A stretch of DNA of 64,000 nucleotides from an uncultured Kiloniellales bacterium. GTDB lineage: Bacteria; Actinomycetota; Acidimicrobiia; Spongiisociales; UBA5794. Of the stretch, positions 1 to 64,000 are shown piece after piece (position 1 is the first letter of the stretch; each line of letters starts with the position of its first letter). Location of the stretch: contig CAXMSN010000114.1 of assembly GCA_964196275.1 (NCBI GenBank), positions 2,674 through 66,673 on the forward strand, written 5' to 3'. Under the pieces are notes generated by a model. The model searched no databases. It was not told the DNA's origin and worked only from the letters and a program-made list of their open reading frames with translations. The position numbers and the translations under genes are program-made.

Positions 1-1
1 C

Positions 2-919
2 TTCGACGTGCTGCTCAGCGGTGCATCGGTCGTCGATCTTTCGGCTGTGTTCGACGACTACTGGAACAGCTCAAGTGCAGTCCCGGGGTCGACACTCGAT
101 AGCACTGTCTCGGAGAGTGACCTGGACGCTGTTCGTGTCATGGTCGCTGAGGAGCTGCGCGTAGGGGAACCTGACCTCGCAGCCTTTCGTGAGGAAGAGG
201 CCCGGTGGAATAAGACCATGGCGACGAATATCAGGGGGCTGGCGGACGGTGCCGTTCACGTGATCGCCGATACACCCAGTGTCTCGGGCACGGCGGAGAG
301 GACCCAGGTCATCTCCGTACTGCGACGGTTGGCCGGAAGCGCGACGAAGGATCTCGTCATCGTCACACCGTTCTTCGTTCCGAGCGACGCTGACATCCAG
401 GCATACGAGGAGATCGTTGCCCAAGGCGTGCGTGTGCGTCTCCTCACCAACTCGCTAGCGTCGAATCCAGGGACGATCTCCAACAGTGGATTCAAGAGAC
501 ACCGGCTGGCGATCGTTCGTGCGGGCGTTGAACTCCACGAGCTCAGACCCGACGCTGCAGTCAAGCCGATGTGGGAAACACCACCCTGTGTTGGCCGTTA
601 CCTCGGCCTTCACGCAAAGATGTTCATCATCGACCGTGAGACCATCTTCTTGGGTTCGGTCAATCTCGATCCGCGGTCGAAGTACGTCAACACCGAGATG
701 GGTGTGCATATCCGAGACTCCACACTCGCCGAGGAGTGCGCAGACCGAGCACTCAGCCTGATGGTTCCCGAAAACGCCTGGACGGTCCGGATCGGCGCGG
801 ACGGCCGGCTTCGATGGTCGAGCGATCAGGGGGATCTTCGCAGACAGCCAGCTAGACGCGTCGGTCAACGAGTTGCCGACTGGATCTTTGGCCTGCTGCC
901 TATACGGAACTACGTCTGA
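2..919 (+). CDS. phospholipase D / cardiolipin-synthase-like HKD-domain protein, C-terminal part (5' end lies outside the window)
   Basis: Reading frame is open to the window edge. HKD motif HAKMFIIDRETIFLGSVNLDPRS lies near the C-terminus. Confidence 0.75.
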   Translation, partial: FDVLLSGASVVDLSAVFDDYWNSSSAVPGSTLDSTVSESDLDAVRVMVAEELRVGEPDLAAFREEEARWNKTMATNIRGLADGAVHVIADTPSVSGTAERTQVISVLRRLAGSATKDLVIVTPFFVPSDADIQAYEEIVAQGVRVRLLTNSLASNPGTISNSGFKRHRLAIVRAGVELHELRPDAAVKPMWETPPCVGRYLGLHAKMFIIDRETIFLGSVNLDPRSKYVNTEMGVHIRDSTLAEECADRALSLMVPENAWTVRIGADGRLRWSSDQGDLRRQPARRVGQRVADWIFGLLPIRNYV

Positions 920-993
920 CGCTGACCCATCGGTCAGATCGGAAGTGACTTCGTGCCCAATCTGGTTGGCCGCAGACGTGACACAATCGCCAC

Positions 994-1281
994 ATGGGCT
1001 GCATATTTGTCATCCTGCTCTTCGCAAGCACACGTGGCGCCATCGTCTTGTGGTGGCTCGTCGACGCCGATCGATGGCGATCAGCATTCGAGAGTGCGTG
1101 GATTCCCGTGCTCGGCTTCTTCTTCCTGCCGGCGACAACTCTTGTCTATGTGATGGTGGCAGCAACCGGCAACGTCTCTAGATACGACCTGATCTGGATC
1201 AGGCTGGCGTTCCTCGGGGACATGGCTACGCATGCCAACCATTTCCGCCACTGGCGTCGCAGTAGCGCTCTCGCTTCGTAA
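994..1281 (+). CDS. small hydrophobic membrane protein, function unknown
   Basis: 95-aa ORF with 2-3 hydrophobic segments (CIFVILLF, WIPVLGFFFLPATTLVYVMVAA). I recognise no family. Confidence 0.4.
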   Translation: MGCIFVILLFASTRGAIVLWWLVDADRWRSAFESAWIPVLGFFFLPATTLVYVMVAATGNVSRYDLIWIRLAFLGDMATHANHFRHWRRSSALAS

Positions 1282-1320
1282 ATTCTCTCAGCTGAAGCTC
1301 GACAATTCAACGAGAGAAGG

Positions 1321-1545
1321 GTGGCAAGCATCATGAAGATTTCAGACTCAGTCTTCGCACGAAAGTTCGCTCCGGTCTTGCTGGCGGTGACGTTGACTTC
1401 CAATGCAACCGCGTGTGACTTCGGTGACGACGTTGATGACACCGAGCAAGAACTACAAGACGAGGCAGACCCGAAGGAACAAGATCTCGAAGACAAGGCC
1501 GACGAGACAGAGGAAGACCTCAGACACGGAGAGGTCGAGGAATAG
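1321..1545 (+). CDS. small acidic secreted protein or lipoprotein, function unknown
   Basis: Signal-like N-terminus ending ..LTSNATAC, followed by a very acidic D/E-rich tail. The start may instead be ATG 1333. Confidence 0.4.
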   Translation: MASIMKISDSVFARKFAPVLLAVTLTSNATACDFGDDVDDTEQELQDEADPKEQDLEDKADETEEDLRHGEVEE

Positions 1546-1547
1546 AC

Positions 1548-4433
1548 CTATCCGGTGAAGCTGGCGGTTTCGCCCGTGATCTCCTCGGCAGCATCTGCGA
1601 TGATCTGGTTGGCCGCTTCGATGTAACCTCTCGCCTCGTCGACCTTGGCTTGGTATCCGGCAAGGTCCCCGGACCGAAGCGCGAGATCCGCTTGCTCCAG
1701 CGCCACTTCCGCCCTGGCCAGGAGCACCGCAACCTGTTCCTCGATCGTGCCATCGGGTGGTGTCACATCGCCGCCGCCCGTGTCGCCGCCGCCCACGTCA
1801 GAGCCGAACAGCTGGAAGAGCACCGCGTCAAGAGAGTCTGCGATCTCGATACGCGAGTTGTACGAGGCGACGACCCGTTTGAACTGAGGGATACCACCCG
1901 ATGCGGTATCGGCCGCCAGGTATATCGGTTGCACATACAGGAGCGAGTCTTCGATCGGAACGACAAGCAGATTGCCCTTGACGACATCTGAGCCCACCTG
2001 TCCGAGCAGCGTGAACTCGGACGAAACGCGAGGGTCCTGCTCGATGAAGTCTCCGACCTGACCCGGGCCATCGATCTGTCGATCCTCAGGCATCGTGTAC
2101 TCGATGATCTTGCCGTAGTCCTCGACGAGGCCGCTCTTGGCCACCATGAACGCGGACATGTTCGGCCGGCCCGCAGGGGTGAAGGGCTGCATGAGCAGGA
2201 AGGACAGACTCTCCTCGTCAGGCAGCTCCATCAAGAGGTAGTACGGGAGCATCGGGTCGGTCTGAAACACGCCCCGGAGCTGCGGATACGGGCTCGTCGA
2301 AGGGTCACGGGCGATCTGCCATGGATCCTCGACCTTGAAGAGTTCAACAGGATCCGTCATGTGATACAACGTGTACACGTCGGTCTGGATGCGGAACAGG
2401 TCCTCGGGATACCGCACGTGGTCGACGAGTTCCTCAGGGAACTGGTCTCTCGCCTTGAACAGGCCGGGGAAGATGGCCATGTTCGTCTGGATGATCGGAT
2501 CCGTTGGGTCGATGACGTACATGTCAACAGTGCCGTCGTACGCGTCGATCACAGCCTTGACGGAGTTGCGGATGTAGTTGAGCCGCCGTGGGAGGTCGGC
2601 ACCAACGTTGAGGCGCGTTGTGAGTGCGACCTCTGAATACGGGTACCGGTCGGTGACCGTGTAGAGGTCCATCATCCACACCAGCCTGCCGTCTGCCACA
2701 ACGAGGTATGGGTCGTTGTCGATGTTCAGGAACGGAGCCATCTTCTTGATGCGAGTCTTGATGTTCCGTGCGATCATCACCCGGCTGTCAGCGTCGACCT
2801 GGCCAGAGATTAGCGTGTTGAGGTCGCCGAATCGAAGCGCCCATGCGGTTCGTTGGGCAAATCCACCGAGAGCGACACCGCCGATGCCGTCGTACGAGTT
2901 CGTCTGTGTGCCGGCCGCGTCACCTGACCCAGTGGGAATGTCGATCTCCCCTTCCTTCGATCCTGCGATGAGGAAGTCCTCATGCGAATCGTCCGAGAAA
3001 TAGACACGTGGTTGTTCCACGTCGAGACCCGAATCACCGGAATTGTTCACGGGCGGTATGTCCTGAAGCAGGAAGTCAGGCAGACCATCGGAGGTGACCC
3101 CGTTCGCCGGGCTCAGCACCGCACCCAGACCGTGCGTGTACACGAGTCGCTCGTTCACCCAACCGCTACCGGGGATCCGATTCTCATCCAATCCTCTGGT
3201 CGACATCATGACCTGTGTGAGTTCGCCATTGATCACGTACCTGTCGACATCCACATCCGCAAAGTCGTAGTACGTCTTGATGTTCTGCAACTCCGGATAC
3301 GTCTGCGAAAGCACCCCTGGGTCCCAAAGTCGGATGTTGTCGATGGTCGGCCGATTCGCATCGATGACCGCGGCTGTCAGATTCGTAGACGCTGCAAAGT
3401 TGATCGACTCAACGTCACTGAGCCCGAACGCAAGCCGAGTGAAGTCAAGATTGTGCTGAACGAACTCGGTCTCACGTTCGATCTCGTTCGGCTCGACCGA
3501 GAACCGCTGGACGACCGCAGGGTAGATCCCTCCAACACCGATCGAAGTGACAAGCCAGATGCCAACAGCGACGAGCGGCAGGGACCATCCCTTGAACCAA
3601 ACGTTGACAAGCAGGATGATCGCCGACACGACAGAAATGAAGATCAGCAGGTTCAGCGCAGGGATCTGGGCATTGACATCCGTGTACGACGCGCCGAACA
3701 CCTGGCCCCTGGGCGAATACAGAAGTTCCCACTTGTCGAACACGTAGCCGATGGCCTTGAGCAGGGCCACCATTGCCAGCAAGATCGAGATGTGGGCTTT
3801 GACACCCGGAGACGTTCGTTCGCCTGGCGTAACGATCTTGATTCCGCCGTTCAGGTAGTGCGCTGCGACTACCACAAGCGTCGCCACCAGCAACAGTTGG
3901 AAGAGCCACCCGAAAATGTCGCGATACAACGGCAAGCCGAATACGTACCGAGAAATGTCGCTCTGGAAGATCGGATCCGCTACGCCCCAAGGAACCCCGT
4001 TCCTCCAGAAGAGCCAATCCTTCCACCAGGCAGCAGCGCCAAGACCGATGAGCAGCCCGAAGAACAGCGAGAAGGACGTCCGAACAGCGAACGCTCTCGG
4101 CTCAACCCAATCCTGGAACCTCTCGAGCAGTTCCTCATCCGGTCCGGCTGGCACAAGGCTGAGCCTCGGCGAGATCCGATCAACGACCCACAGGTTGATC
4201 CAGAAGACGAGCACAGACACCATCGTCGCACCGAGAACCAACCACACCTTGGTGAACGTCAGCGTCGTCCAGATCTCCGACGCATCCATCTCTGAGTACC
4301 AGAGGTAGTCCGTCCAGAGCGTTGATCCCCATCTGGCGGCGAGCAAGACCAAGAAGGCACTCGAGATCGCGATCGTGATGACGCGCCTGAAGCCAGACGA
4401 CCTGCGAGGTGAAATGGGTTCTCTGTTGATCAC
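1548..4433 (-). CDS. UPF0182 family large membrane protein
   Basis: 961 aa. About 7 N-terminal TM helices precede a large extracytoplasmic domain. Size, architecture and adjacency to a PDZ/Lon-like gene match the actinobacterial UPF0182 pair (as Rv3193c/Rv3194c). Confidence 0.85.
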   Translation of the reverse strand: MINREPISPRRSSGFRRVITIAISSAFLVLLAARWGSTLWTDYLWYSEMDASEIWTTLTFTKVWLVLGATMVSVLVFWINLWVVDRISPRLSLVPAGPDEELLERFQDWVEPRAFAVRTSFSLFFGLLIGLGAAAWWKDWLFWRNGVPWGVADPIFQSDISRYVFGLPLYRDIFGWLFQLLLVATLVVVAAHYLNGGIKIVTPGERTSPGVKAHISILLAMVALLKAIGYVFDKWELLYSPRGQVFGASYTDVNAQIPALNLLIFISVVSAIILLVNVWFKGWSLPLVAVGIWLVTSIGVGGIYPAVVQRFSVEPNEIERETEFVQHNLDFTRLAFGLSDVESINFAASTNLTAAVIDANRPTIDNIRLWDPGVLSQTYPELQNIKTYYDFADVDVDRYVINGELTQVMMSTRGLDENRIPGSGWVNERLVYTHGLGAVLSPANGVTSDGLPDFLLQDIPPVNNSGDSGLDVEQPRVYFSDDSHEDFLIAGSKEGEIDIPTGSGDAAGTQTNSYDGIGGVALGGFAQRTAWALRFGDLNTLISGQVDADSRVMIARNIKTRIKKMAPFLNIDNDPYLVVADGRLVWMMDLYTVTDRYPYSEVALTTRLNVGADLPRRLNYIRNSVKAVIDAYDGTVDMYVIDPTDPIIQTNMAIFPGLFKARDQFPEELVDHVRYPEDLFRIQTDVYTLYHMTDPVELFKVEDPWQIARDPSTSPYPQLRGVFQTDPMLPYYLLMELPDEESLSFLLMQPFTPAGRPNMSAFMVAKSGLVEDYGKIIEYTMPEDRQIDGPGQVGDFIEQDPRVSSEFTLLGQVGSDVVKGNLLVVPIEDSLLYVQPIYLAADTASGGIPQFKRVVASYNSRIEIADSLDAVLFQLFGSDVGGGDTGGGDVTPPDGTIEEQVAVLLARAEVALEQADLALRSGDLAGYQAKVDEARGYIEAANQIIADAAEEITGETASFTG

Positions 4434-4473
4434 GGGGTGATTCTATGGGAACCGCGGCGTTGCGCAGCCGTCG

Positions 4474-6210
4474 CTACGGGGTCAACGCGACAAGACGTCG
4501 CTCCGCCTCGTCGCTTCGCCAGGTTCGGAACACCTTGCTCGCTGCTGAGGCAACGGCCCTCGATCCCGAGCCAAGTCCTCGCTCATCATCGATCGCAGAC
4601 GTCACCGCGTCCTGTAGATCCGAGGCGAACGCACTGCCTGAATCGGCTGCAGTATCGACGCCGAGCGAAGCGCCATACGCCTCAAACGACTCGCCGAAGC
4701 GATCTGTGAACCCTTCTTCGGGTATCCACGTCTCATCCGTTCGCAGGGCCTCCAGAGTTTCGTTCTGGAGATCTACAAGCGACCGTTTCACTGCTTTGAG
4801 AGCAGCGTTCTGTGCAGCAAGCGGACCCGACGGCTTGGCTGCGGCATCCTGATCGGACGTGGTCGGTACCACGTCCGCTAATTGCGGAGAACCAGCATCA
4901 TCCGCCTCAGGGGCGGAAGCGTTCGTTGGCTTTGGCTTTGGCTTCGGATTCGGATTCGGCTTGCTCGGTACGATGGGCTCGGATTGCGGCTCCGGTTCTG
5001 CGACGGGCTCCTCGTCCACCTCAGCGACCTCTGCCACGACAGTAGGTTGTTCGGTGGTGTCATCGCGAAGCTTCGCAAAGAGAGAGCTGATCTCATCCGC
5101 GGAGCCATCTGCGCTGTCGTTCACGGGCTGTGTCACGACCTCTGGAGCGACCGGTTCTGGCTCCTTCACGGGCTCGACGGCGATGACTTCGCGTAGTGGT
5201 GGCGGGGCGATCACAGCAACCGTCGCGACCTCTTCCTCCGTTGCGACCTCCTCCGCTGCAGCTTCCTTCGCTTTCGACATATTCGCCGAGCGGATCGCCT
5301 CGACATCTGCGACAAGCTCGTCCGTGTCGACCGGCTTGAGCACGACCACCTTCGACGGAGCAACGATCTTCACCGATCCGCTGTCGACCGAATGATGGGT
5401 GCGGGCATCAGGCTCCGGCTCAGGGACGGGATCCGGTGTCTCGAGCGCTTGCCGCCTGGAGTCGATCTCTTCCTCGAGTTGACTGATCGACGTCCGCGTT
5501 GCTTCAAGTTCTGACAACAGCTCCGACCGTCTGTCTTCAAGCGCACGAGCACGCTCCTGCGCTGCCTCAGCCTGCTTGTCGGCCGCGGCGAGGACACCAT
5601 CACTCTCAGTCCGAGCTTCCTCGATGATCGTGTCCGCATCGAGCCGTGCAACACGCAGAAGCTCTTCTTTGTCACGCTTGGCATCAGATGTGAGCCGCAG
5701 CGCGTCGCGCTCAGCCTCGGCACGCATGAACAGCGACTCCTCTTGTGCTGTCTCAAGAACGGAGTGCGACTCGGCCTCTGCCGATGTCAGCATGGACGTT
5801 CCTTCGTTCCATGCTGCCGCACGCATCGATTGGGATTGCTCGGTCGCAACTTCCACGGCCACCGTGGACTCGCGCTCTGCATCGGCTCGCCACACCTCGG
5901 CATCCTTTGCCGCCCTGGTCCGGAGGCCTTCAGCCGCCGCACGGGCTGCCTCAAGCACCGCTCCGACCTCGCCACCGACGTTCTTGAGTTCGTTCGCCAG
6001 CGCTTCTGGATCGTCGATCCCTATCGCTAGCGCGGAAGCTTTCGCCTCAACGACGCGGGCGGAGAGATCCTCAAGTTGGGACGCAACACCATCAAGAAAC
6101 GCATCGACCTCGGCGCGGTCGTATCCGCGCCGGATCATGTCGAAACGGCGCGCCCGTACCTGGTCCGGAGTCACATCATCGACCATGGCGGAAAGCGTAC
6201 CGGCAGGCAC
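4474..6210 (-). CDS. DivIVA-domain protein with long coiled-coil and low-complexity E/A/P-rich regions
   Basis: N-terminal DivIVA motif (VTPDQVRARRFDMIRRGYDRAEVDAFLDGVASQLE). The start could be the internal Met at 6186. Confidence 0.8.
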   Translation of the reverse strand: MPAGTLSAMVDDVTPDQVRARRFDMIRRGYDRAEVDAFLDGVASQLEDLSARVVEAKASALAIGIDDPEALANELKNVGGEVGAVLEAARAAAEGLRTRAAKDAEVWRADAERESTVAVEVATEQSQSMRAAAWNEGTSMLTSAEAESHSVLETAQEESLFMRAEAERDALRLTSDAKRDKEELLRVARLDADTIIEEARTESDGVLAAADKQAEAAQERARALEDRRSELLSELEATRTSISQLEEEIDSRRQALETPDPVPEPEPDARTHHSVDSGSVKIVAPSKVVVLKPVDTDELVADVEAIRSANMSKAKEAAAEEVATEEEVATVAVIAPPPLREVIAVEPVKEPEPVAPEVVTQPVNDSADGSADEISSLFAKLRDDTTEQPTVVAEVAEVDEEPVAEPEPQSEPIVPSKPNPNPKPKPKPTNASAPEADDAGSPQLADVVPTTSDQDAAAKPSGPLAAQNAALKAVKRSLVDLQNETLEALRTDETWIPEEGFTDRFGESFEAYGASLGVDTAADSGSAFASDLQDAVTSAIDDERGLGSGSRAVASAASKVFRTWRSDEAERRLVALTP

Positions 6211-6228
6211 CCGCGTGTCCGCGGATTG

Positions 6229-7326
6229 TCAGAGCGTTGCGAGGAAGTCCAAGGCATCGTCGATCGTCACCACACGAACGACCTCGATGCGGTCTCCGGC
6301 CGCAAGGAGCGCATCCTCGTAGTTCGCGGCAGGAACGAGCACCGCTCTTGCTCCAACATCGATCGCCCCATGGATCTTCTGGGTGATGCCGCCGATGGGC
6401 CCGACCGTCTCGTCCACGGAGATCGTGCCGGTACCCGCAATGCGGAACCCGCTTGTTATCTCAGAGTCTGGGGTCAGCTGATCCATGATCTGCAGCGCGA
6501 ACATGAGTCCCGCGGATGGGCCGCCGATGTTCTGCGAATCGATGTGCACATCCACTGGGAATTCGACGATGGGCTCGTTGTTGCCGAGCAGGATGCCGAT
6601 CATCGGCCGCGCGGGGTCATCCGTGTGGGGACCGAGTACCAACTCGACCTCCAGCGGGTCGAGTATCGCCGGATCGTCCGAGTCTGGGCGCTGAACGGAA
6701 AGCATTACCTGATCACCGATCTCGAGGGGGCCGAGCAGGTCGATGATGTCACTTCGGAATCCGATGATCTCGCCGTCCATCTCGATGATGATGTCGTCAG
6801 GAAGGAGCACGCCGTCCGAGGCAGAATCAGGCACTGTCTCGATCACGAGCGCACCGGTGCCGATGAGCACGACCTCGTAGCCGAGTTTCGTCAATGCAAC
6901 GTACGTCGCATCACGCTTCGACTCCTCCATCATCGCCAGGCCCTCACGCCGCAACTGCTCAGGAGTCACGTCGACCGGGCGGATGACCTCTCGTTCGCGA
7001 ATGTCAACACGCGGGTCGAGCTGGGCAGCGACCCACTCGAACACGTTCGCCTCCTTGAGAGAGACGGTGAGGAAGAACAGTTCGCCATCGTCGCTCACCG
7101 TTCCACCGTCGACGGAGATGAAGTCGGATGAGTCGTACACGGGACCCGGACTCAGGGTGTAGTACGGAATCGACACGGGCCAGAGAAGCGCTATCGCGAT
7201 GCCGATCGCTACGAGGGTGCCCGCAAGGTAGAACGGCCACTTGGGATACGACGACGGCGGCTTCATCGAGTCTGGCACTGCAGAGTATGCGTCGCGAGGT
7301 TCGGCTACCTCAGTGTTCTGGTCCAT
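6229..7326 (-). CDS. PDZ-domain protein with Lon-protease-like (S16) C-terminal domain (YlbL/SepM-like)
   Basis: N-terminal TM helix, a PDZ-like middle region, and the C-terminal motif GGPSAGLMFALQI typical of the Lon proteolytic domain. Confidence 0.8.
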   Translation of the reverse strand: MDQNTEVAEPRDAYSAVPDSMKPPSSYPKWPFYLAGTLVAIGIAIALLWPVSIPYYTLSPGPVYDSSDFISVDGGTVSDDGELFFLTVSLKEANVFEWVAAQLDPRVDIREREVIRPVDVTPEQLRREGLAMMEESKRDATYVALTKLGYEVVLIGTGALVIETVPDSASDGVLLPDDIIIEMDGEIIGFRSDIIDLLGPLEIGDQVMLSVQRPDSDDPAILDPLEVELVLGPHTDDPARPMIGILLGNNEPIVEFPVDVHIDSQNIGGPSAGLMFALQIMDQLTPDSEITSGFRIAGTGTISVDETVGPIGGITQKIHGAIDVGARAVLVPAANYEDALLAAGDRIEVVRVVTIDDALDFLATL

Positions 7327-7363
7327 GGAACGAGATTACCGTCGGAACGCTTTACCTCGCCGG

Positions 7364-7936
7364 TTACAGCATTCTCTGTTTCGAGACGAGGTCAGCTACT
7401 ACGACGATCCGTTGGGCAAGTGAGCCCTTCGGATGACATGCGAACATCGTCAACGTTGACTCCTCGCCGTCGAACGTGATCCACATGTCCTGTGGATCGA
7501 CGATGAAGGTTCTGGAGACCCGATAAAGAATCTCGATCCCGTCACTGTCAGTCATGTAGATGACGTCGCCCTTTCTGAGATCATCGAGGTCATAGAAGGG
7601 TCTGCTCCAGGTAGTCCGATGACCTGCAAGCACAACGTTGCCATCGGTTCCGGGTTCAGACGTGCCCGCCCATTGCCCCACGCCCTGATCGAGCACCGAG
7701 CGTGCAACGCCCGCACGTACCGACTCGAACAAGTTGATGCTCGGGATCCGAAGGTCGCCCATCGACCATGCAGCGGACTGGAGGGAGTGATTCGATGGTT
7801 GTCTCGATGGTCCAGGCGTGAGCCCCTCAGGCTGCGTGCTCGCCGTGACAGGTGCGGCGAGAAACAGCACCACAAGAACGGTGACCGTGAAACGGATAGA
7901 GTTGCGCAGCAGTCTCATCACAAGATGAATCGGCAT
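7364..7936 (-). CDS. sortase family transpeptidase
   Basis: Signal/TM N-terminus. Catalytic His in VVLAGHRTT, Cys in TLTMFACHP (TLxTC-like), and a downstream Arg (QRIVVVA). Confidence 0.75.
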   Translation of the reverse strand: MPIHLVMRLLRNSIRFTVTVLVVLFLAAPVTASTQPEGLTPGPSRQPSNHSLQSAAWSMGDLRIPSINLFESVRAGVARSVLDQGVGQWAGTSEPGTDGNVVLAGHRTTWSRPFYDLDDLRKGDVIYMTDSDGIEILYRVSRTFIVDPQDMWITFDGEESTLTMFACHPKGSLAQRIVVVADLVSKQRML

Positions 7937-7993
7937 CGTTGATGTCGACCTTCACTAAAAACTACGAACATCGCTGCCGATGCGGAGGCGCCC

Positions 7994-8593
7994 ATGCAGA
8001 CAACCTACCCAACCCGGACGATTGCCTTCACAGTCGTGCCTCGATCGACGGTCAACACGATCGCGCTGATGCTCGGGTTTGCCCTGCTCACTGCTTTGGC
8101 GGCCCAGATCCGGATACCCATTCCAGGAACACCGGTGCCCATCACCGGGCAGACATTTGCTGTCCTCCTTGCCGGTGCGACGCTTGGCTCCCGGCTGGGC
8201 GCAGGAAGTCAGGCCATCTACTGGCTTCTCGGTGCGATCGGCCTGCCCTTCTATGCGAATGCATCCGGAGGATGGGAGGCCGCAACTGGTGCCACGGCCG
8301 GCTACCTGGTTGGGTTCATCGCCGCTGCATGGGTCGTCGGTGCGCTCGCCGAGCGCGGTCAGGACCGAACGGTCCCGAGTGCGATCCCCGCGTTCCTCTC
8401 AGGAAACGCGATCATCTACCTCTTCGGCGTACCGTGGCTGATGTACAGCGTCGACGCCTTCGACACGATCACAGCTGCCCTCGTCGCCGGCTTCACACCC
8501 TTCGTGGTCGGCGACCTCATCAAGGTCATCCTCGTCGGCCTGCTCCTACCGGCGGCCTGGAAACTCGTGGACCGAATACGCGGAACCGAGTAG
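7994..8593 (+). CDS. bioY: biotin transporter BioY (ECF S-component)
   Basis: 199 aa, polytopic. Carries the IPIPGTPVPITGQTFAVLLAG signature typical of BioY. Confidence 0.85.
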   Translation: MQTTYPTRTIAFTVVPRSTVNTIALMLGFALLTALAAQIRIPIPGTPVPITGQTFAVLLAGATLGSRLGAGSQAIYWLLGAIGLPFYANASGGWEAATGATAGYLVGFIAAAWVVGALAERGQDRTVPSAIPAFLSGNAIIYLFGVPWLMYSVDAFDTITAALVAGFTPFVVGDLIKVILVGLLLPAAWKLVDRIRGTE

Positions 8594-8727
8594 CCGGCAG
8601 ACTGCGGGCGACGACGGAAGCCGGACGACCGACCCGCATCGCTACGCTCGCTGTCGGACCGCGCAGGTTCCGCGAACGGCCTACCGGGTCTCGGAATCCG
8701 TCGTCCGTCGGTCGCTTCGCTTCCTCG

Positions 8728-8776
8728 ATCCCCCTGGCTCGCTGACGCTCGCCCGTCCCCCTTGAAAGGGGGACGG
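8728..8776 (+). repeat. REP-like hairpin element, copy 1 (forward)
   Basis: atCCCCCTGGCTCGCTgaCGCTCGCCCGTCCCCCTTGAAAGGGGGACGG. 10-bp stem CCGTCCCCCT/AGGGGGACGG. Abuts the paaI stop codon. Confidence 0.85.
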
Positions 8777-8796
8777 AAATGGGAGTGGTCGGTCGC

Positions 8797-9195
8797 CTAC
8801 CGCTTGATAAACACGGTCCCGGTGAAGAGGGCCACCGTGCGGCCATCGTCTCTCGTCACGTCGACCCGGTATGTCGCGAGAGAGCGGCCCCGCGTCTGTT
8901 CGAACGCCGTCGCCGTCAGCGTGTCACCGATATCGGTCGGGGCTGTGATCGCGAGATGGGTATCGATTGCCACGGCGTCCTCGGGGTAGGCGTTGGACGC
9001 AAGCGCAAAGGCGCAGTCCGCGATCGAGAACACCACGCCCCCGTGCGTCCCTCCTAGGAAGTTCACATGGTCCTCACGAACCACCATCGTGACCGTGACC
9101 GATGGCTCGGCTACCTCCCGAAGAACCATCCCCTGTGAGGCGGCATACGGGTCAGCCGCAAACGACTCGGCGATCTTTGTGGCGCGGTCGAACAT
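8797..9195 (-). CDS. paaI: PaaI-family hotdog-fold thioesterase
   Basis: GGTHGGVVFSIADCAFALASN hotdog motif. I moved the start to Met 9195 because the 16 upstream codons are encoded by the REP hairpin and a heptamer remnant. Confidence 0.8.
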   Translation of the reverse strand: MFDRATKIAESFAADPYAASQGMVLREVAEPSVTVTMVVREDHVNFLGGTHGGVVFSIADCAFALASNAYPEDAVAIDTHLAITAPTDIGDTLTATAFEQTRGRSLATYRVDVTRDDGRTVALFTGTVFIKR

Positions 9196-9229
9196 CAGCG
9201 CAGAATAGACCACGGACCAGCATCCCGCT

Positions 9230-9280
9230 CGTCCTCCTTTCAAGGGGACGGCAGAGGAGCGCAGCGACGATGCAGGGGAT
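9230..9280 (-). repeat. REP-like hairpin element, copy 2 (reverse)
   Basis: CGTCCTCCTTTCAAGGGGACGGCAGAGGAGCGCAGCGACGATGCAGGGGAT. About 45 nt nearly identical to copy 4. Confidence 0.85.
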
Positions 9281-9313
9281 GTTGCAGGCTCAACGATTCA
9301 CCGGCGACCAACA

Positions 9314-9361
9314 CCCTCCTGACTCGCTTCGCTCGTCCGTCCTCCCTCGCAGGGAGGACGA
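9314..9361 (+). repeat. REP-like hairpin element, copy 3 (forward, compensated stem)
   Basis: CCTCCTGACTCGCTTCGCTCGTCCGTCCTCCCTCGCAGGGAGGACGA. The stem CGTCCTCCCT/AGGGAGGACG carries paired changes relative to copy 1. Confidence 0.8.
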
Positions 9362-9407
9362 GAGACAGCAGAACCGCCCTTCCGCTCCGTCGTCGGTCGT
9401 CGTCTTA

Positions 9408-10193
9408 TCAGAGCTCTAGCTCCTCGCCCAGATACGCCTTGATGACGTTGGGGTTGTCTTGGACTTCGGCTGGGGTGCCCTGGCCGATGACCTGTCCGAA
9501 ATCGAGGACCAGTACTCGGTCCGCGATATCCATGACGAGTCCCATGTCGTGCTCGACCAAGATCATCGCGATTCCGAGTTCCTGGCGGATGTCGAGGATG
9601 AACCGGGCCATGTCCTCGGTCTCTTCGAGGTTCATGCCTGCTACCGGCTCGTCGAGCAGCAAGAGTTCCGGGGCCATTGCCAGCGCTCTGCCGAGTTCAA
9701 CACGCTTCTGGATGCCGTACGGAAGCAGGCCTACCGGATATTTTCGCCATGCTTCAATCTCGAGCAGGTCGATGATGTCTTCGACCTTCTCACGGTTCTC
9801 CATCTCTTCCCGCTTGGCAGCGCCCCACCAGAGCGCACCTGAGAACCATCCACCTTCGGTCCTGACATGACGACCAAGCGTGATGTTCTCGAGAACCGTC
9901 ATGTGGGCGAACAGTTCGATGTTCTGGAAGGTTCGGGCGATTCCGAGAGCTGCGATCTTGTCAGGGCTCATCCCAAGGAGTGACTCCCCACGCCAACGGA
10001 TGTCACCCTCCTGTGGCTTGTACACACCATTGAGACAGTTGAACGTGGAGGTCTTCCCCGCACCGTTCGGGCCGATGACCGCAAACAGCTCACCTTCATC
10101 AACGGTGAACGACACATCCGTCAGCGCCTTGACGCCCTTGAACGCAAGCTCGATGCCCTCGAATTCGAGAAGTGGTGCTGTCATGAGAGCCAT
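9408..10193 (-). CDS. branched-chain/hydrophobic-substrate ABC transporter ATP-binding protein (LivG-like)
   Basis: Walker A GPNGAGKTS, signature and Walker B (LLLLDEPVAG), and a LivG-type C-terminal AYLGEE tail. Confidence 0.85.
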   Translation of the reverse strand: MALMTAPLLEFEGIELAFKGVKALTDVSFTVDEGELFAVIGPNGAGKTSTFNCLNGVYKPQEGDIRWRGESLLGMSPDKIAALGIARTFQNIELFAHMTVLENITLGRHVRTEGGWFSGALWWGAAKREEMENREKVEDIIDLLEIEAWRKYPVGLLPYGIQKRVELGRALAMAPELLLLDEPVAGMNLEETEDMARFILDIRQELGIAMILVEHDMGLVMDIADRVLVLDFGQVIGQGTPAEVQDNPNVIKAYLGEELEL

Positions 10194-10975
10194 CGCTTCC
10201 TACGCTTGTAGTGCTTCACATCGCGGAATGACTTCCGCTCGCCGCCTTCGGTGTTCAGACCGAGATAGAACTCCTGCACGTCCTCATCTCCGAGCAGCTT
10301 CTCTGCATCCCCGTCCATGACGACCTTGCCGTGCTCCATGATGTAGCCATAGTCGGAGATCGACAGCGCCATGTTTGCGTTCTGCTCGATCAGTAGAACG
10401 CTTGTCCCCTGTCTGTTGATGTCGACGATCACATCGCGGATCTGCGCTACGAGCAGCGGTGCGAGACCAAGGGATGGCTCGTCAAGGATCAACAACGTGG
10501 GGTTCGCCATCAGCGCTCGACCGATCGCGAGCATCTGTTGTTCGCCGCCAGAGAGATACCCGGCTGTGTCTTTGCGTCGCCCCGCGAGCAGAGGGAACAT
10601 CGACATCACCATGTCATAGCCTTCCTTGACGCTGCCTGAACTCTTATTGGTCGTCGCACCCGTTCGCAAATTGTCCTCGACGGTCATCTCGGCGAACACG
10701 CGCCGGCCCTCCATCACCTGGGAGATGCCGGCCATTACGATCTTGGACGGCTCCATTTCGTGGATTTCCTTGCCGTTGTACTCGATCGACCCCTTGGTCA
10801 CGTCACCCTCGTGAATATCGAGGAGACCGGTGATAGCGCGAAGTGCCGTCGTCTTGCCCGCACCATTCGCACCGAGCAGGGCAACGATCTGTCCTTCTCG
10901 CACTTCGAGGGACAGTCCCCGAAGAACCAGAACGACATCGTTGTACACGACCTCAAGGTTCGCTAGCTCAAGCAT
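10181..10975 (-). CDS. ABC transporter ATP-binding protein (LivF-like) with a basic C-terminal tail
   Basis: Walker A GANGAGKTT, LSGGEQQML signature, LLILDEPS Walker B. Extra basic tail KHYKRRKRWLS overlaps the next gene by 13 nt. Confidence 0.85.
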   Translation of the reverse strand: MLELANLEVVYNDVVLVLRGLSLEVREGQIVALLGANGAGKTTALRAITGLLDIHEGDVTKGSIEYNGKEIHEMEPSKIVMAGISQVMEGRRVFAEMTVEDNLRTGATTNKSSGSVKEGYDMVMSMFPLLAGRRKDTAGYLSGGEQQMLAIGRALMANPTLLILDEPSLGLAPLLVAQIRDVIVDINRQGTSVLLIEQNANMALSISDYGYIMEHGKVVMDGDAEKLLGDEDVQEFYLGLNTEGGERKSFRDVKHYKRRKRWLS

Positions 10976-11012
10976 CCTCTGCTTTTCTTGTTCTTCCTCT
11001 TGTTAGTGGGTT

Positions 11013-11044
11013 CTTTGGGGGTGCGGCAACCCGCACCCCCAAAG
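11013..11044 (-). other. intercistronic stem-loop after the substrate-binding-protein gene
   Basis: CTTTGGGGGTGCGG-caac-CCGCACCCCCAAAG, a 14-bp stem. Starts 15 nt after the SBP stop and ends 38 nt before the next start. No U-tract. Confidence 0.55.
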
Positions 11045-11058
11045 CTCCTCTGTCTCGG

Positions 11059-12462
11059 TTACAGCTCGTAACAGGCCGCTTGGAAGTCGAAATCCGCAGC
11101 GGCATCGCCGATGAAGAAGTCCTCCGCAAGCACGGATCCTGTTGTTGCGTCAGGCTGGCTCAATGTCTGTGCAGGACCACCCGCAGCCGTGTAGACCTCA
11201 AGGTCTATGTCGTAGATCGAGATACTCCGCAGAACGTAGTCGTTCGGAGTCCCCGCGTACGACTGGTTCGGGGCTGAACCGCCGAAATCGACACCTTCCA
11301 GCGAGTTCGCTGCGGCGACCATTCCCTCAGGAGTGATGTCCATTGCAGCAAGGCCAGCTTCGATCACACGACGCATCGTGATGGATTCGTTCCAACCGAC
11401 GATGAACGAGTCACTCGGACGACGGTCTGGGTACACAGCGGTCATCGCTGCCTTCATCTCATTGAGGCCCGGATTGTCGCCTGACCAGAGCGTGTTGTAC
11501 GACGACTGGTAGTACATAGCGTCGTACAGCGGCCCAACAGGGGAGTCGAGCAGAGCCGGGTTGTAGGTAGGCGAAGCGCCGGTGAACCGACCGGTGTACC
11601 CGGCCTGAACCGAGCCAGCGAGAAGTTCCGCACCGATCGACGGGTTCGTCGCCATGATCGTCCAGTCTGCACCGGACGTAGCGATGCCCTGGATTACACC
11701 GGCGTAGTCCTGTCCCGGTATGACCATTCCATCACCATCGAAGACGAGTTCCATGCCGTAGTACTCGATTGCCTTCTTGGCTCCTGCTCCGACATCGAAG
11801 CCGTAGTCGCTCGGGAACGTAGCGATCGCAACCTTCGTCCCTCCCATCTGCTGCATGAAGTGAACGAGGTTCATCGACTCGATGCAGTAGTTGGTGTTCT
11901 GCTCGAGGGCCACGCCGCCGTCGAACTCTGGGATTCCCCAGCCTGAGTACCAGCTCAATGGGATGAACAGCATGCTGTCTTCCTTGAAGCCAGGAAGGTT
12001 CGCAACGCTCGTCGGCGAGCCAGTCGACTGGCTTATCGCGACAACGTCGTCCTTGATCTTCTCGTACTTCTCCAGCTGTTGCTCAACGTTGTAGTTCGTG
12101 TCTTCGATGAGGAGTTCTACGGTCCACCCGTCTATGCCTCCGTTGGCGTTTACGTTGTCCCAGTACACCTGTTGCGCATCGGTGATATCTATCACCAAGG
12201 GTGCGAACAGTCCTGTGAGGTCTGCAAGCAGACCCAATGTGATGACCTTCGCATCGGCGTCGACTCCTCGACCGGTCTTCACGGTCGGTTCGGTTGGCGC
12301 CGCTGTCGTTGTAGGCGCTGCAGTTGTCTCTGTCCCGCCTGCTGTGGTCGTTGTTGTCTCCGGCAATGTGTCGGCCGTGCCGCCATCGTCGTCGCTGCTG
12401 CAAGCGCTAGCGACGAGGGCGATCACGAACAACAGGACAAGCCAGCTATATCGCTTTCTCAT
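11059..12462 (-). CDS. ABC transporter substrate-binding lipoprotein (Liv/amide-type periplasmic binding fold) with Thr-rich linker
   Basis: Start set at Met 12462, which is preceded by GGAGGA. Lipobox LVASAC, then a T/A/P-rich linker and a roughly 400-aa binding domain. Sits inside the liv-type operon. Confidence 0.8.
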   Translation of the reverse strand: MRKRYSWLVLLFVIALVASACSSDDDGGTADTLPETTTTTAGGTETTAAPTTTAAPTEPTVKTGRGVDADAKVITLGLLADLTGLFAPLVIDITDAQQVYWDNVNANGGIDGWTVELLIEDTNYNVEQQLEKYEKIKDDVVAISQSTGSPTSVANLPGFKEDSMLFIPLSWYSGWGIPEFDGGVALEQNTNYCIESMNLVHFMQQMGGTKVAIATFPSDYGFDVGAGAKKAIEYYGMELVFDGDGMVIPGQDYAGVIQGIATSGADWTIMATNPSIGAELLAGSVQAGYTGRFTGASPTYNPALLDSPVGPLYDAMYYQSSYNTLWSGDNPGLNEMKAAMTAVYPDRRPSDSFIVGWNESITMRRVIEAGLAAMDITPEGMVAAANSLEGVDFGGSAPNQSYAGTPNDYVLRSISIYDIDLEVYTAAGGPAQTLSQPDATTGSVLAEDFFIGDAAADFDFQAACYEL

Positions 12463-12538
12463 CTGTTTCCTCCTCTTGTTGTTTGCTTCGTTACTCCTTC
12501 GATACCACGCGAATGCGGACATCGATCGGATCTGTCGA

Positions 12539-13816
12539 TCAGTATGTGAATGGCCATCCCTTCCAGTAGTTCCTCACCCGGAGCCAAATGCCATAGAGGC
12601 CCAAAGGCTCGAATATGAGAAAGACGATGATGAGCAAGCCGAACAGGACGATATTGAGTTGTGCGACGCTGAGGCCGGGCCCAGCAGCATCCGGGTAAGA
12701 GACGATCCCGATCCAGTCATCTGAGCTGCTCCTCACGAATAGGTTCCCAAGCCACGAGAACGGACCACCCTCGTCGGCCTGTGTGGCCATGAAGCCGGTC
12801 ACATTCTCCACAATACGAGGTGACAGAACCACGAAGAAGGTACCGAGCAGGGTTCCCACGATCGTTCCTGCACCACCAATGAGAATGATCGCGATGAACT
12901 CGACTGATAGAAAGATATCCCAGGTCTCCGGGATGATTCTGCCCACCACCGATGCGAACACAGCGCCGCCGATGCCCGCATAGAACGAAGACACCGCAAA
13001 TGCCTGAGTCTTGCCCTTGGCCTCGGCAACGCCCATGATCTCCGCCGCGATGTCTCTATCCCTGATAGCCGCCCAAGAACGCCCAACTCTGGTTCGCATC
13101 AGGTTCTTCGCAATCAGAGCGAACACGGCGACGAACACAAGGAGGAAGAAGTACGTCTTGACTTCGCCCGACATCTCCTCCACATGGACCCATGGCAGGA
13201 GGTTGACGGGCTTCAGCCACCACCAGAGTTCACCGTCGGTCGTAAAGGAGACCAAGGGATCCATGTTTCGCCACAACGCGAACTCGAGTTCGGGCCATGG
13301 TCTTCCGGTTGACGGACCTCCCGCCACCGCGGTGAGGTTGCGCCACAGATACTGTCCGATAAACACGAGACCGAGTGTCACGAAGGCAAGGTACAGCCCG
13401 CGAACTCGGACTGCCGTGGGGGCAACAAGGATTCCCACAAGGGCAGCCACGATGCCTGCTGCAGGCAACCACACCCAGATCGGCAGACCGAGGCCCCACA
13501 CTGTCTTCCCAGACTCCCCACCGAGCACGACAGCCGTGTAGGCGCCGACGGCCATAAAGAACGAGTGCCCAAGCGAAACCTGTCCAGCGACACCGGTCAA
13601 GAGGTTCAACCCGAAGGCAGCAACGGCATAGACCAGGGCCTTGTTGACCAAGATCAGCCAAGAACCGTCCCCGAGATAACCGAGGAACGGCAGCGCGGCC
13701 AGCGGTGCTAGCACGGCGATCAGCAGAAAGAGACCGATCGCGATCTTCTTCGTCACCGACGGGAACAGACCCATCTCTGCTTCGTAGCGCGTGTACAGGC
13801 CGGGTCTGCCTCTCAT
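12539..13816 (-). CDS. ABC transporter permease (LivM-like)
   Basis: 425 aa, polytopic. Operon position fits, and its start overlaps the stop of the upstream permease by 4 nt. Confidence 0.85.
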   Translation of the reverse strand: MRGRPGLYTRYEAEMGLFPSVTKKIAIGLFLLIAVLAPLAALPFLGYLGDGSWLILVNKALVYAVAAFGLNLLTGVAGQVSLGHSFFMAVGAYTAVVLGGESGKTVWGLGLPIWVWLPAAGIVAALVGILVAPTAVRVRGLYLAFVTLGLVFIGQYLWRNLTAVAGGPSTGRPWPELEFALWRNMDPLVSFTTDGELWWWLKPVNLLPWVHVEEMSGEVKTYFFLLVFVAVFALIAKNLMRTRVGRSWAAIRDRDIAAEIMGVAEAKGKTQAFAVSSFYAGIGGAVFASVVGRIIPETWDIFLSVEFIAIILIGGAGTIVGTLLGTFFVVLSPRIVENVTGFMATQADEGGPFSWLGNLFVRSSSDDWIGIVSYPDAAGPGLSVAQLNIVLFGLLIIVFLIFEPLGLYGIWLRVRNYWKGWPFTY

Positions 13817-14793
13817 ACGCGCCTGATCTCTTCAGTTCCGAACAGCCCATATGGACGGATGAGGAGGACGACCATCATCGCAAGCCACGGAACGATTCCA
13901 GAAAAGCCTGTGCCGAGCCAAGAAATCGAGCTGAGGTACGTACCGGCAAACACTTCAACGACGCCGACAAGCAGACCGCCCACGATCGCTCCCACAATCG
14001 AATCGAGCCCGCCGATGATCACTGCCGGGAAAGCACGGAAGGCGATCAACGCGGTGAACGGCCCCACCCCTGCAGCGCCCCTCGGTCCGACTGACGCAAA
14101 TATTCCCGCGATCGCCGCGAGGCCGGCGCCGATGGCCCATGCAATGGCAAATACCTTGCCTACGGAAATGCCTTGAGCCATCGCGGCCTCTTGATCGAAC
14201 GCCGTCGCGCGCACAGCGACGCCGGTGCGCGTCCTGAAGAACACCATCAACAGGATCACGACGACAAAGGTCACGGCGATCGTCGCGATCTCGGCATACG
14301 CGATCCGGAGGGGACCGATCTCGACTATTGACAGACCCCATGGATCCGCCAAACCGGCCGTCGTGTTGTCCATCAGGTCATTTGTGATCGTCCTGATGAT
14401 GAGGTCAAGACCGAGTGTGATCATGGCCACGGCGAACAACGCCTCACCGATCATCGGCCTGATCGCGATTCTTTCGATGATGATTCCGATGACCGCCGTT
14501 GCAATGACCGCGACGATCGCCGATGCGGTCCACTGGGTCCACTCAGGAACCGACGTCAACCATCGGCCCGGCATATTGACGGTCACAGCGAAGTAGGAGA
14601 CTAGATAGGCCCCCAATGCAGCGATGGCGCCATGTGCAAAATTGACCACTTGCGTCGCTTTGAAGATGATCACGAAACCGAGGGCGAGCAAGGCGTAAAT
14701 CGCACCGAGGGCAATGCCTGAGGCGAGTGCGTTGATGAACTTGTCAACCGGGTCCGGACCTACCGCCTGGGCCAGCACTCCGAGCGGTATCAC
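13813..14793 (-). CDS. ABC transporter permease (LivH-like)
   Basis: 326 aa, polytopic, glycine-rich TM segments typical of LivH. Overlaps the ligase stop by 4 nt. Confidence 0.85.
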   Translation of the reverse strand: MIPLGVLAQAVGPDPVDKFINALASGIALGAIYALLALGFVIIFKATQVVNFAHGAIAALGAYLVSYFAVTVNMPGRWLTSVPEWTQWTASAIVAVIATAVIGIIIERIAIRPMIGEALFAVAMITLGLDLIIRTITNDLMDNTTAGLADPWGLSIVEIGPLRIAYAEIATIAVTFVVVILLMVFFRTRTGVAVRATAFDQEAAMAQGISVGKVFAIAWAIGAGLAAIAGIFASVGPRGAAGVGPFTALIAFRAFPAVIIGGLDSIVGAIVGGLLVGVVEVFAGTYLSSISWLGTGFSGIVPWLAMMVVLLIRPYGLFGTEEIRRV

Positions 14794-16664
14794 GTGTACA
14801 TCGACTCCACAAGATCACCGAACAGGTCCATCATTGCCGACCGTTTCAGCTTCTGCGTGGCGGTGAGTTCGCCATCTTCGTGGTCGAGTTCCTTCGGAAT
14901 CATCTTGAACTTTTTGACCTGATCAGACCTCGCGAACTTCTCGTTCGTTTCGCTGACGACTCCCTGGATGAGGCTGATCACCTCCGGCTTCTCAGCGAGG
15001 TCGCGGTACGTCGTATATGGGAGCTGTCTTCTCAACGCCCAGTTGCCGACGACGTCATACTCGATGCCTATCAAAGCCGTGATGTACTTGCGGCCGTCTC
15101 CTATCACCATGGCTTCCTTGATGAACGGGGACGCCTTCAGACTGTTCTCCACCTCAGAGGGGGACATGTTGTGCCCTCCTGATGTGACGATGATGTGCTT
15201 GATTCGGTCGACGATCTTTACATGGGTGCCGTCCACCCAGACGCCAACATCTCCCGTCTTGAGCCAGCCGTCCTCGGTGAACGTCTCAGCAGTCGCCTCA
15301 GGATTGTTCCAGTAGCCGGGGAAGACCGCGTCGTGCTTCGTCTGGATCTCGCCCGTCTCCTCGTCGATCCTGAATCCGATGCCCTCGTACGGCTCGCCGA
15401 CGGTGCCGAGCTTGACGCGTCCGTGGAGGTTCGTGGTAGCAACAGCAGCGTTCTCTGTCATCCCATAGATCTCGTACACCGGAATGCCCAATCCCATGAA
15501 GAACTCGAGAACCTCGGGAGCGATCGCCGCCGCCCCAGATGAGGCGTATCGACAATGGCGAAGACCGATACGTTCCTTGAGCGATCGGAAGAACAGCGGA
15601 TTTCCGATCCAGTAGGCAAGCCTGGCCGGTGCAGTGAAGTTCCCCCCGTTCTCGACGCGCTGGGTACCGATAAACGTTGCAAGCTTCAAACCGAACGCGG
15701 CGATCAGCCTCTTGAGTCGCGTCGCGTCTTGAAGTCTGATCACGACTCCAGCGTGTATGCGCTCCCAGATGCGTGGGACCGCAAAGAAGATCGTCGGTTG
15801 CACCTCACGAAGGTTCACCTGCACGGTCTCAATGGACTCGGCGAAGTTCAGGATCGGCCCGTTGTAGGCCAGCGACCATGAGGAAAACAACCGCTCTGCG
15901 ACGTGGCATAGCGGCAGATACGTGAGCTTCTCATCGTCAACGCTTTCGGGCGTGTTCTTCGAGAAGCGACCGGGGTCGTTCAGGACATGGCCGACCGCCA
16001 CCTCAACATTCCGATGCGTGAGCATGGCCCCCTTTGGCGGGCCCGTCGTGCCGGATGTGTAGATGAGCGTCATCACCTCGTCCGGCTTCGCCGCGAGCAT
16101 CAGTCGCTCAACTGCTCCTGGATCGCTCTGCCTGTGCGAACGACCAAGCTCCATGAAGTCGTCCCAGAACATCAGCCGGTCATCGTCCATCGTGCGCACA
16201 CCCCGTGGCTCGACGTAGATAATCGTCTCGACCTTCGGGAAAGCATCAGGGCCCGGTTCGACCACCTTGTCAACTTGCTCCTGGTCCTCGGCGAAATGGA
16301 TACGCGCCCCTGAGTCGTTGAGGAGGTACTGCACCTCGGCAGTGGGATTGGTGGAGTACATCCCTGTGCAGATGGCCCTGACCGCGACCGTCGCGAAGTC
16401 GAAGATCAGCCATTCGGGACGATCCTCGCTGTGAATCGACGTCACCTCGCTTGGCTGGACCCCGAGTGCAAGGAGCGCATGCGCCGCCGTGAGCACTTCG
16501 TCCCACAACTGATAGCTCGTGCGCTCCTGCCAGATGCCGAACTCCTTGTCGCGTATCGCGACCCGTTCTGGGGTTCGTTGCGCCCAATCCCTCACGCGCC
16601 ATGCGACCGTGGGGAAGGCATCCGAGAGGTCAGGGACACCCATGTGCTCAAGCGTGGAGGTCAT
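14790..16664 (-). CDS. AMP-dependent acyl-CoA synthetase/ligase (long-chain-fatty-acid-CoA-ligase-like)
   Basis: AMP-binding motif LIYTSGTTGPPKGAMLTH and later TGDVG..D. The start is uncertain (16664 vs 16703 vs 16739). Confidence 0.8.
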   Translation of the reverse strand: MTSTLEHMGVPDLSDAFPTVAWRVRDWAQRTPERVAIRDKEFGIWQERTSYQLWDEVLTAAHALLALGVQPSEVTSIHSEDRPEWLIFDFATVAVRAICTGMYSTNPTAEVQYLLNDSGARIHFAEDQEQVDKVVEPGPDAFPKVETIIYVEPRGVRTMDDDRLMFWDDFMELGRSHRQSDPGAVERLMLAAKPDEVMTLIYTSGTTGPPKGAMLTHRNVEVAVGHVLNDPGRFSKNTPESVDDEKLTYLPLCHVAERLFSSWSLAYNGPILNFAESIETVQVNLREVQPTIFFAVPRIWERIHAGVVIRLQDATRLKRLIAAFGLKLATFIGTQRVENGGNFTAPARLAYWIGNPLFFRSLKERIGLRHCRYASSGAAAIAPEVLEFFMGLGIPVYEIYGMTENAAVATTNLHGRVKLGTVGEPYEGIGFRIDEETGEIQTKHDAVFPGYWNNPEATAETFTEDGWLKTGDVGVWVDGTHVKIVDRIKHIIVTSGGHNMSPSEVENSLKASPFIKEAMVIGDGRKYITALIGIEYDVVGNWALRRQLPYTTYRDLAEKPEVISLIQGVVSETNEKFARSDQVKKFKMIPKELDHEDGELTATQKLKRSAMMDLFGDLVESMYT

Positions 16665-16798
16665 GCCCGTGTGCCCTTTTCTCGAGTTCCCCGAGTCTGG
16701 CATGAAGATAATCAACGCGCACGGCACTTGGCAATTCACGTCGGGGAATCGACCGATGAACAGAGTGGTCTTTGTCGCCCCGAGAACCGCGGATAGGC

Positions 16799-18460
16799 CT
16801 ACGCAGTCGGTTCTGTCCTGACGCCGATCACCCTGAAGCGTCGGGCCACGAACGCGGGGTCCGTCAGTGAACTGTTGCCAGCCGCATTCGCTCCGGTGAC
16901 ATGGAAGTCAGAGAACGCTGACGACTGGTTGACGAACATCCCGCCGGTCAAGTTGAACGCTACCGAAACGCCACCGTCGATCGCCGCGTCAACGATCGAT
17001 GACCTTGAGTCCTCATCGGTCGCGTACGCGAGCCACGTGATCGCACCACTCTTCTGAGCAGCCTCGCGAGCCAGTTCGATACTCTGCTCTCGGGATGCCG
17101 TCTTAACGACGTAGATCACCGGTCCGAACATCTCGCGCATGTAGGTGTCCTTGTCTGACGCATCTACTTCTACGATCGCTGGCGTTCGGACAGTCGCATC
17201 AGCGAACTCTGGATTCACGACAGAGCGCGAAGCAGAGAGGACGGATCCGCTTGCCTGAGCCTTTTCCACCCGGTCGAGCGAGTCCTGGCCCTTCACCGCT
17301 CCAAGGATCGCGCTCGCTCGCGCATCATCGCTGAGCAAACCATCGACTGCGGAAACGAAGCCGCCGACAACATCGTCGTAGCTAGCGATTCCTTCAGCAG
17401 TGGGCACTCCATCGGCTGGGACGAACAGGTTCTGTGGCGTTGTGCACATCTGGCCTGAATACATGGTCATCGAGACGCTCAGGTTTCTGAAAACCCCCAT
17501 GAGATCGACGACGGAATCCATGATCACCGAGTTCACGCCCGCTTTTTCCGTGTACACCTCGGCGTGGTCGACGTTCGACTCCAGCCATTCGCCAAACGCC
17601 GAGCCGCCCGTGTAGTCGACGATCCCGACCTCCGGGCGCATCACAAGGTCTTTCGAAACGAGCTCTCCAGGGGAATCGACGATCATCTGCACAAGGTTCG
17701 GATCGAGGCCCTCCCCCGCAAGGACCTCTCTTGCCGTGCGGACCATGAGCGCAAAGGGAAGAACGGTGGCTTGATGCGGCTTGATCACGACCGGATTCCC
17801 CGTAGCGAGACTGGCGAAGATCCCCGGGTACCCGTTCCACGTCGGGAAGGTCGAGACGCCAATCGTCACAGCCACACCTCGTGGAACAACAATCCACTCC
17901 TTGTCGATCACGATCGGATCACGCGATCCCTGCGGCTTCTCCCACCGAAGCGGTCCGGGAAGTCGGTTCTGCTCAGCATACGCGTAGGCCACTGCCTCTA
18001 CGGCACGATCCAGCGCATGCGGGCTACCTGCCTGGAACGCCATGAGGAAGCTCTGTCCCGTGGAATGCATGACGGCGTGGGCCATCTCGAAGCTGATGGA
18101 TGAGAGGCGCTTGATGATCTCAAGACAGACGAAGGCGCGGTCCTCGGGCGTTGATCGCCGCCACGAAGCCATGGCAGCCACTGCATCTGAGATGACGGTG
18201 TCCACCGTCGTCAACGGATACGAGATATCCATATCGATCCCGTACGGCGATGTCTCCTCGACGACGCTGTGCCCGTCATGTTGCTGCCCTGTGTCGAACT
18301 CGTTTCCCACCAGCTCCTTGAACGCAGCCTCTCCTTCGGCCGGAGCCCCCTCTCCATATGCCTTCGGGTGTTCCGGGTATGCGCTCCAGAAAGCTCTGTC
18401 CTGGATCGCCTGGACTGCCCGATCGAGAGTTTCGCCATGAGCTGCGGAGAGTTCTGACAC
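16799..18460 (-). CDS. paaN: PaaN-type aldehyde dehydrogenase (phenylacetate pathway ring-opening aldehyde dehydrogenase)
   Basis: 553 aa ALDH-fold protein. N-terminus (AVQAIQDRAFWSAYPEHPKAYGE) and length are typical of PaaN. Neighbours are paaI and a thiolase. Confidence 0.7.
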   Translation of the reverse strand: MSELSAAHGETLDRAVQAIQDRAFWSAYPEHPKAYGEGAPAEGEAAFKELVGNEFDTGQQHDGHSVVEETSPYGIDMDISYPLTTVDTVISDAVAAMASWRRSTPEDRAFVCLEIIKRLSSISFEMAHAVMHSTGQSFLMAFQAGSPHALDRAVEAVAYAYAEQNRLPGPLRWEKPQGSRDPIVIDKEWIVVPRGVAVTIGVSTFPTWNGYPGIFASLATGNPVVIKPHQATVLPFALMVRTAREVLAGEGLDPNLVQMIVDSPGELVSKDLVMRPEVGIVDYTGGSAFGEWLESNVDHAEVYTEKAGVNSVIMDSVVDLMGVFRNLSVSMTMYSGQMCTTPQNLFVPADGVPTAEGIASYDDVVGGFVSAVDGLLSDDARASAILGAVKGQDSLDRVEKAQASGSVLSASRSVVNPEFADATVRTPAIVEVDASDKDTYMREMFGPVIYVVKTASREQSIELAREAAQKSGAITWLAYATDEDSRSSIVDAAIDGGVSVAFNLTGGMFVNQSSAFSDFHVTGANAAGNSSLTDPAFVARRFRVIGVRTEPTA

Positions 18461-18502
18461 AGTGGTCCTTTCGAGTCGTCCGACTCATCGTAATGGAGAC
18501 CA

Positions 18503-18554
18503 CGTCCTCCCTTCAGGGGGGACGGCAGAGGAGCGCAGCGACGATGCAGGGGGG
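18503..18554 (-). repeat. REP-like hairpin element, copy 4 (reverse)
   Basis: CGTCCTCCCTTCAGGGGGGACGGCAGAGGAGCGCAGCGACGATGCAGGGGGG. Confidence 0.85.
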
Positions 18555-18614
18555 CCTGCGAGCCCGCGAGCCCGGAGGAGCTGGAGAACTCGAGATCCGA
18601 AGTCCGATCGGCAA

Positions 18615-18655
18615 TCCACCTGGCTCGCTGCCCTCCCCCTTTGAAATGAGGACGG
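18615..18655 (+). repeat. REP-like hairpin element, copy 5 (forward, decayed and shortened)
   Basis: TCCACCTGGCTCGCTGCCCTCCCCCTTTGAAATGAGGACGG. Its tail GAAGATATGGGAACTCGGTCGTCGGTCC resembles the tail of copy 1. Confidence 0.65.
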
Positions 18656-18712
18656 AAGATATGGGAACTCGGTCGTCGGTCCTATCGTCAGAATGGTATC
18701 GAGGAGGTTCTG

Positions 18713-19420
18713 GTGAAATTGGTCGTCTTCGCTTCCGCAATGCTGCTGATGCTTTCTGCTTGCGCCGCGGGTGAGAGCGACGAACCGGCTGAGCCTGAGA
18801 GAGTTGAGGCGGCTGGTGCCCTGTTCATCGAGACGGACGGCAAGAAGTTGTGTAGCGCGGTTGCGGAGTCGTACCCACCACAGTGTGCGGGCGATCGAAC
18901 GGTTCTTCTCGATCTCCGACCGAACACAGTCGTTGCTCTGATGTCTCCATCCGATCCAACGCTCGCCGCTGTCACATGGACCGACTACACGTTGCGAGTC
19001 ACTGGCATCGAAACGGACGATGGTCTGACGAACGTCGAACTCGGCGATTCCGTCTACACAGCCACCGGCGACGGGCTTGTGCTGCGTGTCGCAGACCTTG
19101 GCGTGCGGGTCGGGGATCCTGTTGTGTTGCCGATGGATCTCACCAACGCGACCGACACGGCGACCGATCTGACGTTCTTCAACGGACAACGAACAGAGCT
19201 CGTATTCGAAGATGCATCGGGCGAGGTGTACCGGTGGTCCGTTGACATGATGTTCGCTCAGTCGATAGAGACGATCACCATCGAGCCAGGCGCGACAGTC
19301 CCCTACGTCCTCACGGGCGAGCCCATTGATCTTCCCCCCGGCGACTACACGGCAAAGGCCTGGGTTACAGCGGACGGAGCAGAGAACGTCGTGGTGGTGT
19401 GGACCGCGACGGTCGGCTAG
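18713..19420 (+). CDS. lipoprotein, C-terminal domain resembling BsuPI-type protease-inhibitor fold
   Basis: GTG start after GAGGAGG. Lipobox LLMLSAC. The C-terminal pattern FFNGQRTELVFEDASGEVYRWS...IEPGATV resembles PF12690-type domains (recalled from memory). Confidence 0.5.
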   Translation: MKLVVFASAMLLMLSACAAGESDEPAEPERVEAAGALFIETDGKKLCSAVAESYPPQCAGDRTVLLDLRPNTVVALMSPSDPTLAAVTWTDYTLRVTGIETDDGLTNVELGDSVYTATGDGLVLRVADLGVRVGDPVVLPMDLTNATDTATDLTFFNGQRTELVFEDASGEVYRWSVDMMFAQSIETITIEPGATVPYVLTGEPIDLPPGDYTAKAWVTADGAENVVVVWTATVG

Positions 19421-19487
19421 CAATCGCCCGCCGGCCTAGCGCTTGAACTTCGCAGGGGGCGGAGCTACCGACCACTACGCTTCCGTC

Positions 19488-20690
19488 ATGACCGACGCCT
19501 TCCTCATAGACACTGTTCGCACGCCGATAGGGCGGTTTGGAGGGGCGTTGTCCTCAGTGCGACCAGACGACATGGCATCCCAGGTCATCAGGGACGTCGT
19601 TGAGCGCGTTGGAGTCGATCCGAGCAGATACGACGAAGTGTTCTTCGGCGCTGCGAATCAAGCCGGAGAGGACAACAGGAACGTTGCGCGGATGGCTTCG
19701 CTCCTTGCCGGACTGCCAGTCACCGTTCCAGGTTCCACGATCAATCGCCTGTGTGGATCAGGGATGGAGGCGATAGGCCTCGCTGCACGCACAATCCGCA
19801 CTGGAGAGGCTGACCTCGTGATCGCTGGTGGCGTTGAGTCGATGAGCCGGGCGCCAAAGGTCGTGCCAAAGGCAGGAACCGCGTTCGACAGATCACATGT
19901 GATGTACGACACGACGATCGGATGGCGTTTCACGAACCCCCGTATGCGCGAGCGATTCGGCGTCGATGAGATGCCGGGAACGGCCGAGAATCTGGCAACC
20001 GAGTTCTCCATCGCACGTGAGGACCAGGATGCGTTTGCGTATCGCAGCCAGCAGCGCACAGAAAAGGCGCGGGTAAACGGTGTGCTCGCACAGGAGATCA
20101 CCCCCGTCTCTGTCAAGCAACGCCGGGGCGATCCGATCGTGGTCGATACCGACGAACACCCGCGGCCGGACACGACGCTTGAGAAACTGTCAACCCTTCG
20201 TCCGATCTTTGACAGTGGAACCGTGACCGCCGGAACTGCTTCGGGCATCAACGACGGCGCCGCCGCTGCGATCGTTGCATCGGGAGAACTCGTCAAGGAA
20301 CTCGGGCTTGAACCGATGGCGCGGATCGTCTCGATGGCAACGGCGGGCGTCCCGCCGAGAATCATGGGCATCGGCCCGGTCCCCGCGACCGAAAAGCTGC
20401 TGACCCGCACCGGCATCAGTCTCAGTGAGATATCGAACATCGAACTCAACGAGGCGTTCGCCTCTCAAGCTCTCGCATGCACACGGAAGTTCGGACTTCC
20501 TGACGACGCCGAACATGTGAACCCCAACGGCGGCGCGATCGCCCTCGGCCATCCACTCGGGATGACGGGTGCGCGCCTCGTGGGCGCAGCCACACGCGAA
20601 ATGGAGCGCCGCGACGGTCGTTTCGCATTAGCGACGATGTGCATCGGTGTCGGCCAGGGAATCTCGATGTTGCTGGAGCGAGTCTCCTAG
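19488..20690 (+). CDS. acetyl-CoA C-acyltransferase / 3-oxoadipyl-CoA thiolase (PaaJ/PcaF-like)
   Basis: Thiolase motifs: NRLCGSGMEAI (active-site Cys), NPNGGAIALGHPLGMTGAR, and CIGVGQGI near the C-terminus. Confidence 0.9.
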   Translation: MTDAFLIDTVRTPIGRFGGALSSVRPDDMASQVIRDVVERVGVDPSRYDEVFFGAANQAGEDNRNVARMASLLAGLPVTVPGSTINRLCGSGMEAIGLAARTIRTGEADLVIAGGVESMSRAPKVVPKAGTAFDRSHVMYDTTIGWRFTNPRMRERFGVDEMPGTAENLATEFSIAREDQDAFAYRSQQRTEKARVNGVLAQEITPVSVKQRRGDPIVVDTDEHPRPDTTLEKLSTLRPIFDSGTVTAGTASGINDGAAAAIVASGELVKELGLEPMARIVSMATAGVPPRIMGIGPVPATEKLLTRTGISLSEISNIELNEAFASQALACTRKFGLPDDAEHVNPNGGAIALGHPLGMTGARLVGAATREMERRDGRFALATMCIGVGQGISMLLERVS

Positions 20691-20711
20691 CACCGCGGCG
20701 CTCGTCAGGAC

Positions 20712-21083
20712 TCACTCGTTCGAAAGCAGCCACTTGATCCTGTCGATCGACAGCGCGTAGTGAACGACGACCCCTGCAAGAAGCGCCACCGCATATGCCT
20801 GGTTGGCGAACGACACCACGACGATGGCAACGCCGAACACTGCAGCCTCCACAAGAAGGCGGATCGCACCAGGCACAGGAATAGGGGCCTCGCCGCTTCT
20901 GCTTCGGTCTCCAGGCACGTTGAACGTTCCCCACGCCGCCATGCCAGCTATCGGCAGTCCCACGGCCAACACCCAACTCAGTGCTCCGGACCCGATCGCG
21001 TATCCACCGATGGCGAGCGCAGCGAACGCTGCGAGTTCCAGAACGAGCCGGAACGCGAGGTTTGCGGGATGGAATCCGAACAT
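20712..21083 (-). CDS. DUF2568/YrdB-like small membrane protein
   Basis: 123 aa with 4 hydrophobic helices. Pattern NLAFRLVLELAAFAAL...GAIRLLVEAAVFG is typical of the family. Confidence 0.6.
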   Translation of the reverse strand: MFGFHPANLAFRLVLELAAFAALAIGGYAIGSGALSWVLAVGLPIAGMAAWGTFNVPGDRSRSGEAPIPVPGAIRLLVEAAVFGVAIVVVSFANQAYAVALLAGVVVHYALSIDRIKWLLSNE

Positions 21084-21095
21084 CGGGTCAACCTA

Positions 21096-21710
21096 ATGGC
21101 TGCGAGGTACGCTTGTCGCATGAACCCAACTCGAGATGAATTGGTCGCGCTCTCGCTGGATCCGCGAGCGTTCCTTGACAGCGAGGATGCAGCACTGCGC
21201 AGGATCGCCGTGACCTCCGCCAACGTGACGACGATGGATGGCCTGTGCAAGGCACTCACACAGATGATCTCGGATCCGTCAACTCCCGTCAGAGCCGCCG
21301 TCGCAGAGAAACTGGGTGCATGCGGTGAGGATGCCGTGGACGGTCTACAGCAACTTCGTACGGACGAGAACCCGACCGTACGAGAAGCGGTAGCCACCTC
21401 CTACGGCGAGATCGGAGAGGCCTCGCAACTGGGGTGGCTCGTCGAGTGCGTTCGGTCTGACGAAGACCGACAGGTCAAGGAGGCTGCCGTTGCGTCCCTC
21501 GGTGCGATCGGCGACCCACGTGCGATCGACCCACTCCTCGAGTTCGTCAGATCGGGGCCGCCACAGGTCAGGCGCAGGGCGATTGCAGCCATCACGGTGT
21601 TCGACGACGACAGGATCGAACCAGCGCTCGTCCGAGCGGCGATGGATCGGAATCCGGGAGTGCGCGAAGCCGCCGAGATGGTGGTCGGCCGCCAGATCAC
21701 AGAGGCCTAG
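21096..21710 (+). CDS. HEAT-repeat (PBS-lyase-like) protein
   Basis: Repeated units of the form D.NP.VR.AVA.SLG.IGD. The start (21096 or 21120) was chosen to avoid overlapping the opposite-strand gene. Confidence 0.65.
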   Translation: MAARYACRMNPTRDELVALSLDPRAFLDSEDAALRRIAVTSANVTTMDGLCKALTQMISDPSTPVRAAVAEKLGACGEDAVDGLQQLRTDENPTVREAVATSYGEIGEASQLGWLVECVRSDEDRQVKEAAVASLGAIGDPRAIDPLLEFVRSGPPQVRRRAIAAITVFDDDRIEPALVRAAMDRNPGVREAAEMVVGRQITEA

Positions 21711-22186
21711 TGCTCGGGTGAGGGCTCGCCGGAATGGTGTAGATCCTCACGCACCCACTCCGAACCACCTTCCCAATGCTCTTTCTTCCAGATCGGTACA
21801 CGGTGCTTGAGTTCGTCGATGATGTAGCGGCATGCAGGGAACCCGTCGGCGCGATGCGCCGTGGAGACAGCCACGACCACAGCTGATTCCCTGAGTCCGA
21901 GAACACCAGTGCGATGCACCGCAGCGACTTTCACGATCGGCCACCGGCCCAACGCCTCGTCCACGACTTCTCGGATCTTGGTCGTGACGACACCCTCGTA
22001 CGCCTCGTACTCCAGACGAGTGACGCCCTGGCGTCCGATCGAGTGGTCACGAACCGTGCCAGAGAAGAGCACAGTGCTGCCCGCAGCGTCATCGGCGACG
22101 AACTCCATGATGCCAATCGCGTCCAATGGCTCGTCCGTAACGGAGACCATGACAGATTCCTGCGTACCTATGTCAGTCTTTTTCAT
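21707..22186 (-). CDS. moaE: molybdopterin synthase catalytic subunit MoaE
   Basis: GTVRDHS..GR.V..LEYEAYEGV...VAAVHRTG.L..RESAVVVAVSTAHR...PIWKKE pattern. Internal Met start at 22186. Confidence 0.85.
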   Translation of the reverse strand: MKKTDIGTQESVMVSVTDEPLDAIGIMEFVADDAAGSTVLFSGTVRDHSIGRQGVTRLEYEAYEGVVTTKIREVVDEALGRWPIVKVAAVHRTGVLGLRESAVVVAVSTAHRADGFPACRYIIDELKHRVPIWKKEHWEGGSEWVREDLHHSGEPSPEH

Positions 22187-22197
22187 ACACTCATCCC

Positions 22198-23664
22198 ATG
22201 CACAACGATACCCCCGGTGAGACACCCGACGAATCTCACGCTCCTCTCATGTCTGAGCGGAACGACAATGACGATGTCGGCGTTGAAGCAAGCATGGACA
22301 ACATCACACCACCGTCAGAATTCGACGCCGAGACCCCAGCACCGATCGTGCCCGAGCCGAACGATCCGATGGAGCCGATCATGCCCATCGACGCGGTCGA
22401 TCTTGAACCTGGTATCCAGACTGCCGAGTTCACCTACGATGAGATGCTCCCACCGCCACCGCCACCGCCACCGCCACCATCTGTCTTCTCCGGCTATGAA
22501 CCGCAAACGGTGACGGAGCCGGACACCGCGCCCGAACCGCCGAAACGATCGATCGGGCTGCTTCTTCTCGGCGTCGTCGGTGCGGCCGCTTTGGGTGCTG
22601 CCCTCACGATCGGTGTACTCGCGGTAACAGGCACCTTCGACGATGAGACGGCGGTCGTGCCCACAACGGTCGCGATCGCGGCTCCTGCGGAGCCAACGAG
22701 CACCGAACCGACGACTCCGATCGCCAGCACCGGCGTAGGCGTTGATCCGGCCGCGATTGCCGCCAAGGTGCTGCCCAGCATTGTCACAGTCGTTGTGTTC
22801 GAAGACGACGAAGCCGCAAACCCCTCCGGGTCCGGTTCGGGAGTTGTCATGTCCGACGATGGCTACATCATCACGAACCACCACGTCATCGAAGGCGCCA
22901 TGTCTTACGAAGTGACCTTCGAGGACGGCAGGGTCTACACGGCCGAGCTCGTGGGTAGCGACGATCTCACTGACATCGCCGTGCTCAGGATCTCGTCAGA
23001 CGACCTCACACCGGTTGCGTTCGGTTCGTCCGAGGTCCTCGATCTCGGCGATCCTTCGGTCGCGATCGGCAATCCTCTCGGTCAAGATGGCGGCGCGTCC
23101 ATCACCGCTGGCATCATCTCAGCGTTCAACAGAAGGGTCGACTTCGCCGATGAAACATCACTCTTCGGAATGATCCAGACGGACGCAGCCATCAACAGTG
23201 GATCCTCTGGCGGCGCACTTGTGAACGCAAACGGAGAACTGATCGGGATCACCTCGGCAATTGGCGTGTCGACTGCTGGACCAGAGGGCATCGGCTATGC
23301 GATACCCATCGAGGTCGTTGAACGCATCACCGCTGAGATCATCGAGACGGGGGACGTCGAGCATCCGTTCATCGGCGTGAGGATGCAGTCGTACTTCGAA
23401 ACGGCTGATGACGGAGCGGTCATCCCCGGAGGTGCGGTGATCGTGCTGATCGAGGAAGAGTCAGCGGCAGGAGACGCAGGCATGTTGCAGGACGACATTG
23501 TCATCGCCATCGACGGCAAGAAGGTCACAGGCCAATCCGATCTCGCCCTCGCCGTACGGCTCTACCGGGTCGGCGACGTCGTGACCTTCACCGTCTTGCG
23601 AGACGGGGAGACGTTCACGTTCGATGTGCTCATGGGCCAGCGCCCGGTCGAACTCCAGGGCTGA
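22198..23664 (+). CDS. htrA: HtrA/DegP-family trypsin-like serine protease with TM anchor, poly-Pro tract and C-terminal PDZ
   Basis: Catalytic triad context: ITNHHVIEG, DIAVLRI, NSGSSGGALVN. A PDZ-like C-terminus follows. Confidence 0.85.
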   Translation: MHNDTPGETPDESHAPLMSERNDNDDVGVEASMDNITPPSEFDAETPAPIVPEPNDPMEPIMPIDAVDLEPGIQTAEFTYDEMLPPPPPPPPPPSVFSGYEPQTVTEPDTAPEPPKRSIGLLLLGVVGAAALGAALTIGVLAVTGTFDDETAVVPTTVAIAAPAEPTSTEPTTPIASTGVGVDPAAIAAKVLPSIVTVVVFEDDEAANPSGSGSGVVMSDDGYIITNHHVIEGAMSYEVTFEDGRVYTAELVGSDDLTDIAVLRISSDDLTPVAFGSSEVLDLGDPSVAIGNPLGQDGGASITAGIISAFNRRVDFADETSLFGMIQTDAAINSGSSGGALVNANGELIGITSAIGVSTAGPEGIGYAIPIEVVERITAEIIETGDVEHPFIGVRMQSYFETADDGAVIPGGAVIVLIEEESAAGDAGMLQDDIVIAIDGKKVTGQSDLALAVRLYRVGDVVTFTVLRDGETFTFDVLMGQRPVELQG

Positions 23665-23666
23665 CG

Positions 23667-24815
23667 ATGTACGGGATGGACGACGAAGGCATCTTCGAGC
23701 AGTTGTTCAAGCTTCTACAGACTTCAGGCCCCGTCAATTGGAAGCTCGCACGTGAAGTGACCAAGAGCCTTGCCGGGCCACCGGAGATCATCGAACCGGC
23801 CGTCGCCGAGGAGTATCGCGAGCTCGCCCACGTGGCGGAGGTCCGAATCTCTTCTGTGACCGATCTTCCTTCACCGGCGACCGGCGAGCTGAACCCAACG
23901 GATCGTGCGACCTGGGCGGCAGAGAACCAGCAGTCGTTCCGTGTCCTCATCGAGCCCCTGAGCGAGAAACTCACTGGACTCACCGACACGGGCCAGATAC
24001 CCGGAATGCCAGACCTCGGCGGCTCAATGGGAGCGATGCTCGCTCCGCTCGGACCGGCCCTCCTCGGCGTCCAGGCTGGCACGATGGTCGGGTTCATGGC
24101 CCACAGAGCTCTTGGCCAATTCGATACCGGCATCCCAGCGATGGACCACGATCGACCCTACGTCATCGTTCCCAATCTGGACGACTTCGCCATCGATCAC
24201 GGTATCGACCACAGACAGGTCCGCCTGTGGGGCGCCCTCCATGAGGTGGCATTTCACCGCATCATGGCCGTCGAATGGATCCGTGGTAGCTTCATCTCAC
24301 TCGTCGAGACCTACTACGACTCCGTCGAGCTCGACATGTCGGATCTCATGGGCAAGCTTTCGGCGATGAACGATCCCGAAGAGATCCAACGGATGTTCGG
24401 AGCGGAGTCGGAAGATCCAACAGCGCTGATGAGGGCGAACTCAGACCCGGAGAAACTTGCACGCATACAGGCGTTCACGGCATTCATCGAAGGCTACGCG
24501 GATCACATCGTCCGACTCGCAGGAAGAGAGCTCCTGCCTGGGATCGAGCGAATCGAAGATGCATACCGAGTGCGCCGCACCGAACCCGACAAGGCAGAGC
24601 AGTTCCTCCAGCAGTTCGCCGGGCTTGAGCTCCAGCGTTGGCGCTCGGCCGACGGGGCAGCATTCTGCACCGAGGTCACCGACCGATGGGGCGCAGAGGC
24701 GCTTGCGAAGGTGTGGGATGACCCCGAGAACATGCCAACTCTCGACGAACTGACCGATCCGATCGGATGGAACGCCAGGGTGCTCCTGAGCGAGACGCTT
24801 CTCGAAGGCGACTAG
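23667..24815 (+). CDS. DUF2342 zinc-dependent metalloprotease-like protein (F420-biosynthesis-associated family)
   Basis: Family-typical N-terminus (FEQLFKLLQTSGPVNWKLAREV) and a HEVAFH (HExxH-like) motif. Confidence 0.7.
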   Translation: MYGMDDEGIFEQLFKLLQTSGPVNWKLAREVTKSLAGPPEIIEPAVAEEYRELAHVAEVRISSVTDLPSPATGELNPTDRATWAAENQQSFRVLIEPLSEKLTGLTDTGQIPGMPDLGGSMGAMLAPLGPALLGVQAGTMVGFMAHRALGQFDTGIPAMDHDRPYVIVPNLDDFAIDHGIDHRQVRLWGALHEVAFHRIMAVEWIRGSFISLVETYYDSVELDMSDLMGKLSAMNDPEEIQRMFGAESEDPTALMRANSDPEKLARIQAFTAFIEGYADHIVRLAGRELLPGIERIEDAYRVRRTEPDKAEQFLQQFAGLELQRWRSADGAAFCTEVTDRWGAEALAKVWDDPENMPTLDELTDPIGWNARVLLSETLLEGD

Positions 24816-24861
24816 CTACCCTCTCGGGATTCCGCCATTGTGCCCACGAGAGGATTCCCAG

Positions 24862-25332
24862 ATGACCATCGCGATCGGGCAGGATGCGCCTCCGTTCGAA
24901 CTCTTCGATCAGGATCGCAATGCCGTCAGCCTCGAAACCCTCCGAGGCAGCAACTCGCTGATCGTGTTCATCCCATTCCCCTTCACCGGGCGCTGTGAAG
25001 GCGAGTTGTGCGCGATCCGGGACCGGTACAGCGAACTCGAGAGCGTTGCAGCCAACGTCGTGGCGATTACCTGCGACACCCTTCCGGCCAACAAGGCGTG
25101 GTCAGACGCAAACAGCTTTGCGTTCCCCGTTCTCAGCGACTTCTGGCCACACGGTGACGTTTCGCGGTCCTACGGTGTCTTCAACGAGGCCTTCGGATGC
25201 GCTGACCGCGTTACGTTCGTACTCAATGCCGACGCTGTCGTCACCGACGTCGTGGCCAGCGAAGGCCTTGGCTTCTCGCGAGAATTCGACAGCTACGCCA
25301 CCGCCCTCAGGGCGCTCTCAGCTCAGGCCTAG
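24862..25332 (+). CDS. peroxiredoxin (AhpE/Bcp-like thiol peroxidase)
   Basis: GQDAPPFEL...LIVFIPFPFTGRCEGELC motif, with the peroxidatic Cys in a PxxTxxC context. Confidence 0.8.
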   Translation: MTIAIGQDAPPFELFDQDRNAVSLETLRGSNSLIVFIPFPFTGRCEGELCAIRDRYSELESVAANVVAITCDTLPANKAWSDANSFAFPVLSDFWPHGDVSRSYGVFNEAFGCADRVTFVLNADAVVTDVVASEGLGFSREFDSYATALRALSAQA

Positions 25333-25440
25333 ACAAACGCTCTCAGCCGCCTCCACAGCAGCGGTCCGGAGATTCTCCGGGGCTGAGCGCAGCTATCCTC
25401 GCCGTGCAACTCATCAGCCCCTGATGGACACACCGACGTC

Positions 25441-26625
25441 ATGACAGACGCCTCGACAGCCCAAGATGAACCCCTCGAGCCAAACGCGAACGAGTCCCCT
25501 CTCGTAGCGGCACATGGCCCGCGGATGCCTCGATGGTTCCGAACACTGCTTGTTGTTGGCCTTTTGTATCTCTTCCTTGTGGGGGTCAAACTCCTCGAGT
25601 CTGGGGTCAAAGGACTGGGAAGCGACACCGCTGGTGGACTCTTCGATGGGATCACCAATCCCCTTGCCGCGTTGTTCGTCGGAGTCCTTGCAACCGTCCT
25701 CGTTCAGTCATCATCCGTAACGACATCGACGATCGTTGGACTTGTCGCCGCCGGCCTGATTCCGCTCGAAACCGCTGTGCCGATGATCATGGGAGCCAAC
25801 ATCGGCACCACCGTCACGAACACCATCGTGGCGCTCGCCCACGCGCGACACACCGACGAATTCCGTAGGGCCTTCAGCGCCGCGACCATGCACGACTTCT
25901 TCAACCTCATCGCGGTCGCGATCCTGTTACCGCTCGAGGTCGCGACGGGATTCCTTCAAAGCGCTGCGGCATGGATGGCAACGCTGCTTCCAGGGGGATC
26001 AGATGCGACGTTCGACTCACCCATCAAGGGCGCCGTGAACTGGGGAGCGTCACATTTCAAGACCGCTATTGAAGCGTTCATCTCGAACGAGACCACCGTC
26101 GGAGTCGCCATGATCATCACCGGCATCGTGATCATCTTCATCACCCTCGCCTACATCACCAAGAACATGAAGGTCCTGATAGCAGCGCGTATCGAACGAT
26201 CGGTGAACGCGTCCCTCGCAAGATCTGGTCTCGTGGGAATGGCCGTGGGACTCATCGTCACGATCGGCGTTCAGTCATCGAGCATCACAACATCGATCCT
26301 CGTACCGCTTGTGGGATCTGGTCTCCTGGTCGTACGGAATGCCTTCCCGATAACGCTCGGTGCGAACGTCGGCACCACCGTGACCGCTCTGATCGCGGCT
26401 CTTGCAACGGGGTCGACAGACGCCATGACGATCGCTCTCGTGCACCTTCTGTTCAACGTTGCCGGCATTCTCCTGATCTACCCGTTCCCCAAGACGAGGT
26501 ACATACCCGTGATGCTTGCCGAGAAACTCTCGGATATCGCCACCACAAGGAAGTGGGTCGCCGTCGTTTGGACGCTGACAATCTTCATCGCCATACCCAT
26601 CGCGGGTATCTTCATACTGAGCTAG
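25441..26625 (+). CDS. Na/Pi cotransporter family protein
   Basis: Polytopic. Duplicated QSSS.TTS...GANIGTT motifs (QSSSVTTSTIVGL / GANIGTTVT, then QSSSITTSILVPL / GANVGTTVT). Confidence 0.8.
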   Translation: MTDASTAQDEPLEPNANESPLVAAHGPRMPRWFRTLLVVGLLYLFLVGVKLLESGVKGLGSDTAGGLFDGITNPLAALFVGVLATVLVQSSSVTTSTIVGLVAAGLIPLETAVPMIMGANIGTTVTNTIVALAHARHTDEFRRAFSAATMHDFFNLIAVAILLPLEVATGFLQSAAAWMATLLPGGSDATFDSPIKGAVNWGASHFKTAIEAFISNETTVGVAMIITGIVIIFITLAYITKNMKVLIAARIERSVNASLARSGLVGMAVGLIVTIGVQSSSITTSILVPLVGSGLLVVRNAFPITLGANVGTTVTALIAALATGSTDAMTIALVHLLFNVAGILLIYPFPKTRYIPVMLAEKLSDIATTRKWVAVVWTLTIFIAIPIAGIFILS

Positions 26626-26633
26626 GAGCAGAG

Positions 26634-27299
26634 ATGGTTCTCGAATTCTTCAGAGGCAACACACAGTCAGGACTCGATGAGGTCCAACAGACGCTCGTCC
26701 AGATGCTCCAGCAAGGCCACGAGGTCTTCACAACGTCGACCGATGCGCTCTTCGGCGGCGGCAAGTCGGAGGAGACCAAGCAAGAGGTGAAGTCCACCGA
26801 CAAGGTCATCAACGAAGCACAGCAGTCGGTGCGCAGGCAGTTGATGGTGTCAGCAGCGATCAACAACGCTGACCTCCCCTTGGTCATCCAGTACGCATCG
26901 ATTGTCAAGGACGCTGAGCGCGTCGGGGACTACGCAAAGAACATCTACGACCTCGTCAAGTACGGGGCTGACTTTGACGCCGCACCCGACAGATACCACC
27001 TGCTTCGCTATCGAGACGCCGTAGGCCAGCTCATACTCGACGCTGCAAGCGTGTTCGAAGCAAAGGATGCCGAACGTGCACAGCGTCTCATCGGGAAGGC
27101 AGACGCGTTCCTCGAAGAGTACGACGCACAGGTGAAGGCGGCATACCAGTCCCAGGGTCTCGCATCCGATGCCGTCGCCCGCGCCCTCTACTTCCGATTC
27201 CTGAAACGCACCACGGCCCACGTCATGAACGTGCTCACCGCACTGGTCCAACCCCTCGACCGCCTCGACTACTACGACGAAGCCAAAGAAGACCGCTAA
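26634..27299 (+). CDS. PhoU-domain phosphate-transport regulator-like protein
   Basis: Follows the Na/Pi transporter by 8 nt. Helical protein with D.ER.GDYAKNI-type motifs. Start set at the internal Met. Confidence 0.65.
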   Translation: MVLEFFRGNTQSGLDEVQQTLVQMLQQGHEVFTTSTDALFGGGKSEETKQEVKSTDKVINEAQQSVRRQLMVSAAINNADLPLVIQYASIVKDAERVGDYAKNIYDLVKYGADFDAAPDRYHLLRYRDAVGQLILDAASVFEAKDAERAQRLIGKADAFLEEYDAQVKAAYQSQGLASDAVARALYFRFLKRTTAHVMNVLTALVQPLDRLDYYDEAKEDR

Positions 27300-27336
27300 C
27301 TGTCGTGAGCGCTCCCTGCGGCAGCTCACGAACGAG

Positions 27337-27391
27337 GTAGTACGTAGTACGTAATACGCACGCGTGGTCTGAGGTCTGAGGTCTAGGTCTA
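27337..27391. repeat. two adjacent heptamer tandem arrays: GTAGTAC x3 (27337-27357) and GGTCTGA x3.7 (27366-27391)
   Basis: gtagtacgtagtacgtaatac ... ggtctgaggtctgaggtctaggtcta, between the phoU-like stop and the acyl-CoA dehydrogenase start. Confidence 0.85.
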
Positions 27392-27402
27392 TCCTCCGCT
27401 AC

Positions 27403-28605
27403 ATGGATTTCTCACACTCCCCTCGATCGCTTGACTACCAGACGCGGCTCGATGCCTTCATGGATGAGCATGTGTATCCCGCTGAGGAAGGCATTGCCGC
27501 ACGGAGACAGTGGGGGGACGTACCCACCGAGGCGCCGCCAGAGATGGCGGCGCTCAAAGTCGAGGCTCGCTCCCGGGGTCTCTGGAATCTGTTTCTTCCC
27601 GACGAGGAGTATGGGGCAGGGTTGTCGAACGTTGAGTACGCACCGCTTGCTGAAATCATGGGTCGTGCAATCGAACTTGCCCCGGAGGCAACGAACTGCG
27701 CCGCACCCGACACCGGAAACATGGAAGTCCTGCACATGTTCGGCACCGACGAGCAGAAACAGCGCTGGCTGGTTCCGCTCCTCGAAGGGGAGATCCGTTC
27801 GAACTTCGGCATGACCGAACCAGGAGTTGCTTCCTCCGATCCAAGGAATCTCGAGTGCACGATCACTCCTGACGGCGACGACTACGTCGTGAACGGAACG
27901 AAGTGGTTCTCCTCAGGAGCAATGTCGCAAGACTCGAAGATCGCGATCGTCATGGGCATCACGGACAAGGACGCCCCTCCGAAGCAGCGGTACTCCATGA
28001 TCCTGGTGCCGATGGACGCCGATGGTGTCACGATCGTGCGAGACCTCAACGTCTACGGCTACCGGCACCGGGGCGGTCACCCCGAAGTCGTCTACGACAA
28101 CGTGCGCGTGCCGTCGGCGAACATGATCTCGGGGCCAGGACAGGGATACATGATCGCCCAGGCGAGATTGGGGCCCGGAAGGATCCATCACTGCATGCGT
28201 GCGATCGGGCAGGCCGAGCGCGCTCTGGCGCTCATGATCGATCGTGCGAAGTCACGAGAGGCATTCGGCAAGCGGGTCGCCGATCAGGGCATCGTCCAGG
28301 ATTGGATCGCAGAGTCACGTCTCCGTATCGACCAAGCCCGGCTCCTCGTGCTGCGGGCTGCGTGGCTGATCGACACGGAGGGAAACCGCGCCGCTCGGCA
28401 CCACGTATCTGCGATCAAGGTCGTCGCACCGAACACGGCCCTGTGGGTCATAGACAAGGCGGTTCAAGCGCACGGCGGCATGGGCGTCACCGATGACACT
28501 CCCCTCGCATCGATGTGGGCGAACATGAGAACGCTCCGAATCGCGGACGGCCCAGACGAGGTTCACAAGATGGTCGTCGCCCGCCACGAAATCGGTCGCG
28601 ACTGA
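27403..28605 (+). CDS. acyl-CoA dehydrogenase
   Basis: 400 aa. FGMTEPGVASSD motif, and a C-terminal QAHGGMGV...RIADGPDEVH pattern. Confidence 0.9.
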   Translation: MDFSHSPRSLDYQTRLDAFMDEHVYPAEEGIAARRQWGDVPTEAPPEMAALKVEARSRGLWNLFLPDEEYGAGLSNVEYAPLAEIMGRAIELAPEATNCAAPDTGNMEVLHMFGTDEQKQRWLVPLLEGEIRSNFGMTEPGVASSDPRNLECTITPDGDDYVVNGTKWFSSGAMSQDSKIAIVMGITDKDAPPKQRYSMILVPMDADGVTIVRDLNVYGYRHRGGHPEVVYDNVRVPSANMISGPGQGYMIAQARLGPGRIHHCMRAIGQAERALALMIDRAKSREAFGKRVADQGIVQDWIAESRLRIDQARLLVLRAAWLIDTEGNRAARHHVSAIKVVAPNTALWVIDKAVQAHGGMGVTDDTPLASMWANMRTLRIADGPDEVHKMVVARHEIGRD

Positions 28606-28687
28606 GTCAGAAGTCAGCGAGTGCGAGTCCGGTCTGATAGCGAGCGCAGCGAGTCGTGCCTGACTTCTGTCATCTGTCATCTGTCAG
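28606..28687. repeat. heptamer arrays GTCAGAA x2 (28606-28619) and CTGTCAT x3 (28667-28687) with REP-arm fragment AGCGAGCGCAGCGAG between them
   Basis: gtcagaagtcagcg ... cctgacttctgtcatctgtcatctgtcag. cagaagtcag and ctgacttctg form an inverted repeat. Confidence 0.8.
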
Positions 28688-28730
28688 CGAGCGCCAGCGA
28701 GCGGGTCTGGAGCGAGGCGGAGCCGAGCGA

Positions 28731-29669
28731 CTAGCCGAACAGGCGGTGCCACCAGTCTGCGAAGGTCGACCTCGCGTCTGGGGCTGGCAACTCGGCAAGC
28801 ACAGCGGTGGCGTGGTCCGGCGGGAGATCACCGACGATCACGAAGTGGTTCTCCGTGTCCGTCCAATGGATGCTCACGTCATATGCCGTGGTCACCAGGT
28901 CATACACGCCCGTGTCTGTGATGAGTGGCGTCGGAGATTCGAATCCTGTGACCGACGAGATATCTCCGAGCACAAAGAGAGAGAACGAGAAGAGGCCGTC
29001 GCTGTAGAAGCCCTGCTCGGAGTCGCCAGGTGCCTCGGATACGTCAACGAGCCGATAGCCGAAAATCACGTCCGGCAGACCGTCGGACGCACTCGGCATG
29101 ACGATGTCGTACTCGGCACCGCCTGTGCTGGATGGGCCAGAGTACGTGCGGTACGCCAAGAAGTTCTGAAGGCTCGAACGCCTGAACACCCGTCCATCAT
29201 CGGTGAAGGACTCTGTTATGAGGGGAGCACCCGTCCGGACGTCGACAAGGAGCCTTGCCCGAACCGCGTCTCCCTCCATGACGTTGACGAGTTCGCATGT
29301 GCGGCCCATGTGCGTCACTTGAGTGATACCGCCGACGACGTAGCGATCCGTGCTGATCGGTTCCGAGTTCGATACGAACGCGACACCGTGGGGCGCGTCA
29401 TCCATGGTCATCGCTGTGCCGTTGCCGATCATCGACCATGTGGAGTCGACCTGCACGATCTCCATGCCCTGGCTGTGCTCAACGAACGATGAAGAGATCT
29501 GCGTCTGGCCGCCCCACACCGAGACGACGAGCCTGTTCGCCGAATACGTCGATTGACTCGAACGCTCGAGATAGTCAGTGAGTTCGTCGGCAGACGCACC
29601 GGCTGCGGCAAGCGTCAGTGTGACTGCAGCAACGGAACCGATAACGGCGAGCCTGCGCAGTGTGGTCAT
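28731..29669 (-). CDS. secreted MucB/RseB-family protein (sigma-E regulatory protein B-like)
   Basis: Signal peptide. FYSDGLFSFSLFV and HFVIVGDLPPDHATAVLAELP closely resemble the E. coli RseB C-terminal motifs YSDGLFSFSVNV and IVGELPPQTA (recalled from memory). ATGA overlap with the anti-sigma gene. Confidence 0.7.
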   Translation of the reverse strand: MTTLRRLAVIGSVAAVTLTLAAAGASADELTDYLERSSQSTYSANRLVVSVWGGQTQISSSFVEHSQGMEIVQVDSTWSMIGNGTAMTMDDAPHGVAFVSNSEPISTDRYVVGGITQVTHMGRTCELVNVMEGDAVRARLLVDVRTGAPLITESFTDDGRVFRRSSLQNFLAYRTYSGPSSTGGAEYDIVMPSASDGLPDVIFGYRLVDVSEAPGDSEQGFYSDGLFSFSLFVLGDISSVTGFESPTPLITDTGVYDLVTTAYDVSIHWTDTENHFVIVGDLPPDHATAVLAELPAPDARSTFADWWHRLFG

Positions 29670-30268
29670 GGGGAGCTCACCTGAAGGCCGGTAGGCGGAG
29701 TTGACAGCGAAGCTCGAGCCGTATGGCGTGATTCAAGATCAACGATCGACACGGACTGACCACCGTCACCCGAGTCGAAGGGTGCCGCTGCAAAGGCGAG
29801 GGAGACTGCTGCCACACCTGCCGCAACTGCGACGGCGGTCCTGGCACCCAACCGGCGCTTCTTCGCCTCGCGCCTCGGTTCAAGGAACGCGGGTGGCTCG
29901 ACACCTGGAAGGGCACGGACGGCGGTCCTTGACCGGTCCAGCTCGCCGAGTTCTCTGCGGCACTCCGAGCACGAATCGATGTGAGATGCCACTGCGGGCA
30001 TCTCGGCTGTGACCAATTCCCCATCTAGGTACGCCGACAGCTGCTCACTGAGATGCCCCCCGGGGAGCAGGTGCAGGGGAACGTTCAGCGTCGGAAGTGT
30101 CCGCACGGCTTTGCGAGATTCCTTGAGCCTGCGGAACTCTGCGATGGCGTCGAGATCGGTTTCAAGCGCATCTACGACCTCCCTCAGTTCATCTTTCGTC
30201 AGTTCGCCATCGAGGTAGCACGACAGCAACATGGAAAGATGGGGAGAGACAGCGTTCACACTGGCCAT
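29666..30268 (-). CDS. membrane-anchored zinc-finger (HxxxCxxC) anti-sigma factor with duplicated N-terminal anti-sigma segment
   Basis: LSAYLDGEL...HIDSCSECRREL ZAS motif, preceded by a degenerate copy LSCYLDGELTKDEL. One TM helix (TAVAVAAGVAAVSLAFAAA). Overlaps the sigma gene stop by 13 nt. Confidence 0.75.
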   Translation of the reverse strand: MASVNAVSPHLSMLLSCYLDGELTKDELREVVDALETDLDAIAEFRRLKESRKAVRTLPTLNVPLHLLPGGHLSEQLSAYLDGELVTAEMPAVASHIDSCSECRRELGELDRSRTAVRALPGVEPPAFLEPRREAKKRRLGARTAVAVAAGVAAVSLAFAAAPFDSGDGGQSVSIVDLESRHTARASLSTPPTGLQVSSP

Positions 30269-30774
30269 GTGAGCAGTCCTCTCAACATCGTGCGCCCTCG
30301 GTGGATGCGGGAACGCACCGTTCCCACGGGTACGTCGACGGCGTCGGCGATCTCTTCATACGTGAGGCCGACGACGTCGCACAGCACGACCGCCTCCCTG
30401 AAGTCATACGGCAACTTGAGCAGCGCACTCTGCACATCGTCGGACAGACGGACCGATGCCAGCACCTCATCGGGCGATGGGCTTGCGCCGAGGGCTGAGT
30501 TGTCGCCCTCGGGAAGGGGTGACGTTGGCCTGCGCTTCTTCTTACGGACGCCGTCGAGGAACGCGTTCCTCGTGATCCGCCATAGCCATCCGTCAAAGGA
30601 CCCTGGCGTATACGAAGAAAGCCCCTTCCGGACGCGCAAGAGCACCTCCTGAACGAGATCTGCAGCATCGTCCGGATTGCCGGTCAGACGGTACGCAAAC
30701 GTGTAGATCTTTCGACCGTAACGCTGAGCGACGTCTTCCCAGGTCAGATTGGTGTTATCCGCCATGGTCCCCAT
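30256..30774 (-). CDS. sigE: ECF RNA polymerase sigma factor (SigE-like)
   Basis: Region 2 (DAADLVQEVLLRV...WLWRITRNAFLD) and region 4 (GLTYEEIADAVDVPVGTVRSRIHRGR). The start could be 30774 or 30765. Confidence 0.9.
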   Translation of the reverse strand: MGTMADNTNLTWEDVAQRYGRKIYTFAYRLTGNPDDAADLVQEVLLRVRKGLSSYTPGSFDGWLWRITRNAFLDGVRKKKRRPTSPLPEGDNSALGASPSPDEVLASVRLSDDVQSALLKLPYDFREAVVLCDVVGLTYEEIADAVDVPVGTVRSRIHRGRTMLRGLLTWPV

Positions 30775-30786
30775 GTTCGGTTTAAC

Positions 30787-30812
30787 AACGTCGAAGGGTT
30801 CTGCGGAGTTCC
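30787..30812 (-). promoter_or_regulatory. candidate ECF (SigE-type) autoregulated promoter GGAAC-N17-CGTT
   Basis: Minus strand reads GGAACtccgcagaacccttcgaCGTTgttaaaccgaacATG. It sits in the 48-nt gap between tatA and the sigma gene. Confidence 0.5.
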
Positions 30813-30822
30813 GGACTTCTGC

Positions 30823-31014
30823 CTAGCTGACGGAGTCTTCTTCCGTCTCTTCGGACTCGTCAACACCATCTTCGACGCCCTTGCGGAACTCCTTGGCAGA
30901 AGCACCGAGCGATCGAGCGAGTTGGGGCAACTTGGCAGCACCGAACAACAACAACACAACGACGAGAATGATCAGAAGCTCTGGGCCCCTGAGACCGCCA
31001 ATAAATGCGAACAC
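30823..31014 (-). CDS. tatA: twin-arginine translocase subunit TatA/E
   Basis: 63 aa. GPELLIILVVVLLLFGAAKLPQLARSLGASAKEFRKG is the canonical TatA motif. Confidence 0.9.
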   Translation of the reverse strand: MFAFIGGLRGPELLIILVVVLLLFGAAKLPQLARSLGASAKEFRKGVEDGVDESEETEEDSVS

Positions 31015-31062
31015 GGTGCCTCCTTTCGGTACTGAGTGTACCGAAAGATACGGACAGAGCGA

Positions 31063-32007
31063 CTACCCGAGGCCGAAGGAGTCCACAAACGCTTGGAGTC
31101 GTTCCCGCGTCACGAAAACGACGGAATCGCTTCGCTTCTCTCTGTCATACATCGAATACGGGCTGAACTTGTCGGTGACGAGCATCACCTTGTCCACGTT
31201 CGGACTGGCCGCAAGGACTGCCAACTCAGCGAGCACTCTGTCATCGACTTCGGGGTACTCGCCTTCGACATGCGACAGAACGACGATCTGTAAACGCTGG
31301 CCCGCTCGGGTCACAGAGAAGACTTCAGCGTCCGGGGCGCTGGCAAGGCTCGCCTGAGGCACAGCATCGTTGATGACGTACCCGCCGATGCGTAGGAGTC
31401 CATGGCACAACTCGCTGTGGGACATGGTCGACGTGTCAACGCCGGCAGCTCTCAACCTCGCCTCGCATGGCCCCGTGAGCTCAAGGAAACTGCTGACCGA
31501 CTCGAGCGTTCCGGTCGACGCTTGAGGGGTCGAAACGGACTCGTCTGCCACGACGGTCGCAAGCACTGCGAGTGGATCGTGCTCGACGGCATGGAGTTCA
31601 GGCATGTCGGCTGGGGAAGGGAGCGTCCCAACCTCTGGAAACTCGACGGCGGCAATCTGTTCAGGAGAGCCGTTGCGCATCGCGGACACGGTGATGCGGG
31701 CAACACCGTCGAGCGGGAGGCCATCCTCAACCAGTTCACGGATGTGCTCAATGCCAGCGGCAGACAGCAGATCGATGAGGTGCTGGCCAGCGTCCGATTC
31801 ACCAAGCGGGACGTTGAACACCATGGATGCGGTGTCGCCCTTGACATGGAATTGGGTGACCTCCGGCCGTGGCGAGAAACCGGGAGAAGGCTTGGCATCA
31901 CTGTCCTGGTCGCCCGCCCCAGAACCGGAAGCACCGACCGCCTTGATCGCGTATATGGCCCCGCCAAGGATGACAGCGGCGATAAGAATGAAGACGACGA
32001 TCAGCAA
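31063..32007 (-). CDS. membrane-anchored hypothetical protein
   Basis: 314 aa with coding-like composition and a single N-terminal TM helix. I recognise no motif. The C-terminal alpha/beta-looking region (QIVVLSHVEGEYPEVDD...KVMLVTDK) is only vaguely nuclease-fold-like. Confidence 0.5.
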   Translation of the reverse strand: MLIVVFILIAAVILGGAIYAIKAVGASGSGAGDQDSDAKPSPGFSPRPEVTQFHVKGDTASMVFNVPLGESDAGQHLIDLLSAAGIEHIRELVEDGLPLDGVARITVSAMRNGSPEQIAAVEFPEVGTLPSPADMPELHAVEHDPLAVLATVVADESVSTPQASTGTLESVSSFLELTGPCEARLRAAGVDTSTMSHSELCHGLLRIGGYVINDAVPQASLASAPDAEVFSVTRAGQRLQIVVLSHVEGEYPEVDDRVLAELAVLAASPNVDKVMLVTDKFSPYSMYDREKRSDSVVFVTRERLQAFVDSFGLG

Positions 32008-32172
32008 TGCCAGCTCCTTTTGTGACTACCTGAATTGTATCAAGCATGCGAGGTCTGACCGTTCGAAGCCCGTCGATTGAACCCGTCTATCGAGCTGAAG
32101 ACCACAGGTCACAATTCAGGCAGAGATCAGAAGTCAGATCGAGAAGCCGCGGATGACGGGCAATCGTCTTCT

Positions 32173-32200
32173 GGTCCGTGCTCCGTCGTCCGTGGTCCGC
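32173..32200. repeat. degenerate heptamer array (GGTCCGT-like x4)
   Basis: ggtccgt gctccgt cgtccgt ggtccgc, immediately downstream of the whiB stop. A second weak array, gatcaga agtcaga tcgagaa, lies at 32125-32146. Confidence 0.7.
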
Positions 32201-32203
32201 TGC

Positions 32204-32497
32204 TCAGCCGGCCTGTCTACGCTGAACGGCGATCTGGCGCTCCTTGCGGATCTTGCGCCGTTCGCGTTCTGACATGGCTCCCCAGATGCCGAACTTCTCT
32301 GACGAGACAATTGCAAACTCGAGACATTCGGCCTGCACCGAGCACTCTCGACAGATTCCCTTGGCCGTGCGTGTCGAAGCTCCGCGCTCCGGGAAGAACA
32401 GGTCTGGGTCGGCACCACGGCAATTCGCAAAGTCCTGCCACGACATATCGACGCCATCTGTCTTGAGCGCCTCGATTAGATCTCCGAACAACACCAT
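32204..32497 (-). CDS. whiB: WhiB-family Fe-S transcriptional regulator
   Basis: Four Cys in C..(n)..CxxCxxxxxC context (ANCRG...ICRECSVQAEC) plus GIWGA and a basic tail. The start could be Met 32446. Confidence 0.9.
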   Translation of the reverse strand: MVLFGDLIEALKTDGVDMSWQDFANCRGADPDLFFPERGASTRTAKGICRECSVQAECLEFAIVSSEKFGIWGAMSERERRKIRKERQIAVQRRQAG

Positions 32498-32656
32498 CTC
32501 CTACACGTGTGTAATTACAACAATGTGATTCAAACAAGGGCGCGAGCGTGTGTCAACCCCGAATGCAAGAAATCTTTGCAAAAGATTCGACGCTGGTTTC
32601 GCCGAAGCGCGCGAACACAGCGATAATCTGGACTAGTTCGACCAAGGAAGGGCGAA

Positions 32657-33397
32657 GTGACGATCAAGCAGCGGACCCCCGTCCACGACAGGCATGGGTG
32701 GCGACAGTGGCTCGGAGGATTCTTCTCCTCCTCTGTCGGACTCAAGTGGATCATGGCCATCACGGGTATCGGCCTCCTCGTCTATATCGCAGCGCACCTC
32801 TTCGGAAACCTCAAGATCTTCACGGGAACCGACGACGCTGGTGCGTACTACATCGACCTGTACTCGGAGGCGCTCTGGCACCTGGGAGGCCACCTAGTTC
32901 CTGAAGGGCTCATCGTTACGGTCCTTCGCATCGGCCTGTTCTTCGTGTTCGCCCTTCACATATACGCTGCGCTTGAGTTGACGCTGAGGAACCGGGCAGC
33001 CGTCGGACCCCAACGCTATGAAGCACGCCAGGACTTCGCCGCGGCGAGCTATGCGAGTCGGACGATGCGCTTCGGCGGCGTGATCGTCCTGCTCTTCCTG
33101 TTGTATCACTTGGCCGATCTGACGTTCGGGATCGTGAACCCCGACTTCCACCACGGGAGCGTCTACGAGAACATGATCGCCAGCTTGTCGCAATGGCCTG
33201 TTGCCCTGCTGTACATCGTGGCGAATATCGCCCTCGTGTTCCACATCTATCACGGCACATGGAGTCTCTTCCAGAGCCTTGGAACGGCTAACCCCAAATA
33301 CAACGACCTCAGACGGGCGTTCGCGGCAGTCTTTTCTGCCGTAATCCTTTTTGGCAATCTGTCGATCGTCATCGCCATCTACGCTGGATGGGTGTGA
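32657..33397 (+). CDS. sdhC: succinate dehydrogenase cytochrome b subunit (single 5-TM b558-type anchor)
   Basis: GTG start after AAGGAAGG. Polytopic 246 aa with conserved His residues. Lies immediately upstream of sdhA and sdhB, and no sdhD is present. Confidence 0.8.
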
Positions 33398-33405
33398 TCG
33401 GAATT

Positions 33406-35355
33406 ATGGACATGGAACCCACGAAATCCCCCACCCCGCCAACGCTTGATTCACGGATCCCGACCGGTCCCATCGAGGACCGCTGGGACAACCATCGCTT
33501 CGACGTCAAACTCGTGAACCCGGCCAACAAGCGCAAGTACGACATCATCGTGATCGGCACGGGGCTGGCAGGCGCATCAGCAGCGGCCTCGTTCGGTGAG
33601 CTTGGCTACAACGTGAAGGTGTTCACCTACCACGACTCGGCCAGGCGGGCACACTCGATCGCAGCGCAGGGCGGAATCAACGCAGCCAAGAACTATCCCA
33701 ACGACGGCGACTCCATCTATCGCTTGTTCTATGACACGGTCAAGGGCGGCGATTACCGGTCCCGAGAGTCGAACGTCTACCGCTTGGCACAGGTATCGAA
33801 CGAGATCATCGATCAAGCAACAGCCCAAGGTGTCCCGTTCGCCCGTGAGTACGGAGGACTCCTCGACAACCGGTCGTTCGGCGGAGCCCAGGTATCCCGC
33901 ACGTTCTACGCAAGGGGACAGACCGGCCAGCAGCTCTTGCTCGGCGCGTATCAGGCAATGGCGCGACAGATCGACGCAGGCTCGGTCGAACTCCACGTCC
34001 GCTCAGAGATGCTCGAAGTCGTGAAGAAGGATGGAAGAGCGGCAGGCGTCGTCGTCCGTGATCTCACGACCGGAGAGATCACATCCCACAGTGCGCATGC
34101 GGTGGTCCTGGCAACCGGCGGTTACTCGAACGTCTTCTTCCTCTCGACGAACGCTATGGCCTGCAATGCGACGGCTGCCTGGCGGGCACATCGCGAAGGG
34201 GCCTACTTCGCAAACCCCTGTTACACGCAGATCCATCCCACGTGCATCCCGGCGTCTGACGAACATCAGTCGAAACTGACCCTCATGTCCGAGTCCCTAC
34301 GCAACGACGGTCGGATCTGGGTACCGGTCAATCCTGACGACTCCAGGGCACCGAACGACATTCCCGAAGATGAGCGCGACTACTACCTCGAGAGGCAGTA
34401 CCCGGCGTTCGGGAACCTCGTCCCACGTGACGTGGCATCTCGGGCAGCGATGCGCATCATCGACGCAAATGGTGGCATTGGACCGATGAAGAACGGCGTT
34501 TACCTGGACTTCAAGGACGCGATCGACCGCCTCGGGAAGCACCGCATCGAGGAACGGTACGGGAACCTGTTCGAGATGTACGAACGGATCACGGACGAGA
34601 ACCCCTACGAGGTTCCCATGCGGATCTACCCGGCGCCTCATTACACGATGGGTGGCCTGTGGGTCGACTATGACCTCATGACATCGGTCCCGGGCCTCTA
34701 CGCCATAGGTGAGGCGAACTTCTCGGACCACGGTGCGAACAGGCTCGGCGCCTCTGCCCTGATGCAAGGGCTCGCTGACGGCTACTTCGTGCTCCCATAC
34801 ACGATCGGCCACTACCTGTCCGACTATCTCAACGTGGAGCCTGTCCCAACGGATGATGACGTCTTTGCGAGTGCAGAACAAGCAGTTCAGGACCGTACTG
34901 ATCGGTTCCTCGCCATCGGAGGAACACGCTCGGTCGACCACTTCCACAGGGAACTTGGCAAGATCATGATCGAACACTGTGGCCTCGCTCGTTCGAAGGA
35001 GGGCCTCGAGAAGGCGATATCCGAAATCCAGACCGTCAAGGCCGAGTTCTGGTCCGATCTGAAAGTCCTCGGAACGGACGATTCGCTTAATCAGTCCCTT
35101 GAGCGTGCCGGGCGGGTGGCTGACTTCTTCGAACTCGCGGAGCTGATGTGCAGGGATGCGATCGATCGCGAGGAGTCATGCGGCGGTCACTTCCGCATCG
35201 AGCACCAGACCGATGAAGGCGAGGCCAGGCGAAGCGACGACGACTTTGCGTACGTCAGTGCGTGGGAGTGGCACGACGAGTCAACACCTCAGACTCGTCA
35301 CAAGGAACCGCTCGACTTCGAGTATGTGGCCCTTTCGCAGAGGAGCTACAAGTAA
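33406..35355 (+). CDS. sdhA: succinate dehydrogenase/fumarate reductase flavoprotein subunit
   Basis: FAD motif [24 protein letters not shown] (covalent-FAD His), [10 protein letters not shown]. Confidence 0.95.
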
Positions 35356-36113
35356 TGGACCTCTCACTGAAGATCTGGCGGCAAGCCAGCCCCGATGCTG
35401 ACGGAGAGTTCAAGACATATGACGCCAAGGGCATAAGCCCGGAAGCTTCGTTCCTTGAGATGCTCGACGAAGTCAACGAACACCTGAACGAGAACGACGA
35501 GGAGCCGATCGCATTCGACCACGACTGCCGTGAAGGCATCTGCGGGATGTGTGGCGTCATGATCAACGGCGTGGCGCACGGGCCACAGTCAGGAACGGCG
35601 ACCTGTCAGCTCCACATGCGAAAGTTCGAAGACGGCGATTCCATCACGATCGAGCCTTGGAGAGCGAGCGCCATGCCCGTGATCCGAGACCTGATCGTCG
35701 ACCGCTCACCATTCGACAGGATCATCGAGGCCGGCGGATATATCTCTGTCAACACCGGAGCGGCCCCAGATGCGAACATCATCGCGGTACCAAAGGAGGC
35801 TGCCGAGATCTCGATGGATGCGGCAGCCTGCATCGGGTGTGCCGCATGCGTCGCCGCCTGTCCCAACAGCGCCGCGAACCTGTTCACTGCAGCGAAGATG
35901 CAGCAACTCAATTTGCTCCCCCAGGGCCAGCCCGAGCGTTATACACGCGCAGTAGCGATGGTCGAGACCATGGAGGAATACTTCGGGTCATGCACCAACC
36001 ACGGCGAGTGCGAGAAGGCGTGTCCGAAGAGCATCTCGATCGACTTCATCGCATGGATGAACCGCGACTACGTCAAAGCCCAGTTCAGGAACTTCGCCAA
36101 GACAGGGCAGTAG
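35355..36113 (+). CDS. sdhB: succinate dehydrogenase iron-sulfur subunit
   Basis: ATG overlaps the sdhA TAA by 1 nt. Cys clusters [32 protein letters not shown]. Confidence 0.9.
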
Positions 36114-36138
36114 AGAGTCGCTCACTGGCGTTCGCTCC

Positions 36139-36152
36139 GGACCACGGACCAC
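36139..36152. repeat. heptamer array GGACCAC x2
   Basis: ggaccacggaccac, 26 nt after the sdhB stop. Confidence 0.6.
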
Positions 36153-36247
36153 ATTGACGCGATCGTCTGGATTCCGACACACGCTTGAGAAATTGGAATT
36201 CCTTGGTGCGTTCGTCGCGTTGACCATGTACCAACCAAGGAACATCC

Positions 36248-37003
36248 GTGACCACACAGACGAAACGACGGGTTCGGGTAGAGCCGACCCAGAAGCGCAT
36301 CCGGACCCAGATCGGTGGCGTTGTCATCGCTGACTCGACCGATGTGCTGATGGTGTGGGAAGTGCCGTACTTCCCGACCTACTACTTCCCAAGTTCCGAC
36401 GTCAGGCTTGACTTGCTCTCCGACTCGGGTAGAACCAAGAGGTCACCGAGTCGCGGAAGCGCGGCGCTTCATGACGTCACCGTTGGTGATCGAACCGTCC
36501 CTCAGGCAGCACGAGTGTGGACCGAGTCGAAGGTCGAAGAGGTCGAAGGCTATGTGTCCTTCCATTGGGGTTCGATGGATGCGTGGTTCGAAGAAGGCGC
36601 CGAGGTGTACGTCCACGCCCGCGACCCGTACACGCGTATCGACGTTCTCCAGAGTTCGCGCAACATCAGGGTTGAGATAGACGGTGTCACGATCGCTGAC
36701 ACCAACCAACCGAGAATCCTCTTCGAGACCGGACTGCCGGCCAGGTACTACATCCCGAAGACAGATGTGCAGTTTGAGTACCTGACGCCGACTGATAACG
36801 AGACATCGTGCCCCTACAAAGGAACCGCTCGGTACTGGTCGATCAACGTCAACGGTGAAGCCCATGACGATCTCGTGTGGGGATATGACAGCCCGCTCCA
36901 GGAGTCGCAGGATGTTGCAGGGCTCGTTGCGTTCTACAACGAGAAGCTCGACATCTTCGTCGACGGCGAGCTACAGGACAGACCGAAGTCGATGTTCTCG
37001 TAG
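36248..37003 (+). CDS. tandem DUF427-domain protein
   Basis: Two DUF427-like halves: RVEP..KRIRT..GG..IADS...YYFP, and later RVEIDGVTIADT...RYYIP...CPYKGTARYWS. Confidence 0.7.
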   Translation: MTTQTKRRVRVEPTQKRIRTQIGGVVIADSTDVLMVWEVPYFPTYYFPSSDVRLDLLSDSGRTKRSPSRGSAALHDVTVGDRTVPQAARVWTESKVEEVEGYVSFHWGSMDAWFEEGAEVYVHARDPYTRIDVLQSSRNIRVEIDGVTIADTNQPRILFETGLPARYYIPKTDVQFEYLTPTDNETSCPYKGTARYWSINVNGEAHDDLVWGYDSPLQESQDVAGLVAFYNEKLDIFVDGELQDRPKSMFS

Positions 37004-37006
37004 CTC

Positions 37007-37090
37007 GGGCCACGGACCACGGACCAGAATGTCGCTTCTCGAAGATTGAACCCATCTTCCGATTTCCGATTTCGGACTTCGGACTTCCGA
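37007..37090. repeat. two heptamer arrays: GGACCAC-type x3 (37007-37027) and CTTCCGA/TTTCGGA-type x5 (37056-37090)
   Basis: gggccacggaccacggaccag ... cttccgatttccgatttcggacttcggacttccga, directly after the DUF427 gene stop. Confidence 0.85.
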
Positions 37091-37156
37091 CTCACCCTGA
37101 GCCTTGGTAGTTCGCGTCTCGGTACACTCCCAGCCACATAGTGAAAGGAACCTCCC

Positions 37157-37540
37157 GTGGTCACATTTCTCAGCGACGAACACTTCACCGCAGCCACCGA
37201 CGCTCTCAACGCCGATGGCGGCTTCCAGAGCTCGATAACAGGCGTCGCCCTGTCCGTTCAGTTCGATGTGTCAGGCACGCCGGAGGGTGACATCTCCTAC
37301 CACCTCAGCATCGCTGATGGCGCTGTTGACACCGCTATGGGTCCGATGGACGGCGCCGACGTCACCGTGGGAAGCGACTACGAAACGTCGAAGGACATCT
37401 CCAAAGGAGAGCTCAACGTCCAGATGGCCTTCATGTCAGGCAAGATCAAGGTCGGAGGCAACATGGCAAAGATCATGATGCACCAGGCCGTTCTGAACGA
37501 CTACGCCCGGGTTCTCTCCGGTCTCGACGTCGACTACTAA
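37157..37540 (+). CDS. SCP2 sterol-carrier-like domain protein
   Basis: 127 aa. C-terminal AFMSGKIKVGGNMAKIMM is typical of SCP2. Confidence 0.7.
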   Translation: MVTFLSDEHFTAATDALNADGGFQSSITGVALSVQFDVSGTPEGDISYHLSIADGAVDTAMGPMDGADVTVGSDYETSKDISKGELNVQMAFMSGKIKVGGNMAKIMMHQAVLNDYARVLSGLDVDY

Positions 37541-37564
37541 CCGAGCCGCTCGCTGCGGTCGCCT

Positions 37565-37590
37565 ACAGACCTCAGACCTCAGACCTCAGG
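37565..37590. repeat. heptamer array ACAGACC/TCAGACC x3.5
   Basis: acagacctcagacctcagacctcagg, fused to REP copy 6. Confidence 0.85.
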
Positions 37591-37591
37591 A

Positions 37592-37637
37592 ATCCCCCTG
37601 GCTCGCTGTGCTCGCCCGTCCCCCTTGAAAGGGGGAC
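37592..37637 (+). repeat. REP-like hairpin element, copy 6 (forward)
   Basis: ATCCCCCTGGCTCGCTGTGCTCGCCCGTCCCCCTTGAAAGGGGGAC. Directly preceded by a TCAGACC heptamer array. Confidence 0.85.
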
Positions 37638-37651
37638 AGACTTTGAAAAGA

Positions 37652-37679
37652 AGAAAGGCGCCCGGGTGGGCGCCTTTCT
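37652..37679. terminator. bidirectional intrinsic terminator between the SCP2 gene and the HU gene
   Basis: AGAAAGGCGCCC-gggt-GGGCGCCTTTCT, a 12-bp stem. U-rich tail on the minus strand (ttcttttc) after the HU stop, and ttcgatt on the plus strand. Confidence 0.8.
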
Positions 37680-37699
37680 TCGATTGATTGCGGGAACGA

Positions 37700-37978
37700 T
37701 CAGCCAGGCTTTACGGCATCCTTGAAGCCCTTACCGGCCTTGAACGCTGGAACGCGTGTTGCTGCGACATTGATCGGAGCGCCCGTTTGCGGGTTACGAG
37801 CAACGCGTGCTGCGCGGTCGCGACCTTCGAACGTTCCGAAACCTGTGATCTGAACCTTGCCAGACATCACGACACCGCTGACGATGACGTCAAGCGTCTC
37901 GTTCACCATCTTCTCTGCCAAAGCCTTGGACTCGCCTGTGTTGCGAGCCACTGCCTCGATGAGTTCACCTTTGTTCAC
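37700..37978 (-). CDS. hup: HU-family nucleoid-associated DNA-binding protein
   Basis: MNKGELIEAVA...FGTFE.R.RAAR.ARNPQTG..I...A...PAFKAG. GTG start after GGAGG. No Lys/Ala-rich C-terminal extension. Confidence 0.95.
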   Translation of the reverse strand: MNKGELIEAVARNTGESKALAEKMVNETLDVIVSGVVMSGKVQITGFGTFEGRDRAARVARNPQTGAPINVAATRVPAFKAGKGFKDAVKPG

Positions 37979-38029
37979 TGAAAACCTCCTCTGTCCACGA
38001 TCGTCGTGGAACGAATAACACGGGTGTAA

Positions 38030-38058
38030 CTCTACCCAATACCCGATTAATCAGCAAC
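38030..38058 (-). promoter_or_regulatory. candidate promoter of the HU gene (TTGCTG-17-TAGAGT)
   Basis: Minus strand reads TTGCTGattaatcgggtattgggTAGAGT, a TAnnnT-type -10. By-eye match only. Confidence 0.3.
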
Positions 38059-38129
38059 AATACGGGATTTCCGGTTGTGTCGCACGACCATAAGTTCGGT
38101 AGAGTGCTTCCTAATCGGAGGCTGACCGC

Positions 38130-39053
38130 TTGAAAAAGAACTGGACCAAGATCGCAATTGCCCTCGGGCCCGCGATCCTCATCTCAACGTACGTATGGGA
38201 GTTCGCACGAACCAACCCTGACTACAAGTTCCTGATTCAACCGTGGGCGATGCGTGGAAACGAGATGGTTCACGGCGATGTGTTCGTTGCCTTCGGCGTC
38301 GTCCTCTTGATCGCCGGTCTGGCCGCATCCTGGGAGGGAGCTGCCAGGCCCCTCTACTCCGCCCTGATCGTCGTCTTCATCGTGGTCGCTGGCACCGCAG
38401 TCACTTCCACGTACAGCGAAACCACGTTCAACCTCACGATCAGCCCGGTGATGGCCGTGCTCTTGACACTCATCATCTCCCTATCCATCGCGCTTGCTTT
38501 GAGGAGCCAATTCCGCGAACGCTCGAGGATCTTCGCCAGAGCGCTGCCTCTCTTCGCCGTGTCCTTCGTCGTTGTGATGGGACTGATCTCCGCAACCGTC
38601 CTGAATACCACGGTTTCAACCGAGAGCTGGATAGCGCTGCTGGTGGTCATGCTGTTCTCTGCGGCGGTCGCCCTGAGCGTCAAACCGATCGACATGGCTG
38701 CCAACCGGCTGCTCGTAATGGCAGTCGTCACAACGTGGGGTGTGATCGTGCTCTCAGCCGGAGCCATCAGACAGACGCTGATCGACGCCCAGGTGATGGC
38801 TACTCAGGTCGACGGCACGACAGGCATCTCCGCCCAGTACAAGGATGTGCAGGCCGCATCAGGCTGGTGGCTGGCGGGCTTCGGGCTCAGCGTCATGTTC
38901 GTTGGGGCGGTTGGCCTGTGGGCGAAGCGCAGGGATCACGTCGCAGCGCTCGCACGAGCGAGGAAGCAGCGGGAAGCTGCAGAAATCAGCGCAAGAGAGA
39001 TTCAAGAAGCTGCAGATGCATACGCCGCCGAACTGGCTGCGTCCGCGAGCTGA
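38130..39053 (+). CDS. polytopic membrane protein with C-terminal charged helix, function unknown
   Basis: 307 aa with about 8 hydrophobic segments and a TTG start after GGAGG. No family recognised. Confidence 0.5.
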   Translation: MKKNWTKIAIALGPAILISTYVWEFARTNPDYKFLIQPWAMRGNEMVHGDVFVAFGVVLLIAGLAASWEGAARPLYSALIVVFIVVAGTAVTSTYSETTFNLTISPVMAVLLTLIISLSIALALRSQFRERSRIFARALPLFAVSFVVVMGLISATVLNTTVSTESWIALLVVMLFSAAVALSVKPIDMAANRLLVMAVVTTWGVIVLSAGAIRQTLIDAQVMATQVDGTTGISAQYKDVQAASGWWLAGFGLSVMFVGAVGLWAKRRDHVAALARARKQREAAEISAREIQEAADAYAAELAASAS

Positions 39054-39080
39054 GGCAATTCTCGACCGGCTGATCAGCCG

Positions 39081-40016
39081 CTAGTAATCGACCTGCTCAA
39101 GGTCAGCGACCTTCTCCGCCACCGCGGTCGCAGCCTCGCGTAGACCAGCAGCTTCACCTTCCGTCAGTGGAGACTCGACAACCTCTTCGACACCGTTGGC
39201 CCCGAGCTTGGCGACCACGCCGAGGTAGACATCGGAGATACCGTATTGGCCATCCATCCAGGCGCAAACGGGCATCTCGGTGCCGGCGTCCTCGATGACC
39301 GCACGGACCATGGCTGCAGCGGCAGCGGAGGGTGCGTAGTACGCCGAACCGGTCTTCAGGAAAGCGACGATCTCTGCTCCACCCTTGCGGGTCCGGTCAA
39401 CGATCGACTCGATCTGGTCTGCGTCGAGCACGTCCTCGAGCGCCGAGTCTCCGATGCTGCACATCGACGGCACAGGAACCATCGTGTCACCGTGCGATCC
39501 GAGCGTCACAGCGGTCACATCAAGGATGTCGACGTCGGCTACCTCTGAGATGAAGTGTGCGAATCGGGCGCTATCGAGCATTCCTGCCTGCCCGAATACC
39601 CTGCCCTTCGGAAACCCGGAAACCTCGGCGACGAGCGTCGTCATCTGATCGAGCGGATTCGTGACAACGATGATCACGGCATCCGGCGAGTGGGTGACGA
39701 GTTGCTCAGTGACCGACTTGACGATCTTGGCGTTGACGCCAAGCAGATCCATCCGCGACATCCCTGGCTTCCTCGGGAGACCGGCAGTGATCACGACGAC
39801 GTCCGACTCAGCGGTATCTGCATAGTCGTTCGTTCCGGTGACCTTCGTCCGGTATCCAAGGACTGGCCGTGACTGGTTCATATCCAATGCGAGGCCCTGC
39901 GGCAGGTCCTCCACGATGTCGATCATCACGACTTCGTCCACGATGTCCCACTCTGCGATTCGCTGCACCGTGGTGGAGCCGTACTTGCCTGCACCGACGA
40001 CCGTTACCTTGCTCAT
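39081..40016 (-). CDS. mdh: malate dehydrogenase (LDH-like family)
   Basis: VVGAGKYG Rossmann motif. GLPRKPGMSRMDL carries the Arg that specifies MDH rather than LDH. Start ATG 40016 follows AAGGAG. Confidence 0.9.
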   Translation of the reverse strand: MSKVTVVGAGKYGSTTVQRIAEWDIVDEVVMIDIVEDLPQGLALDMNQSRPVLGYRTKVTGTNDYADTAESDVVVITAGLPRKPGMSRMDLLGVNAKIVKSVTEQLVTHSPDAVIIVVTNPLDQMTTLVAEVSGFPKGRVFGQAGMLDSARFAHFISEVADVDILDVTAVTLGSHGDTMVPVPSMCSIGDSALEDVLDADQIESIVDRTRKGGAEIVAFLKTGSAYYAPSAAAAAMVRAVIEDAGTEMPVCAWMDGQYGISDVYLGVVAKLGANGVEEVVESPLTEGEAAGLREAATAVAEKVADLEQVDY

Positions 40017-40130
40017 GGCCTCTCCTTGAGGACGGAAGATGTACTCCAAGGATAACGGCCAGCCACGACCCTGGAATCCCAATGACCGCGGATCAAGAGC
40101 TGCTGCCCCGGCTGCACCACGGACCGGATT

Positions 40131-40934
40131 TCAGACGGTTGCCGTTGCGAAATATGACCGGAACGGAACCTCGAGTCCGCCTTCGGTCACATAGTCCGCG
40201 AGACCATCCTCGACGGCAGCGAGAGCCTCGTCCCGGGTTCGATCATCCAGCTCGAAGAATGAACCAGACCACGGCAGCGCCTTGAGATGCTGGGGCACGT
40301 ATGTCCTGACCGGCGGCAGCGAGACCAGCGGCTCGAGTAGTTCGATGCTGACAGACTCGAGTCCGGCCGAAGCGAACCAGCCCTCCATCTTCGATGGCCC
40401 TCCCTCGACGTATGCAGGGCGATAGATAGCCGCATCGGTGCCGCAGTACTTCGACAACATCGCCAGCTCAACAGCGAAGAAGGGTGAGTCCTCGAGACCG
40501 GACCATACAGACGCCGACACTCTCCCCCCGCCCCTCGTGACCCTCGCCATCTCCTCCACGCCTTCAGCGACGTCCGGGAAGAACTGGATCCCCTGCTGAC
40601 AGATCACCGAGTCGAAGGACGCATCTTCGTACGGCAGGTCCAAGGCCGAAGCCACGTCCCACGAGATGTCAACGCCTTCAGATGGAATCGACTGTGCAAA
40701 CTCCACCATCCCAGCATTGATGTCCGCACCGGCAACGCTCCCACCGGATCCAACAGCCAATGCCGCCAACCTCGTAGCGAAGCCAGTGCCACAAGCGACA
40801 TCCAGAACAGCATCGCCAGCACTCACACCACCAGAGATCAGTGCCTCCGCTAGCGGCAACATGAACCGTCCGACCTGATCCTGATAATGCCGAGGAGCAT
40901 CAACATCAACCTGAAACCCCGAGGACTCACCCAT
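40131..40934 (-). CDS. class I SAM-dependent methyltransferase
   Basis: Motif I VLDVACGTGFATR and post-I/II motifs. Confidence 0.8.
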   Translation of the reverse strand: MGESSGFQVDVDAPRHYQDQVGRFMLPLAEALISGGVSAGDAVLDVACGTGFATRLAALAVGSGGSVAGADINAGMVEFAQSIPSEGVDISWDVASALDLPYEDASFDSVICQQGIQFFPDVAEGVEEMARVTRGGGRVSASVWSGLEDSPFFAVELAMLSKYCGTDAAIYRPAYVEGGPSKMEGWFASAGLESVSIELLEPLVSLPPVRTYVPQHLKALPWSGSFFELDDRTRDEALAAVEDGLADYVTEGGLEVPFRSYFATATV

Positions 40935-40950
40935 CAGCCACTGCGCTGCC

Positions 40951-40985
40951 GATCCGTGTTCCGTGGTCCGTAGTCCATGGTCCTC
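40951..40985. repeat. degenerate heptamer array (GGTCCGT-like x5)
   Basis: gatccgt gttccgt ggtccgt agtccat ggtcctc, between the icd stop and the methyltransferase start. Confidence 0.7.
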
Positions 40986-40988
40986 TGC

Positions 40989-42191
<1,203 letters not shown>

Positions 42192-42227
42192 GAGCTTCTC
42201 CGTGTGTTCGGTTCGTGTACTGGAAAT

Positions 42228-43085
42228 TCAGGAGTCGTTCTGGGAGTTCGCTAGCCCGACCGTGTTGACGAGCAGCGAGGCTCGCGTCATGGGCCCGACA
42301 CCGCCGGGGACCGGAGTGATGGCTCCTGCCACCTCAAGGACCTCATCGAAAGCCACATCTCCAACGAGTCCTGCGTCGGTTCGGTTGGTTCCGACGTCGA
42401 TGACGGTCGCACCCGGCTTCACGAACGACGCATCGAACATGCCCGGTCTCCCGACCGCCGTGATCAAGAGGTCCGCCGTGCGGGTAACCGCGGCCAGATC
42501 CGGCGTACGCGAATGTGCCTGGACAACGGTCGCATCCACGCCCTTGGCACCAAGCATCAACGCCATCGGCCTTCCGACAAGGAACGAACGCCCAACGACG
42601 ACGGCGGTCTTTCCCGCAACATCGATGCCGTAGTGGGCGAGGATGGTCATGATGCCCGAAGGCGTGGCAGGCAGGGGTGCCGGACGATCGAGGATGAGAC
42701 GCCCAAGGTTGAATGGATGCAATCCGTCTGCATCTTTCGTTGCCAGGACTCGCTCGACCGCTGCCTCACCGTCAAGGTGATCTGGTAGAGGTAGTTGGAC
42801 AATCATGCCTGTGACGTCATCTCTTGCGTTGAGATCATCAACGGCGGCGAACACATCGTCTTGGGACACGTCCGATGGGAGCTTCACGTCGACGGAAACG
42901 ATGCCAACCGACTCCGCATCCTTGTGCTTGTAGCGGACATAGGAGTGCGAGGCTGGATCATCGCCGACGAGAACGGTGGCCAGACCAACCGACACGCCGC
43001 GAGCGTTGAGGTCCGCGACGTCAGATCTGACCTCTTCGCGGACCGCCTTGGCGACGTCCGAGCCTGAGAGAATTCGTGCGGTCAA
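42228..43085 (-). CDS. folD: bifunctional methylenetetrahydrofolate dehydrogenase/cyclohydrolase
   Basis: LATVLVGDDPAS..YV..K, VVGRS.LVGRPMA, PVPGGVGPMT motifs. Confidence 0.95.
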   Translation of the reverse strand: MTARILSGSDVAKAVREEVRSDVADLNARGVSVGLATVLVGDDPASHSYVRYKHKDAESVGIVSVDVKLPSDVSQDDVFAAVDDLNARDDVTGMIVQLPLPDHLDGEAAVERVLATKDADGLHPFNLGRLILDRPAPLPATPSGIMTILAHYGIDVAGKTAVVVGRSFLVGRPMALMLGAKGVDATVVQAHSRTPDLAAVTRTADLLITAVGRPGMFDASFVKPGATVIDVGTNRTDAGLVGDVAFDEVLEVAGAITPVPGGVGPMTRASLLVNTVGLANSQNDS

Positions 43086-44599
43086 TGTCTGAAGTGCCTT
43101 TGTCCGGTGAAGATCAAGGCTACATCGTGCTCTGTCGCTGATTCGACGACCTCATCGTCCCTGACAGAGCCCCCAGGCTCCACGATCGCAACGATGCCTG
43201 CCTCAGCAAGTGCATCGGGTCCATCACGGAACGGGAAGAACGCATCCGAGGCACACACGGAACCTTTCGCTCGCTCGCCGGCCCTGGCAAGCGCTCGCTC
43301 GGCAGCCCCGACCCGCGATTGGTCGCCAGCTCCGACGCCCACCGCCGAACCGTCCTTCACGAGGACGATCGCATTCGACTTGGTGTGCGCACAGATCGTC
43401 CATGCGATCTCGAGGTCCCTCATCTCCGAATCTGTTGGCTGTCTGGTCCTGACTTCCCACTCGCCGCTCGCGTTCGATACGGCGTCACGTTTCTGGACGA
43501 GGAAGCCGTCGTCAACGCTTCGGATGTCGAGATCGAAATCCGAAGGTGGAGGCGCGATCAAAACCCTGAGGTTCTTCTTGTCGGCAAGAGCCGACCTGGC
43601 ATCTTGGGTGATGGACGGCGCGATCACGATCTCTACGAAATACTGGGAGATGGCCTCGGCGGTCTCCGCGTCGAGTTCGCCGTTGAGAGCGATCACACCT
43701 CCAAAGGCCGAGATCGGATCACATGCCCACGCCTTCGAGAACGCGTCTGCCATCGACAATCCGGCCGCTGCACCGCACGCGTTCATGTGCTTGAGGATCG
43801 CAACCGAGGTGTCCGGCAGGTCGTTCGCAAGCCTCCATGCGGCATCGGCATCGGCGTAATTGTTGAATGACATCGCCTTGCCCTGGATCTGCTCACCGAC
43901 CTTCCACCAACCCTCGGTGTCGTTCCGGGCGTACAGTGATGCCTCCTGGTGCGGGTTCTCGCCGTACCTGAGGGCGGCATCCTTCACCATGGGGAGCACG
44001 AGACGGTCCGCTCCGTCACGCTCGAGCCAGTTGACGATCGCAGCGTCGTACGACGCCGTTCTGAAGAACGCTTCCCTCGCGAGGTCGGCCCGCATCGCAG
44101 CCGTGGTGCCTCCTTTGGCGATCGCCTCAGCGATCTCCTGGTAGCGATCTGGCGAGACCACGGTCGCAACCCAAGCATGGTTCTTTGCCGCAGCCCTGAT
44201 GAGCGTCGGCCCACCGATGTCGATGTTCTCGATCACCTCGGAGGGATCAGCACCCTGTGCAACGGTTCGCTCGAACGGATACAGGTTCGACACAACGAGC
44301 TGGAACGTCTGGATCCCGAGGTCGCTGATGTCTTCGACGTGATCCGCCTTGCCAAGGTCAGCGAGGATCCCTCCGTGGATCCTTGGATGGAGCGTCTTCA
44401 CCCGTCCGCCGAGCATCTCTGGGGCACCCGTCACATCTTCGACATGTAGCACGATGATCCCTGCAGCCTCAAGGTGAGACGCTGTGCCACCTGAGCACAC
44501 GATCTCGACACCAGATGCAACAAGCCTCTCAGCGAACTCGACAAGACCGGTCTTGTCGGAGACCGAGATGAGGGCTCGTTGCACCCGTATCCGGCTCAT
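43082..44599 (-). CDS. purH: bifunctional AICAR transformylase / IMP cyclohydrolase
   Basis: RALISVSDKTG, VKTLHPRIHGGIL, and a C-terminal RHFRH. The ATG overlaps the purN TGA (ATGA). Confidence 0.95.
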   Translation of the reverse strand: MSRIRVQRALISVSDKTGLVEFAERLVASGVEIVCSGGTASHLEAAGIIVLHVEDVTGAPEMLGGRVKTLHPRIHGGILADLGKADHVEDISDLGIQTFQLVVSNLYPFERTVAQGADPSEVIENIDIGGPTLIRAAAKNHAWVATVVSPDRYQEIAEAIAKGGTTAAMRADLAREAFFRTASYDAAIVNWLERDGADRLVLPMVKDAALRYGENPHQEASLYARNDTEGWWKVGEQIQGKAMSFNNYADADAAWRLANDLPDTSVAILKHMNACGAAAGLSMADAFSKAWACDPISAFGGVIALNGELDAETAEAISQYFVEIVIAPSITQDARSALADKKNLRVLIAPPPSDFDLDIRSVDDGFLVQKRDAVSNASGEWEVRTRQPTDSEMRDLEIAWTICAHTKSNAIVLVKDGSAVGVGAGDQSRVGAAERALARAGERAKGSVCASDAFFPFRDGPDALAEAGIVAIVEPGGSVRDDEVVESATEHDVALIFTGQRHFRH

Positions 44600-45225
44600 G
44601 CGACAACCCTCGATCCCCATCGAACAACGCCATCCGTGACGCCGATCTCGCCGCGTCCGAACGCAGAGACGACCGCCGGGAGAAGGGCGTGTTCGACGAT
44701 CTGGATGCGTGCGTGCAACGAAGCGGCATCGTCGCCTTCGAGGACTCGGACCGCTTCCTGGGCGATGATCGGTCCATGGTCAACCTGCTCGTCGACGAAG
44801 TGCACGGTGACCCCGGTCACCGCCACGCCATGGTCCAGAGCCTGTTCGACGGCGTGCGCACCCGGAAACGACGGCAACAGTGCAGGGTGGACGTTGATGA
44901 TCGAATCGGGGAACCGCTCGATGGCGGTAGGAGAGAGGATCCGCATGAAGCCGGCAAGCACTATCGCCTCGACGCCGAACCGGTCGGCTGCATCGCATAT
45001 CTCCGACGTGAACTGTTCACGTGACGGGGTTTCGCTCCGCTCGACCACCACCACGGGGATGCCGGCCCGTTCCGCCCGTGCGATCCCTGTCGCGTCAGGC
45101 CTGTCCGAGATAACGACGGCCAGGGTGCATCCGAAGTCGTCAGCAGAGGACGCATCGATGAGCGCCTGAAGATTGGTGCCGCTTCCGGAGATGAGAACAG
45201 CGATGGGAAGCGGGGTCTGGGTCAT
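44596..45225 (-). CDS. purN: phosphoribosylglycinamide formyltransferase
   Basis: IAVLISGSGTNLQALID, INVHPALLP.FPG, VHFVDE..D.GPII motifs. ATG 45225 preferred over TTG 45234. Confidence 0.9.
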   Translation of the reverse strand: MTQTPLPIAVLISGSGTNLQALIDASSADDFGCTLAVVISDRPDATGIARAERAGIPVVVVERSETPSREQFTSEICDAADRFGVEAIVLAGFMRILSPTAIERFPDSIINVHPALLPSFPGAHAVEQALDHGVAVTGVTVHFVDEQVDHGPIIAQEAVRVLEGDDAASLHARIQIVEHALLPAVVSAFGRGEIGVTDGVVRWGSRVVA

Positions 45226-45359
45226 CGGAGCCAATTCTAGGATCGCGTTGGACAGTGCCGTTGGTCAGGTCCGATGCGAGCGGCGACGAGATTCGCACGA
45301 CGGAGCGCACACGAGTCCAATCGTTGGGCGAGCAGGATCTGAGCGAGGTATGCGCCGCT

Positions 45360-45400
45360 AGTCCGTGGTCCGTGGTCCGTGGTCCGTGGTCCGTGGTCTT
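45360..45400. repeat. heptamer array GGTCCGT x about 6 (reverse complement of the GGACCAC register)
   Basis: agtccgt ggtccgt ggtccgt ggtccgt ggtccgt ggtctt. This is the longest and cleanest array in the window. Confidence 0.95.
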
Positions 45401-45424
45401 GAGCGAGGCGGAGCCGAACGACAC

Positions 45425-46141
45425 CTACTCCCCCAGCGATGTGTCTCTCATCGCGAGATGCGGCAGCACCATGGCATCCACGAAGACCGATCCGTCTCCG
45501 TCCCATTCGAGTCCGAGAATCTCGTCGCGGGTCCGCCTACCACCGATGGAGCGCATCAGCTCGAACGACGATGCACGGACCGTCGCCACTGGCTCGCCTC
45601 GACCCACGTTCCAGCCTTGCCCTGAGTCCGTCGCCTCGATACGGAGGGTCGTGAGGCCAAGCGCCGCGAACTGTGGTCTCAGGGAGCGCACGTGGCCAGC
45701 GGCTGACACGTACACCTCAGGGAGATCCCGCCCCGACGAGTCACCGTATGCATTTCGGAGATCGAACTCGTGATGGAGGATGTCACTGATCGCCATAGGT
45801 GCGATGGCAGTGATCGGAATGACGCCCAGCGCTGATGGGACCCGTTCCGGAAGGTCCAGCGATGCCACGTCATCGAGCACGGCCGCGGCTCCGTCGATGG
45901 ATGCGTTCCACTCCGTAATGACCTGCTCGATCGACATCCCAGAGCGATCCTGTATTTGCTGATCCGTCCACGCTTCACTTGCGAACCCTTCGAACACACT
46001 GTTCGAAATGTCGGCGGACAATCCCGCAAGGTGGCGCACAACATCTGCTCCGGTCCACGCAGGGCACGCCGGGACCATGGTCCCAGGATCGTTCGTCTCA
46101 ATCAACGCAACGACACGTTCCTGGCCCCGCTTGTAGCTCAT
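45425..46141 (-). CDS. DinB/maleylpyruvate-isomerase-type mycothiol-dependent enzyme family protein
   Basis: N-terminus CPAWTGADVVRHLAG is typical of the TIGR03083 family. Start moved to Met 46141, because the upstream part of the track ORF crosses a palindrome and overlaps sucD. Confidence 0.65.
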   Translation of the reverse strand: MSYKRGQERVVALIETNDPGTMVPACPAWTGADVVRHLAGLSADISNSVFEGFASEAWTDQQIQDRSGMSIEQVITEWNASIDGAAAVLDDVASLDLPERVPSALGVIPITAIAPMAISDILHHEFDLRNAYGDSSGRDLPEVYVSAAGHVRSLRPQFAALGLTTLRIEATDSGQGWNVGRGEPVATVRASSFELMRSIGGRRTRDEILGLEWDGDGSVFVDAMVLPHLAMRDTSLGE

Positions 46142-46202
46142 CGCATACACAGAACTTATGTCCCTTCCTTCGCTCGCCACTCGCCACTGCCCGCTCAATG
46201 CC

Positions 46203-46250
46203 GTACCCAGGGTTCCCAGCCACATATTCGTGGCTGGGAACCCTGGGTAC
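46203..46250. terminator. 21-bp perfect palindrome (hairpin) just downstream of sucD
   Basis: GTACCCAGGGTTCCCAGCCAC-atattc-GTGGCTGGGAACCCTGGGTAC. A T-run follows only on the plus strand (gcgTTTTgg). Confidence 0.5.
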
Positions 46251-46259
46251 GCGTTTTGG

Positions 46260-47186
46260 TTAGCTTGACATTGCTTCCAGCATCGCCGAGCCCATGTCTG
46301 TGGGCGTTGGGGCAACGATGACGCCGGCTGCTTCGAGCGCCTCGATCTTGGCGTCGGCGGTTCCCTTGCCTCCTGAGATGATCGCTCCTGCGTGGCCCAT
46401 GCGCTTACCCGGGGGCGCAGAGGTTCCCGCTATGAACCCGGCTACCGGCTTGGTCATATTCGCCTTGATCCACTCGGCGGCTTCTTCCTCTGCCGTGCCG
46501 CCGATCTCGCCGATCATGATGACGCCTTCGGTTTCGGGGTCATCGTTGAACAGGGTGAGACAGTCGACGAAGTTCGTGCCGTTCACCGGGTCTCCCCCGA
46601 TACCGATCGCCGTCGTCTGGCCGAGTCCGTTGAGCGTCAGCTGATGGACCGCCTCATAGGTGAGCGTCCCAGAGCGGGAGATAACGCCGATCTTGCCCGG
46701 AGTGTGGATGTACCCCGGCATGATGCCGATCTTGCACTCCTGAGGCGTAATCACCCCTGGGCAGTTCGGACCGACAAGGCGAACATCGCGATCTGCGAGA
46801 TACCGCTTGGCGATGACCATGTCCGCGACCGGTATGCCCTCTGTGACGGTGATGATGAGTGGGACGCCAGCCTCGGCGGCCTCCATGATCGCATCCGCCG
46901 CAAAGGGTGGCGGTACATAGACCACTGACGCGTTCGCACCCGTCTCGGCCACCGCATCCCTCACCGATCGGAAGATCGGAAGGTCTGCTTCGTACGTGTC
47001 GCCCCTTCCCTGCACGCCCGAGTGGTCCGTCTCACCAGAGAACGATTCGGTCTGGCCCGCCCTAGACGGATGTACTGCCGCGACCATGTTCGTGCCGTAA
47101 GCGAGGGCCTTGTCGGTATGGAAACGGCCGGTCTTGCCGAGCCCCTGCACCATGACCTTTGTGTCCTTGTTGACGAGCACACTCAT
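46260..47186 (-). CDS. sucD: succinyl-CoA ligase subunit alpha
   Basis: Motifs [15 protein letters not shown] and MGHAGAI (phospho-His). Confidence 0.95.
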
Positions 47187-48406
47187 TTGGCCAACTCCAC
47201 GATCTTGATCGCCCCGTCCTTCATGTCCTCGGCGCTCACGACGTTGAGCCCGGACTCGTCGATGATCTGTTTCCCGAGTTCCACGTTCGTACCTTCGAGC
47301 CTCACCACCAGCGGAACGTCGAGGCCCACTTCCTCAACAGCAGCGACAACGCCTTCAGCGATCGTGTCGCACCGCATGATTCCGCCGAAGATGTTCACGA
47401 AGATGCCCTTCACGTTGGGGTCAGCGGTGATGATCTTGAACGCGGCGACGATCTGATCCTTGTCTGCGCCCCCTCCGACGTCGAGGAAGTTCGCTGGTTC
47501 GCCTCCGACGTACTTGATGATGTCCATCGTCGCCATCGCAAGCCCTGCACCGTTGACCATGCAGCCGATGGATCCATCGAGCTTGATGAACGAGAGCCCG
47601 TACTGCTTGGCATCAAGTTCGGCCGCATCCTCCTCGGATTCATCGCGGAGTGCGGTCACTTCAGGGTGCCTGAAGAGCGCGTTCTCCTCGAATGACATCT
47701 TCCCGTCGAGTGCCATGACGGTGCCGTCTGTCGTGACGACAAGTGGGTTGATCTCAACCAGATCTGCATCGAGATCAACGGTCGCTTTCGTCAGGGCCTT
47801 GAGGAACGCCGCTCCGCTGCGTGCCGAAGCTCCCTCCATTCCCAGTCCGTTGGCGATCCTTGCCGCCTGGAAGTCCCTGAGGCCAAATGCAGGATCGATC
47901 TCTTCCCTGAGGATCTTCTCTGGCGTCTCCTCAGCGACAACCTCGATCTCGGTTCCGCCCTCGGTCGATGCCATCACGATATTGCGGCTCGTCGAGCGGT
48001 CGAGCAACACCGAGAGGTACAGCTCGGTTTCGATGTCGATCCCCTGCTCGATGTACAGCCGATTGACCGTCTTGCCTTCGGCTCCCGTCTGTACCGTGAC
48101 GAGCGTGGAGCCGAGCATCTGGGATGCAAGCTCTCGCACCTTGGCTTCCGTGGCCTCGACACCACCCGACAGTCCGTCAAGCACAACGGTGACGCCGCCG
48201 AGGTCCGGGTACTCCTTGAACCGGCCCTTCCCGCGGCCACCAGCATGGATCTGCGACTTGACGACGACAACAGCGTTGCCGCTGATCTCTACGAGAGGCC
48301 TCACGGCAGCCACCGCCTCTTCGACGGTCGTTGCGACTGCACCTGCGGGCACGGGGATGCCCCGCTCTTTCATGAGCGCCTTCGCCTGATACTCGTGGAT
48401 CTTCAC
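47183..48406 (-). CDS. sucC: ADP-forming succinyl-CoA ligase subunit beta
   Basis: MKIHEYQAK start, ATP-grasp region, GGIMRCD motif. 4-nt overlap with sucD. Confidence 0.95.
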
Positions 48407-48445
48407 GTTCCCTCCTCGGGGACGGGTGGATTGTTTGGTCGTCTG

Positions 48446-48838
48446 TCAGCCGCTTGGGAACGTCTCTGCGACCCATACTTGGATCGTCTCGAGCGATGTG
48501 CCAGGGCCGAAGATCTTTACGATGCCTGCCGCCTCAAGCGCAGGCACATCCGCTTCAGGGATGATCCCTCCGCCGAACACGACGATGTCGGCAGCATCTC
48601 TCTTCTCGAGTTCTGCGACGACGCCGGGGAAGAGAGTCATGTGGGCTCCGGAGAGCGCCGACAGCCCAACGCCGTTCACATCTTCCTGAACGGCTACGTC
48701 AGCGATGTTCGCAGGTGTTTGGTGGAGTCCCGTATAGATGACCTCGCATCCTGCGTCGCGCAGAGCGCGTGCAACGACCTTCGCTCCACGGTCGTGACCG
48801 TCGAGCCCTGGTTTGGCTATGAGTATCCGAGTCGGCAT
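48446..48838 (-). CDS. stand-alone cobalamin(B12)-binding domain protein (methylmalonyl-CoA-mutase small/C-terminal subunit type)
   Basis: [31 protein letters not shown]...QEDV..VGLS.LSGAH is the DxHxxG B12-binding motif. Start set at internal Met 48838. Confidence 0.85.
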
Positions 48839-48886
48839 CGCTGTGATGGTAGTTACCGCCCGAATCCTGAATCGCCCGCGCCGTGA

Positions 48887-49675
48887 GTGAATAGGCTGGG
48901 GCCGATGTTGGATCTCAGCCCACTCGTCGTGCTCGCCGCTTCCTTGTCCCTTGTGGCGGTGTCGATCGGCATCTCGGTCTACCTCAAGCTCGGGTTCGAG
49001 CGACAGATCATCATCGCTTCGGTGCGCGCAACGGTCCAACTCGCCATCGTCGGGCTGTTGCTCGGTCTGCTGCTCGAGTCCCAATGGGAAGAAGCGCTCG
49101 CTGCGATCTGGATCGTCGCCATGGTGCTCATCGCTTCGTTCGTCACCGGCAGGCGGGCTGGCACACGGGCCATCGTGCCTGCCGCCGGAGCAGCGATCGG
49201 GGCAGCAACGGCGATCTCTCTCGCGATCGTGTTCGGATTCGGTGTACTACCGGCGGAGCCCATCCAACTCGTGGTCATCGCGGGGATCACGATCGGGAAC
49301 GCCCTCGCAGGCACCGTGGTTGCGGCAGATCAGGTGAAGACGCAGATCATGGACCACCGCCTCCAGATCGAAGGTCTGTTGTCGCTGGGGCTCAACGCCA
49401 AGCAGTCGGCGCGGTTCATCGTGAGGGAGGCGACGAGGGTCGCCCTTCTTCCCCAGATCGAGCGGACGAAGGTCGTCGGGCTTGTCGCGCTGCCAGGTGC
49501 GATGGCTGGACTTCTGATCGCTGGCGTGGCTCCCAGGGAGGCGGTGGTGATCCAGTTGGTGGTGATGTTCCTGGTGCTCGGAACGATGGCAGTGTCTGCG
49601 ACGGTTGTCGCTTTGGTCACCGCACGAAACTCTTTCACCCCGGATCAACGCCTCGAGCCGACGATCTTCAGCTGA
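48887..49675 (+). CDS. UPF0014/FetB-like ABC-type permease
   Basis: 262 aa, polytopic. R..VQLAIVG..L pattern. The start may be 48905. No adjacent ATPase gene. Confidence 0.6.
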
Positions 49676-49771
49676 CAACACGCCTCTCCCGATAAGTCAG
49701 TCAAGCAGGATCGCCTTCCGTCGCTCAAAATGGCTGAGAGGAGCGGGGGTTTCTTGCTGACGGGTCAGGTC

Positions 49772-51979
49772 TTACGAGACCTTCTCTAGCGGTGCCCACG
49801 CGAGAAGGAGACGTTTCACGCCGGGGCCATCGAACGCTACGACGGCTTCGGCACGGTCACCGATGCCGACGATGTCGCGCACCGTGCCCTCTCCCCAATG
49901 GGTGTGCTTGACGCGGTCACCTGGCTCGATCTCGGAGTCCGATACGGTGCTCACCGGTGATCGTGCTTCCATCGTTGCGCTTCGGCGTACGCGCTTTGCC
50001 TTCTTCACCAGATGTTCGGGGATCTCCGACAGGAACCGGCTCGGGCCGTTGAAGTTGTTCTGGCCCCAGAGATTCCGACTCCACGCACGGGTGAGATACA
50101 GATTCTCCTCGGCCCTCGTCAGGCCGACGTAGCAAAGTCTCCGCTCCTCCTCGAGTTCCTTGGGATCGCCGAGGGCGCGCATGTGCGGGAACACGCCGTC
50201 CTCGAGGCCCGTAAGGAACACCACGGGATACTCAAGGCCTTTTGCGTTGTGGAGTGTCATCAGCGTCACAGCGTCGTCCGATGTCCTCGAATCGGCGTCT
50301 GCCACAAGGCTGATCGCCTCAAGGAACATCTCGAGCTTCCCGGTGCCGTCGAGGGCGTTCCAATCACTGGGACCCATCGATGCTGGCCCGGTCTCCTCGA
50401 ACTCGCCAGCAGCAGTCAACAGTTCCTTGAGGTTCTCTTCCCTGCCCATCGCTTCGATCGACCGCTCCGCACGGATCATGTCCATGTACCCGGTGTCGTT
50501 CAGGACCGAGTCGACGGCAGCGGCAGGACCGAGCGCGGCCTTGGTGGCGATCACGTCTGTCAGCGCGACGAACTCAAGGATCGACTTCTGGGCCCGGGGT
50601 GTGAGTTGGTCGATCTCATCGGCCCTCCGAAGCGCATCGGCGAACCCGATGCCGTTGTTCTGTGCGAAACGGTCGACATGGGCGACGCTCGTATCACCGA
50701 TCTTCCGGCTGGGTACGTTGATGATCCGCTTCACCGCAACCTGATCGTCAGGGTTCACGACGGCTCGCATATAGGCGAGAGCATCCTTGACCTCTTTGCG
50801 GTCGTAGTACTTGAGCCCACCGACAACTTGATAGTGCGTGCCGAAACGGACGAAGAGTTCCTCGATCACTCTCGACTGAGCATTGGTCCGATAGAACACA
50901 GCGACGTCGCTGAGACGCTTCCCATCGTCCTCCAGCCTGGCGATCTCCTCTGCGATGTACGCAGCCTCCTCGTGCTCATCCTCACCCTCGAAGAGGACGA
51001 TCTGCTCACCGGCTCCCTCGTCGGTCCAGAGCTTCTTCGGTTGCCGTTCCGTGTTGTTGACGATCACGGAGTTCGCCGCGTCGAGGATCGTCTGCGTTGA
51101 CCGATAGTTCTGCTCGAGCAGGATCAGCCTCGCATCCGGATAGTCCTTCTCGAAGGCCATGATGTTCCGCATATCGGCACCTCGGAACGCATAGATCGAC
51201 TGATCCGAGTCTCCGACGACACAGACGTTCTTGTGCCTGTCCGCAAGGAGCTTCACGAGCATGTACTGGGCGTGGTTCGTGTCCTGGTACTCGTCAACGA
51301 GGATGTACCGGAACTGCGTCTGCCACCGATCGAGAACCGCAGGGAAAGCCTGGAGCAGCTCGACGGTGAGGGTCAGGATGTCATCGAAGTCGACCGCCGA
51401 AGCCTCAACCAGACGCTGCTGGTAGAGGCGGTACACGTCGGCGACTTGCTCGTGGTAGTAGCCATCGCCTCCTGCAGCGAAGGACTCGTAATCGATGAGC
51501 TCGTTCTTGGCCTTCGAGATCGTTCCCTTGATCTGTCTCGGTGGGAAACGCTTCGTGTCCATATCGAGGTCCTTCATCACCATCGTGATAAGCCGTGTCG
51601 AATCGGCATCGTCGTAGATCGAGAACGAACCGCGATACCCGAGGCGATGGATCTCCTGTCGGAGGATCCGGACGCACGACGAGTGGAAGGTGGACACCCA
51701 CATGCTGCGTGCAACACCACCGACGAGTTGCCCAACACGCTCCTTCATCTCGCCCGCAGCCTTGTTTGTGAACGTGATGGCGAGAATGTCGTACGGAGAG
51801 ACACCAAGGTCGCGGATGAGGTGTGCGATCCGGTACGTCAGCACCCGCGTTTTACCAGATCCGGCGCCCGCGATCACCAGAACTGGCCCTTCGGTGGCGG
51901 CAACGGCCTCGCGTTGAGTCGGATTAAGGTGCTCAAAGAGCGGGGATTCGGTCACCCAATCGAGTGTACCGAACAGCAC
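49772..51979 (-). CDS. pcrA: ATP-dependent DNA helicase PcrA/UvrD (SF1)
   Basis: LNPTQREAV, AGAGSGKT (Walker A), VDEYQDTN, and TLHNAKGLE/VGLTRA motifs. The start may be GTG 51955 instead of 51979. Confidence 0.9.
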   Translation of the reverse strand: MLFGTLDWVTESPLFEHLNPTQREAVAATEGPVLVIAGAGSGKTRVLTYRIAHLIRDLGVSPYDILAITFTNKAAGEMKERVGQLVGGVARSMWVSTFHSSCVRILRQEIHRLGYRGSFSIYDDADSTRLITMVMKDLDMDTKRFPPRQIKGTISKAKNELIDYESFAAGGDGYYHEQVADVYRLYQQRLVEASAVDFDDILTLTVELLQAFPAVLDRWQTQFRYILVDEYQDTNHAQYMLVKLLADRHKNVCVVGDSDQSIYAFRGADMRNIMAFEKDYPDARLILLEQNYRSTQTILDAANSVIVNNTERQPKKLWTDEGAGEQIVLFEGEDEHEEAAYIAEEIARLEDDGKRLSDVAVFYRTNAQSRVIEELFVRFGTHYQVVGGLKYYDRKEVKDALAYMRAVVNPDDQVAVKRIINVPSRKIGDTSVAHVDRFAQNNGIGFADALRRADEIDQLTPRAQKSILEFVALTDVIATKAALGPAAAVDSVLNDTGYMDMIRAERSIEAMGREENLKELLTAAGEFEETGPASMGPSDWNALDGTGKLEMFLEAISLVADADSRTSDDAVTLMTLHNAKGLEYPVVFLTGLEDGVFPHMRALGDPKELEEERRLCYVGLTRAEENLYLTRAWSRNLWGQNNFNGPSRFLSEIPEHLVKKAKRVRRSATMEARSPVSTVSDSEIEPGDRVKHTHWGEGTVRDIVGIGDRAEAVVAFDGPGVKRLLLAWAPLEKVS

Positions 51980-51980
51980 G

Positions 51981-51994
51981 GACCACGGACCACG
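51981..51994. repeat. heptamer array GACCACG x2
   Basis: gaccacggaccacg, between the Rieske stop and the pcrA start. Confidence 0.6.
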
Positions 51995-52015
51995 GGGTCG
52001 GGAAAGGCCGCTGAT

Positions 52016-52366
52016 CTACTCCACGTAGAGGGTGCCGTCGCGTTCGACTACCTGGCCACGTCCAAGCGGTAACACCAAGGTCAGAGCCTTGACCGCCATA
52101 CCAAGCCCCGGGATCTTGGCGAAAATACCCTGGGGTCCACGCGTCATCCGGCCCGTTCGTGTGTCGTACTTCGCACCGTGCCATGGGCACACCAGGCACG
52201 CGTCCTCGTCAATACTGCCGCTCGCGAGGTCCGCATAGAGGTGACGGCATCGCCGCGTGACCGCGAACAACTCGTCGTCCGCGTTGCCGACAGCAAACTG
52301 TCCGGCTCCCTTCACCGTTCCCGGAGTCAACTCGGACGCTGACCCAACTTCGACTTCCTTGGACAT
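52016..52366 (-). CDS. Rieske [2Fe-2S] domain protein
   Basis: The pair CRHL...(n)...CPWHGAKYD forms the Rieske CxH...CxxH motif. Confidence 0.8.
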   Translation of the reverse strand: MSKEVEVGSASELTPGTVKGAGQFAVGNADDELFAVTRRCRHLYADLASGSIDEDACLVCPWHGAKYDTRTGRMTRGPQGIFAKIPGLGMAVKALTLVLPLGRGQVVERDGTLYVE

Positions 52367-52436
52367 CCGCTCCCGCTTTCTCTAGCTGATGTTCGGGTAC
52401 GAGATGAGCCTACGCCACGGCGTGGAGCCGCGTTCC

Positions 52437-55064
52437 TCATGTTCGTTTCTGGAAGCAATCCGGCCAGAAACCCAAGGTCAGGCATGACAGAGAGCGCAGA
52501 GCTTCGCGGCGGCAACGGAGTACAGCAAGCCGGCCAGCCTCGGCCGGACGTGACCCGTTCGCCCAACACCCTCCAGGCTCGCTACGCTCGCCCGTCCTCC
52601 CTCTCAGGGAGAACAGATCGCCGGACCACTTCGTCCGCTTCCGGTCTGTGGTCTGTGGTCTGTTGTCTTCCGCTTCGATCAGGTCTCTCAGGGTCTCCAC
52701 CAATGCTCCCTTGGCAAAATCAGACTTGTCGAAGAAGGCGTTGGCGCCAGCACGCTCGGCACGTTCGCGGTCCGCGTCGGATGCCACGCCAGAGAGCATG
52801 ACGATTGGGATCTTCCCGTATCGCTGCCGCACCATGTGGACGAGCGCAACGCCATCAGCGCGCGGCATCGAGAAGTCGACGACCAGTGCGTCGGCTTCGA
52901 AATCTCCGAGCAGGCCCAGAGCCTCTGCAACGCTTCCTGCCGACATCGTCGCGAATCCGTGCGATGCAAGCACGCCAGAAACCACTTGCCGCACACCTTG
53001 GGAATCATCAACGACCAGAACCGTGTGCACGGCTGCAGAACCTCTGCCGTCATCGCCTCGCAGGTTCTCGGCCAGCCTGCTCGCGTTCACGAGAAGAACG
53101 GTGTCATCACCACCGAGCAGGGCAACACCCGAGACGACCGAAGCACCAGAGAGAAGCGGTCCGAGGTCTTTCGTCGCGACTTCATGAACGTCCAGAACCT
53201 TGTCAACCGAGAGGGCGATCGTCCCGGTCTGGCTCTGGATCACCATCACCTCTGACGGGAGTCCCTCGATCTCAAGCCCTGCCACCGTCGCGAACGAAGC
53301 GTACGGGATCGATTCTCCGCCATGGCTGATCGTGCTGCCCCGGCCGGAAACTTCGATCTCTACATCGCGGACCGAGAGGACCTCCGTAACCGCCGATTGT
53401 GGAATGCCCCATGACCGCCCTCCTGCCAGGAACAACCTGGCAGGCTGTAACGCCCTGTGAGCAGGCAGCGTCACCGTGAAGGCGGTTCCGTCGGATGACG
53501 TTGCCATCGTGATCGTGCCGTACGCCTCCTCGACCGCTCTCGTAACTGCGGCGAGCCCGTCGCCGTCCCGAACGAATTCGGACGATCGAGGGTTTGTCGA
53601 GAAACCAGGAGAGAAGAGAACTGACCTGAGGTCCTCCGACGAAGGGTCGCCCTCAAGCATCTGGGTCCCGACTGCGGTCTCACGCACAGCAGTCCAATCG
53701 ATCCCACCCCCATCGTCAGTGACAACCAGCGTGATGTGCTGGTCGTCCTTACCCATCGCGACGGAGACAGTCCCTGTCGATGGCTTGCCACCGCTGGCTC
53801 GTTCAGCGGGTGCCTCGATACCGTGAACCACTGCGTTGACGATGAGCTGCCGGATGATCTCTCCGATCCGATCGACCAGCTGACGGTCGACGATCGTTTC
53901 TTGACCTTCGACAACGAGTTCGACGGACTTCTCCGTCTTCTTCGACACGTACTTCAGCAGTTGCGGCAGCGTTGCAGCGAATCCGTCCAGGGAGACCATC
54001 GTGAGATTGAGTGCGTTCTCTTGCAGGTCTACGGCTGCCCTACGCACGGTCTCAAGTGACTCTATGGCGCTGTCAACGGCCGGAACCGTCTGCGAGCCAC
54101 CCGATCGCAGCACCTGCAGGGCGAGACTCGTGACAGACTCGACATCGATACGAAGCGCTGCGACATCGTTGATCAGCCTGAACAGGCGCCCTGCGTTTAC
54201 GGGAACCGACTCTTCCGCCGCCCATGTCTCCACGACCCCTACGAGTCCGCCGAGTCCGGATGGCGGGACCGCATCAGGGTCGAGAACGGACCTCTGCGGC
54301 TCAAGGTACGAAAGGTCGACACTCAGTTCACTTCGGGCGGTCGCGGTCGGCTCATCGGGCTGTGGACGATGAGTCGACACCGCGGCCGCCTCAGTTCCGC
54401 CTGCGAAGGCAGATCTGATGATCTCTGGGGTAACGACATTCGAGGACAGCTTTCCGTCGGCATCGGGTTCGAACACGAGGGGATCCGCAGCGACGACATC
54501 GGAGCCGCCTTCGTCGGCATCTGATGCGGAGGCCACATCCTCGGTAGGTGCGACGGCAGGAGAGGTATCGGGCGCACCGTCCTCGTCACTGGCGGGGTCC
54601 TGTGACACACTGGGCTCTGCGGTTTCTTCGGCAGGGGACGGGTCGTCTGGTTCGTCTTCATCAATCGGCTCAGGCAGCTCCTTAACCATCGATGGATCTG
54701 CGATGAGCGTTCGCAGCGTGTCGATCGCCCCTGACACAGCGACCGCCGAGCCTCCGATTGCATCAGGCAGAGCGTCCGCGAGATGGGTAAGTGCCCTGCC
54801 CAGAAGTGGTGTCGGTGCAAGGTCACCATGCTGGATCCAGCGCCAGATCACCTCACAGGCCTCTCCACCCCTGGCGATGAGCTCGTGGCCCATGACACGT
54901 CCTGTGCCCTTGATCGTGTGGCCCTCACGCACCATCGTGCTTGCCAGTTCAGGGGTGACCGTGCCTTCGATGATCGAAGACGCGCCCGTTCGGAGACTCT
55001 CCGCACGTTCGGTCAGTTCCTCACGGAAGAGGGTGTCGAGATCTGGATTGTTTGTCACAGCCAT
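52437..55064 (-). CDS. CheA-like hybrid histidine kinase (Hpt - acidic linker - HATPase - CheW-like - receiver)
   Basis: Hpt HTIKGTG. ATPase N/G boxes (NAVVHGIE, DDGGGID). CheW-like segment. Receiver VLVVDDS...DFSMPRADG...K. The last ~80 codons are encoded by repeat DNA (see findings). Confidence 0.8.
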   Translation of the reverse strand: MAVTNNPDLDTLFREELTERAESLRTGASSIIEGTVTPELASTMVREGHTIKGTGRVMGHELIARGGEACEVIWRWIQHGDLAPTPLLGRALTHLADALPDAIGGSAVAVSGAIDTLRTLIADPSMVKELPEPIDEDEPDDPSPAEETAEPSVSQDPASDEDGAPDTSPAVAPTEDVASASDADEGGSDVVAADPLVFEPDADGKLSSNVVTPEIIRSAFAGGTEAAAVSTHRPQPDEPTATARSELSVDLSYLEPQRSVLDPDAVPPSGLGGLVGVVETWAAEESVPVNAGRLFRLINDVAALRIDVESVTSLALQVLRSGGSQTVPAVDSAIESLETVRRAAVDLQENALNLTMVSLDGFAATLPQLLKYVSKKTEKSVELVVEGQETIVDRQLVDRIGEIIRQLIVNAVVHGIEAPAERASGGKPSTGTVSVAMGKDDQHITLVVTDDGGGIDWTAVRETAVGTQMLEGDPSSEDLRSVLFSPGFSTNPRSSEFVRDGDGLAAVTRAVEEAYGTITMATSSDGTAFTVTLPAHRALQPARLFLAGGRSWGIPQSAVTEVLSVRDVEIEVSGRGSTISHGGESIPYASFATVAGLEIEGLPSEVMVIQSQTGTIALSVDKVLDVHEVATKDLGPLLSGASVVSGVALLGGDDTVLLVNASRLAENLRGDDGRGSAAVHTVLVVDDSQGVRQVVSGVLASHGFATMSAGSVAEALGLLGDFEADALVVDFSMPRADGVALVHMVRQRYGKIPIVMLSGVASDADRERAERAGANAFFDKSDFAKGALVETLRDLIEAEDNRPQTTDRKRTKWSGDLFSLRGRTGERSEPGGCWANGSRPAEAGRLAVLRCRREALRSLSCLTLGFWPDCFQKRT
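52568..52614 (+). repeat. REP-like hairpin element, copy 7 (forward, decayed stem), inside the 3' tail of the CheA-like ORF
   Basis: ACCCTCCAGGCTCGCTACGCTCGCCCGTCCTCCCTCTCAGGGAGAAC. Confidence 0.75.
52643..52670. repeat. heptamer array GGTCTGT x4
   Basis: ggtctgt ggtctgt ggtctgt tgtcttc. Lies where the receiver domain of the CheA-like ORF ends. Confidence 0.85.
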
Positions 55065-55161
55065 GTGTACAAGCGATCGGTTCGAGTGCCTACCCAACCG
55101 ATATCGGACGACGCGGCAAAGGTCTTAAGGACTATGACTAGTCACTGTCCGGTTTTCTGAC

Positions 55162-56730
55162 CTACTCCCACTCGATCGTGGCTGGAGGTTTCGATGAGAT
55201 GTCGTATGCGACCCGGTTGATCCCCGGAACCTCGTTGATGACACGAGATGAGATCCGTGCCAGCAGGTCGTACGGGAGACGTGCCCAGTCGGCCGTCATC
55301 GCATCGTCAGAGGTCACTGCCCGCAGGATCAAGGGATACGCGTATGTTCTTCCATCACCCTGCACCCCAACGCTCTTTATCGCTGGCAGCACGCCGAACG
55401 ACTGCCAGATGTCGTCGTACAAACCGGCGGCCCGGATCTCTTCAAGTACGATCACATCCGCAGCTCTGAGGATGTCGAGACGCTCCTTGGTGATGTCCCC
55501 GATGATGCGCACTGCGAGGCCTGGGCCCGGGAACGGCTGACGCCATACGATTTCGTTCGGCAGCCCGAGTTCCTCCCCGACACTACGAACCTCATCCTTG
55601 AAGAGATCTCTCAGCGGTTCGACGAGATCGAATTGCATGTCGTCCGGAAGCCCGCCGACATTGTGGTGGCTCTTGATCTTTGCAGCGGACTCAGTCCCGG
55701 ACTCGATGACGTCTGGATACAGCGTTCCTTGGACGAGGAAATCGGCGTTCTCGATGCCCTCTGCGACCTCCTCGAAGACCCGGATGAAGGTCTCTCCGAT
55801 GATCTTTCGCTTCTCCTCAGGGTCTGTGACACCCGCAAGAGCATCGAGGAATCGATCTTCAGCCTTCACGTGGATCAGATTCATCTTGAAGTGATCTCTG
55901 AACGTCTCCTCGACCTGCTCCCCTTCGCCGAGACGCATCAGACCGTGATCGACGAACACGCATACCAGTTGCTCGCCGATCGCCTGATGGACGATCGCTG
56001 CGGCGACCGACGAGTCGACGCCGCCCGACAGTCCGCATATCGCGATGCTGTCGCCGACAGCCTCGCGGATCGAGGCGACGGACTCATGGATGATGCTGTC
56101 GTTCGTCCAGTCGGCCCGGGCCTCACAGGCGACGTGGAGGAAGTGCTCGAGTACTTCCTGGCCATGATCCGTGTGGTTGACCTCGGGGTGGAACTGGACA
56201 CCGAACATCTTCCGGTCAACATCCTCCATTGCGGCTACCGCGGCGTCCGGTGTCGATGCCGTTACCGCAAAGCCGTCGGGTGCAACCGTCACGGCATCGT
56301 TGTGGCTCATCCAGACCGTCTGCGTGGCAGGCAACCCAGCGAACAGAAGGCGCTCGTCGCTCACCGTGAGGCTCGCAGGCCCGAACTCGGAAGCTCCCGT
56401 TGACCCGACCGTTCCGCCGAGCGATTGGGCGAGGAGTTGGTGGCCGTAACAGATGCCGAGGACCGGGATTCCTAGTTCGAAGATTTCAGGATCGACGTCG
56501 TAGAAGTCGTCTTCATGCACGGAGGCGGGACCACCGGACAAGATGATCCCGACAGGCGCATGTTCCATGACCTGGGTAGCGGTGATCTCACGGGACACGA
56601 TCTCGGAGAACACATGGGCTTCTCGCACCCGGCGTGCGATCAGCTGTGCATATTGCGCTCCGAAATCGACAACGAGGACCTTGTCGAAGTCCCCTTTCGA
56701 CGCCTGACCTGTAACGGATCGCTCCGCCAT
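55162..56730 (-). CDS. guaA: glutamine-hydrolysing GMP synthase
   Basis: GATase (ICYGHQLL), ATP-PPase SGGVDSS, and a C-terminal PPATIEWE. The ATG overlaps the guaB3 stop (ATGA). Confidence 0.95.
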
Positions 56731-57887
56731 CAGCCCATCCCCACGCCCTGGGACCGTTGAAGCTGTTTGCCCTCTGTCTGGAGCGCCGGCGCCACCATGA
56801 CTTCTGCCTTCTGGAATTCCTTGACCGTTTCGTAGCCCGTGGTGGCCATCGAGTGTCTCAGGCCGCCAAAGAGGTTGCGGCGACCATCGTTCTCGTGTGC
56901 AGGGCCGAGAAGGATCTCCTCGAGCGGACCGAGAGTCCCGGTCCGAACCCGCGATCCTCTGGGAAGCGTCGGATGGAAGGTGGCCATACCCCAGTGGTAG
57001 CCCCCAGAAGGCGACTCTGAGCTCGCTGCGATCGGAGATCCGAGCATGACAGCGTCTGCGCCACATGCGATCGCCTTCGATATATCTCCGCCGGTTCGCA
57101 TGCCACCGTCTGCGATGACATGAACGTACCTGCCCGTCTCTTCGAGATAGGACGTTCGAGCACCCGCCGCGTCCGCGATCGCTGTCGCCTGCGGCACTCC
57201 GATGCCGAGCACACCTCGGGTCGTACACGCCGCTCCGGGGCCGACACCCACGAGTACGCCAACGGCCCCTGTGCGCATGAGGTGCAACGCTCCCGAGTAG
57301 GAGGCACATCCACCGACGATCACCGGCATCTCCACGTCTCGGATGAACGTGAACAGATCGAGAGGCTCGACGCGTGACGAAACGTGCTCCGCCGACACAA
57401 CAGTGCCCTGGATCACGAGCACATCGAGACCGCCAGCTTTGGCGTAATCGATGTACTTGGCGACGGTTGGAGGCGTAAGGCTGCCACAGGCAAGCACGCC
57501 GGCTTCCTTGATCTCCGCCACCCGCTGAGTTATGAGCTCCGGGATCACAGGAGCGTCGTACAGCTCCTGCATCCGTCTCGTTGCCTTCTCGTCGGACAGG
57601 TCGGCGATCTCGTTGTACACGGGAATCGGGTCCTCGTACCGGGTCCAAAGACCTTCAAGGTTGAGTGTGGCGAGGCCACCGAGTCGACCTATTTCGATCG
57701 CTGTCGTCGGAGTGACGGCTGAGTCCATGCCTGACGCCATCATCGGTAGGTCGAGCTTGAACGCATCGATCTCCCACGAAAGATCAACGTCCTCTGGGTC
57801 TCTTGTACGGCGTGACGGGACGATCGCTATGTCGTCGAACCCCCACGCACGGCGACCCGATTTTGCGATGCCGATCTCAATCTCCAC
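56730..57887 (-). CDS. guaB3: GuaB3-type IMP-dehydrogenase-related protein
   Basis: GTG start after [15 protein letters not shown]..., [17 protein letters not shown]... pattern without a CBS insert, as in actinobacterial GuaB3. Confidence 0.85.
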
Positions 57888-57957
57888 GTCAGAACCTCTC
57901 TTTGGCGCCAGCGACAGCGGTTGACGGCATCGTACTAGTGACCACGTTTCACGCGGT

Positions 57958-58956
57958 CTATCGATACCGCTTGAGCCCAACGGCCTTTCGAACCTGCTCC
58001 TGATACGGCTGGACGAGCTCACTCGCCTTCCGACCCGAGTCCTTGAGCACCTGCCTGGCGTCACCGTTCGAGATGTTGTTGTAGGCATCCTTGATGGGCG
58101 CAAGCTCCTCAACGACGGTCTCGGCGACGGCCTCCTTGAACGCTCCGTACCCACCGTCGGCGTACTCGTCTACCAGCGATTCGACACTGCGGTTGGTGCA
58201 AGCGGCCATGATGTCGAGCAGGTTCGAGATACCAGGCTTGACTGCGATGTCGTAGCGAACCTCAGGATCACTGTCGGTGACGGCGCTCTTGATCCGCTTG
58301 CGGATCACATCGGCATCGTCGAGCAGGGAGATGCTGCTCTTCAATTGCGTATCGGACTTCGACATCTTCGACGTTGGATCTGTGAAGGACATAACCCGTG
58401 CTGATGTCGCGGGCACGTACGCATCCGGGATGGGAAATACGTCGCCGTATCTGTTGTTGAAACGCTCGGCCAGGTCCCTTGTCACTTCCAGATGCTGACG
58501 TTGGTCGTCGCCGACCGGTACGAGATTTGCCCTGTACAGCAGTATGTCCGCGGCCATCAGGACCGGGTATGAGTACAGCCCGAGATTGGAGGCGTGACCG
58601 GCTTCCGTCTTGTCCTTGAACTGGGTCATCCGGTTGAGCACGCCCATCGGCATGAGGGTTCCGAGGATCCATGCAAGCTCTGAGTGCTCGGGAACCTGAC
58701 TCTGTGTGTAGAGCAGCGATCTGTCGGAGTCGATCCCAAGAGCAAGCAGAACTTTGGCCGTGTTGATACGCGACTTCTCGAGTTCCACCGGGTCGTATTC
58801 GACTGTCATCGCATGGAGGTCGACGATGCAATAGATCGCGTCGTAATCGGCCTGGAGGCTCACCCAGTTCCGGAATGCGCCGAGGTAGTTGCCAAGGTGG
58901 ATGTTTCCCGTTGGCTGTACGCCGGAAAATATCCGCTGCTTGGCTTCACCGCTCAC
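57958..58956 (-). CDS. trpS: tryptophan--tRNA ligase
   Basis: SGVQPTGNIHLGNY (HIGH-type) and KMSKS. GTG 58956 lies 6 nt after GAGGAG. The 118 upstream codons of the track ORF run through repeat DNA. Confidence 0.9.
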   Translation of the reverse strand: MSGEAKQRIFSGVQPTGNIHLGNYLGAFRNWVSLQADYDAIYCIVDLHAMTVEYDPVELEKSRINTAKVLLALGIDSDRSLLYTQSQVPEHSELAWILGTLMPMGVLNRMTQFKDKTEAGHASNLGLYSYPVLMAADILLYRANLVPVGDDQRQHLEVTRDLAERFNNRYGDVFPIPDAYVPATSARVMSFTDPTSKMSKSDTQLKSSISLLDDADVIRKRIKSAVTDSDPEVRYDIAVKPGISNLLDIMAACTNRSVESLVDEYADGGYGAFKEAVAETVVEELAPIKDAYNNISNGDARQVLKDSGRKASELVQPYQEQVRKAVGLKRYR

Positions 58957-59002
58957 GACGTGCTCCTCGTACGACCAACCGTAAGCGCCGACGGTAGTAG
59001 CT

Positions 59003-59051
59003 GAAGACAACAGACCACAGACCAGCAGAGGACTACGGACCACGGACCAGC
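59003..59051. repeat. mixed heptamer array x7 (ACAGACC x2 ... GACCACG x2)
   Basis: gaagaca acagacc acagacc agcagag gactacg gaccacg gaccagc. Confidence 0.8.
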
Positions 59052-59059
59052 ATTGGCTC

Positions 59060-59106
59060 CGTCCCCCTTTCAAGGGGGACGGTCGAGCGCAGCGAGCCAG
59101 GGGGAT
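59060..59106 (-). repeat. REP-like hairpin element, copy 8 (reverse)
   Basis: CGTCCCCCTTTCAAGGGGGACGGTCGAGCGCAGCGAGCCAGGGGGAT. Flanked on both sides by heptamer arrays. Confidence 0.85.
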
Positions 59107-59112
59107 GTCTGG

Positions 59113-59147
59113 TCGGACTTCGGATTTCGGACTTCCGACTTCGGATC
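59113..59147. repeat. heptamer array TCGGACT-type x5
   Basis: tcggact tcggatt tcggact tccgact tcggatc. Same unit family as 37056-37090. Confidence 0.85.
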
Positions 59148-59166
59148 TCTTCTGTACTGTGTGGCG

Positions 59167-60915
59167 ATGGATGGCTCTACGCGGCGACTGGCTGCGATCT
59201 TGGTTACGGACGTTGTCGGGTACTCGGCGCTGATGGCTGAGGACGAAGCTGGCACCCTCGCCGCCCTCTTGGCGCATCGGAACGCCACCGACCCTGTCAT
59301 CTTGAATCATGGGGGGCGGATCGTGAAGTCCACCGGCGACGGCGTACTCGTTGAGTTCGCATCGGCCACCGCAGCGGTCTCAGCGGCGTCGCAGGTACAA
59401 GAGTTGATGCTGGAACGAAACGCAGAACTGCCGGAGTCTCGACGGATGCTCGTGCGTCTCGGAATCAACCTTGACGAGATAGTGGTGGATGACACAGGCG
59501 ACATCTTCGGCGACGGTGTCAACGTCGCGGCGAGGGTGGAGACGCTCTCCGACCCTGGCGGCATCGCTGTTACGAACGCCGTCTACGAAGCGGTGAGAGG
59601 AAAGACGGAGGCTGAATTCACCGACGATGGTGAGCACGATCTCAAGAACATCCCTCGGCCGGTGCGGGTGTGGAAGACCCTGGGCACACCGACGGCGGAG
59701 ACCTCATCGGATCCGGTTCGGCGAACACTCGCCACTGTTGCCGTGCTGCCGTTCGACAACATGAGCGATGACGCTGCGCAGGAGTATTTCTCAGACGGCA
59801 TCACCGAGGACCTCATCACGGCGCTTTCCTACGATGCGTACCTGGCCGTGGTCGCCCGGAACTCGACGTTTGCGTACAAGGGACACTCCAGGGACATCCG
59901 AACCATCGCACGCGAACTCGATGCGACGCACGTCATCGAAGGCAGCGTCCGAAAATCGGGTAGCCGAATCAGGGTGACGGCGCAGCTCATCGACGCCGAG
60001 ACTGGCCATCACGTCTGGGCTGAACGGTACGACCGGGAACTACACGACATCTTCGACGTCCAGGATGAACTGGTTGACGCGATCAGAGCCAGACTCACAC
60101 CGGCACTGTGGGAGACGGCTGGGCGCCGGAGATCCACAGGCGACATCGGCTCCTTCGACGCATGGGATCTGACGATACGCGGACAGTTCGAGGCAAATCG
60201 GTACACGATCGAGGGACTCCTCGCCGGAATCGAGTTCTTCGACAGTGCCAAAGCGCTCGATCCAACATTTGCAGAGGCCTTCGCATACTCAGCCAGAGCC
60301 TGGTTCTTCCTCGCGTTCTTTGGCTGGCGCGACGACACCGTCAACCCCTGGCACCGTGGCGGGGAAGACGCTGAACTCGCCTACGCACTTGCGAGCGACA
60401 ACTACCAGACGTTGGGCGCGATGACGCTGGCGACGGGCTTGGCAGGAGATGTCGATGAAGCCAAGCGACTGGCCCACAGGATGGTCGAACTCAACCCGCT
60501 CGGTTATCTCGGCTTCCACGTGTTGGGAGCGATCTTGGCAGGAGAAGGCAGGCTGGACGAAGCCGTCGAGGCGTCCACGAACGCGTGGAGGCTCGGCCGC
60601 CACGAACCTTTGCGTTTCGACACAGCGAGCGACCTCGGCTATGCCCATTACCTCCTCGGCAGTTACGAGGCGGCCGTGGCGTGGGGAAGGCAGTCCGTCG
60701 ATCTTGTACCCGACTACCTGCAATCGAACATGCTGTTGGCTCTGGCGTATGCACAGCTCGGACGGACAGAAGAGGGGCAGCGACACGTCGACAACATGCT
60801 CGCTTCGAGGCCGGGCTTCAGTTGTGCGAAGCAACGCACACGTTGGGTGTACCGACGCGAACAGGATCGTGACCTCCTCACCGATGGCCTGATCAAGGCG
60901 GGTCTACCTGAGTAA
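59167..60915 (+). CDS. class III adenylate/guanylate cyclase fused to a TolB-like linker and TPR domain
   Basis: AAILVTDVVGYSALM, KSTGDGVLVEF, GDGVNVAARVE. The C-terminal half is TPR-like. Start set at Met 59167, downstream of the repeat block. Confidence 0.8.
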   Translation: MDGSTRRLAAILVTDVVGYSALMAEDEAGTLAALLAHRNATDPVILNHGGRIVKSTGDGVLVEFASATAAVSAASQVQELMLERNAELPESRRMLVRLGINLDEIVVDDTGDIFGDGVNVAARVETLSDPGGIAVTNAVYEAVRGKTEAEFTDDGEHDLKNIPRPVRVWKTLGTPTAETSSDPVRRTLATVAVLPFDNMSDDAAQEYFSDGITEDLITALSYDAYLAVVARNSTFAYKGHSRDIRTIARELDATHVIEGSVRKSGSRIRVTAQLIDAETGHHVWAERYDRELHDIFDVQDELVDAIRARLTPALWETAGRRRSTGDIGSFDAWDLTIRGQFEANRYTIEGLLAGIEFFDSAKALDPTFAEAFAYSARAWFFLAFFGWRDDTVNPWHRGGEDAELAYALASDNYQTLGAMTLATGLAGDVDEAKRLAHRMVELNPLGYLGFHVLGAILAGEGRLDEAVEASTNAWRLGRHEPLRFDTASDLGYAHYLLGSYEAAVAWGRQSVDLVPDYLQSNMLLALAYAQLGRTEEGQRHVDNMLASRPGFSCAKQRTRWVYRREQDRDLLTDGLIKAGLPE

Positions 60916-60959
60916 CAGCAACGGTCGGTAGTCGCGACCTCGCCGGCACATCACCAACG

Positions 60960-61499
60960 TCAGCAGGCAATCGCCTCAGCCGACGTCACTTGAGAAAGGA
61001 ACGACACGATCATGTCATCGAGATCAGAATCGAGCGTTTCGAGCTTCGCCCGGGCATTGCCAACGGCGAGGTCGTGTGGAGGAAGGTCAGCCCGCATATT
61101 CGTGAGGATGAGGCGCATTCCCGCGAGCCCCGTAACTCCGCCACCTGCCCCGGGGGTAGCACTGACGAGACCGACCCTCTTGTCTTCAAGAGGGCGCTTG
61201 GTCACTCGGGACACCCAGTCGATCGCGTTTTTGAGCACGGGTGTCGGACCGCCGTTGTACTCGGGAGACACGATCACGACAGCTCTTGCGGATTTGATGA
61301 GGTCGTGAAGTTGAATCGCGGCCACCGGAGGGCCCTCTGCCTCTTCGAGGTCGAAGTTGTAGATGGGCATGTCGAAGTCTGCGAGGTCGACGAACTGCGC
61401 ATCGATGCCGCCCTCATTCGCAATCACTGCAATGTGCCGCGCCAACTCGGCGTTGAGCGACGCCTTTCGGGTCGACCCGGCGAGAATGAGCATGTCCAT
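60960..61499 (-). CDS. NADPH-dependent FMN reductase family protein
   Basis: ILAGSTRKASLN...SPEYNGG.....KNAIDW pattern. Confidence 0.8.
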   Translation of the reverse strand: MDMLILAGSTRKASLNAELARHIAVIANEGGIDAQFVDLADFDMPIYNFDLEEAEGPPVAAIQLHDLIKSARAVVIVSPEYNGGPTPVLKNAIDWVSRVTKRPLEDKRVGLVSATPGAGGGVTGLAGMRLILTNMRADLPPHDLAVGNARAKLETLDSDLDDMIVSFLSQVTSAEAIAC

Positions 61500-61530
61500 G
61501 AGAATCCGTCCAAAAGCCAGGTATATGCAA

Positions 61531-61559
61531 TTGTAAACATATGGACGATTTTCGATATT
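61531..61559 (+). promoter_or_regulatory. candidate housekeeping-sigma promoter for the cimA leader (TTGTAA-17-GATATT)
   Basis: AT-rich patch in an otherwise GC-rich region, about 60 nt upstream of the leader ORF. By-eye match only. Confidence 0.3.
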
Positions 61560-61621
61560 CCGGTTGGTGTCCGCCTACTGACCTTGACCGCCACGGCGAA
61601 ACCGTGCATACTCGTCGCTCC

Positions 61622-61660
61622 ATGACGAAACGAACCGCAACCACCATCATCATTACGTAG
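61622..61660 (+). CDS. candidate leader peptide MTKRTATTIIIT (Thr/Ile-rich) of a cimA attenuator
   Basis: 12-codon ORF: ATG ACG AAA CGA ACC GCA ACC ACC ATC ATC ATT ACG TAG. It is followed by a hairpin and an intrinsic terminator before cimA. No clear SD sequence. Confidence 0.45.
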   Translation: MTKRTATTIIIT

Positions 61661-61688
61661 GCACACGCGTCCCAACCGACGTGTGTGC
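61661..61688 (+). promoter_or_regulatory. leader hairpin immediately after the leader-peptide stop codon
   Basis: GCACACGCGT (61661-70) pairs with ACGTGTGTGC (61679-88). 10 bp with 1 mismatch, 8-nt loop. Confidence 0.45.
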
Positions 61689-61692
61689 TGCC

Positions 61693-61723
61693 GAACCCTC
61701 CGAACCCGGAGGGTTCTTTCGTT
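61693..61723 (+). terminator. intrinsic terminator / attenuator in the cimA 5' leader
   Basis: GAACCCTCCG-aacc-CGGAGGGTTC (10-bp perfect GC-rich stem) followed by TTTCGTT. Ends 12 nt before the cimA ATG. Confidence 0.6.
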
Positions 61724-61734
61724 GGAGTACAACC

Positions 61735-63315
61735 ATGAACAGAACAGTCGAGATCTACGACACCACGCTCAGAGATGGCATCCAGCAGGAGGGCATCTCC
61801 CTGACACCGCGCGACAAGTTGAAGATCTGCGCACTGCTCGATGATCTCGGCGTCGCCTATGTCGAAGGCGGGTGGCCAGGTGCCAACCCCAAAGAGGATG
61901 AGTTCTTCAGGCGGGCTCAGACGGAACTCGATATGACGAACGCGACGCTGGTCGCATTCGGCGCCACGCGGAAGGCCGGTATCCGGGTCGAAGATGACGC
62001 CCAGGTAGCCAAACTCCTCGAAGCGGGGACATCCACCGTGTGTCTTGTCGGAAAGTCGTGGGACTATCACGTCGAGCATGCGTTACGTACTTCGCTCGAC
62101 GAGGCGGTCGCGATGGTTGCGGACACGGTCGCCTACTTTCGCTCCCACGACCGCGAAGTGTTCTTCGACGCAGAGCACTTCTTCGACGGGTACCGAGACA
62201 ACCCTGAATTTGCGACCGCCATCCTCCAGGGTGCCCTCGATGCGGGGGCAGCGAGGCTGGTCATGTGCGACACGAACGGTGGATTCCTTTCACACGAGGT
62301 GGAGAGGATCATCGGGGAGGTAACGGACAAGGTGTCAGATGGGACATTCGGCTGTCACTTCCACAACGACTCGGGGCTGGCCGTCGGCAACTCGATCACG
62401 GCAGTACAGGCCGGAGTGCACCAGGTCCAAGGATGTGTCAACGGATACGGGGAACGAACAGGGAACGCTGATCTGTGCTCCGTGATCCCGAACCTCTCAC
62501 TCAAGATGGACTACGAGACGATCCCCCGCGACCGAATCAGCAAGCTCACAACGATCTCCCATCACGTCGCCGAAGTCGTGAACCTGACACTGAACCCCCA
62601 TCTCCCCTACGTCGGGTCGTCTGCGTTCACCCACAAAGCCGGACTCCACACGTCTGCGATCGCAAGGAAGCCAGATGCGTATGAGCATCTCGATCCGACG
62701 TCGATCGGCAACGCAGCGCGTATGGTCGTGTCCGAACTCGCTGGCCGTTCAACGATCCTGGCAAAGGCAGACGCGTTCGGGCTCGATCTCGACGCTGACC
62801 AGGCACAACGCGTGGTCGATGCGATCAAGGAACGAGAGCATCTTGGGTATCTGTACGAAGCTGCAGGGGGATCGTTCGAGTTACTTGCTCGATCTGCTGC
62901 CGGGTGGGATCAGGACTTCTTTCAACTTGAGTCGTACCGGGTGTACGTCGAGAACCGACACGACGAGGTCATCGCTGAAGCCACCGTGAAGGTCGTCGTT
63001 GATGGTGAACGCATCGTCTCGACACGGGAGGGTGACGGCCCGGTGTCGGCGCTGGATCGGGCTCTGCGAGCTGCACTCGCGGGCCGCCATCCCGAAGTAG
63101 ATGCGATCAAGCTCACCGACTACCGCGTGCGCGACCTCGACAGTTCAGATGGCACGAGTGCACGCGTCCGGGTGCTGACAGAGCACAGCGACATTCACAC
63201 CGTTTGGGGAAGCGTCGGCGTCCACCAGAACATCATCGACGCCTCGTGGACGGCGGTTTCGGATGGCTTGCTCATCGGGCTCGTCCGGCACCACGAGCGG
63301 GGCCTCGAGGAATAA
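61735..63315 (+). CDS. cimA: citramalate synthase (LeuA/CimA family, long form with C-terminal regulatory domain)
   Basis: Start MNRTVEIYDTTLRDGIQQEG lies 8 nt after GGAG. HFHND and GER.GNA motifs. About 526 aa with a LeuA-dimer-type C-terminus. Confidence 0.85.
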   Translation: MNRTVEIYDTTLRDGIQQEGISLTPRDKLKICALLDDLGVAYVEGGWPGANPKEDEFFRRAQTELDMTNATLVAFGATRKAGIRVEDDAQVAKLLEAGTSTVCLVGKSWDYHVEHALRTSLDEAVAMVADTVAYFRSHDREVFFDAEHFFDGYRDNPEFATAILQGALDAGAARLVMCDTNGGFLSHEVERIIGEVTDKVSDGTFGCHFHNDSGLAVGNSITAVQAGVHQVQGCVNGYGERTGNADLCSVIPNLSLKMDYETIPRDRISKLTTISHHVAEVVNLTLNPHLPYVGSSAFTHKAGLHTSAIARKPDAYEHLDPTSIGNAARMVVSELAGRSTILAKADAFGLDLDADQAQRVVDAIKEREHLGYLYEAAGGSFELLARSAAGWDQDFFQLESYRVYVENRHDEVIAEATVKVVVDGERIVSTREGDGPVSALDRALRAALAGRHPEVDAIKLTDYRVRDLDSSDGTSARVRVLTEHSDIHTVWGSVGVHQNIIDASWTAVSDGLLIGLVRHHERGLEE

Positions 63316-63354
63316 CACAAACGCCCACCGTCTGCCATGCTTGAGGAAGCGAGC

Positions 63355-64000
63355 ATGGAGCGGAACATGACCAGACCGATCACGCCAGCAGACCTCTGGA
63401 ACCTCCGTCGAGTCGGCCAACCCGAACATGTTCCGAACACCACGAAGGCTGTCGTGGCCGTCTCCGATTACCACGACGACGGCAAGGAGGCCAGCGTCCT
63501 CCACCTCGTCGACCGCGACGGTACGACCGTGCAGATCACCGACCGCGGCATCAAGGCGACATCGCCATCTCCGTCACCAGACGGCGGGCGAATCGCGTTC
63601 CTCGGATTGACGGGCGGGGGCGAGGACAGCCAGATCTATGTGGTCCCGGGTTCCGGCGGAGATGCAACCAAGGTCACCGACTTCCCTCGTGGCGTTCGCG
63701 CGTTCGAGTGGGTCCCCGGCAGCAATGCGCTCATCGCCGCCGTGCGCCTCTACAGGGATCACCTGACAGTCGAAGCCACCGCCTCACACAAAGAGGACAG
63801 AGAAGACAAGACGCTGCCTGTCGTCACCGAGGATCGCAACTACCGGTTCTGGAAGAGATGGCTTGCGGGAGAAACGATCGATCATCTCTTCGTCATCGAC
63901 CTCGACTCCGGTGAATCAGAGGATCTGACACCGAACATCGACAAGCTCATCGCGTATGACGACATCGCAGGCACCTTCACGGTCACTCCCGACGGAGCTA
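63355..64000 (+). CDS. S9-family (prolyl oligopeptidase / acylaminoacyl-peptidase-like) protein, N-terminal beta-propeller part (3' end outside window)
   Basis: I translated this frame by hand and it is open to the window end. It is absent from the ORF track because it has no stop. ITPADLWNLRRVGQP...SPDGGRIAF...IYVVPGSGG..TKVTDFP is typical of S9 propeller N-termini. Confidence 0.6.
   Translation, partial: MERNMTRPITPADLWNLRRVGQPEHVPNTTKAVVAVSDYHDDGKEASVLHLVDRDGTTVQITDRGIKATSPSPSPDGGRIAFLGLTGGGEDSQIYVVPGSGGDATKVTDFPRGVRAFEWVPGSNALIAAVRLYRDHLTVEATASHKEDREDKTLPVVTEDRNYRFWKRWLAGETIDHLFVIDLDSGESEDLTPNIDKLIAYDDIAGTFTVTPDGA

Follow-up and report, generated by a model that had tools for sequence, protein, structure and literature searches.

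The array at the centre of this locus raises the question of why short arrays with an exact 7-nt period recur in so many spacers of one stretch of DNA, and whether they are copies of one another, products of slippage or elements with a task of their own. Over the whole stretch analysed (64 kb, hereafter the window), about 16-18 such arrays are found, occupying 13 of the 36 spacers of at least 25 nt as well as the 3' tail of cheA (Table 1). Their existence in many spacers, proposed by a first-pass annotation made from the letters alone, is borne out by Tandem Repeats Finder, which returns period-7 arrays at all the sites proposed but 28606-19; there it lists nothing, GTCAGAA GTCAGCG amounts to less than two clean copies, and we regard this entry as marginal. 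The flagged array is returned as 5.4 exact GTCCGTG copies at 45361-45398 (score 76), with degenerate units at both ends, and the array at 59003..59052 as two entries (59005-29 and 59030-49). The other arrays are returned at 27337-58, 27366-90, 28666-86, 32172-99, 36138-52, 37006-26, 37056-92, 37566-89, 40953-83, 51977-95, 52643-68 and 59113-45. Three weak two-copy arrays absent from the first-pass list (8698-8711, 9207-9220 and 18595-18611) were also observed.

The arrays are strongly confined to spacers. The gene map, made of codon-usage-scored ORFs corrected with Pfam, leaves 6.7% of the window intergenic; on this map, as had been claimed, the called genes are free of arrays except for the 3' tail of the CheA-like ORF (52643-70) and a few arrays touching uncertain start codons (51979, 9213 and ~59043). 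The arrays are 14-40 nt long and often start 0-45 nt past stop codons. An exact-run scan, which requires a self-match to span 2 copies and 3 further nt or more, finds 10 arrays of period 7 in the window and 0-4 for periods 5, 6 and 8-12. The 4,232 nt of intergenic DNA contain 8 exact period-7 arrays, where 200 dinucleotide-preserving shuffles average 0.005, and the 59,868 nt of coding DNA only 1. By the same count, none of the other periods from 4 to 12 is enriched in the spacers of the window, and coding DNA carries period-6 and period-12 arrays instead. Head-to-tail exact 7-nt copies beyond chance and a preference for non-coding DNA are two properties expected of heptanucleotide long SSRs, and both are observed here.

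As the window is metagenome-assembled, and repeats are hard to assemble, the arrays could in principle be assembly or sequencing artefacts. They are, however, shorter than reads, and they occur identically in independent NCBI, JGI and Logan assemblies (NCBI MAG GCA_964196555.1, JGI 3300060904, JGI 3300060880 and Logan ERR13301388/9), as well as in an orthologous genome ~91% identical to the window. The probability of an artefact is therefore negligible.

Table 1. Heptanucleotide arrays and associated modules in the window (coordinates of the window; x, number of copies)
Feature	Position	Strand	Remarks
Flagged array, ACGGACC x5.4 exact, ~6 with degenerate ends, on sense strand	45359..45400	-	25 nt past stop of MDMPI_N/DinB-like gene, 125 nt ahead of purN
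Degenerate ACGGACC, ~4.4-5 units	40951..40985	-	fills icd-methyltransferase spacer; begins 4-6 nt past icd TGA; junction TGAGCAGAGGACC
Degenerate ACGGACC x4	32172..32200	-	4 nt past whiB TGA; junction TGAGCAGCGGACC
GGACCAC x2.1 (ACGGACC class)	36138..36152	+	25 nt past sdhB stop
GGACCAC x3 (ACGGACC class)	37006..37027	+	3 nt past DUF427 stop
TTCCGAT/TTCGGAC x5.3	37056..37092	+	array type also at 59113-59147
TCAGACC x3.4	37565..37590	+	past SCP2 stop, abuts REP-like core F
GTAGTAC x3.1	27337..27358	+	phoU-acd spacer
TCAGACC class; GGTCTGA x3.7 on + strand	27366..27391	-	G-rich = sense; ends 12 nt ahead of acyl-CoA dehydrogenase ATG
CTGTCAT x3 on + strand (GACAGAT on -)	28666..28687	-	convergent spacer
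CACGGAC x2.7 (ACGGACC class)	51977..51995	+	Rieske stop to uvrD/pcrA start; G-rich = sense
ACAGACC x3.7 on sense strand	52643..52670	-	3' tail of cheA-REC ORF, just past REC domain
AGACAAC/AGACCAC x3.4, then GGACTAC GGACCAC GGACCAG	59003..59052	+	divergent trpS-cyclase spacer
TCGGACT x4.7	59113..59147	+	opposite side of REP-like core H
AGACCAC GGACCAG, 2 units	9207..9220	+	beside REP-like core B, arrangement as 59030-59077
ATCCGAAGTCCGATCGG, TCCGAAG type, ~2 units	18595..18611	+	directly upstream of core E
TCCGTCG x2, weak	8698-8711		
REP-like hairpin core A	8728-8777	+	
REP-like hairpin core B	9222-9285	-	
REP-like hairpin core C	9311-9362	+	
REP-like hairpin core D	18497-18556	-	
REP-like hairpin core E	18614-18660	+	
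REP-like hairpin core F	37592..37640	+	ATCCCCCTGGCTCGCTGTGCTCGCCCGTCCCCCTTGAAAGGGGGAC
REP-like hairpin core G	52568-52618	+	
REP-like hairpin core H	59058-59106	-	
GCGAGC-rich module GGTCT(T/G)GAGCGAGGCGGAGCCGA(A/G)CGAC	45395..45420	+	flanks flagged array; second copy 28704-28731

The arrays belong to one lineage-specific SSR family, with ACGGACC as its basic unit and ACAGACC, TCAGACC and TCGGACT/TCCGAAG derived from it. The exact ACGGACC class (including GGTCCGT, GGACCAC and GACCACG) accounts for 7 of 16 arrays, ACAGACC, one substitution away, for two more, and units two substitutions away for a further five; 9/16 arrays thus lie within one substitution of ACGGACC, compared with 2.8% expected for a random heptamer. 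The resemblance extends beyond the units. Positions 52649-52674 and 58999-59024 are 96% complementary, degenerate units included, 9190-9247 matches 59020-59077, 28704-28726 matches 45395-45417 (GGTCTGGAGCGAGGCGGAGCCGA), and the junction TGAGCAG[A/C]GGACC is common to the stops of whiB and icd. Such common flanks and identical degenerate variants between loci indicate copies by descent and not independent births, and the view that the arrays are one diverging family rather than unrelated microsatellites is supported. The coexistence of a perfect array (at 45360) with decayed ones (at 40951 and 32172) is typical of the life cycle of SSRs. The ACGGACC unit is open in all six frames and is found mostly past stop codons.

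Four tandem copies of GGTCCGT are also present in more than 118 loci across many phyla. A rough extrapolation from the array density of unbiased loci predicts hundreds to thousands of matches for any heptamer class, and for this reason we do not take these loci as evidence for a special unit.

Relatives were compared to see how the arrays change. No protein of the GTDB species set is more than 69% identical to the purN product, the best matches all coming from Acidimicrobiia MAGs, and no exact-protein match was found to the purN (two start choices) or icd products. Close relatives are available as assembled loci: L199 (GCA_964196555.1, contig CAXMUF010000019.1) is 99.84% identical to the window over 20 kb, gapless, and L200 (a contig of the metagenome assembly GCA_003359175.1) is syntenic and ~91% identical.

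In L200, arrays occupy the same spacers as in the window, and nearly all of them differ in copy number, units or neighbouring modules. The TGAGGTC array of the SCP2 spacer (37565..37590) has 3.5 copies in the window and 4.5 in L200; a GGTCCGT array has 2.5 and 5, respectively, with added GTCTGT units (L200 carries 5 units plus GTCTGT units at the site of 37006..37027); and TCCGAAG units have been gained or lost. In the flagged spacer, ACGGACC x5 of the window faces ACAGACA x3 in L200, a replacement that amounts to concerted change. Array-free spacers (sdhC-whiB and orf314-sigma) are, by comparison, 97-99% identical between the two genomes and contain no indels.

Whole-unit changes are also seen between strains, in agreement with the earlier suggestion of slipped-strand length variation. 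L244, a JGI locus, is 99.5% identical to the window over 2,935 nt, and the alignment contains a single gap, due to one additional ACAGACC unit in the cheA-tail array; this unit shifts the frame of the CheA tail (31 residues past the array start instead of 75). L254, a Logan contig with 100% identity over 1,150 nt, carries 3 units instead of 5 in the flagged array, this allele being weaker evidence because the array lies at the contig end. Gain of one unit and loss of two are thus observed, together with the changes in L200. The arrays are not hypermutable: the window and L199 (99.84% identity) have about 12 of them in unchanged form, L202 and L200 (99.7% identity) about 6. Two metagenome scans returned no match for further alleles of the flagged locus. 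Whole-unit change of copy number between strains and relatives is a third property of heptanucleotide long SSRs.

The preference for period 7 extends beyond this genome. In 1.16 Mb of purN-seeded loci, not all of them from Acidimicrobiia, 38 arrays of period 7 and none of period 8 were found. Related Acidimicrobiia possess period-7 arrays with their own genome-specific units and, in the Acidimicrobiia subset, 34 of 42 period-7 arrays (~81%) are non-coding.

All these results lead us to consider it probable that the arrays are heptanucleotide microsatellites, changed by slippage and spread with a mosaic of other repeats. They grow, shrink and homogenise in 7-nt steps, a pattern that fits slipped-strand mispairing, and they sit in little-constrained DNA: past stop codons, in convergent or divergent spacers, and in one dispensable C-terminal tail. 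Many arrays would be modules of an extragenic repeat mosaic, together with a REP-like hairpin and GCGAGC-rich arms. The common short flanks suggest that arrays spread between spacers when neighbouring modules were copied along with them, which would be why one unit is met at many loci. They would be kept out of genes because a 7-nt step, 7 being no multiple of 3, shifts the reading frame, and would persist in the least constrained DNA, just past stop codons. No sequence-specific function would then be needed to explain them, and their effects on neighbours (a variable CheA tail, an altered spacing between stop, hairpin and next start) would be by-products.

Slippage alone does not explain why period 7 is preferred over 5, 8 or 10, and it leaves the frequent array starts 0-45 nt past stops unaccounted for. 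Judging from sequence comparison, the persistence of arrays in the same spacers across ~9% divergence could also reflect selection.

This explanation places the arrays in a class that is already known. As reported for Mrazek (2007) in PMC4679880, heptanucleotides are the most abundant class of long SSRs in most genomes, and the ten genomes with most repeats of 5-11 nt include three Actinobacteria; slippage is the cause proposed for heptanucleotide long SSRs (Mrazek, Guo & Shah 2007, via PMC4679880 and PMC4692102). As far as these accounts describe them, prokaryotic heptanucleotide LSSRs (Mrazek 2007) have the exact 7-nt period, the period-7-specific excess, the strong intergenic bias, the scattered phylogenetic distribution including Actinobacteria and the slippage-type change of copy number that are found here. 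According to the same accounts, that work was statistical and named no family of Acidimicrobiia, whereas here an ACGGACC family dominates and is interleaved with REP-like hairpins and GCGAGC-rich modules.

The hairpins offer another possible origin of the arrays. A 46-nt REP-like element, ATCCCCCTGGCTCGCnnGCTCGCCCGTCCCCCTTGAAAGGGGGAC, is present in 8 copies in array-bearing spacers of the window, and two pairs of these cores (B/C and D/E) are inverted doublets. When viewed in the orientation of the core, TCAGACC or TCCGAAG arrays are located directly upstream, and GGTCCGT arrays, or GGTCTGT arrays in copies G and H, downstream. Six of the 8 cores are flanked in this way (B, E, F, G and H, and A with degenerate arrays), with array-core junctions that are identical in two pairs of copies. 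The core is near-invariant in at least 7 further MAGs of Acidimicrobiia with PurN identities of only 65-69%, it gives 120 nhmmer matches in Acidimicrobiia loci, and it often forms REPIN-like doublets or tandem clusters in other MAGs. One possibility, which we consider unlikely, is that the arrays represent the ends or linkers of a mobile REP/REPIN-like element, or its footprints, and were made or carried by its mobilising enzyme (RAYT-like or another transposase) and not by replication slippage. The fixed sides of the arrays, their identical junctions and the inverted doublets are consistent with it, as are the different heptamer arrays that follow the core in two MAG loci (L224 and L229) and the fact that short-read contigs break at cores.

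Against such an origin, about half of the window arrays have no core within 500 nt. Of the 11 period-7 arrays in core-seeded loci from other MAGs, only 3 are located 150 nt or less from a core, and the density of such arrays there is below that of the window. As to whether the window units stem from REP linkers of other MAGs, core flanks elsewhere show only a 2-fold enrichment of family heptamer words, in copies that are not independent. Neither a Y1_Tnp domain nor any transposase was found among the 7 ORFs beside core clusters, and the changes observed are gains or losses of whole units inside arrays, as slippage predicts. The link between heptamers and hairpins is thus loose. Because about half of the arrays lack a nearby core, the dispersal of microsatellites along with the mosaic is also something we infer rather than observe.

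The core itself, a short imperfect palindrome in many extragenic copies with inverted doublets able to form a long hairpin, shares these properties with REP/REPIN sequences. With z of -0.64 and -1.34, the B/C and D/E doublets do not exceed shuffles in folding, a long-hairpin (miRNA precursor) model gives 9223-9366 a weak score, and single-strand folding of composite spacers gives a small hairpin only (z -0.6 to -2.1). REP families are usually species-specific, whereas this core is conserved across a whole class. It nevertheless shares with REP, REPIN and BIME sequences (PMC3116915) its multi-copy, extragenic and palindromic nature, its inverted doublets and tandem clusters, and its mosaics with other short motifs. 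Differences are that the arrays have no palindromic structure, that a GTAG-type 5' motif is missing, and that none of the 7 ORFs beside core clusters encodes a RAYT. As for known RNA families, Rfam 15 gives no match at gathering score in the whole window and, with an E-value threshold, only chance-level matches (E ~1) in 8600-9420.

The first-pass annotation had noted that the C-rich, G-poor version of the arrays mostly lies on the sense strand just after a stop codon, and had suggested a role in 3'-end formation such as Rho loading. In such a scheme, an unstructured (ACNGACC)n tract with more C than G, just past the stop codon, would be a loading site for Rho or for a protein that binds single-stranded RNA and covers ~7 nt, e.g., a cold-shock-domain protein, and would determine where transcripts end or make the 3' UTR more stable. 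Several observations are compatible with it: in 8 of 11 window cases the sense strand past the stop is richer in C than in G, and arrays begin 0-45 nt from stops; array RNAs are unstructured, though no more so than shuffled sequences (folding z between -2.3 and +1.4, the flagged array giving +1.4); terminator-like sites, sought between 27 and 46 kb by a terminator and promoter scan, are not above shuffles and none coincides with arrays; the arrays are kept in the orthologous spacers of L200; and the idea of a cold-shock protein reading heptamers has been raised before (PMC4679880).

The orientation is nevertheless inconsistent, also with regard to rut sites, which are C-rich, G-poor, unstructured sense-strand tracts downstream of genes. 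The 8/11 proportion is not significant, the three exceptions, of opposite orientation, adjoin the start of the following gene, and two of the spacers that hold arrays are divergent (5'). Among arrays located at most 200 nt past a stop in other Acidimicrobiia, C exceeds G in 9, G exceeds C in 13 and both are equal in 4. ACGGACC arrays of other phyla are 12 sense versus 10 antisense in co-directional spacers, with a further 19 in divergent and 15 in convergent spacers, as counted on crude gene calls: our home-made gene caller is crude for foreign high-GC loci and assigned 49 of 127 ACGGACC arrays to ORFs, a probable consequence of the unit having no stop codon in any of the six frames. The absence of bias in these wider samples gives no support to an orientation-dependent RNA role, and the lack of any orientation rule argues against a transcript-level role such as Rho loading. 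Rut sites are roughly 60-80 nt long, and the arrays, at 14-40 nt, are shorter; their unit sequence is also swapped between close relatives. A 3'-end role at the RNA level therefore appears rather improbable.

Alternatively, the arrays could act at the DNA level, either as tandem sites to which a DNA-binding regulator or a nucleoid protein attaches, or by tuning promoter spacing, as in phase variation. Some adjoin starts (27391, 51979 and 9213) or the divergent trpS-cyclase region, heptamer families of Geobacter metallireducens have been annotated as putative global regulatory elements (PMC2700814), and a Nostoc preprint describes heptamer repeats that affect recF/recO expression. Most arrays are found at 3' ends, however, and not at promoters; the promoter-proximal parts of spacers are conserved between the window and L200 while the arrays vary; several different units are in use; and the flanking housekeeping genes have no common theme. 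We regard this possibility as very improbable. The arrays do not resemble contingency loci of phase variation either, in which an SSR in the promoter or 5' coding region switches a surface or antigen gene on and off, as they are located past stops of housekeeping genes, the sole coding case altering the post-domain C-terminal tail of cheA. Nor are they G-quadruplex heptamers of the GGGNATC type (G runs of at least 3 per unit), since their units contain GG at most.

A last possibility, which we consider quite unlikely, is that arrays and class-wide hairpin form one functional mosaic. In one version, the array would be a spacer adjusted in 7-nt steps, its length being set between the stop (or start) codon and the hairpin, and would modulate the processing of 3' ends, the termination of translation or read-through to the following gene. 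In the other version, the arrays would be written by a dedicated enzyme acting at the hairpin, and the preference for period 7 would have its explanation there.

Among described systems, the microsatellite interpretation finds several parallels. The STRR repeats of heterocystous cyanobacteria, to which the arrays had been likened, use the units CCCCAGT, TTGGTCA and CAACAGT (STRR1-3). The analogy is valid for the way the two systems work, i.e., a few heptamer units, in tandem, at many intergenic loci of one genome. It fails for units and lineage: the arrays are not STRR proper, their units being ACGGACC, ACAGACC, TCAGACC and TCGGACT and their host belonging to the Acidimicrobiia, and they are short (2-6 copies), without G-quadruplex potential. 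STRR heptamers have been described along with the GGGGA(T/C)T repeats of Nostoc and the GGGAATC repeats of Xanthomonas (PMC4692102), and TAACTGA repeats in marine Beggiatoaceae, cyanobacteria and Bacteroidetes (PMC4679880). Like GGGAATC and TAACTGA, which occupy tens to hundreds of intergenic sites, the present family uses a genome-specific heptamer, varies in length and sequence at the same locus between close relatives, and has one unit that recurs in distant phyla (here the four-copy GGTCCGT loci mentioned above). TAACTGA, in contrast to ACGGACC, is mostly found just upstream of starts and carries stop codons, and GGGAATC can form G4 structures, whereas ACGGACC is open in six frames, lies mostly past stops and follows no orientation rule.

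Very similar units are found in Geobacter metallireducens, with GGACCGG x4 at 49 sites and MTYCTGA x5 (PMC2700814): GGACCGG is two substitutions from GGACCAC, the other is a TCAGRAK-like unit, and each is repeated in ~4-5 tandem copies at many loci. These families differ in belonging to a deltaproteobacterium, in lying within as well as between genes, and in being putatively regulatory by annotation alone.

Heptanucleotide SSR families are thus already known (Mrazek 2007, as cited in the above papers; STRR; Xanthomonas; Beggiatoaceae; Geobacter). The suggestion that the repeats are new for Actinobacteria was overstated, Actinobacteria being among the repeat-richest genomes according to the summary in PMC4679880; our literature search found no published description of heptamer arrays in Acidimicrobiia or of these exact sequences.

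The excess of 7-nt repeats in bacterial spacers has, as far as the citing papers relate it, been known since 2007 without an accepted mechanism or function, and this locus adds the Acidimicrobiia. It offers a clear single-unit family, whole-unit gain and loss at the strain level, in one case rewriting the C-terminal tail of a protein, and a physical link between arrays and a class-conserved REP-like hairpin. Arrays and hairpins are also breakpoints of short-read assemblies of these genomes, and both could serve as strain-typing markers.

The 46-nt element ATCCCCCTGGCTCGCnnGCTCGCCCGTCCCCCTTGAAAGGGGGAC, a REP/REPIN-like extragenic hairpin, is present in eight copies in the window. In at least seven other Acidimicrobiia MAGs (among loci L205-L241) it is nearly invariant, with a PurN identity there of only 65-69%, and it is frequently arranged as inverted doublets or tandem clusters. 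Between subfamilies of the element, compensatory changes are found in the stem, GTCCCCC/GGGGGAC vs GTCCTCCCT/AGGGAGGAC. No Rfam family matches the element, and a search of seven ORFs located beside core clusters turned up no transposase partner. Logan short-read contigs L203, L245, L246, L248 and L254, which belong to this organism, terminate within REP-like cores or within the flagged array (the ACGGACC heptamer array between the DinB-like gene and purN), which is consistent with a high genomic copy number.

REP-like cores border an adenylate-cyclase/TPR gene in the window and likewise in MFD03804.bin.1.229, a distant MAG. The recurrence may be coincidental or may mark a conserved cis element.

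Repeat features, associated genes and hairpins
Feature	Positions	Location
REP/REPIN-like element copies	8728-8777, 9222-9285, 9311-9362, 18497-18556, 18614-18660, 37592-37640, 52568-52618 (core G, +), 59058-59106	window
Adenylate-cyclase/TPR gene	59161-60915	window
Adenylate-cyclase/TPR gene	L216:5025-6836	MFD03804.bin.1.229
GCGAGC-rich module	28704-28731, 45395-45420	window
Motifs similar to GCGAGC-rich module	28620-28700, 36120-36137, 37544-37564	window
3' tail of cheA-REC ORF	52437-52700	window
Hexamer array CCACCG x4.8	22450-22478	inside gene
Hexamer array GGCTTC x5.8	4928-4962	inside gene
Terminator hairpin	37648-37680	SCP2-HU spacer
22-nt inverted repeat	46202-46251	DinB-like gene 5' end

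In several spacers, a GCGAGC-rich module, GAGCGAGGCGGAGCCGARCGAC and relatives of GAGCGCAGCGAC, is sited between stop codons and arrays, and it resembles the arm of the REP-like element.

The cheA-REC ORF runs 75 residues past its REC domain, across a heptamer array and REP-like core G, the latter being read antisense. In a strain carrying one additional heptamer unit (JGI contig L244), the CheA tail stops after 31 residues, vs 75 in the window. The C-terminal tail is thus repeat-encoded and polymorphic in frame. The intergenic heptamers have their in-frame counterpart in hexamer arrays lying inside genes.

Across many phyla, (GGTCCGT)x4 is present at more than 118 loci (L001-L118), with several loci per genome in Haloferula sargassicola and in one MAG each of Rubricoccaceae, Acidobacteria and Chloroflexia. 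Within these loci, further arrays are of period 7 in 212 cases vs period 8 in 28.

The SCP2-HU spacer contains a bidirectional terminator of canonical form, the hairpin GGCGCCC-ACCC-GGGCGCC together with T/A tracts, and this terminator is kept in the syntenic relative L200; ordinary intrinsic terminators therefore exist in this genome. Two perfectly complementary 22-nt arms, CGTACCCAGGGTTCCCAGCCAC / GTGGCTGGGAACCCTGGGTACG, make up an inverted repeat around a 6-nt loop. This repeat is located where the DinB-like gene has its 5' end, within or next to the short spacer that separates this gene from the one for succinyl-CoA ligase.
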